Positions 1 to 29,069 of a stretch of DNA of 29,069 nucleotides are shown one piece after another. How positions within the stretch are numbered: position 1 is the stretch's first letter; every line of letters begins with the position of its first letter. This DNA is from a virus (lineage: Duplodnaviria > Heunggongvirae > Uroviricota > Caudoviricetes). The DNA lies in IMG/VR virus record IMGVR_UViG_2541047595_000013. The stretch is one strand, 5' to 3'. The notes beneath the pieces are model-generated. The model did no database searches, was not told the DNA's origin, and was given only the letters and a program-made list of their open reading frames with translations. Both the position numbers and the translations under genes were made by a program.

Positions 1-91
1 AGAAAAAGCTTATTATGCTTCCATCGGAAACGATGATCTGGCAGCCTGAGTTCACAGATAAAACACTCTCCAGGAAACCCGGGGCGGTTCA
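1..91 (+). mobile_element. Partial IS3-family (IS629/IS1203-like) element: right terminus with 3' end of orfB (…EKAYYASIGNDDLAA*, stop at 47-49) and terminal inverted repeat ending …GGTTCA
   Basis: Bases 1-91 match bases 28686-28776 (right end of the complete IS copy) with 2 mismatches; similarity stops exactly at the IS terminus (…ggttca), after which the flanks differ. Confidence 0.85.
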
Positions 92-116
92 GCAAGCTAT
101 ACGGGGATGATGATTA

Positions 117-1601
117 ATGGCCAGAAGTTGCGTAACGGATCCACGTTGGCGCGAGCTGGTGGCGCTATATCGTTATGACTGGATTGCTGCCGCTGATGTT
201 TTGTTCGGCAAAACACCTACCTGGCAGCAGGATCTGATTATTGAGTCTGTGCAGGAACAGGGTAGCAAGACATCTGTTTCGTCTGGTCACGGTACCGGGA
301 AATCAGACATGACTTCTATCATGATCATGTTGTTCATAATCATGTATCCCGGTGCCCGCGCCATTATCGTTGCGAACAAAATTCAGCAGGTAATGACCGG
401 TATATTCAAGTACATCAAGATAAACTGGGCTACTGCCACCAGCCGTTTTCCATGGCTTGCTGATTATTTTGTTCTGACAGAAACCGCTTTCTATGAGGTT
501 ACTGGTAAAGGTGTATGGACTGTAGTACCGAAGGGCTTTCGTCTGGGAAGTGAAGAAGCTCTCGCCGGTGAACACGCAGATCATCTTCTGTATATTATCG
601 ATGAAGCCTCCGGTGTCAGTGATAGAGCTTTCGGTATCATCACCGGTGCTCTTACCGGACAGGATAACCGCATCTTATTACTGTCACAGCCTACACGCCC
701 AAGCGGCTATTTCTACGATACTCACCATAAACTGGCCAAGCGTCCTGGTAACCCTGATGGCGTTTATACGGCGATCACGCTTAACAGTGAGGAATCACCG
801 CTGGTAACTCCAGCATTTATCAAAATGAAGCTGGCGGAGTACGGCGGGCGTGATAACCCTATGTACATGATTAAGGTACGCGGACTATTCCCTAAATCAC
901 AGGATGGCTTCCTTCTTGGACGTGATGAGGTTGAACGTGCGACGCGGCGGAAAGTCAAGATTGCCAAAGGATGGGGCTGGCTTGCATGTGTGGACGTTGC
1001 TGGTGGTACGGGACGGGATAAGTCCGTTATCAATATCATGATGGTGTCCGGCCAGAGAAATAAACGCCGTGTAATCAACTATCGAATGCTGGAATACACA
1101 GACGTTACAGAAACGCAGCTTGCCGCCAAAATTTTCGCAGAATGTAATCCTGAGCGATTCCCAAATATCACCATAGCGATAGACGGCGATGGGCTGGGTA
1201 AAGCAACGGCGGATCTGATGTACGAGTATTATGGTATTACCGTACAGCGTATACGCTGGGGTAAAAAGATGCATAGCCGTGAAGATAAGAGCCTGTACTT
1301 TGATAAACGTGCTTATGCCAACGTTCAAGCCGCAGAGGCCGTAAAATCTGGTCGTATGAGACTGGATAAGGGTAATGAAACTATTGAGGAAGCGTCGAAA
1401 ATCCCTGTAGGGATTAACTCCGCAGGTCAATGGAAGGTGATGAGTAAGGAGGATATGAAGAAAAAACTCAACCTGCACTCACCAGACCATTGGGATACAT
1501 ATTGTTTCGCTATGCTGGCGGATTATGTTCCCCAGGATGAAGTGCTTAGCGTCAAAGACGAAGCGCAGGTTGATGAAGCTCTGGCATGGCTTAATGAATA
1601 A
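117..1601 (+). CDS. pacB: Terminase large subunit (P1 PacB-like)
   Basis: 494-aa ORF with Walker A-like SGHGTGKS and Walker B-like [10 protein letters not shown] ATPase motifs; position directly upstream of c1/coi/loxP/cre as remembered for P1 pacB. Confidence 0.7.
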
Positions 1602-1625
1602 CTCATTGACCATGCCGGATGGAAA

Positions 1626-2477
1626 CTATTGCGCGCTTTCGGGGTTGTCGTTTACTGGCTGCCCTTTCTTAGTTTTACGGCTGCGCGTAACTGATGCGGC
1701 TGATTTGACCTTTTTCTCTTCGCGAGTGATGGCAATTTGTTTTTTTACATTTTCAATATCTGCCAGGCGATATATTTTTGCCTGCGGCCAGCGGTCGCAG
1801 ATGATCGGTTCTATAGAGTCATAAAGGCTAAATTTTGCTTTCTCGAATTCACCGTTGATGATGATTCCATCACGGAGAGTTTCATCGCAGATAAACACAC
1901 CACACAGCGGCACATGGTAACTAACTGATTTACCATCATTGTAGTTAGGGCTACTGGAAATGTAATGGACGCGCAGCATTGTTTCGCTAAAGCCGTGTAC
2001 ACGCATACGGAATTTTTCATCCTCCGGGTACTGCTTCATTAGCTCTTTTGTTGCTTCCAGGTTCTCTATGTATTTCGCACTGTGCTCATTGATCCCCGCG
2101 CTTTTCTGGATGCGAATGTCCTTATCAATCAGATGAATAATGCGGCCAGCGGTCATGTTGACGCTGTTCACAGCTTCTGTCTGATAAGTTGTAACCTTAC
2201 GCACACCGCGAAGGATGTTAGGCACTGGATATAAAATAGTCTTTGGGATATTGAGGTCTGGGTACTGTTCCAGTTCCCGCGCCATTAAAGTCCATTTATC
2301 AATTTCAGCCTGAATGCTGTCCGTTTCTTTGAACGGCAGAACGACAACCGGGCGAACAGGACGACCGTCGCTGGCGGCATCAACGTGTTGGGCGCGTGCA
2401 ACAGCTTTTTTTAGAAAGAGATCCCTGAAGCTGACGAACTCCTGGTACAGTTGTTCGCCGTAGACATAATTTATCAT
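1626..2477 (-). CDS. c1: C1 repressor of lysogeny (P1 C1-like, 283 aa)
   Basis: 283-aa ORF, size and N-terminus (MINYVYGEQLYQEF…) recalled as P1 C1; strong SD GGAGGAGGA 4 nt before ATG; sits in immC next to coi and operator sites. Confidence 0.85.
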   Translation of the reverse strand: MINYVYGEQLYQEFVSFRDLFLKKAVARAQHVDAASDGRPVRPVVVLPFKETDSIQAEIDKWTLMARELEQYPDLNIPKTILYPVPNILRGVRKVTTYQTEAVNSVNMTAGRIIHLIDKDIRIQKSAGINEHSAKYIENLEATKELMKQYPEDEKFRMRVHGFSETMLRVHYISSSPNYNDGKSVSYHVPLCGVFICDETLRDGIIINGEFEKAKFSLYDSIEPIICDRWPQAKIYRLADIENVKKQIAITREEKKVKSAASVTRSRKTKKGQPVNDNPESAQ

Positions 2478-2500
2478 TGATCCTCCTCCAGAATTGACAT

Positions 2501-2541
2501 GGCCAACAACTCACAGCGGATTACACTGGGAGTTGTTGGCC
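2501..2541. repeat. 12-bp perfect inverted repeat (ggccaacaactc … gagttgttggcc) with 17-bp spacer in the coi-c1 intergenic region / c1 5' leader
   Basis: Read directly from the sequence; arms at 2501-2512 and 2530-2541 are exact reverse complements. Confidence 0.6.
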
Positions 2542-2587
2542 ACCATTATAGAAGGATCCAACGAAAATAATAGATTTATTAGTGCAT

Positions 2588-2797
2588 TTATTGTGAGTCT
2601 GGCTGGTTAGTGGCCATGAGATATTCGATTGTGTCAGTGAGATCATCCAGGTCGTCTTGGGTGATGCGGTACTCCTGATTGGATATCTTTGAGTAGTGTT
2701 CAGCAATGGCGCGGGCAGCGTCGGTTTCGGCGGGGTCTACAGATAAAGCGTTAGAGCAATGTCTAACGTCGTCGATGGTTGGTGGAATGAAAGCCAT
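2588..2797 (-). CDS. coi: C1 inactivator Coi-like protein (69 aa)
   Basis: 69-aa ORF immediately upstream of c1 on the same strand, matching the remembered P1 coi-c1 arrangement and size. Confidence 0.7.
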   Translation of the reverse strand: MAFIPPTIDDVRHCSNALSVDPAETDAARAIAEHYSKISNQEYRITQDDLDDLTDTIEYLMATNQPDSQ

Positions 2798-3036
2798 AAT
2801 TATGCCTCACTGTATTGACAACACAGAGCCTGAAGCTCTGACCTACTGTTTCACCCATGATCCATGCTGGGGTAATCTAACAACATTGCGCTGTGTGTAA
2901 GATGAGCAATGCATAGCTGTAATGCCGTTGTATAAGGTTTCCCTGTTTGCTCATTTCCTTCTGAGCCGCTCTACAACGCTGAAGACACATTAAATAGTGA
3001 ATCCAAAGTCGTATTACGAAACGGCGGCAAAACTAT

Positions 3037-3052
3037 AATTTATTAGAGCAAT
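3037..3052 (-). promoter_or_regulatory. C1 operator (Op99-type), minus orientation
   Basis: Reverse complement reads ATTGCTCTAATAAATT, matching the remembered asymmetric C1 operator consensus ATTGCTCTAATAAATTT. Confidence 0.7.
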
Positions 3053-3118
3053 TGTCAAACAACTATGAAAAACAATCCAGTTTTTGGCTGGTGGAGTGGG
3101 ATTTTTCTCTCAAAATTT

Positions 3119-3135
3119 ATTGCTCTAATAATTCT
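3119..3135 (+). promoter_or_regulatory. C1 operator (Op99-type), plus orientation
   Basis: ATTGCTCTAATAATTCT; 13/17 identical to the C1 operator consensus; paired with the oppositely oriented site at 3037-3052 upstream of coi/c1. Confidence 0.65.
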
Positions 3136-3178
3136 TGATTTTTATGCGCAGCTGGACGTAAACTCCTCTTCAGACCTA

Positions 3179-3212
3179 ATAACTTCGTATAGCATACATT
3201 ATACGAAGTTAT
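3179..3212. other. loxP: loxP site-specific recombination site (Cre target)
   Basis: Exact 34-bp sequence ATAACTTCGTATA-GCATACAT-TATACGAAGTTAT (13-bp inverted repeats, 8-bp asymmetric spacer), about 420 bp upstream of cre. Confidence 0.97.
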
Positions 3213-3231
3213 CTTAAGGGTTATTGAACAT

Positions 3232-3304
3232 GATCAATTTACCTGTAAATCCATACAGTTCAATACCTTATCAGGTCAAATAGTGATCACTTGATCATTT
3301 GATC
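3232..3304. promoter_or_regulatory. cre regulatory region with clustered Dam (GATC) sites
   Basis: Four GATC sites within 73 bp (3232, 3285, 3293, 3301) between loxP and cre; cre promoters are reported to be Dam-methylation sensitive. Confidence 0.55.
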
Positions 3305-3401
3305 AAGGTTGCGCTACGTAAAATCTGCGAAATGTTGGCAGTGTTAGTGCTCCAGATTTCGCGTAGCGCACTTAGCACCACCAATCAATCAGAGGTGAAA
3401 A

Positions 3402-3623
3402 ATGGGATATTCAGCTGCTAAAGTGTCCACTCATCTTGAGCTTGAGAAAAACCGTGGTTACTGGCGGGCAAAAGGGTTTGATCGTGATAGTTGCCAACTG
3501 TCATTATCGCGCGGTGAAGAGAAAATAGAACGCACGCGCGGTCGCTGGCGTTTCTATGACGAGAACCATAAACAGGTAAAGGCAGAGCCGATCCTGTACA
3601 CTTTACTTAAAACCATTATCTGA
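3402..3623 (+). CDS. Hypothetical small basic protein (73 aa) between loxP and cre
   Basis: ORF with a strong SD (GAGGTG) about 7 nt before ATG; stop lies 8 nt before the cre start codon. No recognisable family. Confidence 0.35.
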   Translation: MGYSAAKVSTHLELEKNRGYWRAKGFDRDSCQLSLSRGEEKIERTRGRWRFYDENHKQVKAEPILYTLLKTII

Positions 3624-3630
3624 GTGTTAA

Positions 3631-4662
3631 ATGTCCAATTTACTGACCGTACACCAAAATTTGCCTGCATTACCGGTCGATGCAACGAGTGATGAGGTTC
3701 GCAAGAACCTGATGGACATGTTCAGGGATCGCCAGGCGTTTTCTGAGCATACCTGGAAAATGCTTCTGTCCGTTTGCCGGTCGTGGGCGGCATGGTGCAA
3801 GTTGAATAACCGGAAATGGTTTCCCGCAGAACCTGAAGATGTTCGCGATTATCTTCTATATCTTCAGGCGCGCGGTCTGGCAGTAAAAACTATCCAGCAA
3901 CATTTGGGCCAGCTAAACATGCTTCATCGTCGGTCCGGGCTGCCACGACCAAGTGACAGCAATGCTGTTTCACTGGTCATGCGGCGGATTCGAAAAGAAA
4001 ACGTTGATGCCGGTGAACGTGCAAAACAGGCATTGGCGTTCGAACGCACTGATTTCGACCAGGTTCGTTCACTCATGGAAAATAGCGATCGCTGCCAGGA
4101 TATACGTAATCTGGCATTTCTTGGGATTGCTTATAATACCCTGCTACGTATAGCAGAAATTGCCAGGATCAGGGTTAAAGATATCTCACGTACTGACGGT
4201 GGGAGAATGTTAATCCATATTGGCAGAACGAAAACGCTGGTTAGCACCGCAGGTGTAGAGAAGGCACTTAGCCTGGGGGTAACTAAACTGGTCGAGCGAT
4301 GGATTTCTGTCTCTGGTGTAGCTGATGATCCGAATAACTACCTGTTTTGCCGGGTCAGAAAAAATGGTGTTGCCGCGCCATCTGCCACCAGCCAGCTATC
4401 AACTCGCGCCCTGGAAGGGATTTTTGAAGCAACTCATCGATTGATTTACGGCGCTAAGGATGACTCTGGTCAGAGATACCTGGCCTGGTCTGGACACAGT
4501 GCCCGTGTCGGAGCAGCGCGAGATATGGCCCGCGCTGGAGTTTCAATACCGGAGATCATGCAAGCTGGTGGCTGGACCAATGTAAATATTGTCATGAACT
4601 ATATCCGTAACCTGGATAGTGAAACAGGGGCAATGGTGCGCCTGCTGGAAGATGGCAATTAG
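3631..4662 (+). CDS. cre: Cre tyrosine site-specific recombinase
   Basis: 343-aa protein recognised essentially residue-for-residue as P1 Cre (MSNLLTVHQNLPALPVDATSDEVRKNLMDMFRDRQAFSEHTWKMLLSVCRSWAAW…), with the catalytic tyrosine-recombinase C-terminal region. Confidence 0.98.
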   Translation: MSNLLTVHQNLPALPVDATSDEVRKNLMDMFRDRQAFSEHTWKMLLSVCRSWAAWCKLNNRKWFPAEPEDVRDYLLYLQARGLAVKTIQQHLGQLNMLHRRSGLPRPSDSNAVSLVMRRIRKENVDAGERAKQALAFERTDFDQVRSLMENSDRCQDIRNLAFLGIAYNTLLRIAEIARIRVKDISRTDGGRMLIHIGRTKTLVSTAGVEKALSLGVTKLVERWISVSGVADDPNNYLFCRVRKNGVAAPSATSQLSTRALEGIFEATHRLIYGAKDDSGQRYLAWSGHSARVGAARDMARAGVSIPEIMQAGGWTNVNIVMNYIRNLDSETGAMVRLLEDGN

Positions 4663-4679
4663 CCATTAACGCGTAAATG

Positions 4680-4696
4680 ATTGCTCTAATTCTTTG
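4680..4696 (+). promoter_or_regulatory. C1 operator-like site downstream of cre
   Basis: ATTGCTCTAATTCTTTG, 13/17 match to the C1 operator consensus, just upstream of the ORF at 4713. Confidence 0.55.
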
Positions 4697-4712
4697 ATAT
4701 TTATGGTGGTAT

Positions 4713-5024
4713 ATGAGAAAGGATTTCAACATCGACGGAAAATATGTAGTGCTGTCTGTAAGCACTAATATTCTGTCGCCATCTGTCATTGTCACCGTAA
4801 AGTTGAGCGATAGGATGCCTGATATCGACTCGATATCTGTTGCGTTCCCCGTTAAAAGCATGCGGAGTGCTGAACATTTTGTGATGAATGCAACGGAGGA
4901 GGAAGCGCGGCGCGGGCTTACTAGAGTGATGGGGGAATTTGGCGAACTCCTGGGTAAGGTAAACAATGCCCTTTCAATCAGTTCAGCAAGGTCCAAAGCG
5001 TTAACCGCTTCCATGATGAAATAA
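4713..5024 (+). CDS. Hypothetical protein (103 aa); by position corresponds to P1 cra
   Basis: ORF immediately downstream of cre and of an operator-like site; assignment is by synteny only. Confidence 0.4.
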   Translation: MRKDFNIDGKYVVLSVSTNILSPSVIVTVKLSDRMPDIDSISVAFPVKSMRSAEHFVMNATEEEARRGLTRVMGEFGELLGKVNNALSISSARSKALTASMMK

Positions 5025-5030
5025 AAAAAA

Positions 5031-5049
5031 GCCTGGCAAGGAGCCAGGC
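5031..5049 (-). terminator. Stem-loop GCCTGGC-AAGGA-GCCAGGC preceded by A8 on the plus strand (a U-tract follows only on the minus-strand transcript)
   Basis: Perfect 7-bp stem read from the sequence; A8 at 5023-5030. Confidence 0.4.
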
Positions 5050-5156
5050 TGCACAAAAGAGCGGGTTTGTATTCCGCATCCAATCAATCAAGAAGGAGTA
5101 TAGCACACAGGTACTGAAGTGAAAAAATGTGATTCGCGAGAAACAAAATATATACC

Positions 5157-5186
5157 ATTGCTCTAATTGATTGCTATAATTTGGCC
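5157..5186 (+). promoter_or_regulatory. Tandem overlapping C1 operators (Op2a/Op2b-like) with embedded TATAAT
   Basis: ATTGCTCTAATTGATTGCTATAATTTGGCC contains two overlapping ATTGCT(C/A)TAAT operator cores upstream of ref. Confidence 0.7.
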
Positions 5187-5240
5187 GCAGTTTTTGTCAA
5201 CTACGAAGACGTTGCCATTACTTCACTCCTTGACATCATT

Positions 5241-5266
5241 GGCGGCCATTAGGCCGCCTTTTTTTT
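5241..5266 (+). terminator. Rho-independent terminator/attenuator-like hairpin (GGCGGCC-ATTA-GGCCGCC) followed by T8
   Basis: Perfect 7-bp GC-rich stem plus T8 run, located between the operator pair and the ref ATG (5272). Confidence 0.55.
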
Positions 5267-5271
5267 GCCAT

Positions 5272-5832
5272 ATGAAAACAATCGAACAAAAACTTGAACA
5301 GCGCCGCGAGTGGCAGAAGGCAGCCAGAGAACGAGCGATCGCTCGGCAACGGGAAAAGTTGGCTGACCCCGCCTGGCGAGAATCGCAATATCAGAAAATG
5401 CGGGATTCTATCGACCGCCGTATCGCTAAACAGAAAGAGCGCCCACCAGCCAGCAAAACGCGGAAAAGTGCGGTAAAAATAAAATCTCGTGGCTTGAAGG
5501 GGCGAACACCGACGGAGGAGGAACAGACTATCGCCAATGCTCTTGGCACTCTCCCCTGCATTGCCTGCTACATGCATGGAGTAATATCTGAAGAGGTGTC
5601 TCTGCACCATATCTCCGGTCGTACCGCGCCGGGTTGTCACAAAAAGCAATTGCCCCTTTGCAGATGGCACCACCAGCATGCAGCACCGGCTGAAGTAAGA
5701 GAAAAATACCCCTGGCTGGTCCCTGTTCATGCCGATGGCGTGGTAGGAGGCAAGAAAGAATTCACCTTGTTGAACAAGTCAGAGATGGAGTTGCTGGCTG
5801 ACGCCTATGAAATGGCAAACATCATGCACTAA
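5272..5832 (+). CDS. ref: Ref-like recombination enhancement protein (HNH-type nuclease fold), 186 aa
   Basis: ATG at 5272 gives a 186-aa protein with Cys/His-rich HNH-like motifs (CIACYMHG … LHHISGR … CRWHHQH); C1-operator-controlled as remembered for P1 ref. The ORF-track start at 5167 is a TTG inside the operator. Confidence 0.7.
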   Translation: MKTIEQKLEQRREWQKAARERAIARQREKLADPAWRESQYQKMRDSIDRRIAKQKERPPASKTRKSAVKIKSRGLKGRTPTEEEQTIANALGTLPCIACYMHGVISEEVSLHHISGRTAPGCHKKQLPLCRWHHQHAAPAEVREKYPWLVPVHADGVVGGKKEFTLLNKSEMELLADAYEMANIMH

Positions 5833-6020
5833 TAAATATATTATTTTTAATCTTAAATGATTGACAACTGACAAGTGACTTGAGTCAGAATCATCACACG
5901 CCCGGTACGGATGGATCCCTTTTCAAATATTCCATGGACGGCACAGTCTGAGTACCGGGCGCTACCTTCAGTTGTATTGCTAAGCCGCCGCTGGTGGCTT
6001 TTCTTTTTTGTAGGGGCGCT

Positions 6021-6662
6021 ATGGATAAGAAAATATGCGTTGTTTCGATGAGCGTCGGCAAACCGGCGTCAATGACTGCTGCATGGATCAACAACGAGCT
6101 GATAATGGCTGAGCGGACCAGCTACCCTGAACGCCGCCGCGACATGGAACTCCAGCTGCTGCGCGAATTGCGAGAAAAAGAGGAAAAGGGTTTTATCGTG
6201 CTGGTGGAAGAGGAAAACAGCTTTATTACTGGTCGAGTTGGCCAGCGTGTAAGGTTGCGCGATCCCTTCATGAACGGCAGGCCGGTACTGATTGAAGCAA
6301 TGCAGATTTACAAGGAGCTGGAACGCCAGAAAGCGATCAAGTTACCGCGCAAGGAATCCGGCAAATACATCCTCCACCAAAGCATCTTCGATTCCGAACA
6401 CGATAAAAAAGGCGATGAATTTTTCAACATCAACTGGAGCGAAATAACGACAGAGCATGTTCTGACGTTACTATGTTGCTTTGCGACGGAATACAACAAC
6501 GTTGCCAGCGCCGACTACATCAGGGCAATGGCTGGAGAAGTTGAAGCCCGCCAGGAACCATCGTTACTAAGTCCACTTATTAACATAATTCTGGGTACCC
6601 AGACACTGGAACAAAAAAAAGTGCCGAAAGGGGTATTAACAGGCAAGCATAATTATTTCTAA
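6021..6662 (+). CDS. Hypothetical protein (213 aa); by position corresponds to P1 mat
   Basis: ORF following ref on the same strand; internal ATG at 6021 (MDKKICVV…) preferred over the track start at 5994. Synteny-based only. Confidence 0.45.
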   Translation: MDKKICVVSMSVGKPASMTAAWINNELIMAERTSYPERRRDMELQLLRELREKEEKGFIVLVEEENSFITGRVGQRVRLRDPFMNGRPVLIEAMQIYKELERQKAIKLPRKESGKYILHQSIFDSEHDKKGDEFFNINWSEITTEHVLTLLCCFATEYNNVASADYIRAMAGEVEARQEPSLLSPLINIILGTQTLEQKKVPKGVLTGKHNYF

Positions 6663-6828
6663 TAATTTATAGTGGGGACTTTTGATGGTGTAAAACCCCA
6701 TGAATTATTATTTTTTAGTTTTTTGATTCTATTTTTTTTTGCATTACCCGTCATAAAAATGAGCTTGCTTACATAATAGAAAATTATTTTATCAACACTA
6801 TTACAACAAACGATTATCACTGATAACA

Positions 6829-6852
6829 TGAGTCCTTTGAAAACAAAGGACT
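6829..6852 (+). repeat. Perfect 10-bp-stem hairpin (gagtcctttg-aaaa-caaaggactc) 10 nt upstream of the GNAT start codon
   Basis: Read directly from the sequence. Confidence 0.6.
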
Positions 6853-6861
6853 CACCATACT

Positions 6862-7470
6862 ATGTCTAATACCTCGGCAAATGAAATTGTACCGCACTTA
6901 CCGCTAATTTTCGAAAATGAAGCTAATGGGATTCTTCAGGATCTGGCCTATACTCCATCGCTTATGGGGTTGATGATGTTCCCGACAGAAGAGGAGCTGA
7001 AAGCAGCGAGAAGCTACATAATTAACGTTTTTGAAGAGTGTTACCGAGCCGGTCATTTGCGCATTATGGGCTTTACTAATGAAGAAAACTTGTTCGGATA
7101 CGCCTTAATCTTCGGACATCCATCGGGAAATTTTCCGTTGTACTGTCATAAAATATATGTATATGAGCAATATCGTGGTAATGGACTTGGAAGTAATATA
7201 CTGGCAGAAATACTTGCATTTCCAAATGAGGTCGCTTTGATTTGCCAGTCTGATTTGGTTCCTTTTTATGAATCAGCCGGAATGCACTTTAAAGGAAATT
7301 ACACCACTCCATCAGTCGCCAATTTCAAAAAAACTCGCGGCATGTATGAGGGGCTTTGTTTGATGAGCACTGAAAAAAATGCAAACTCTAATGGTGTACC
7401 TATATTCATGCTGAACGATAACGATATTGATAACATCATACAGGCTATCGCATCATCGGCACCACGATAA
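6862..7470 (+). CDS. GNAT-family N-acetyltransferase (202 aa), lone gene in an AT-rich segment
   Basis: Contains the GNAT acetyl-CoA-binding motif Q-x-x-G-x-G (YVYEQYRGNGLGSNILAEIL) followed by a FYESAGM motif-B-like segment; flanked by AT-rich DNA; on the opposite strand to surrounding backbone genes. Confidence 0.65.
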   Translation: MSNTSANEIVPHLPLIFENEANGILQDLAYTPSLMGLMMFPTEEELKAARSYIINVFEECYRAGHLRIMGFTNEENLFGYALIFGHPSGNFPLYCHKIYVYEQYRGNGLGSNILAEILAFPNEVALICQSDLVPFYESAGMHFKGNYTTPSVANFKKTRGMYEGLCLMSTEKNANSNGVPIFMLNDNDIDNIIQAIASSAPR

Positions 7471-7525
7471 TATTAATAATTCATCTCGCCGCAGGAACTA
7501 CAAACCAGTTGATTGTTTGTGAAAC

Positions 7526-7543
7526 GCCCGGTGCAAACCGGGC
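7526..7543. terminator. Hairpin (GCCCGGT-GCAA-ACCGGGC) between the convergent GNAT and lxc-position genes; possible bidirectional terminator
   Basis: Perfect 7-bp stem; no strong U-tract on either strand. Confidence 0.35.
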
Positions 7544-7552
7544 CAACAAAAC

Positions 7553-7801
7553 TCAATCAGCATTGAGAAGCAATGCATTATCTATGATGATCTGCTCCCA
7601 TTCTTCGAATGCCCGGTCGCGGACGCCCTGGGGAACACTGTTTGTTTTGAAATCGACGACTGTACGCCATTTCCCGTCCGGACGGTACATGCGCAGAGCT
7701 TTACTTCCCCCTTCCCTGCGCACCTCAACGTTATGCTTGTCAGCAAACTCTTGTAATGCTCGTAGCGTCCCATGCTTTACTGTGTAGTATCGCTTTTTCA
7801 A
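7553..7801 (-). CDS. Hypothetical 82-aa protein; by position and size corresponds to P1 lxc/bof (C1 co-repressor)
   Basis: 82-aa ORF whose start overlaps the stop of the upstream ORF in an ATGA arrangement, downstream of darB. Assigned by synteny and size only. Confidence 0.45.
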   Translation of the reverse strand: MKKRYYTVKHGTLRALQEFADKHNVEVRREGGSKALRMYRPDGKWRTVVDFKTNSVPQGVRDRAFEEWEQIIIDNALLLNAD

Positions 7802-8238
7802 GTTTTCTCTCCAGCCTGTGCCAAGGCTTCAACTTCCAAATCGTAAGACTCAAACTCATAGTCCTGGTCGTCAACTTCTTCAGGCACTGGCAGTAAATGC
7901 CAGGCTGAGTATATCTGACCATTATCAAAACGCTCCTGGCTGTAGAGCGTCGCGGCTATGAGTGTTAGCGCCGGGCGGTCATAACGGTAAATTTTGCGAA
8001 CGTCACGGTCAACGAGACGACCGAAATTACCATAACCGCGCTCCAGTAATAATTTTTTAATTTCCGGCCAGTATGGACCATAGCTGCGGTACAGGCGGGG
8101 ATTTTTCAGTAATCGCCCGCGTAGCCCTGACAGGAAGAAATCAACGTATTCGTCTTCTGTCTTTCCTAACAACGCTGTACGGAGTACCGCCTCAAGATAT
8201 GTTTTATTCGGTTTTATTGTATCAGATAGTGTGGCCAT
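7798..8238 (-). CDS. Hypothetical 146-aa protein; by position corresponds to P1 ulx
   Basis: ORF between darB and the lxc-position gene on the same strand, translationally coupled to the downstream ORF. Confidence 0.45.
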   Translation of the reverse strand: MATLSDTIKPNKTYLEAVLRTALLGKTEDEYVDFFLSGLRGRLLKNPRLYRSYGPYWPEIKKLLLERGYGNFGRLVDRDVRKIYRYDRPALTLIAATLYSQERFDNGQIYSAWHLLPVPEEVDDQDYEFESYDLEVEALAQAGEKT

Positions 8239-8271
8239 ATTATGCGACGCCCGGCGAACCGGGCGCTCCTG

Positions 8272-10908
8272 TTATGCGTATTGTTGGATGACGGCCAGAA
8301 CGTCCGCCACGTTGTGTTTTGTCTCGATAATCCACCAGTTACCTGGGAAGTCGCTGTTCTTCGCCTTCGCTGGCAACCAGCGAGCGCCGAATTTCGCCTT
8401 GATTGCGTCTTTCGCACGGAAAAGAACCCCTTTCATGCCGGAGGCTTCCTGAAGCCCAAATACCTCGCCAGCGGCGAATTTTGGTGCGTACATCATCTTC
8501 AGGTCGGCGGTGGATACGCGATAATTCAGACCAAGAGACTGAGCTATGCTGGTGGCATCACCCTGTATTGATGATAACTCTTCTTGTTTCTCGTTTCTGG
8601 CAGCAATTTCTTCCTCCGTGATGTTGCCAAGGGCCAGGTTTATCCGATCAGCGTCTGCCTGTTTCTCTTCATCGGTGCGCCCGGCAAGTACCGTGTTAAT
8701 TCTGTGCAATATCTCCACATGATTCTTGCGCATGCTGAGCAATTCCGGCGTAACCTCGTTAAGGTCCACCAGCCCAAGGATGGCAAGGTCGGTAAACATT
8801 GATACCAGGTTGTAGGTCATGCGATAGCTGAGTTGCCCATAGGCTGATGGCAACTGCACCGCATCCATTTTATAGGCATCCATAAATTTAGAGCCGTCGT
8901 TTACGACATCCGCAATTGCCGGTGTGATTTTCCCTGTGGTGGCGGCCTCCCTGATTGCTGTTACCCACGATTGAGTCAGCGCGGCGACTGCATGATTCAG
9001 ATTGGCTTTCCGTTCTGCTGCAATGCGCGCGCTTGCTGCGTCCATTGTCTGCTTGATCTCGTCTTTATTGCTGTAAATGCCAATGGTGCCAAACTGTGCT
9101 GTGGTGATCTCATAATCTGACGCCCGGAACTCATTGGTACCGAAAATGGCATTGGTGACTTCAAGTTCAGAATCCCCGTTACGAGTAGCCCCCTGGCTTG
9201 TTTTTTCCGGCATTCTGGCGATCGCATCCGCTATTTTCTCCTGAATTGCTTCAGGGGATAGCGTATCTCCGTATGACGCGATTACATCGCCATAATTGGA
9301 GCCAAACAGTTCAACCAGGAATGTTTCTGCCGAACGGATCTGGCGGTTATTCCCTTCCGACATCATACCAAGCACCCATTTTGCAATTGACGACTTCAGC
9401 GCGCTGTCACGGCGATCCGGGTAAACCGCATGCTTCAGTGGGTCCGTATAGGTACCAACAAAATCAATGCTATAGCCTGACTCTGTAGTCTGAACGCCGT
9501 ACGAGTCAGTTATTTTGATCATGCCGCGCTGCTGGAAACGGTAGAAATCGTCACAGGAAATGATGTCGTTAATCCCGGCGATGGAGACGCCACCACTGAT
9601 TTTCTGCATAACAGCATCTTCATCGGGAGTTACATCCACCTGTTTATCCAGCGTCTTCACATCCCAGTTACCCGATTTGGTGCCTTTGAAGGTAAAGATG
9701 ATCTCCACGTCTGCGCGCTGGCTGTCGAAGTCCAGCGACTTAATGCGAACGATATCACCGGCATAATCGTAGTATTGGCCTACACGCCATGAGCGATCGC
9801 CGATAACAAGGAACTCACTCGCATGGTTTACCAGGTCAGGATCAACATCCAGAATGCCTTTATTTAATGCATCCTCCACCAGCGGGCGCAGGCGTTTGAT
9901 ATCCGTCGCGGCCTTCTGAGTACGGTTCAATAATTTCTCATAGCGGGAGATGGCTTGAGAGATATTAGCCTTGCGCTGAATGGCGCTTTTCAACGACGCG
10001 CGATACTGTGCTAACAACATACGGTCTGTGTGATGGACACTCCCCCAGCGTGCCTTCCAGTCTGCGTTATCCGCTGCCTTGGCCATTGCCGCCTGTTTGA
10101 ATTTAGCTACCTCGGCGGTGGTCTTTTCAAGTTCCGCTTTGCTTCGCTCCAATTCAGCGGTAAGTACCTCCACATCCTCACCAGCTGCGTGCTGCGCCTT
10201 GATGTAGTTCTGAAGGTCGATAGTAGCCTGTTCTTTCTGGCGAGCGCGTTTCGCAGCTTTCGCCTTATCCATTTGAACCTGCATCATTGCCAGACGTTCG
10301 CCGTCATCCTTCGCGGTATACATCTGCATTTCGATCATATCGTTGGCGTCGGCGTTCTCCATTTCTGACTTATCTGAACGGAGGATATCGGAGATCCAGC
10401 CTGCTTTACGCTTCAGCGTCTTCAGTCGGTATTCATCGAAAGACCCCTTGCCGCAGTAGTAGTGAACGCGAACGCTTGCACGGTTGGAGCCAACTCGGGC
10501 ACCGCGACCGTTTCGTTGCGCAATACTGGCTGGAGTCCATGGCAACGTCAGATGATGGATGTCAGTCGTTCCTCGATGCAGGTTGATACCCACCTCTGCC
10601 TTTTTGTTGCAGATGATGATCGGAGTCCGGCCCTCCTGGAAGTCGGCTGCAATCTTTTCCAGACCGCCCAACGACATTTCATTTTGCTGCGCGATATAGG
10701 CGTCATACAGAGCCATTTGCTCGTTGTATTTCGCTATCTGTGCATCTGTTGGTTCATCCGGTAACTCTTTCGGCGGTTTAACCGCTTTCAGTTTCTTACC
10801 GGTTTTACCTGCCTCGGCAACCGTCTGAGCATTCAGTATCCCCACCTTTGAAGGTTCAAGGTTAAGAGCATTGCAGATAATGCGCTTGAGCTTCTGGTGC
10901 TGCGTTTT
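8272..10908 (-). CDS. darB: DarB C-terminal portion (helicase C-terminal region), separated from the N-terminal portion by a frameshift
   Basis: Contains helicase motif VI-like TLPWTPASIAQRNGRGARVG. The frame is open upstream of the first ATG to the frameshift point at about 10905-10909; the two portions together give about 2,256 codons, matching the remembered size of P1 DarB (2,255 aa). Confidence 0.8.
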   Translation of the reverse strand, partial: KTQHQKLKRIICNALNLEPSKVGILNAQTVAEAGKTGKKLKAVKPPKELPDEPTDAQIAKYNEQMALYDAYIAQQNEMSLGGLEKIAADFQEGRTPIIICNKKAEVGINLHRGTTDIHHLTLPWTPASIAQRNGRGARVGSNRASVRVHYYCGKGSFDEYRLKTLKRKAGWISDILRSDKSEMENADANDMIEMQMYTAKDDGERLAMMQVQMDKAKAAKRARQKEQATIDLQNYIKAQHAAGEDVEVLTAELERSKAELEKTTAEVAKFKQAAMAKAADNADWKARWGSVHHTDRMLLAQYRASLKSAIQRKANISQAISRYEKLLNRTQKAATDIKRLRPLVEDALNKGILDVDPDLVNHASEFLVIGDRSWRVGQYYDYAGDIVRIKSLDFDSQRADVEIIFTFKGTKSGNWDVKTLDKQVDVTPDEDAVMQKISGGVSIAGINDIISCDDFYRFQQRGMIKITDSYGVQTTESGYSIDFVGTYTDPLKHAVYPDRRDSALKSSIAKWVLGMMSEGNNRQIRSAETFLVELFGSNYGDVIASYGDTLSPEAIQEKIADAIARMPEKTSQGATRNGDSELEVTNAIFGTNEFRASDYEITTAQFGTIGIYSNKDEIKQTMDAASARIAAERKANLNHAVAALTQSWVTAIREAATTGKITPAIADVVNDGSKFMDAYKMDAVQLPSAYGQLSYRMTYNLVSMFTDLAILGLVDLNEVTPELLSMRKNHVEILHRINTVLAGRTDEEKQADADRINLALGNITEEEIAARNEKQEELSSIQGDATSIAQSLGLNYRVSTADLKMMYAPKFAAGEVFGLQEASGMKGVLFRAKDAIKAKFGARWLPAKAKNSDFPGNWWIIETKHNVADVLAVIQQYA

Positions 10909-13900
10909 TCATCGGTGAAGATGATTTGCTTACCTTCCGGGAAAAACTCCTTCAGCGTGGCAATCAGCTTCGCGTATTTGGGCGTAACGGGGTGAGTTAC
11001 GGTCTGTTCGTCAATGCCAAACCTGGCCAGGCGCTTATTCACTTCCTGCTCGAACGCTTCCGGAACCTGCAACTGAATAAACTCGCCCTTATCTATCAGG
11101 GAGTATTGCGATTGCTGCGTGATTGAATCATCACTGTCGTCGTCTTCGCTGGTGGCTTGTTTAGGCAAACTGTCCGCCAGCTGCTGCACCGCATCGGCGT
11201 ACTCCGGCAGGAAACGATAGGTGATCCGGCGATAGTACAGGTCCATGTCAGTACATACGCGGTCCATATCCCTGATTATTGAGAAGATCGGACGGGCTTT
11301 CTCGTGCTCAATCACGCCGTCTTCATTGACCGAGGTCGTTACGCCATTGTTGGCTTTGGCCGCCGCTTCCGCCTGCTGACGCAATTCTTCATACGCCGCC
11401 AGTTGTTCTTCAGTAAGTGGTGCATCCTGCTGGTGTTCGTCCAGCTCCGGGATCTCCACGGTATCCTTAACGTCTTCCGCCGTTTTAAGCGTTACCCAGC
11501 GATGGAATATACCGCGCAGCGCATCAAGGTTTTCAAAGCCCACCAGCGCCATTTTTTCTTCAACTTCACCGCTAATTTTCTGTACCGTTTCCAGCCTGGT
11601 CTTGCCGAAGAATTTAACGAAGTCATCAGGACCGTAGATCCCCATGTTCTGCCAGTATTCCTTCGGCAGAACATGAGAAAGCATGTTGTATGCATCGATC
11701 GGGGTGTTAACGACTGGCGTTGCAGTCAGGAGAACCGGCCCGCGCCCACCATTCTTTTTCATCAGGTACGCGTTTTTAATTGCCATATCTCGCGCCGATT
11801 GCGCCACCGCGCTGGTGGGCAGATAGGCCAGTTGTGACGCTTCGCGACCATTTTTATAGCTATTGCGGTAGTTGTGACCTTCGTCAGCGATCACACTATC
11901 GAAGCCCATATCCTCAAAGTACGGATACTTCTCTGCTTTTTCGGTGCCGGTATCTGAATACTCCGACAATACCCGGCGACGCGCGGCCTCTTTGCGGTGG
12001 GAGTCGGAGTCCATTGCGCTGGCTACGCGTCCGGCGGCAACGAAGTCATAAAGCATATCCTGTGCATGCTCATCTACGGTGTCATCACGTAGCGGAATGC
12101 GGGCGTATTGTTCTTTGGTAAACACGACTGCACGGTAATTTGAGTGCGGGATCGCGTTCATCCGCGCCGTGATAGTGGCTTCATCTGCCAGCTTAAGAGC
12201 ATCGCGCATAACTGGAGTGCCATCAGTACCAAGAACAGGTTTACCGTTCTCATCGAGCACCTGCACCTGGCGAATCTGATCGCCATCCATCAGCACATCA
12301 AGACCGACGAACAGGTAGTTACTGAATGCCTCTTCACTCAGGAATTCTTTTGCTTCGTAATACCAGTTTTCCAGCACTGATTTAGGCACTACATACGCAG
12401 TACGGGTGGAGCGACCGTTCTCATAGTTGAACGCCTCAAGCGCCAGCGCGGTCGTGGTTTTACCCAGCCCGGTGCCGAAGCCCAGGATGCCGCGCCCATC
12501 TTCGGACAGTCGGCGCACCTCGCTATTCTGGTAATCAAATGGCTGGCGCTTACCGCTTAATCCCTTCAACCCAAGCGGATCGCCAGAGTGTTCATACGGG
12601 ATATTGCTATTGAACACATCGTTGTATTTGGCAACCAGCTCATCGTAGCGATCGTGCGTCTTGATCCACTTATTGAACTGGTCCTCAAGCAGTGCCATCT
12701 GCTCGCGGTAGCCGTTCGCCGTCGCGCTATCTTTGCCACCGATACGCGCACCATTGAGATACTTTTCCAGCTGTGCCGGGAACCCGGTCGCGTTTTCACC
12801 TGATTTACGGTCCCACTCGTAGCGAATCTCACCTGTTTCTTTATCCTTGCGCTGGACGACACCGTATCGGTGCCCGACGAACAGACCATCACCACCGTGA
12901 TAGGTGTCAGAAACCATTTCGTCGCCTTCCAGCTGCACTGACTGCACATAGCGCAGATCCGGATAGCCGTTTTCCTGCAAAAATTCCAGAATGACGGAAC
13001 GGTCGAACCAACGGCTATTGAGCTTAAACCGGATATTCTCTGCTGGCGTCTTGATGCGCTTCTCTTCGATAGCTGCCAGCTGATTAAGGACGTTGTTCTT
13101 TACTGGACCGTCGGGGAGTGTGGCAAGGAATTCCTGTTTTGGTGCCACTATCTCGTTAATGTCGCCGCTGGTGGCGCGGGCGAACGGAAAAATCCCGCCA
13201 TACGGTGAAACCGCAATGCCAGGGGTGCTGGCCAATAAATTAAGCAACTCGTCATCACTGGCTGGCAGTTCGCCGGTAAACGCAAGGCGGAAATCATCGA
13301 GCTGGATTGGATCGCGAGTGAGATCACTGTAGAGATAACGCAGGGTGTCCTGATAGCTGGTGGAGTCATAACTGGCGCTGGAATCATGCGTAACCAGTTT
13401 TCCTGTCAGCTCGTCAGAAATAGTGCCATCCAGCTTAATTGCACCACGGAAAGCAAACCAGGCGCGCGCACCGCTCCCCGATAATTTCGCTATCGGACCG
13501 CGACCGGGGTTACCAAAACGGTCAATCTCTGCCTGCAAACGGGATACCAGAGAAAGGCGCTGCTGTTCGATTTGTTCAGCACTATGCCCGGCGGCCTTCA
13601 TGTCCTGATATTCAATTAACATCCGGCCAATCATCGCCCCGCGATACAAGCGTTCACGGTATTTTTCAGGCTGGCTGTTAATCCAGTCCACCAGCTGCAC
13701 CATATCGTCGCTGATTGATGTGGTGTATTTATCGCGGACATTTGCCATCTGGGTAAATGTCATACCGAGACGGCCTTCTGTTGTAGTCAGGTTACGCTGA
13801 AGAGCCTCCCAGCTGTCCGCGCCATAACTGGCAACATCAATCTTCAGCTCCTTCCCTGCATCAGATTCAATCCAGCGACCACCAGCATATTTTTGCCATA

Positions 13901-15038
13901 CGCCATTAATCAGGCGCATTTCCCCTTCATCAACAACGTCTGCGGTCGGTGACGGTTCAGCCATATTGAGCAAAGACCAGTCGATACGACTTTCGAAACG
14001 ATGAATCAGCTTCGCTTTAAGAGCCTGGTTATCAATCTGCCCGTCGGCACGAACCTCAATACGCCCCTGGAATCCCTTCTCCTGGGTGCCATGAACAAAC
14101 CGGCGACCGTCCTTTTCAAACCACTTGCCAGAAATAAACGTTGGCCAAAGCACATTTGCCGATTCGAGAGTGCTTTCATCCACCAGGGGGATTTTCTCAG
14201 CCATCTCTGCCGGATGTTTGCGCATCAGCACCACATCTACGACCGTACTGGTCCCGTTAGCGTCAAAAGTACCGGTAGGCAAGCGGTGGGCACCAAGAAA
14301 TTCAGCTTTCCGTGATAGGCGCAGGCGTAACCGCTTCATGTTTGAACCTGAAACAATGGACGGCGGCACAATCACGCACATGAATCCGCCTGGCTTTATC
14401 TTGTCCAGCATGCGGAGCATGAAGTAAGAACCCATGTCCGTTTCTTCTGCGTAAGGCTTATCGATGTTGCGTGTGTTATCACGACCACCGAACGGAACGT
14501 TACCCACAACATGGTCGAATGAATCGTTAGGCGTGCTTACAGCCAGTTGTTCGAACGGAGAAATCTGTACGCTGTCTTCCGGGTGCAACAGCTGGTTTAT
14601 ACGACCGGAAACACTGCTGATCTCAGTCGCGGTCATCACCGTACCAACCGGTTTTGTCTCATTAAAAACGCCGGTTCCCGCCGATGGTTCCAGAGTGTTA
14701 CCTACGTCCGCGCCGTAGAGCTTCATGATCTCCCAGACACCTTCAGCGATCGGCTTTGGTGTGTAATATTCGGAGACGGACCCGCCAATGCCGCCTTCGC
14801 CGGTGTACCCAGCCAGGATCTGGCGCTGTTCATCTGTCAGTGTCGCGCCGTCCACCAGCGAATTAAGCAAATCTATCGCCTTCTGATTCGCCTCCCGGCG
14901 TAGTCGGTCATAGCTTTTGCCTTCCACCTTTTCCACGCCGTATCTAATCGGCGCTCGGTGAGATGTTATTGCCCTAATGTATTTCAATATTTCGCTGACA
15001 CTTGAACAGCGAAACACCCCCATAGATAGCTTGTTCAT
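10833..15038 (-). CDS. darB: DarB N-terminal portion (N6-adenine methyltransferase-like domain plus helicase N-terminal motifs)
   Basis: SAM-binding-like LEPSAGTGVF and motif-IV-like GNVPFGG; helicase motif I GFGTGLGKTTTALAL and motif II DEGHNY. The last 23 codons (RSTRSSSALSAMLLTLNLQRWGY*) are out-of-frame read-through after a 1-bp loss in an A5 run. Confidence 0.8.
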   Translation of the reverse strand: MNKLSMGVFRCSSVSEILKYIRAITSHRAPIRYGVEKVEGKSYDRLRREANQKAIDLLNSLVDGATLTDEQRQILAGYTGEGGIGGSVSEYYTPKPIAEGVWEIMKLYGADVGNTLEPSAGTGVFNETKPVGTVMTATEISSVSGRINQLLHPEDSVQISPFEQLAVSTPNDSFDHVVGNVPFGGRDNTRNIDKPYAEETDMGSYFMLRMLDKIKPGGFMCVIVPPSIVSGSNMKRLRLRLSRKAEFLGAHRLPTGTFDANGTSTVVDVVLMRKHPAEMAEKIPLVDESTLESANVLWPTFISGKWFEKDGRRFVHGTQEKGFQGRIEVRADGQIDNQALKAKLIHRFESRIDWSLLNMAEPSPTADVVDEGEMRLINGVWQKYAGGRWIESDAGKELKIDVASYGADSWEALQRNLTTTEGRLGMTFTQMANVRDKYTTSISDDMVQLVDWINSQPEKYRERLYRGAMIGRMLIEYQDMKAAGHSAEQIEQQRLSLVSRLQAEIDRFGNPGRGPIAKLSGSGARAWFAFRGAIKLDGTISDELTGKLVTHDSSASYDSTSYQDTLRYLYSDLTRDPIQLDDFRLAFTGELPASDDELLNLLASTPGIAVSPYGGIFPFARATSGDINEIVAPKQEFLATLPDGPVKNNVLNQLAAIEEKRIKTPAENIRFKLNSRWFDRSVILEFLQENGYPDLRYVQSVQLEGDEMVSDTYHGGDGLFVGHRYGVVQRKDKETGEIRYEWDRKSGENATGFPAQLEKYLNGARIGGKDSATANGYREQMALLEDQFNKWIKTHDRYDELVAKYNDVFNSNIPYEHSGDPLGLKGLSGKRQPFDYQNSEVRRLSEDGRGILGFGTGLGKTTTALALEAFNYENGRSTRTAYVVPKSVLENWYYEAKEFLSEEAFSNYLFVGLDVLMDGDQIRQVQVLDENGKPVLGTDGTPVMRDALKLADEATITARMNAIPHSNYRAVVFTKEQYARIPLRDDTVDEHAQDMLYDFVAAGRVASAMDSDSHRKEAARRRVLSEYSDTGTEKAEKYPYFEDMGFDSVIADEGHNYRNSYKNGREASQLAYLPTSAVAQSARDMAIKNAYLMKKNGGRGPVLLTATPVVNTPIDAYNMLSHVLPKEYWQNMGIYGPDDFVKFFGKTRLETVQKISGEVEEKMALVGFENLDALRGIFHRWVTLKTAEDVKDTVEIPELDEHQQDAPLTEEQLAAYEELRQQAEAAAKANNGVTTSVNEDGVIEHEKARPIFSIIRDMDRVCTDMDLYYRRITYRFLPEYADAVQQLADSLPKQATSEDDDSDDSITQQSQYSLIDKGEFIQLQVPEAFEQEVNKRLARFGIDEQTVTHPVTPKYAKLIATLKEFFPEGKQIIFTDEKRSTRSSSALSAMLLTLNLQRWGY

Positions 15039-15047
15039 TGGTAATCC

Positions 15048-15070
15048 TTAACAAGTGACTAGTGTTAAAT
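15048..15070 (+). promoter_or_regulatory. Dyad-containing motif TTAACAAGTGACTAGTGTTAAAT in the darB/prt divergent region; candidate late-promoter element
   Basis: Core TAACAAGTGA recurs upstream of lyz (18778-18787, minus orientation), each followed by a -10-like hexamer (TTAAAT / CATTAT). Confidence 0.35.
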
Positions 15071-15104
15071 TCCGTTCAAACACGATGCGAATTATTCTAA
15101 TTAA

Positions 15105-17835
<2,731 letters not shown>

Positions 17836-17848
17836 CCACCAAAAATAA

Positions 17849-17874
17849 CCCCGGCAGCTGCCGGGGTTCTCGTT
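17849..17874. terminator. Bidirectional intrinsic terminator (palindrome CCCCGGCAGCTGCCGGGG flanked by A-run upstream and T-rich downstream)
   Basis: 18-bp perfect palindrome directly after the pro stop, between convergent transcription units. Confidence 0.55.
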
Positions 17875-17879
17875 AACTA

Positions 17880-18092
17880 TTATCGCCTTCGTGCCATATA
17901 TTTGCGCACCGCGCGGCGTGGACAATCTGAAGCGGTTTCTTTCTGCTGCATCAATCTCGCAGCCATGCTCAAAAATGTCAGGCACAGCCGAAGCCCGGCA
18001 TACAATAGCGGTTCCAGTGGCCACGTCTCATTGAGCACATATACCGCCATGAAAATCGAGTCAAAAACTATCGCCGCCAGCGATAACTTCAT
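17880..18092 (-). CDS. Hypothetical small membrane protein (about 70-84 aa, two predicted hydrophobic segments) downstream of lyz
   Basis: ORF 17880-18134; start at the internal ATG (18092) avoids overlap with lyz; hydrophobic stretches LSLAAIVFDSIFMAVYVL and LLYAGLRLCLTFLSMAA. Confidence 0.25.
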   Translation of the reverse strand: MKLSLAAIVFDSIFMAVYVLNETWPLEPLLYAGLRLCLTFLSMAARLMQQKETASDCPRRAVRKYMARRR

Positions 18093-18120
18093 TGTCGAAA
18101 GTCGGCGGAGCTGCCGGAGT

Positions 18121-18678
18121 TTATTCATTGACAAGCCCCGTCAGGCAAAGCTGGCGTTCTTTTTCACGGCGAATCTTTAAACCTCGCAGGGGCACGCCGT
18201 TACTGTTCACGAAATCAGGGAGATGGTTACACATATTCACCCATTCCCCTTTCTGCGCCCACTTGTGGATGGACGTTTCTACTCGCATGCCTCGCGCTTT
18301 GCTGTAGTAGGTCCGTAAGCTATTGCATCCCATATTGAATGCCGCGCTTGTCATTGCACTGAAGGCATTATCGGGCATGTCTTTGCCCCGGAAGTGCTGA
18401 TTAATACAGCGTTCAGCGATCAGGATATTCTTTTCCCAATCAGCGGCGATTTGCTGGTCGGTTTTTCGCACGCCTGGCGTTACCCCGTGTGTATTACCAA
18501 TCCCGTCAGTCCATACACCCGCCGGGCACATGTATGGGTCACGTCGGCAACCTTCAGCGTTTCCGATAAGCTCAAGCCCCGCCTGGTTGGTTCGCACATT
18601 GCCATTACCCATCACGATGGTAATCATCACCGCGATAGCGCAAATTGCACCGCCTCCTGCGGCTGTTTTTCCCTTCAT
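18121..18678 (-). CDS. lyz: SAR endolysin, T4-lysozyme-like (P1 Lyz, gp17)
   Basis: 186-aa protein from MKGKTAAGGGAICAIAVMITIVMG (N-terminal signal-anchor-release segment) with a lysozyme catalytic region (ELIGNAEGCRRDPY…GVWTDGIGNT); recognised as P1 Lyz. Confidence 0.9.
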   Translation of the reverse strand: MKGKTAAGGGAICAIAVMITIVMGNGNVRTNQAGLELIGNAEGCRRDPYMCPAGVWTDGIGNTHGVTPGVRKTDQQIAADWEKNILIAERCINQHFRGKDMPDNAFSAMTSAAFNMGCNSLRTYYSKARGMRVETSIHKWAQKGEWVNMCNHLPDFVNSNGVPLRGLKIRREKERQLCLTGLVNE

Positions 18679-18810
18679 AAAGACCTCATAAGCGAATTTT
18701 TTACGCTCCAGGACAACACCCATTCACAGCCAATACCGACTGACTCGATCCCTTTAGAAGGCACAGGATAATGCAAATCACTTGTTAGCTACGTTTCAAA
18801 GATATACATT

Positions 18811-18827
18811 ATTGCTCTAATTAATTT
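18811..18827 (+). promoter_or_regulatory. C1 operator upstream of ssb
   Basis: ATTGCTCTAATTAATTT, 15/17 match to the C1 operator consensus, 20 nt before the ssb start. Confidence 0.65.
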
Positions 18828-18846
18828 ATTTTATTAGGTAAGATAA

Positions 18847-19335
18847 GTGGCACAACGCGGTGTAAACAAAGTCATCCTGATTGGTACCCTGGGGCAAGAC
18901 CCGGAGATCAGGTATATACCAAATGGCGGAGCGGTCGGAAGACTCAGCATCGCAACGAATGAATCATGGCGCGACAAGCAAACGGGCCAACAGAAAGAGC
19001 AAACAGAATGGCATAAAGTCGTTTTGTTCGGAAAACTTGCTGAAATTGCGAGTGAGTATTTACGAAAAGGTTCTCAGGTCTACATCGAAGGGAAACTTAA
19101 AACCCGTAAGTGGACAGATGACGCCGGTGTAGAACGTTACACGACGGAAATTATCGTCAGCCAGGGCGGCACCATGCAAATGATCGGCGCTCGCCGTGAC
19201 GATTCACAGTCCTCAAATGGCTGGGGGCAATCAAACCAACCTCAAAACCACCAGCAATACAGTGGTGGCGGTAAACCTCAGAGCAACGCCAATAACGAAC
19301 CTCCAATGGACTTTGACGACGATATTCCGTTTTGA
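18847..19335 (+). CDS. ssb: Single-stranded DNA-binding protein
   Basis: Typical SSB OB-fold N-terminus ([19 protein letters not shown]…), Gly/Gln-rich linker and acidic C-terminal tail (MDFDDDIPF); GTG start. Confidence 0.92.
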
Positions 19336-19532
19336 ATGTGTAAAAAACGACTGAAAGAAAAGCGGTGGTCCAGACGCCAACAAAAGCACGAACTCGCTAA
19401 AAAACGCCAAAGTTGGCAATGGCACGCGTTTTTAACGAACAGAACACCACGAGATATTGCTTTCGCTGGTGGGAAAACATTCCTAACCCACCTGAAGACG
19501 CAATACATCAGTTTTTAAGCAGAGAAAAGACT

Positions 19533-20321
19533 ATGACAGCACAAAAAACTAAAACCATTCAATACCGCCTACGTAATGGCCAGAGTGTCGAAGTGACCAT
19601 CAATAATGATGGAGTACCTGGCGAAAAAGTTTCTATCTCTGATCTGGCTATCGAAAAAACCATCATGTGCCACCTTGGCTTTACTGAAGAAGTGAGCAAA
19701 AAGCATGGTGTAGCAATCTGGAGCGCAATGGATACTGGTATGCGCAAATTCATTACTGCTCGTACCCCAGGGATGACCATGATGGACCTCATGCAGATTG
19801 CGCCGCTGTTTGAATGTGAGCCTTTAGATGTATTCAGCAATCCAGCTATCTGCCAGCAGTTATATGGTGAGATGAAACTCGCGGTTACCCCCATTGTGCT
19901 GCATGAAGGATCGCTTGCTGGCGTGTGGAAAGTAGAGCGTATTTCAAGCTACATGCCTTTCCATGTCAACGGCGTAATCACTGGTGAAAATCAACCTGTT
20001 TCCGTTATAAAGTCAGACCTCAAGCGCGCAATTCTTGAAGCAAGTTGTCGAGTTGTCGGGCTGGGCAAACAGTCTTATGTTTCCTTCCCGGCTGGCCCTG
20101 AAGGCCCGGCAGAAATTCTGATTATGGATGCCGATCTGCTCTGGCAAATACAGTTTCTGATTGGCAAAAGCATCATCCGCGCTGAAGAACTCGATCAGTA
20201 CATTACCTGCACGATGACGGATGAAGTCAAAAGTGTGGCTATAGCCAATGCCCGGAACCTATGTCGTGCTGCATTAACAGAACTGCAAGAAAACACCACG
20301 GAAGAAGTGGAAAGCGATTAA
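19533..20321 (+). CDS. Hypothetical protein (263 aa); by position corresponds to P1 isaB
   Basis: ORF downstream of ssb; ATG at 19533 has SD GAGAAAAG, preferred over the track start at 19413. Confidence 0.5.
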   Translation: MTAQKTKTIQYRLRNGQSVEVTINNDGVPGEKVSISDLAIEKTIMCHLGFTEEVSKKHGVAIWSAMDTGMRKFITARTPGMTMMDLMQIAPLFECEPLDVFSNPAICQQLYGEMKLAVTPIVLHEGSLAGVWKVERISSYMPFHVNGVITGENQPVSVIKSDLKRAILEASCRVVGLGKQSYVSFPAGPEGPAEILIMDADLLWQIQFLIGKSIIRAEELDQYITCTMTDEVKSVAIANARNLCRAALTELQENTTEEVESD

Positions 20322-20326
20322 AAAAA

Positions 20327-20350
20327 ATCCCGCCGATTGGCGGGATTTCT
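20327..20350. terminator. Bidirectional intrinsic terminator (ATCCCGCC-GATT-GGCGGGAT with A7 upstream and T-rich downstream)
   Basis: Perfect 8-bp stem between convergent ORFs 19533-20321 (+) and 20351-20659 (-). Confidence 0.6.
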
Positions 20351-20659
20351 TCAATATACGATCTGGTCTACATGATCACCAAAATCATCGTCGTCGTCCT
20401 CATCGCCACCATCTACTGCTGGCCAATCAACAAACCAGCCAGCGTAAAGATGCAGCGTTCGGAGAACATCACTTGCGGGAGCATCAAGGGTGTTAACGAA
20501 TCCCATATAGCTATTGGGATTTGCTCCAGCTATGGCTTCAGCGATCATGTCCTCGGTAATGTCACCGGAGATAATGCTTAAACGCCCGGAAACTTCTTCA
20601 TTATCATCAAATTCGATAATGGCATCTCCGCCTAATGGCGCTGCGATTTTAATCTGCAT
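20351..20659 (-). CDS. Hypothetical 102-aa protein with poly-acidic C-terminal tail; last gene of the dar operon (P1 hxr position)
   Basis: ORF overlapping the ddrB stop; C-terminus DGGDEDDDDDFGDHVDQIVY. Synteny-based. Confidence 0.45.
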   Translation of the reverse strand: MQIKIAAPLGGDAIIEFDDNEEVSGRLSIISGDITEDMIAEAIAGANPNSYMGFVNTLDAPASDVLRTLHLYAGWFVDWPAVDGGDEDDDDDFGDHVDQIVY

Positions 20660-23636
20660 TATTTAGCTCCTTTGCCACACCTAATAACAGTTCCAGCAAT
20701 CCGTCACCATTCATCAGTGATGCGGCAGCGGCCTCTTTGTCATGATACAACTGAAGAGCCATAGAGAATACTTCCGTTGCTGACGTTTTGGAAATAGTCG
20801 GTGATTTCTGCCGAATTTTCCCGGAATTACTCACTGAGGCTGGCGGGTATACCTTCGCCATATAAATATTACTCAATCGAGATCTGAAGCACCATTCAGG
20901 CTTGCCACGCCCACCGATATTAACGAAAGATGGCTTATCCCCTTCAACATTGGCCTTCAGGAATGACCGGGCTTTCTCTAACAAACCAGGGTTACTGTAC
21001 TCAAGATGATGACCCAGCTCGTGCCACAGTGCACTTGCATTTTCATCGTTCAAATTGACAGCAACAACACCATTAAGATTTGCATATGCCCTTCCCTGGT
21101 GGTGAACCACCTTTGTTAAGGTCGAAATTTTACCGCCGGTCAGGCGATAAATATCAGCAAGTTCCTTGCGCAGGTCTATCCCACCATTCTGTCCAGCGCG
21201 GGCTTCTTCCACTTCTTCCGTGATAAAAGAGTCGGCCCACTCAAGAGCTTTTTCTTCAGATACGGATGAGTTGGCGATCGCACTGTTCATGGCAGATAAC
21301 ACTTTCTCGTGGACCGAACCCATACTTCGCTGATTCATTTGCCAGCGTGTCTGCGGGTTATATGAGAATCGCTTAAGTAGTTGGTCAAGCTGCTCAAGTT
21401 CTTCTTCACTGACATACTTTTTAGCCTCACCAATAATGCCAGGGAGAATATTGCCGTTAGGATTAAACGCTCGCGAAAGGAAGAGTTTCAGCGCCCCCAT
21501 GCCCTCCGATGCTTCAATATCACCAATAACCCGGTTAACAATGGCCGCACTCTTCGGATTAGCATCCGCCAACGCTCTGGCTACGATTTGCAGGGACGAT
21601 ACGACCTCACGCTGCATATCCGTCCTGATCTCATCAATAAACTCTGGCGTTATGCCGTGCTCTTTAAGGATATCCCGGCCTTCCGCCGTTACCCCATCGA
21701 TATCACCGACATGTTTATTAACACGACTTTGCAATGCCTTAAATGCCTTCAGAATTCCACGGGCATCATCCGCTTTACTAACGGCCTTCCTGAATGCTGG
21801 CAAGAAGTCAGAGTTAACCTCATTTTGTTGATCGGCCCACTGAATGGAGGCTTCTTTCATCTCGTCCAGAGTCAGATCACCCAACGCGGTATGGTCTGTG
21901 AATATGAGCGACAACCTCTGAACCATTTCTGCCAATGGTGATGCCGAATGCGCCGCGCTAAGGAATGCTTTCACCCTGGTTGGGCGAATGGAAAACCAGT
22001 CAATAGCTGGTGGCATATCTCCGTTTTTTATCGCCTGCGCTATCTCATCAAAGCCGTCGCGCCCAAGGGAGGATGCGTGATTTAACAATCCGCGAAGTAA
22101 CGAATTGCTGATACCGAATAATCGGCACCATTTATTCACGTCGGCAACAGGCATTCGAACAAAATGCGCAAGCACTTGTACAAGCTGTTCATCCTGGGGA
22201 TCTGTACGGGAAAGCAGCCTGATCAGATGAATAATGTCTTTGATGCCGGATGCCCGATGTAATAGCAAGCTGGTATATGGAGCAACACCGTTGTAACTAC
22301 CGCCGGAAACGGACTCGAAAAGACCGCCGGATATCCCTTGCATGCCTTCGTTTTCCAGTTCCTGAGACACCTGGCGAAGGATATCCTGTAACGACACATC
22401 ACCACCGCCAAACATATCCCCCAGCGCCTGGCCCTGGTGCTGTAACTCATCATTGATACGTTGAGCCATCAATTTAAAGGCGGTGGCCATACGCTTCGCG
22501 CTACGGTTATTCGCGACGATGAACAACGCGAGAGCTTTCACTTCCGGGGCTGTTTCGCTGAACATATCCCCCTGAGCAATAACATCGGTAATATGTTGGC
22601 CTGACTCCTTCGATTGCCTTACCAGGTCTACCGCATCTTTCAATGCCGCCAGCGCCTTTTTATCGAGACTATCCGCTGTCTCAATACCATCAACAATAGT
22701 TGTCACAGCCTGCTTGTGCGCTTCTCCTGATAAAGCCTGCATCTGGACAAAATCATTGGCTGCCGCATTAAGCGCCGTCAGAACATTACGCATATCCGGA
22801 TCAGGTTCTTCTGCAACCATTCTTACCAGGCGCGCATCCTTATATGCCTTGGCAAAGATCGCGTTTTGTATACGGTCAACAAGTTGCCGTGTTGGTCGCC
22901 CATCTTCCGTTACAAGGCCAGCAGCCTGTGTGGCACCAACTTGCGTCATGAATCCGCGAATAAACGCGTCATTACTGCGGCTAAGCAGATCTCCGCTTTC
23001 TGATGGGTTAAACAGCGCCATCATCGCCGGAGTTATGCTGTCGGCATCAACAAAAGCCTTTTCACTGGCTGCCATTTCCTGGAGATCAGAAATATTTGAG
23101 TCCTTGGCAAACTGAACACGGTCAACCTTCGTTAACCGGCGGCGCACCAGTACCGGAGCCGTCATTGATTCAACCTTTTCAGGTCGTATTCCGAATTCGG
23201 TCGCATGTTCAATCAGGTACTCCCGATACCGATCCGCATTACCGTCCTGATAGGCTTTAATGATCCCCATGGTCCTCCCATTACCTGACTCAACGGCATT
23301 GTCCTCACCAATTATCGGCGCGCCATGGCTGGATAAACCGGAATCAGTAAGCTGAGCAGGCCGCAAATCTTTGGATATCTGGTTAACCTGAAGAAGGCTG
23401 GATGCGCGGGTCCGGTCGCGCGGTTGAAGTTCCTGGGGATAGTCAGGATTAATTTTCCCATCCAGAGTATTGGATACCAAAAGAGCTGAGGCATCGACGA
23501 TATCAAACGCTGTTTTTACCTCGTCTCCCTTCGCTGTCACCACATACGAAACCCGCCCATAATCGGGCAGGTTCTTTAGCAGCTCGATCAGCGTTTCTAT
23601 GCTGGTGGCCATTACCACCTGATCGCTTAAGCTCAT
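20649..23636 (-). CDS. ddrB: DdrB-like large dar-operon protein (995 aa) with HExxH metallopeptidase-like motif near the C-terminus
   Basis: Size and position downstream of darA/ddrA; HELGH motif at residues about 872-876 (nt about 21009-21023). Confidence 0.6.
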   Translation of the reverse strand: MSLSDQVVMATSIETLIELLKNLPDYGRVSYVVTAKGDEVKTAFDIVDASALLVSNTLDGKINPDYPQELQPRDRTRASSLLQVNQISKDLRPAQLTDSGLSSHGAPIIGEDNAVESGNGRTMGIIKAYQDGNADRYREYLIEHATEFGIRPEKVESMTAPVLVRRRLTKVDRVQFAKDSNISDLQEMAASEKAFVDADSITPAMMALFNPSESGDLLSRSNDAFIRGFMTQVGATQAAGLVTEDGRPTRQLVDRIQNAIFAKAYKDARLVRMVAEEPDPDMRNVLTALNAAANDFVQMQALSGEAHKQAVTTIVDGIETADSLDKKALAALKDAVDLVRQSKESGQHITDVIAQGDMFSETAPEVKALALFIVANNRSAKRMATAFKLMAQRINDELQHQGQALGDMFGGGDVSLQDILRQVSQELENEGMQGISGGLFESVSGGSYNGVAPYTSLLLHRASGIKDIIHLIRLLSRTDPQDEQLVQVLAHFVRMPVADVNKWCRLFGISNSLLRGLLNHASSLGRDGFDEIAQAIKNGDMPPAIDWFSIRPTRVKAFLSAAHSASPLAEMVQRLSLIFTDHTALGDLTLDEMKEASIQWADQQNEVNSDFLPAFRKAVSKADDARGILKAFKALQSRVNKHVGDIDGVTAEGRDILKEHGITPEFIDEIRTDMQREVVSSLQIVARALADANPKSAAIVNRVIGDIEASEGMGALKLFLSRAFNPNGNILPGIIGEAKKYVSEEELEQLDQLLKRFSYNPQTRWQMNQRSMGSVHEKVLSAMNSAIANSSVSEEKALEWADSFITEEVEEARAGQNGGIDLRKELADIYRLTGGKISTLTKVVHHQGRAYANLNGVVAVNLNDENASALWHELGHHLEYSNPGLLEKARSFLKANVEGDKPSFVNIGGRGKPEWCFRSRLSNIYMAKVYPPASVSNSGKIRQKSPTISKTSATEVFSMALQLYHDKEAAAASLMNGDGLLELLLGVAKELNNAD

Positions 23637-23648
23637 CCCTGTTACGCC

Positions 23649-24014
23649 TTATGCTGCCTCTTTAATGTTGGCGGCTATCCATGCCGCCGTGTGCTGTTTA
23701 ACCTGGTCCAGGTCGATGTATGTGCCAACATATTGATTCAAATCCTGCAAGGTACCGATAAATGCATCGGTGCTCTGATCGACGAATTTATCAGCCAGGA
23801 AATCAGCAACCAGTTTTGGCACACCATCATGTTCCGAAGGTTGTTTTTCCTCGCCACTACCACCGCCGGACGCGCCGTACCCCATCTGTTGCATGATCTG
23901 GTCAATTTCATCGCTGATATCCAGCAACTCCATACCACTCGCGGTAGCCGCTTTGGACATCAGAGCATCCAACTTATCGCTGAGATCCATTAACTCAATA
24001 GCTGATAGTGTCAT
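23649..24014 (-). CDS. DdrA-position protein (121 aa)
   Basis: Small acidic ORF immediately downstream of darA, overlapping its stop. Synteny-based. Confidence 0.5.
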   Translation of the reverse strand: MTLSAIELMDLSDKLDALMSKAATASGMELLDISDEIDQIMQQMGYGASGGGSGEEKQPSEHDGVPKLVADFLADKFVDQSTDAFIGTLQDLNQYVGTYIDLDQVKQHTAAWIAANIKEAA

Positions 24015-25930
24015 GCCGCTACCCCCGCTTTCTGGATTGCTACCAACAGATCAGCCAGGTGGCGAGCTGCGCCGTTAACCAGCTCTTCGTTTTCCTCAAA
24101 ACGTCCGGCAGCCTGAAGGGCTGCAATCGCTTCCCGGACATTGCCCCGGGCGTTACGGATCTCCGCCATGTCAGTGCTTTGCATATCCATCACGTTATTG
24201 AGATATTCAATGGCTTTATTAGCCTCTGCATCTGCTTCGCTAACCGTTTCATCAGGCTGTGCCGGGGCCGGTTCTGGCTGAGTAATCTCACCGACTTCGG
24301 CCTGCAATGCATTGATCATGCTCTGCACCATTTTCTCGGTGCCAGCGCCCCCAGGAAACGCAATATTGGGGAAAGTTTTTTGAAACTGAGTTTTCAGCAT
24401 TACGCGGAACTCGTCTGGTGAGCTGGTGGCCAGCTCCAGAGCTTTTTGTGCATATTTGCCAAACGGACCATTAGTAAGTGTCTTCGCCAGGAAATCGAAA
24501 GAATCCTCGCGAGGCAATAACTTCAGGTCGTACTCACTCATTTGCTGATCAGAAAGCGGGGTATCGTAAGTAGCAATGCCGTAGCGTGCATATTCATAAT
24601 ACGGGTCACCTTCATCAGGGCGCGGCAGAATTGCTTTGTTACCTTCAGGTATTGCGCCAGGGGCCGCCGGACGCATTTGCAGGGCATATCGATATGCACC
24701 TACAGAGACTTCTGGTTCAGGCGAAGAGCTACCGGTATCCTCCGCTGGTTCAGGTTCGACGTTTTCCGGTTTATGTTCTTCTGGTTGGACCAGGTATTCC
24801 GATACATTACCCGCTTTATAGGCTTTAAACAGCTTGCCGATCGCATCTGCCATGTCCACACCCTGTATGGATTTAGCCTTGATCATGTATACGCTGCCAT
24901 CCGGATCGGTTAACTGGATATACCCTTCGCCGTCCCCAATGAATTGCTTCATTGATGCACCATTACTGAGCGTCGCTTCCCCGTCCATATGCATACGATT
25001 TTTGATACTGGCAAGGCGATCCGTCAGCGCGCGAGAGTGCCCACCAGTCATCCCCGCAGGGGCAATGGTATCGCGCCCACCAGTGCGATTGAGCCGATCA
25101 ATCTCCCCCTGCAAACGCTCATTCTCTTCATAAAGAGAATCCGCTTCCGATGCAACAGCGTTAATTTTCTGCTCCAGATCTGCCTTCTGCCCTTCTACCG
25201 CTGCCACCTGATCCGCGAGGTCGCTCATGGCGTCCTCTTTCTGGTCACTGTCAGCCTGTAGTTGGGTTATTTCATCAACAAGGGCTTTTTTCTTCTTCTG
25301 CGCACGCTGGAATTTTGCCGAGTTTTTCTCTGCAAGGTTGGCAAGTTTCATGGTGACCTGCGCCAGCGTCATATCACGTCCACTCATCGGAGCAACGGTG
25401 TGAGTAACGTCTTTTTTATTCAGTAAGAACTGGAAAGCAACCAGCGTATCGCTATTGGTGATCCGGTTTTCCGCTGTCGGGCTATGAAACAGAATGCTGA
25501 TAGTCTGACCATCACTGAGCGGAATAATGGCTGGCAGGACCGGCAGCCCGTTAACGTTACGTGCCCGGCCAATTTCAGCCCCGCCGATCGCGCGTGCACC
25601 GTTCTGGGCCACATCCCCCGTTTTATCACTCCCCGCAGAGATTCCGGTACCATTCAGCTTCTGGTTCAATGCCCGGACAAATGCCTGCATGGTCCGGTGT
25701 AACTGCAAACGAGTAGAACTAATCGCCTCCAGTAAATCCGTAGCACACCAGTGGATTGGCGTGTCATAGAAGAACGTAGCCTCGATTTCCTCCAGGGTGT
25801 TGGATTCCGTCATCAGATAGCGGTCCTCACCGGCCATTAATGCGCGATATTCATCATCAGTCACTGGCGGGGGAAGCACGTCAAGCCCAGGCTTGATCGT
25901 CACCCCTTTATTGATATTGAACTGTTCCAT
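24011..25930 (-). CDS. darA: DarA-like internal head protein precursor (639 aa), antirestriction system component
   Basis: 639-aa ORF, matching the remembered length of P1 DarA; located in an operon with lydA/lydB upstream and ddrA/ddrB downstream; coiled-coil-rich central region. Confidence 0.75.
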   Translation of the reverse strand: MEQFNINKGVTIKPGLDVLPPPVTDDEYRALMAGEDRYLMTESNTLEEIEATFFYDTPIHWCATDLLEAISSTRLQLHRTMQAFVRALNQKLNGTGISAGSDKTGDVAQNGARAIGGAEIGRARNVNGLPVLPAIIPLSDGQTISILFHSPTAENRITNSDTLVAFQFLLNKKDVTHTVAPMSGRDMTLAQVTMKLANLAEKNSAKFQRAQKKKKALVDEITQLQADSDQKEDAMSDLADQVAAVEGQKADLEQKINAVASEADSLYEENERLQGEIDRLNRTGGRDTIAPAGMTGGHSRALTDRLASIKNRMHMDGEATLSNGASMKQFIGDGEGYIQLTDPDGSVYMIKAKSIQGVDMADAIGKLFKAYKAGNVSEYLVQPEEHKPENVEPEPAEDTGSSSPEPEVSVGAYRYALQMRPAAPGAIPEGNKAILPRPDEGDPYYEYARYGIATYDTPLSDQQMSEYDLKLLPREDSFDFLAKTLTNGPFGKYAQKALELATSSPDEFRVMLKTQFQKTFPNIAFPGGAGTEKMVQSMINALQAEVGEITQPEPAPAQPDETVSEADAEANKAIEYLNNVMDMQSTDMAEIRNARGNVREAIAALQAAGRFEENEELVNGAARHLADLLVAIQKAGVAA

Positions 25931-25931
25931 G

Positions 25932-26543
25932 TTAATTTCCTGCTTTCAGTTGCTTAAGACGGCGTTTGAGTTCGCCATTTCGGGCCTTTTCGTTATTGAG
26001 TCGGCCTGTCTCCTTATCCAGCTTCGCCCGCAAATCAGTGATCTGCTGTTGATTGAAAGACACCGAGTTCTGCGCTGATTTATAAGCGGCAACCACCTGA
26101 GCATTCCGCTGTTTTGCCTCTTGCAGGCGCTGAAAGTTGGATTTTACTGCCGGTTTCTTGTCTACCGGATTGGCAACACGTTTCGCTTTGGCGATCAGTG
26201 ATTTCTGGAATTTTGCGGAGTTTTTGCGGGCCGCTTGCCCCATGACGGTACCAAGCGTCTTGATATCCGGCGACTGAGCGTTAGGAATAGCTTTTCCATT
26301 CAGCCTCACAGACGATATATCGCCAGTATCGTTTACCTGTATGGCAAGAATTTGTCCGTCGTTAAGAACCAGCTTTGCGGTTTTAACTTTAACGCCATCT
26401 TTCGTTGTTGCGCGGTTGCTGGAGTCAACCTCAATTACCGTAACACCGGTTTTATTGATCGCCGCGATAAGGGATTTCAGCCCCTTTTCATTAACCTGGT
26501 CAAAATCGACCGTTGCATACTTATTTTTCGTCATCTGACACAT
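25932..26543 (-). CDS. Hdf-position protein (203 aa)
   Basis: ORF between lydB and darA; basic coiled-coil C-terminus. Synteny-based. Confidence 0.5.
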   Translation of the reverse strand: MCQMTKNKYATVDFDQVNEKGLKSLIAAINKTGVTVIEVDSSNRATTKDGVKVKTAKLVLNDGQILAIQVNDTGDISSVRLNGKAIPNAQSPDIKTLGTVMGQAARKNSAKFQKSLIAKAKRVANPVDKKPAVKSNFQRLQEAKQRNAQVVAAYKSAQNSVSFNQQQITDLRAKLDKETGRLNNEKARNGELKRRLKQLKAGN

Positions 26544-26964
26544 CCTGTGCGAGATTTATTACGTAACTTCTGCGGATTTGCTGAGTAACAGGGAAAATCC
26601 GATACAACGGGTTAATGAACGAGTCGCCATGCGTAACCATGACGTTGAAATGCCACAGTCGCTCTCCTTTACCCATATATTCAGTGGGTATGTACAACCA
26701 TTCACTGTTTTCGCCCTGTTCAGCCGACGTCAAACAACGTTGTTCGCCTTCAATCACTGTCGTCGGCTTCTGAACATCGCGGATCCAATATCTGACCGTT
26801 GCGCCGCGCAAAAACGGGAATTTAGACCGGTATTTGAACGGCACCCGGATGAAACCCGGTTTAATTTCCACATCACCAAGTTCTAAATGCGTGATGTCCT
26901 TGCGTTTTAGCAAATAGCGATCGGCTAAGGCTAACGCAAGAACGCATACACCCCAGCCAATCAT
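26521..26964 (-). CDS. lydB: LydB-like antiholin (147 aa)
   Basis: Second gene of the operon, overlapping the lydA stop; size matches the remembered P1 LydB. Confidence 0.65.
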   Translation of the reverse strand: MIGWGVCVLALALADRYLLKRKDITHLELGDVEIKPGFIRVPFKYRSKFPFLRGATVRYWIRDVQKPTTVIEGEQRCLTSAEQGENSEWLYIPTEYMGKGERLWHFNVMVTHGDSFINPLYRIFPVTQQIRRSYVINLAQDVSDDEK

Positions 26965-27290
26965 TTCCCGCCTCCCTTTTTCACCAAACTTGTAAGAACA
27001 TTCAGAATGCTATCGATATTCACTCGTTTCATCCCTGAAATCACCTCATGACCGTTATTGCTGGCTATCGTTACCATTAAGTACGTAATTGATAACTCCC
27101 AGCCCTCGTGTTGCCCCAATAGGTACGCCACCGCGCCAGCTGTCACTGCAACAAAGATCTCCGTAACCAATCCCAACAAATTGCCAGACTGGCGACCGTC
27201 TCGGACATCCATCAGGAACGTGCCTATCCCACCAATTACTGAAAGCAGGAGCGCAATAGCAACTGGAGCTAATTCCTGTGTGTCAAGCAC
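26961..27290 (-). CDS. lydA: LydA-like holin (109 aa)
   Basis: Small protein with hydrophobic transmembrane segments (VAIALLLSVIGGIGTFL; EIFVAVTAGAVAYLLG); GTG start preceded by SD AGGAGG; first gene of the operon. Confidence 0.7.
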   Translation of the reverse strand: MLDTQELAPVAIALLLSVIGGIGTFLMDVRDGRQSGNLLGLVTEIFVAVTAGAVAYLLGQHEGWELSITYLMVTIASNNGHEVISGMKRVNIDSILNVLTSLVKKGGGK

Positions 27291-27520
27291 AAGTTCCCTC
27301 CTACGTTGTCAGGAGGTAATGGTATGCAAAGTAACTTCTCAACCGGTTATGTTGCATAAGAGACTTACCTATTCAACCGACTTTTGGAACCTTCAATAAT
27401 AAGCCTGCTATTGGCGCTGAAAATAAGAACCATGCAGCTCTGAAGGCTTTCATTCATATCCTTATATGAACCGCCCCGGGAATCCTGGAGACTAAACTCC
27501 CTGAGAAAGAGGTAAACAGG

Positions 27521-27847
27521 ATGACTAAAAATACACGTTTTTCCCCCGAGGTCCGTCAACGGGCAGTTCGTATGGTTCTGGAAAGTCAGGGCGAATATGA
27601 CTCACAATGGGCGGCAATTTGTTCCATTGCCCCAAAGATTGGCTGTACACCAGAGACTCTGCGTGTGTGGGTTCGTCAGCATGAGCGGGATACCGGGAGT
27701 GGTGATGGTGGACTCACCACCGCTGAACGTCAGCGTCTGAAAGAGCTGGAACGTGAAAATCGTGAACTGCGCCGCAGTAACGATATCCTTCGCCAGGCTT
27801 CCGCTTATTTTGCGAAGGCGGAGTTCGACCGCCTCTGGAAAAAATAA
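27521..27847 (+). CDS. IS3-family transposase OrfA (helix-turn-helix / leucine-zipper part)
   Basis: 108-aa protein [22 protein letters not shown]… recognised as IS629/IS1203 OrfA; ends in an A6 run overlapping the orfB start. Confidence 0.9.
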
Positions 27848-28734
27848 TGCCGCTGCTGGATAAGCTGCGTGAGCAGTACGGGGTCGGACCGGTATGCAGT
27901 GAACTGCATATTGCCCCGTCAACGTATTACCACTGTCAGCAACAGCGACATCATCCTGATAAACGCAGTGCCCGTGCTCAGCGCGATGACTGGCTGAAGA
28001 GAGAGATACAGCGCGTATACGATGAAAATCATCAGGTGTACGGTGTGCGTAAAGTCTGGCGCCAGTTGTTACGCGAAGGTATCAGGGTGGCCAGATGTAC
28101 AGTGGCGCGCCTCATGGCGGTTATGGGACTTGCCGGTGTTCTCCGGGGTAAAAAGGTCCGTACTACCGTCAGCCGGAAAGCCGTTTCCGCAGGCGACCGC
28201 GTAAACCGTCAGTTCGTGGCAGAACGTCCTGACCAGCTGTGGGTGGCTGATTTTACTTACGTCAGCACATGGCAGGGCTTCGTCTATGTGGCGTTCATCA
28301 TTGATGTGTTTGCCGGATGTATCGTGGGGTGGCGAGTCTCATCGTCTATGGAAACGACATTCGTGCTGGATGCACTGGAGCAGGCGTTGTGGGCCCGTCG
28401 GCCGTCCGGCACAGTCCATCACAGTGATAAAGGTTCTCAGTATGTATCACTGGCCTATACGGAGCGACTAAAAGAAGCAAAACTGCTGGCATCAACAGGG
28501 AGTACAGGTGACTCGTATGACAACGCGATGGCGGAGAGCATCAATGGTCTTTACAAAGCGGAGGTAATACACCGTAAGAGCTGGAAAAACCGTGCAGAAG
28601 TGGAACTGGCCACACTCACGTGGGTGGACTGGTATAACAATCGACGATTGCTGGGAAGGCTGGGTCATATCCCTCCGGCAGAAGCAGAAAAAGCTTATTA
28701 TGCTTCCATCAGAAACGATGATCTGGCAGCCTGA
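27847..28734 (+). CDS. IS3-family transposase OrfB (DDE integrase catalytic domain)
   Basis: 295-aa protein with an rve-type DDE core (WVADFTYV … HSDKGSQY … ESINGLYKAE); overlaps orfA in the -1 frame, as in IS3-family programmed frameshifting. Confidence 0.9.
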   Translation: MPLLDKLREQYGVGPVCSELHIAPSTYYHCQQQRHHPDKRSARAQRDDWLKREIQRVYDENHQVYGVRKVWRQLLREGIRVARCTVARLMAVMGLAGVLRGKKVRTTVSRKAVSAGDRVNRQFVAERPDQLWVADFTYVSTWQGFVYVAFIIDVFAGCIVGWRVSSSMETTFVLDALEQALWARRPSGTVHHSDKGSQYVSLAYTERLKEAKLLASTGSTGDSYDNAMAESINGLYKAEVIHRKSWKNRAEVELATLTWVDWYNNRRLLGRLGHIPPAEAEKAYYASIRNDDLAA

Positions 28735-28736
28735 GT

Positions 28737-28943
28737 TCACAGATAAAACACTCTCCAGGAAAACCGGGGCGGTTCATATAATTCCGCGAGATACATGCCA
28801 ATAAAGCCAGCAAGTACGGCGGAAATACATTCGTCCAGCAATTTCTTGCATGAAGACTCGTAACGGTTTTCACATAGCCCACTCAAATACGAATACACCC
28901 CACCAAGAAGGGATAACATCACGATATGTACATAAAATGTCAT
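28737..28943 (-). pseudogene. Small hydrophobic ORF truncated by the IS insertion (native about 55 codons, then about 13 codons read from the IS terminus)
   Basis: ORF starts at 28943 and runs into the IS right end (28776), so its 3' end is IS-derived; predicted membrane segment (HIVMLSLLGGVYSYL; AVLAGFIGMYLA). Confidence 0.35.
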
Positions 28944-29069
28944 TTTTTACCTATACAACAGTAAGTTGAACAACATTTGGGCTTTGTTGAATAAATCAGA
29001 TTTCGGGTAAGTCTCCCCCGTAGCGGGTTGTGTTTTCAGGCAATACGCACGCTTTCAGGCATACCTGCT

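Follow-up and report, generated by a model that had tools for sequence, protein, structure and literature searches.

The window, which is the whole stretch of DNA analysed here (29,069 bp), is identical to contig CAPK01000115.1 of assembly GCA_000333175.1, a draft genome of E. coli ATCC 23506, as found by an exact match of its PacB sequence. It carries the backbone of a P1-like (Punavirus) plasmid prophage, recognised by pacA-pacB-c1-coi-cre and, further along, by darB, the portal gene and lydAB/darA. The IncY plasmid NZ_CP012491.1 is colinear with positions 92-27467 and shares 99.5% identity with them, and positions 92-3000 are 89.6% identical to P1. The gene order lpa-pacA-pacB-c1-coi-cre is the same as in P1 (NC_005856). 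The backbone is preceded by the right-hand 91 bases of an IS629 element (1-91, plus strand). On the same strand follow a detached 3' remnant of pacA (92-117), the first three bases of which (GCA, 92-94) are the right copy of a target-site duplication, and pacB (117-1601), which is intact and encodes the B subunit of the packaging enzyme (494 amino acids, 88% identical to P1 PacB with no gaps). Pfam gives no family for PacB, and PacA gives only a sub-threshold match to HTH_23. Both pacA and pacB are essential for plaque formation by P1 (PMC10695390).

The IS629 segment at 1-91 holds the last codons of orfB, with the stop codon TGA at 47-49, and the 25-bp right inverted repeat at 67-91, which ends in GGTTCA (inverted repeat coordinates after the AP000400.1 annotation). 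All of its 91 positions are the same in the right end of the IS629 annotated in VT1-Sakai (AP000400.1), and equally in that of a 1310-bp IS629 variant in NZ_CP025917.1. P1-like matches covering at least 80% of the query come from 18 phage and 550 plasmid records, and all of those listed begin at base 92. The IS629 boundary at base 91 is thus real and far beyond chance. From the letters alone, the first-pass annotation had placed the right terminus of an IS3-family element at this GGTTCA, and both the identity to IS629 and the P1-like alignments starting at base 92 bear this out. It had also described the segment as co-oriented with the complete copy at 27467-28776 and as differing from it by 2 of 91 bases. 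Exactly this is obtained by a gapless alignment of 1-91 with 28686-28776, the 3' end of the complete element, in which the two mismatches are G26/A and C78/A.

Between the end of the IS and the ATG of pacB at 117 there are 25 bases. In P1 and the intact relatives, pacA ends one base into pacB, so that stop and start are arranged as TAATG, and the local sequence of the intact relatives at this place reads ...GAAGTTACCCGCAAGCTATACGGGGATGATGATTAATGG. Intact PacA of the relatives ends in ...EEVTRKLYGDDD followed by the stop codon, and in the window this TAA (115-117) overlaps the ATG of pacB. The remnant at 92-117 accordingly comprises the last two bases of codon 390, the seven codons for KLYGDDD and the stop. 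That the short stretch before pacB represents the last codons of a truncated upstream gene had been proposed from the sequence, and this part of the proposal stands: the gene is pacA. The frame that had been read for it, QAIRG-stop, does not. The corresponding codons CAA GCT ATA CGG GGA TGA are present at 93-110 and lie outside the pacA frame, and QAIRG-stop as the tail of pacA is ruled out by translation of intact pacA, whose true tail is KLYGDDD-stop.

The other side of the insertion was sought through its predicted protein product. Three closely related PacA sequences, with assumed target-site duplications of 2, 3, 4 or 5 bp, served to predict ten PacA::IS629 fusion proteins, and these proteins were looked up by exact sequence in a collection of 15 billion proteins. 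One of the ten was found, namely the 3-bp model on the closest PacA (UGDF01000005-type), which is identical to CCP95089.1 and occurs on a single contig; models with 2-, 4- and 5-bp duplications, and those built on PacA of CP056619.1 or NZ_CP012491.1, are absent from the collection. CCP95089.1 is a fusion ORF of 399 amino acids consisting of PacA residues 1-390 followed by MNRPGNPGD, and its contig, CAPK01000036.1 (59,786 bp), belongs to the same assembly as the window. A missing IS junction can therefore be recovered by way of a predicted fusion protein.

CAPK01000036.1 ends in ...GTTACCCGCA followed by TGAACC..., with exactly 91 bases of the left end of IS629. At this junction pacA, ...GAAGTTACCCGCA (also read as ...ACCCGCA), runs directly into TGAACCGCCCC..., the left end of the element, and a fuller reading gives ...GAAGAAGTTACCCGCA joined to TGAACCGCCCCGGGAATCC... 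Over the 3978 bases upstream of the junction, CAPK01000036.1 matches an intact P1-like contig at 100% identity. In the window, the reciprocal junction reads ...GGGGCGGTTCA joined to GCAAGCTATAC (...GGTTCA joined to GCAAGC...). The last three bases before the IS on CAPK01000036.1 are the left copy of GCA, so that GCA is duplicated across the two contigs, in comparison with the single GCA of the empty site ACCCGCAAGC, which in the relatives lies in the context ...GAAGTTACCCGCAAGCTATAC... IS629 is reported to give target duplications of 3-4 bp (PMC3271280). The reciprocal junctions and the GCA duplication, set against the empty site with its single GCA, therefore indicate a simple insertion at codons 390/391 of pacA. 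That the IS lies in the 3' end of pacA had been suggested from the sequence, and CAPK01000036.1 is in line with it: pacA runs into the left end of IS629, and no intact pacA precedes the element.

The draft genome of ATCC 23506 (O10:K5:H4), which dates from 2013, was assembled from short reads with Velvet at a hash length of 93, using 101-bp paired reads with an insert of 400 bp (PMC3593327). The age and type of this assembly, together with the rarity of the junction, might be taken to mean that the IS fragment at the start of the contig is an assembly artefact, a chimeric join or repeat bleed-through over an intact pacA. PLSDB and 5426 complete E. coli genomes contain no place that covers at least 80% of window positions 1-400, a query that includes the junction of IS and pacA tail, and no record listed from INPHARED spans this junction. 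The exact junction 30-mer is absent from IMG/VR, GTDB representatives and JGI metagenomes, and the predicted left junction is likewise absent from IMG/VR. Such an artefact is nonetheless hardly credible. The junctions on two independent contigs are reciprocal, fall on the same nucleotide and show a duplication of 3 bp, as is typical of IS629. On both contigs the end of the IS is exactly where the P1-like sequence stops, no intact junction is seen, and a chimera would not yield a matching target duplication. The insertion of IS629 in pacA is, in the data searched, private to ATCC 23506.

The opening of the window inside IS629 has a simpler origin in the assembly. De Bruijn assemblers produce contigs that end about k-1 bases inside repeats, and the window opens inside IS629 because the Velvet contig (k=93) broke at the repeat. 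The IS629 end at position 1 is an assembler break at a repeat with no biological truncation, and a window that opens inside an IS can in general simply reflect a short-read contig break. From this break it also follows that the genome contains at least one further copy of the IS629 variant found in pacA. The opposite end of the window is bounded in the same manner by the first 90 bases of an IS903B-like element of the IS5 family (28980-29069, plus strand), identified by sequence match and by the annotations of the matching records. The three repeat-bounded contig ends (1-91, 28979/28980-29069 and the end of CAPK01000036.1) reach 90-91 bases into the repeat, 1-2 bases short of the 92 bases (k-1) expected of Velvet at k=93; the shortfall may arise where the first flanking base happens to be the same as in other copies.

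The explanation that we consider very probably correct is the plain insertion of one IS629 in pacA. The P1-like plasmid prophage of ATCC 23506 would have received a single 1310-bp IS629 by transposition at the GCA that spans codons 390 and 391 of pacA, 26 nt before the end of the gene and in the same orientation as pacA-pacB, with duplication of GCA. The assembler would have been unable to resolve this copy, so that the left junction closes CAPK01000036.1 and the right one opens CAPK01000115.1, each with 91 bases of the IS. Both of these 91-base ends are identical to one 1310-bp variant, that of NZ_CP025917.1 (59208-60517), which has a 3-bp duplication of its own (ATA) there and whose left end is matched exactly in many E. 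coli records. From these ends we infer a full length of 1310 bp for the copy in pacA. As no sequence reads through the element, the presence of one IS rather than two IS with other DNA between them is likewise deduced from the matching duplication and the matching ends of the variant.

The two junctions could instead belong to two IS629 copies that enclose other DNA, either as a composite transposon in pacA or as a cointegrate formed by recombination of the IS629 in pacA with an IS629 of the chromosome or of another plasmid. The interior of the pacA element is unassembled, and the contig break means that the variant has at least one further copy in the genome; homologous recombination through a simple insertion would keep both junctions and the GCA duplication, and P1-like sequence does occur inside chromosome records. 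Against this, the matching 3-bp duplication together with the ends of a single known 1310-bp variant is what a plain insertion predicts. Moreover, the two contigs (59.8 kb and 29.1 kb) and two IS interiors add up arithmetically to about 91 kb, near the 93-97 kb of most of the complete relatives listed, and there is no positive evidence of extra DNA. We regard an arrangement with two copies as very improbable. Its special form, in which the IS629 in pacA is the hinge of a cointegrate that fuses the P1-like element to the chromosome or another plasmid by means of two copies of the variant, appears about as improbable. Were it true, the element would be locked in and, with pacB uncoupled, unable to package itself, while it would keep its immunity (c1) and cre-lox.

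A single insertion of IS629 would affect both packaging genes. PacA loses its last seven residues (KLYGDDD) and gains MNRPGNPGD from the left end of the IS. pacB retains its own ATG and about 25 nt of its native leader; its TAATG overlap with pacA is lost. According to the P1 annotation, the late promoter LPpac and the predicted PpacB both lie upstream of the insertion point. In contrast to P1, then, pacA of ATCC 23506 is cut 26 nt before its end and extended by nine IS-encoded residues, and the insertion adds 1313 bp to the distance of pacB from pacA and the annotated promoters. Expression of pacB would depend on read-through across the IS. A simple scan of the sense strand of IS629 gave no convincing intrinsic terminator (one weak match, within chance), and no outward promoter above chance was detected by a simple scan of IS629 and the junction. 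Read-through seems possible because the IS is co-oriented with the operon and shows no convincing terminator on this strand. As judged from sequence, expression of pacA and pacB is likely to be impaired and packaging to be reduced or lost. Packaging might also survive, considering that the lost tail is short, that no convincing terminator is found and that pacB keeps its own ribosome-binding region.

The complete IS629 of the window (27467-28776, plus strand; 1310 bp) has the termini TGAACC...GGTTCA, with imperfect inverted repeats beginning TGAACCGCCCCGGG... and ending ...GGTTCA. Its orfA (27521-27847) encodes a product of 108 amino acids with HTH_Tnp_1, and orfB (27847-28734), which overlaps orfA at 27847 and lies in the -1 frame, encodes a product of 295 amino acids with the Pfam domains rve, HTH_21 and rve_3. 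In the variant that matches the ends of the copy in pacA, RefSeq marks a 'programmed frameshift'; this is an annotation, and frameshifting in the present copy is predicted. Between the complete copy and the IS629 of phage JLK-2012 (JQ347801.1) there are 5 differing nt (99.6% identity), and between it and the IS629 annotated in VT1-Sakai (AP000400.1) there are 60 (95.4% identity). It is assigned to sub-type II of Rump et al., the O55:H7/Shigella-like type. A copy in the Stx2a phage Stx2_131990 (LC645413.1) is 100% identical to it, and another, which lies on the IncFIA/FIB plasmid p14EC001c and has an IS903B-like end in its vicinity, differs from it by 1 nt. The sub-type II element is therefore in circulation on other mobile DNA as well.

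This copy is a simple insertion after codon 54 of a gene for an 87-amino-acid holin-family protein (PF16083 in relatives), which adjoins lydA/lydB. By comparison with relatives, the 3' part of the gene lies at 27365-27466 and the 5' part (54 codons) at 28782-28943, both on the minus strand. In NZ_CP012491.1 and two other loci, the sequences on either side of the IS adjoin directly. As compared with these empty sites, the element is bordered by a left copy of the TATA duplication at 27463-27466 and by a right copy, followed by one extra A, at 28777-28781. The extra A is absent from the three empty sites (GGAATATAAGG in gene orientation), and it could be a base carried over from the donor, a later 1-bp insertion or an assembly error. 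IncF DNA was considered as the right flank of this copy and rejected: only the IS and 91 bases of IS903B match, and the flank itself is the P1 holin-family gene. The insertion of the IS903B-like element lies 36 nt upstream of where the same interrupted gene starts, at what is also an assembler break.

The two IS629 elements are evidently separate copies, as had been supposed at the outset. Both IS629 ends could have belonged to one copy on a circular contig; this is ruled out by the right end of the contig, which is IS903B-like and not IS629, and by the differences between the copies, which amount to 3 of 91 bases at the left end and 2 of 91 at the right. The copy in pacA matches AP000400.1 at 91 of 91 bases of the right end and at 89 of 91 of the left. 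Of its 1310 positions, the NZ_CP025917.1-type variant shares all but 64 with the complete copy. The two copies belong to different sub-types and are probably about 5% divergent, if the unassembled interior of the one in pacA matches the variant that shares both of its ends. That Velvet extended its contig through one copy and ended it in the other may be due to this divergence.

The first-pass annotation had further pointed out that the two copies flank about 27.4 kb as direct repeats, which could support rearrangement. The direct repeats are there, and the recombination idea is weakened, although not removed, by the divergence of about 5%, since RecA-dependent deletion of the 27.4 kb is less likely between such copies than between identical repeats. 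No rearrangement is visible in the colinear alignment of 92-27467 with NZ_CP012491.1, in which the flanks of the second IS629 are contiguous.

Compared with IS629 as known from Shigella sonnei and from E. coli O157:H7 and O55:H7 (IS3 family; isoform IS1203), the complete copy has the same ends, length and orfA/orfB arrangement, the copy in pacA has the same ends, and the duplications of 3 bp and 4 bp fall within the reported range. Nothing structural differs, and only the insertion site at codons 390/391 of pacA is unseen in the other records searched. Both the IS629 insertion in pacA and the P1-like plasmid that carries it are ordinary. P1-like phage-plasmids of Enterobacteriaceae of the SJ46, RCS47 and pCFSAN004176P_03 type have a backbone that is 98-100% identical over 27 kb, and they too carry insertions of IS or transposons (IS4-like ISVsa5, TnpB genes and mcr-1 cargo). 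Unlike in these relatives, the two IS629 sub-types and IS903B in the element of ATCC 23506 hit packaging, holin and darB functions and deliver no cargo.

Relative to NZ_CP012491.1, a 1-nt deletion in a run of T at about 10905 splits a darB-like gene of 6.8 kb (annotated as 'N-6 DNA methylase') into ORFs at 8272-10845 and 10833-15038 on the minus strand (857 and 1401 amino acids); the gene is probably a pseudogene, or else the deletion is a homopolymer error. Taken with the lesion in pacA, the second IS629, IS903B and the darB frameshift suggest a prophage-plasmid in decay that is losing its lytic competence. For ATCC 23506, which produces heparosan, a probably decaying and packaging-impaired prophage could bear on phage release and on P1-type transduction in the production strain; beyond this strain the finding matters little. 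The same lydA protein and the same pacA-pacB junction sequence are also found inside multi-megabase chromosome records, which suggests either that P1-like elements are integrated in these chromosomes or that plasmid sequences were concatenated with the chromosomes in the records.

Follow-up and report, generated by a model that had tools for sequence, protein, structure and literature searches.

The window, a stretch of 29,069 nt, carries a copy of the phage P1 gene darB that has lost one base from a short homopolymer (A6 to A5 at codon 1377/1378), and we estimate a probability of roughly 80% that this deletion is genuine and is restricted to the P1-like plasmid prophage of E. coli K5 Bi 8337-41 (ATCC 23506). 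The window corresponds to contig CAPK01000115.1 of E. coli O10:K5:H4 ATCC 23506. The locus and its two open reading frames were placed as follows:

8272-15038, minus strand: whole darB locus (ATG 15038-15036, TAA 8274-8272)
10833-15038, minus strand: 5' ORF of 1401 aa, made up of 1,378 native DarB residues and 23 out-of-frame residues (TGA 10835-10833)
10905-10909, minus strand: mutation site, A5 on the coding strand (plus-strand T5), A6 in relatives
8272-10845, minus strand: 3' ORF of 857 aa, listed mechanically from GTG 10845 and covering native DarB residues ~1399-2255

Direct reading of the coding strand gave ...ATCTTCACCGATGAAAAACGCAGCACC... across the site and placed the plus-strand T5 exactly at 10905-10909, the position named in the original prediction. 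The codons at the site are GAA AAA / CGC in the window compared to GAA AAA ACG in relatives. The 5' ORF runs on out of frame for 23 residues (RSTRSSSALSAMLLTLNLQRWGY, then stop) after its 1,378 native ones, the tail length that had been predicted, and it overlaps the 3' ORF by 13 nt. Insertion of one A in silico produced a 6,768-nt ORF of 2,255 aa plus stop with no further internal stop, reading ...IIFTDEK-TQHQKLKRIICNALNLEPSKVGI... across the site, in agreement with the expected IIFTDEK junction and about 2,256 codons. The difference between A5 and A6 was the sole gap in 6.9-kb alignments to P1 (NC_005856.1), pMTY1887 (NZ_CP128965.1) and SJ46 (KU760857.1), and also the sole darB gap against a fourth relative (NZ_CP012491.1); these single-gap alignments bear out the proposal of a single darB gene divided into two ORFs by the loss of one base from a homopolymer. 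Where the window has A5, the run is A6 in P1, P7, SJ46 and every close plasmid. The single uninterrupted frame of ~2,255 codons expected of DarB is thus divided by the frameshift at 10905-10909 into products of 1401 and 857 aa, and judged by an intact frame the window's darB is a pseudogene by descent and not a functional member of the family.

The gene measures 6,767 nt in the window compared to 6,768 nt in every intact relative, and its nucleotide identity to annotated darB or N-6 DNA methylase genes of P1, P7 and P1-like plasmids was 98.0-99.3% with one gap. It keeps its place between prt, which is the portal gene, and ulx, so that length (6.9 kb), identity (98-99.3%) and flanking order all indicate orthology with DarB. 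A tblastn search with the DarB of an intact relative returned a match in two parts, aa 1-1378 and aa 1378-2255. All 23 neighbouring genes are intact, with 99.8-100% identity to their counterparts in the nearest P1-like plasmid. A chance assignment can be dismissed because of this identity, the retained prt/ulx position and the near-identical neighbours. On this comparison the locus is the known P1 gene darB, an ordinary lineage-specific pseudogene and not a new feature.

Homopolymers are known to be prone to undercalling by one base, and the missing base could be a sequencing or assembly error in a strain that truly has A6 and an intact darB, an option which the original prediction had listed. 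The phage record ON470615.2 likewise reads A5 here, and its darB has deletions in three other homopolymers, a pattern showing that the darB A-run can be miscalled in a noisy assembly. However, Illumina HiSeq data have a low indel error at runs of 5-6 nt, and it was on this platform that the window was sequenced (HiSeq 2000, ~38x coverage, Velvet assembly; PMC3593327). Two further data sets have the identical A5: contig UGDF01000005.1 (96.8 kb, GCA_900449635.1) matches the window at 100% identity over 14.6 kb, and a Logan assembly of SRR254203 does so over 11.2 kb, the A5 included in both. This agreement is one of three assemblies, strong but indirect evidence at the assembly level, and SRR254203 may not be independent of the other two; none of the three has the six A expected of an intact gene in this strain. 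Against the nearest plasmid the window aligned over 27.4 kb at 99.5% identity, and the only indels were the 1-bp loss in darB and one of 6 bp. That stretch contains 110 homopolymers of at least 5 bases, and the other 109, with runs of up to 9, showed no 1-bp indel. Since two further data sets agree and no second 1-bp indel was present in 27.4 kb, A5 is read as a real mutation, and an error at this run, which we consider extremely unlikely, is essentially excluded.

An 80-mer with A5 had no identical match in 550 plasmid, 571 E. coli complete-genome and 18 phage records, and the best matches listed for the site in all three record types spanned 81 nt, i.e., A6. A pattern scan with a 22-mer spanning the A5 site found no match in IMG/VR, GTDB species representatives or JGI metagenomes. 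Among the cleanly sequenced records examined, the A5 allele is confined to the lineage of the E. coli K5 ATCC 23506 plasmid. The repaired 2,255-aa protein has exact matches on 29 contigs, under the name 'N-6 DNA methylase [Escherichia coli]'. As the repaired protein equals intact DarB on 29 other contigs and there is no second lesion, the frameshift appears to be recent and to have arisen in a single step. Six differences were private to the window's darB relative to four references (three silent, three replacement). Accumulated decay was considered as an account of these differences and rejected, all three replacements being shared with the intact allele elsewhere; the exact database match of the repaired protein likewise leaves no sign of decay after the frameshift.

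Pfam domains were located in the two products at these positions, all encoded on the minus strand:

aa 90-291 of the 5' ORF: N6_Mtase
aa 166-244 of the 5' ORF: Eco57I
aa 833-904 of the 5' ORF: ResIII
aa 849-910 of the 5' ORF: SNF2-rel_dom
aa 57-119 of the 3' ORF, equal to aa 1455-1517 of the intact protein: Helicase_C

The methyltransferase and both lobes of the SNF2-type SF2 helicase are therefore all present but divided between the two ORFs, with the break falling between the two RecA-like lobes. This matches the layout first proposed, in which the methyltransferase and the first helicase part are N-terminal and the second helicase part C-terminal. Residues 1-30 of the 5' ORF are identical to those of P1 DarB, and the first 30 DarB residues constitute the capsid-targeting sequence (PMC9024508). 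Protection against EcoK/EcoB is given in cis by virion-borne DarB, whose methylase-helicase pair has been described as a functional unit.

The 3' ORF had been said to lack a start context of its own, and no credible translation start was found within its first ~100 codons. Six in-frame start codons lie within the first 101 codons, and their Shine-Dalgarno pairing energies were +0.4, -1.8, +1.1, +0.4, -3.2 and +0.7 kcal/mol, so that the best pairing was no better than -3.2 kcal/mol. The 5' ORF stop and GTG 10845 are separated by only 10 nt, and bacterial ribosomes are known to terminate and reinitiate across such distances; split SF2 helicases, moreover, sometimes complement each other. Ribosomes might then reinitiate at GTG 10845 after the TGA at 10835-10833 and yield two polypeptides that together form an active methylase-helicase. 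We regard this as most improbable: GTG 10845 has no Shine-Dalgarno sequence (+0.4 kcal/mol), 21 native residues (1379-1399) would be lost and 23 foreign ones gained, and the split architecture is found in no relative. The 3' fragment would also have no N-terminal capsid-targeting sequence, which is needed for packaging (PMC9024508), and DarB acts only in cis from the virion.

A slippage-prone site was the remaining option in the original prediction. Such a site could act through functional recoding, with -1 ribosomal or transcriptional slippage yielding full-length DarB, or as a phase-variable switch of darB. A -1 shift on GAA-AAA-C would restore the exact wild type (...DEK-TQHQ...), and the downstream frame opens only at the A-run, being closed immediately before it by a TGA. 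In E. coli, ribosomes are known to shift frame on lysine codons within A-runs, where tRNA-Lys can re-pair from AAA to AAA. However, the zero frame GAU GAA AAA CGC does not contain an X XXY YYZ heptamer and permits only single-tRNA re-pairing (A-AAA). The 80 nt downstream had a predicted fold of -16.7 kcal/mol compared to a shuffle mean of -15.2 (z = -0.49), and there was no suitably placed Shine-Dalgarno-like stimulator upstream, the sole GGAAGG-like element lying ~22 nt upstream of the run. Nor is the two-ORF arrangement conserved; clean relatives all have A6 and a single ORF, and none shares two ORFs with independent starts. Phase variation is opposed by the uniform run length in >1,100 related records, in which one error-laden phage record was the only exception. 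A contingency locus has a long, length-polymorphic tract and the tract in relatives is 6 nt; a run of five or six A is short both for such a tract and for transcription to slip efficiently. A programmed or slippage-prone site is thus not supported, no clean relative having two ORFs and no stimulatory structure being present, and recoding or switching seems very unlikely.

A small amount of full-length DarB could arise by -1 slippage on GAA-AAA-C. There is a slim chance that the A5 allele is leaky through a low level of such slippage, or that it is re-purposed, the 1,401-aa fragment being packaged and retaining a helicase-independent activity. If true, a leaky or re-purposed A5 allele would be a natural separation-of-function allele of DarB.

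The option of a real inactivating mutation, the first named in the original prediction, is supported by the same A5 in the three assemblies, with the loss of DarB function inferred from the domain layout. The deletion would most likely have originated when replication slipped, in the ordinary way, on a short homopolymer. A plasmid living mainly as a prophage is probably under relaxed selection, although this is a plausible background and not a demonstrated cause, because darB shows no sign of further decay. The region upstream of the gene was also compared with P1:

15039-15113, minus strand: sequence upstream of darB, equivalent to the P1 promoter region annotated as PdarB / LPpro

It is identical to P1 at 74 of 75 nt, a conservation which suggests that the broken darB is probably still transcribed. 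Because promoter, ribosome-binding region and N-terminal targeting are unchanged, the 1,401-aa fragment is probably made and possibly packaged. Translation stops 23 codons past the frameshift, between the helicase lobes, and the predicted product would consist of the methyltransferase and half a helicase. The 3' 857 codons have neither a ribosome-binding site nor a capsid-targeting signal, so that the ATPase motor could not be completed in the virion, and DarB-dependent protection of injected DNA against type I restriction of the EcoKI/EcoBI type would consequently be lost.

Other genes of the Dar system and the downstream neighbour were located as follows, the names being taken from the P1 annotation:

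7798-8238, minus strand: ulx, 146 aa, intact, 100% identical to the copy in the nearest plasmid
20649-23636, minus strand: ddrB, intact
23649-24014, minus strand: ddrA, intact
24011-25930, minus strand: darA, intact
25932-26543, minus strand: hdf, intact

The ulx product is the downstream partner that helps DarB to enter the capsid (PMC9024508, table 1). The genes ddrB, ddrA, darA and hdf (20649-26543) were each 99.8-100% identical over their full length and had no stops. As these genes are intact, the damage to the system is limited to the DarB arm, and the DarA/DdrA arm would stay intact. The second assembly has an IS element in lydC, and the chimeric lydC::IS ORF matched only the window's own contig. 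Look-ups with LydA and DarA matched other plasmids only.

The locus should be annotated as a single pseudogene, darB, in place of two entries named 'defense against restriction protein' and 'hypothetical protein', and beyond this correction the broken gene is of little significance. E. coli K5 (ATCC 23506) is a widely used heparosan-producing strain, and sensitivity to EcoKI/EcoBI-type restriction is predicted for any phage particles from its P1-like plasmid. The A5 allele is a natural truncation in which the second helicase lobe is gone and the methyltransferase and capsid-targeting signal are kept, and it could be a small resource for dissecting the cooperation of the DarB halves.

Among known copies, P1 DarB (YP_006479.1; NC_005856.1 10469-17236) shares 98.0% nucleotide identity with the window over 6.9 kb, the same prt-ulx position and the same domain order (methyltransferase, SNF2, Helicase_C), with 1,368 of the first 1,378 residues identical. 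Unlike P1 darB, the window's copy has one A missing at codon 1377/1378, which cuts the 2,255-codon ORF. An intact E. coli DarB (UPI000BE80C9C, e.g., EHX5494482.1), present on 29 contigs, equals the repaired window protein at all 2,255 residues. The darB of the Salmonella phage-plasmid SJ46 (KU760857.1) is also broken in the helicase region and annotated as two CDS, but its lesion is different and independent: position 1499 is a nonsense codon, and the A-run that is shortened in the window has its full six bases. Phage vB_EcoM-673R5 (ON470615.2) shares the A5 and the 13-nt ORF overlap with the window but differs in its local haplotype (ACGGACGAAAAACG), and its three further homopolymer deletions in darB and fragmented portal gene are typical of a noisy assembly. 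Among plasmid matches sampled at even intervals, several darB copies were frameshifted, unannotated or truncated, the truncated ones retaining aa 926-2255, 1549-2255 or 1651-2255. Broken darB copies appear from this sample to be common among relatives of this plasmid, and the A5 allele is a further instance of a gene that P1-like plasmids have lost repeatedly.

The P1 anti-restriction gene darB lies on the minus strand of the window as two large ORFs that overlap by 13 nt:

10833..15038, minus strand, 5' ORF of darB, 1401 aa
8272..10845, minus strand, 3' ORF of darB, 857 aa

The P1 counterpart, in contrast, is a single 6,768-nt CDS between prt and ulx, annotated as darB ('defense against restriction; putative DNA adenine methyltransferase and helicase'). 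A 6.9-kb query that spans the two ORFs displayed 97.8-98.9% identity to darB of P1, P7, RCS47, SJ46 and other punaviruses and matched hundreds of P1-like plasmids with up to 99.3% identity. The original prediction read the two ORFs as one DarB-like gene with a 1-bp loss in a homopolymer, and the proposed comparison with darB of P1 and P1-like phages bore this out. When aligned to P1, pMTY1887 and SJ46, the window displayed exactly one gap each time, having A5 where the reference has A6, and likewise one gap in darB against the overall nearest plasmid (NZ_CP012491.1). The coding strand at the site reads ...ATCTTCACCGATGAAAAACGCAGCACCAG...; the ORF listing and direct reading confirmed every descriptive detail, including the plus-strand T5 at 10905-10909. 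Insertion of one A generated a fully open frame of 2,255 codons without a further stop, close to the anticipated size of about 2,256 codons.

The window corresponds to the whole of contig CAPK01000115.1 (29,069 bp) in GCA_000333175.1, the E. coli O10:K5:H4 ATCC 23506 (Bi 8337-41) draft genome, for which Illumina HiSeq 2000 reads at ~38x were assembled by Velvet with k=93 (PMC3593327). UGDF01000005.1, a 96.8-kb contig of a second assembly (GCA_900449635.1), also encodes identical 1401-aa and 857-aa products, and the Logan contig of run SRR254203 contained the 857-aa product with the 3' part of the 5' ORF ahead of it. Identity to the window was 100% over 14.6 kb and 11.2 kb, respectively, with GATGAAAAACGCAG included in both. 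In the second assembly, pacA is intact at the place where an IS end stands in the window, and the window's chimeric lydC::IS ORF is absent; this assembly is therefore no copy of the window's. Over 27.4 kb, the window and its nearest relative differed by 129 mismatches and two indels, the A5 site and a 6-bp indel at 17890, although this stretch contains 110 homopolymers of at least 5 bases (longest runs 9). A homopolymer sequencing error had been one of three explanations offered. The A-run at this site can be undercalled, as is seen in phage vB_EcoM-673R5 (ON470615.2), the one other record with A5, which has a different local haplotype. Its darB has four single-base homopolymer deletions (1759, 5039, 6755, 6818), the A5 site among them, and its portal gene is fragmented, a pattern that indicates a noisy assembly and suggests uncorrected long-read errors. 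For the window, a sequencing artefact is a very unlikely cause, because A5 recurs in two further contigs, making three assemblies, indels are few, and none of the 23 other annotated genes is truncated.

The other indel is a deletion of CGTCTG relative to NZ_CP012491.1, located in the intergenic stretch that separates the head-processing protease gene, which ends at 17835, from lyz (18121-18678). darB was the most divergent gene of the window, with 77 of the 129 mismatches (8272-15038). Compared to the pMTY1887 allele it displayed 2 differences in the first ~4.5 kb and 45 in the last ~2.3 kb, a distribution that marks it as a recombination mosaic.

A complete 1,309-bp IS3-family insertion sequence (27468-28776; ends TGAACCGCCCCGG...CCGGGGCGGTTCA), flanked by a TATA-like target duplication, interrupts a lydC-like holin gene upstream of lydA:

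27521-27847, ORF of the insertion sequence, 108 aa
27847-28734, ORF of the insertion sequence, 295 aa

The chimeric lydC::IS ORF (28737-28943, minus strand) was found only in the window contig. Window positions 1-91 contain the final 91 nt of a further IS of this type, which differ from the copy in lydC at 2 positions. Their junction with P1-like sequence lies within the pacA 3' end, 25 nt ahead of where pacB starts; pacA encodes 397 aa in UGDF01000005.1. This junction reflects either stocks differing by IS insertions, a subpopulation, or a Velvet contig end of k-1 (92 nt).

None of 550 plasmid records, 571 records of 568 complete E. coli genomes and 18 phage records was identical to an 80-nt query centred on the A5 site; the best matches were all 81 nt long with A6, and an exact 22-mer across the site was not found in IMG/VR, GTDB species representatives or JGI metagenomes. 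The repaired protein (one A restored) occurred with every residue the same on 29 contigs in a public protein collection, as 'N-6 DNA methylase [Escherichia coli]'. The window allele is therefore one step from a circulating intact allele, the protein being otherwise unchanged since, and the mosaic is older than the frameshift. By these comparisons, the frameshift is recent and restricted to this strain lineage.

A slippage-prone site had also been offered. If tRNA-Lys slipped by -1 on GAA-AAA-C, the exact wild-type DarB sequence would be regained at full length; the A-run is also exactly where the downstream frame becomes open. However, no tandem slippery heptamer is present there, the 80 nt downstream do not fold more stably than shuffled sequences (z = -0.49), and the two-frame arrangement is absent from all clean relatives; anything beyond trace read-through is unlikely. 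The sum of evidence indicates that the split is real and, among the three explanations, favours a genuine inactivating mutation.

For this mutation, Pfam placed the domains as the original prediction had divided them:

aa 90-291, 5' ORF, N6-adenine methyltransferase
aa 833-910, 5' ORF, first helicase lobe (SNF2-related/ResIII)
aa 1455-1517 of intact DarB (aa 57-119 of the 3' ORF), Helicase_C

The break at codon 1378 thus separates the motor's two RecA-like lobes. The first 30 residues of DarB are enough to direct a protein to the P1 capsid (PMC9024508). Because these residues are the same as in P1 and the upstream region is conserved (74/75 nt), cells probably make the 1,401-aa fragment, which may also be packaged. 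This signal is absent from the 3' fragment, and no Shine-Dalgarno was found before its first six in-frame starts (best -3.2 kcal/mol), in agreement with the suggestion that it has no start context of its own. Ribosome reinitiation at GTG 10845 to make the 3' product is conceivable but unsupported, and that product could not enter the capsid. Carried in the virion, DarB counters EcoK/EcoB-type restriction in cis, and its methylase-helicase pair is viewed as a functional unit (PMC5512222, PMC12810830, PMC12707154). From the domain layout we infer that DarB function is lost; the other members of the Dar system (ulx, ddrB, ddrA, darA, hdf) are intact, so DarA/DdrA-dependent functions should be retained.

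Among 60 plasmid matches to P1 DarB sampled at even spacing, one full-length copy was split in two pieces and unannotated, and two further full-length copies were unannotated or had a product name for a partial domain only. In about a tenth of the rows, darB was truncated to aa 926-2255; these seven, a recurrent class on larger E. coli plasmids (77-160 kb), lack the methyltransferase and are annotated as 'helicase-related protein' (5/7), IS1 transposase (1/7) or hypothetical protein (1/7). That all of them break at aa 926 suggests one deletion in an ancestor, or an IS-mediated event. Further truncated copies begin at aa 1549, 1651 or 1751, and the 90% protein cluster of DarB has many shorter members. 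An independent lesion affects darB of SJ46 (KU760857.1), where codon 1499 is a nonsense codon and the annotation shows two genes. Loss of darB thus recurs in P1-like plasmids, and the window adds a lesion of a common kind, in no way novel, in a well characterised gene.

Follow-up and report, generated by a model that had tools for sequence, protein, structure and literature searches.

Probable insertion of IS629 into the holin gene lydC of a P1-like plasmid prophage that keeps the late promoter of its dar operon

The 29,069-nt stretch of DNA analyzed here (hereafter, the window) very probably holds a P1-like plasmid prophage in which IS629 has inserted into codon 55 of the holin gene lydC, whereby lydC is truncated, LPdar as the late promoter of the dar operon is preserved, and lysis would be delayed modestly at most. 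Judged by its sequence similarity, the host element is a Punavirus: positions 2500-27466 match SJ46, 813R1, RCS47, P1, and P7 over 89-96% of the length of this region with an identity of about 98%. Alignment to the annotated relatives identifies the target gene as lydC, cut after codon 54 of 87. The element itself is entirely conventional, and its insertion is a routine and apparently strain-specific one.

The IS629 element and its junctions

The complete IS629 copy (IS3 family; 27467-28776, transposase genes on the plus strand) is exactly 1,310 bp long by direct reading of the sequence, starting with TGAACC and ending with GGTTCA. Its left inverted repeat (IRL, 27467-27491, plus strand as read, starting with TG) pairs with the reverse complement of the right one (IRR, 28752-28776, ending with CA) at 22 of 25 positions, in a pattern of 13 identical, 3 mismatched, and 9 identical positions on which the direct reading and a repeat search agree. 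Both transposase genes are on the plus strand: orfA (27521-27847, 108 aa) encodes the HTH DNA-binding part (Pfam HTH_Tnp_1, E 1.4e-12), and orfB (27847-28734, 295 aa when taken as an ATG-started ORF) the DDE catalytic part (Pfam HTH_21, E 5e-18, and rve, E 1e-25). They share a single base just past the A6 slippery run at 27839-27844, orfB being in the -1 frame relative to orfA. This run lies inside a full-length match to the Rfam model of the ALIL pseudoknot (RF01497; 27802-27918, plus strand; 120.9 bits against a gathering threshold of 50, E 2.3e-32), the frameshift-stimulating element of the IS3 family. A -1 frameshift at A6 is thus predicted to yield the OrfAB transposase, and identical copies of the element in RefSeq carry the label "programmed frameshift". 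The length of about 1.3 kb, the TG...CA ends, the imperfect repeats, and the combination of an HTH orfA with a DDE/rve orfB are all traits of the IS3 family. These results bear out what an earlier sequence-only reading of the window had described as a complete IS629-like element with TG...CA ends, imperfect repeats of about 25 bp, and orfA/orfB overlapping at an A6 run.

Over its full length, the copy is 100% identical to IS copies of several E. coli genomes, among them O145:H28 and O103:H2, the chromosomal O145/O103 copies being annotated as "IS3 family transposase", and 4,486 database records hold at least 80% of its 1,310 bp. With 1,310 bp matching at 100% identity end to end, a chance origin of the match is excluded by far. 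Identity to the phage JLK-2012 copy annotated as IS629 transposase is 99.5%, and to the copies annotated as IS629 in VT2-Sakai and CP-1639 it is 95.4-95.6% (95.6% for VT2-Sakai). It is ISfinder practice to regard elements with at least 95% identity as isoforms; at this nucleotide threshold, with the named annotated copies as reference, the element in the window belongs to IS629. IS629 is an IS3-family element of Shigella and EHEC E. coli, and IS1203 and IS3411 are isoforms of it. The element here has the same length, orfA/orfB organization, A6 run, and ALIL pseudoknot as the IS629 of these hosts, and copies annotated as IS629 or IS1203v in Stx phages are 95-99.5% identical to it. It differs from the known copies only in its location in lydC and in a junction one base longer than a 4-bp duplication.

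The element is flanked by TATA on the left (27463-27466, direct reading) and by TATA plus one extra A on the right (28777-28781, with TATA at 28777-28780), the extra A being absent from uninterrupted alleles. Such alleles read CCTTATATTCC in P1, in 813R1, in 30 plasmid records among the matches listed, and in 12 IMG/VR contigs. When aligned with these relatives, the window reads CCTTATA, then the IS, then TATAATTCC. Its surplus over the empty site amounts to 1310 + 5 nt, i.e., the TATA duplication and one A at 28780/28781. The empty site was also reconstructed by deleting the IS with one TATA and joining the flanks into a query of 766 bases, which was then searched. The joined flanks align continuously (query 1-766) with 99.5-99.7% identity to uninterrupted P1-like phages and plasmids, and in 358 plasmid records the match extends over at least 80% of the reconstructed site; each subject among the matches listed spans 765 bases per 766 query bases. 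Removing the IS with 4 nt leaves lydC frameshifted, and only the removal of the IS with 5 nt restores its frame. Since the sequences flanking IS629 are contiguous in the relatives, a single-site insertion in lydC is indicated and not a rearrangement. The sequence-only reading had proposed a simple transposition event with a 4-bp target duplication. The TATA on both sides is real and the event was indeed single-site, but the empty site reveals five surplus bases, so that the duplication needs to be qualified by one extra base.

The odds are about even that the junction is not a clean product of transposition, the extra A being either a homopolymer-length error of the assembly or left behind by a secondary event, for instance imprecise joining or slippage at a later time. 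Five surplus bases exceed the target duplication of 3-4 bp reported for IS629 (PMC3271280). Duplications of 3 bp or of 5 bp were also considered as the source of these bases, and neither gives the observed flanks; the alignments are explained most economically by TATA plus one A. An exact-pattern scan was set up so that a match could come from the left IS junction or from an uninterrupted allele that has the extra A. The latter had no matches in IMG/VR, GTDB genomes, or JGI metagenomes, while a control scan with the normal empty site hit 12 IMG/VR contigs and none of the GTDB representative genomes, so that the zero for GTDB is uninformative. An A6-to-A5 change elsewhere in the window, which frameshifts darB, likewise speaks for this reading. 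Against it, only four 1-nt indels relative to P1 were counted over about 23 kb, a number at odds with an assembly riddled with homopolymer errors. The identity of the IS and that of its target gene do not depend on the extra A.

In the mechanism that we propose, an active-looking IS629 would have jumped into codon 55 of lydC by means of OrfAB, made by -1 frameshifting at A6 with the ALIL pseudoknot as a stimulator. IS3-family elements transpose by copy-out/paste-in through a circular intermediate, and from this family knowledge the same route may be expected for the copy in the window.

The interrupted holin gene and the IS903 end upstream of it

Both parts of lydC are on the minus strand. The 5' part (28782-28943) comprises codons 1-54 with both hydrophobic segments and matches Pfam Phage_holin_3_3 at model positions 2-52 of 78. 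The 3' remnant (27365-27466) comprises codons 55-87 and the stop codon, the latter at 27365-27367, between LPdar and the left end of the IS. Joined together, they restore a LydC of 87 aa, identical at 85 of 87 residues to the annotated LydC of phage vB_EcoM-813R1. The gene also has the same synteny as in P1, P7, and 813R1, directly upstream of LPdar and lydA. In P1, P7, and P1-like plasmids, lydC encodes a small LydA-type class II holin with two TMDs (Phage_holin_3_3) at the same position as here, whereas in the window it is split at codon 55, with an IS903 end 36 bp upstream. The allele is of the 87-aa 813R1 type, as opposed to the 93-aa type of P1. The insertion had been said to truncate a gene for a small hydrophobic membrane protein, and alignment to P1-like annotation now gives this gene its name, the holin gene lydC.

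The lydC reading frame now runs from 28943 to 28737 and stops 37-40 nt inside the right end of IS629, so that 54 native codons are followed by 14 non-native residues in a 68-aa hybrid. The cut falls behind the second hydrophobic segment. The hydropathy profile retains the stretches at residues 1-21 and 34-54, and the 33 lost C-terminal residues of 87 include a third one at 64-79. The truncated ORF still passes the Pfam cut-off for Phage_holin_3_3 (29.6 against 28.4 bits). As the truncated LydC keeps both main hydrophobic segments, it may not have lost its function completely. Across the element, at its left end, a 64-aa minus-strand ORF (27365-27559) is predicted to start with a TTG in the left end of IS629 and to continue in frame into the 3' remnant of lydC.

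The biology of lydC in P1 suggests mild consequences. According to Bednarek et al. (2022, PMC9025707), the gene is found there "immediately preceding the dar operon" and forms a monocistronic unit, for which a separate early promoter is putative. LydC is described as a canonical but accessory holin whose cloned gene is lethal, and lydC knock-outs of P1 still lyse E. coli and Enterobacter cloacae, merely with a delay (PMC9025707). A CRISPRi knock-down of lydC gave an efficiency of plating of 1.1, and the gene was scored as non-essential (PMC10695390). The expected phenotype of the interrupted prophage would be at most a modest delay of lysis, as in the P1 lydC mutants, while antirestriction functions expressed downstream of LPdar should not be affected. 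The promoter of lydC could not be located in the relatives by a sigma-70 consensus scan; shuffled sequence gave at least as many matches. In an operator search, neither the window nor 813R1 or P1 showed a C1 operator close to lydC; P7 alone carries an annotated, weak Op(lydC) upstream of the gene.

The P1-like homology stops at 28979 and gives way to the end of an IS903, an element of the IS5 family (28980-29069, minus strand), of which 90 bp are included before the window ends. This end, overlooked in the earlier reading, is identical at 90 of 90 positions to the IS903 of HK022. The match begins with the first annotated base of the HK022 element, including its terminal GGCTTTGTTGAATAAATC. IS903 is a 1,057-bp element that has terminal inverted repeats of 18 bp and duplicates 9 bp of its target. 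The 9-bp sequence expected as the duplication in this case is CAACATTTG, with the far side beyond the end of the window, and the IS903 is either a neighboring second insertion or a breakpoint left by a deletion or rearrangement. It ends 36 bp upstream of the lydC ATG, with its transposase gene on the minus strand and directed toward lydC. Since 36 bp of native upstream sequence are too short for a full promoter and leader, lydC has probably lost its own promoter, from which the IS903 end would separate it.

Against this background, it might be supposed that IS629 remodels lydC rather than kills it, and that the 68-aa hybrid acts as a deregulated holin or toxin expressed by read-through from the IS903 transposase gene. 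The retained hydrophobic residues 1-21 and 34-54, the holin match above the Pfam cut-off, and the orientation of the transposase gene are compatible with such a role. We nevertheless regard it as quite improbable, because the hybrid is devoid of 33 of the 87 residues, including the hydrophobic stretch 64-79, because native sequence upstream of lydC extends over only 36 bp, and because the lethality of cloned lydC (PMC9025707) implies that constitutive expression would be counter-selected.

The dar operon and its late promoter

Late promoters of P1 consist of a -10 hexamer and a conserved 9-bp inverted-repeat box centered near -22, are devoid of a -35 element, and depend on Lpa; the lpa gene itself is not within the window. 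LPdar (27319-27337, minus strand) is intact: the -10 hexamer (27319-27324) reads TACCAT and the -22 box (27329-27337) reads AAGTTACTT, both identical to the features annotated in P1 and P7. In the GenBank records of P1 (NC_005856; AJ000741, the entry for the darA operon) and P7 (AF503408), LPdar is annotated in the interval that separates lydA from lydC, 29-47 bp upstream of where lydA starts. Over 27250-27347, a stretch that covers LPdar base for base, the window matches P1 with 100% identity. Relative to the IS, whose left end is at 27467, the promoter is on the side of lydA and 129 bp away. Downstream of it on the minus strand are the first gene of the operon, lydA (26961-27290), encoding a 109-aa holin (Pfam Phage_holin_3_3 and P1 annotation), then lydB (26521-26964), encoding a 147-aa antiholin (Pfam LydB, E 8e-104), followed by hdf (25932-26543) and darA (24011-25930), both assigned by annotation and domain comparison with P1. 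The genes ddrA and ddrB are also to the left of IS629 and on the minus strand. The dar operon (lydA, lydB, hdf, darA, and so on) thus keeps LPdar, whose function in this prophage is predicted from sequence identity alone, and IS629 should leave the late expression of the operon unchanged.

As to the arrangement, the distance of 176 bp between the IS and the lydA start (27467 versus 27290) and the orientation of the transposase genes opposite to lydA, as given by the sequence-only reading, were both reproduced. Its regulatory corollary, namely that the insertion had separated the lysis/dar operon from a promoter farther upstream, fails, as LPdar falls inside the interval 27291-27466, which the same reading had named as the one where a promoter would speak against it. 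That IS629 silences or mistimes the lysis and antirestriction genes by cutting the operon off from an upstream promoter is accordingly very hard to credit. Its appeal comes from the proximity of an element oriented away from lydA, which would block transcription entering from lydC. It is opposed by the annotation of P1 and P7, where LPdar separates lydA from lydC, by the complete conservation of this promoter at 27319-27337, and by the transcription of lydC as a separate monocistronic unit, with lydA and lydB being expressed from the late promoter (PMC9025707). Moreover, the homology of P7, RCS47, and Ro157c2YLVW to the window ends at about 27351-27359, so that the sequence farther upstream is not shared even among phages with the same lydA/LPdar block; P7-type phages retain this block although unrelated sequence follows from about 27359 on. 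If any read-through from lydC into lydA exists in the wild type, it would be lost here, while an operon served by LPdar remains the far better account. The regulatory inference is hereby corrected, the dar/lysis operon having its own late promoter and the interrupted gene being lydC.

Distribution, likely host, and other differences from P1

The junction of IS629 with lydC was not found in phages, PLSDB plasmids, complete E. coli genomes, IMG/VR, GTDB genomes, or JGI metagenomes, the pattern of the left IS junction giving zero matches in the last three collections. Megablast of positions 27100-29069 against PLSDB and all complete E. coli genomes did not yield a single locus with 80% or more of the query covered. 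The nearest parallel is the P1-like plasmid p08_4347-1 of E. coli O111:H8 (NZ_CP077546.1), in which an IS1203 of the IS629 group is inserted in lydB (positions 2555-3768). There, too, an IS629-group element has hit the lydC-lydA-lydB cassette of a P1-like plasmid, and the host is an EHEC strain. In contrast to the window, the IS1203 sits in lydB, downstream of LPdar and within the operon, and is only about 96% identical to the element here; judged by these differences, it represents an independent event. P1's resident IS1 between isaA and isaB offers a looser parallel, being likewise a natural IS in a non-essential region with viability kept (P1 annotation; PMC10695390), albeit of another family, at another site, and absent from the window.

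IS629 favors prophage targets and accumulates in EHEC prophages (PMC3271280), a tendency with which the insertions in the lysis cassette agree. Since identical IS629 copies are abundant in EHEC/STEC-type genomes, an E. coli strain of this type is the likely host. It might further be asked whether the prophage is undergoing IS-driven erosion of its accessory lysis and antirestriction functions in an IS629-rich, EHEC-type host, where the loss of lydC could even be positively selected. The reasons for this are that lydC is hit twice (IS629 inside and IS903 36 bp upstream), that darB is frameshifted, and that the sister O111:H8 plasmid carries IS1203 in lydB; selection is conceivable because lydC is an early-expressed, intrinsically lethal holin gene on a plasmid maintained in the lysogen. 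We consider such an erosion rather unlikely and put it forward tentatively. For anyone using or inducing this P1-like element, the presence of at least two IS elements around lydC together with a frameshifted darB is of relevance. Patterns of IS629 sites are used in the typing of EHEC lineages, and a plasmid-borne, apparently strain-specific site like the present one could be a marker. Beyond annotation, the insertion has little significance.

Several other differences from P1 were recorded in the window. The darB gene (8272-15038, minus strand) is split into two overlapping ORFs of 1,401 aa (methylase and the N-terminal part of SNF2) and 857 aa (the Helicase_C part) by a 1-nt deletion in an A6 run (about 10904-10909), as compared with the 2,255-aa darB product of P1. 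Either darB is genuinely a pseudogene here, or the length of the homopolymer is in error. Between mat and lxc/ulx, where wild-type P1 has the res/mod restriction genes, a segment of about 1 kb (6531-7548) is without a match to the del-res del-mod reference of P1 and contains an ORF (6862-7470, plus strand) for a 202-aa acetyltransferase of the GNAT family. At 20321-20353, both the IS1 of P1 and isaB are absent, and the isaA-like sequence leads straight to hxr. Paired +1/-1 differences from P1 are located at 18697 and 18714, near the 5' end of lyz, whose ORF extends over 200 aa here when started from an upstream ATG, as compared with 185 aa in P1.
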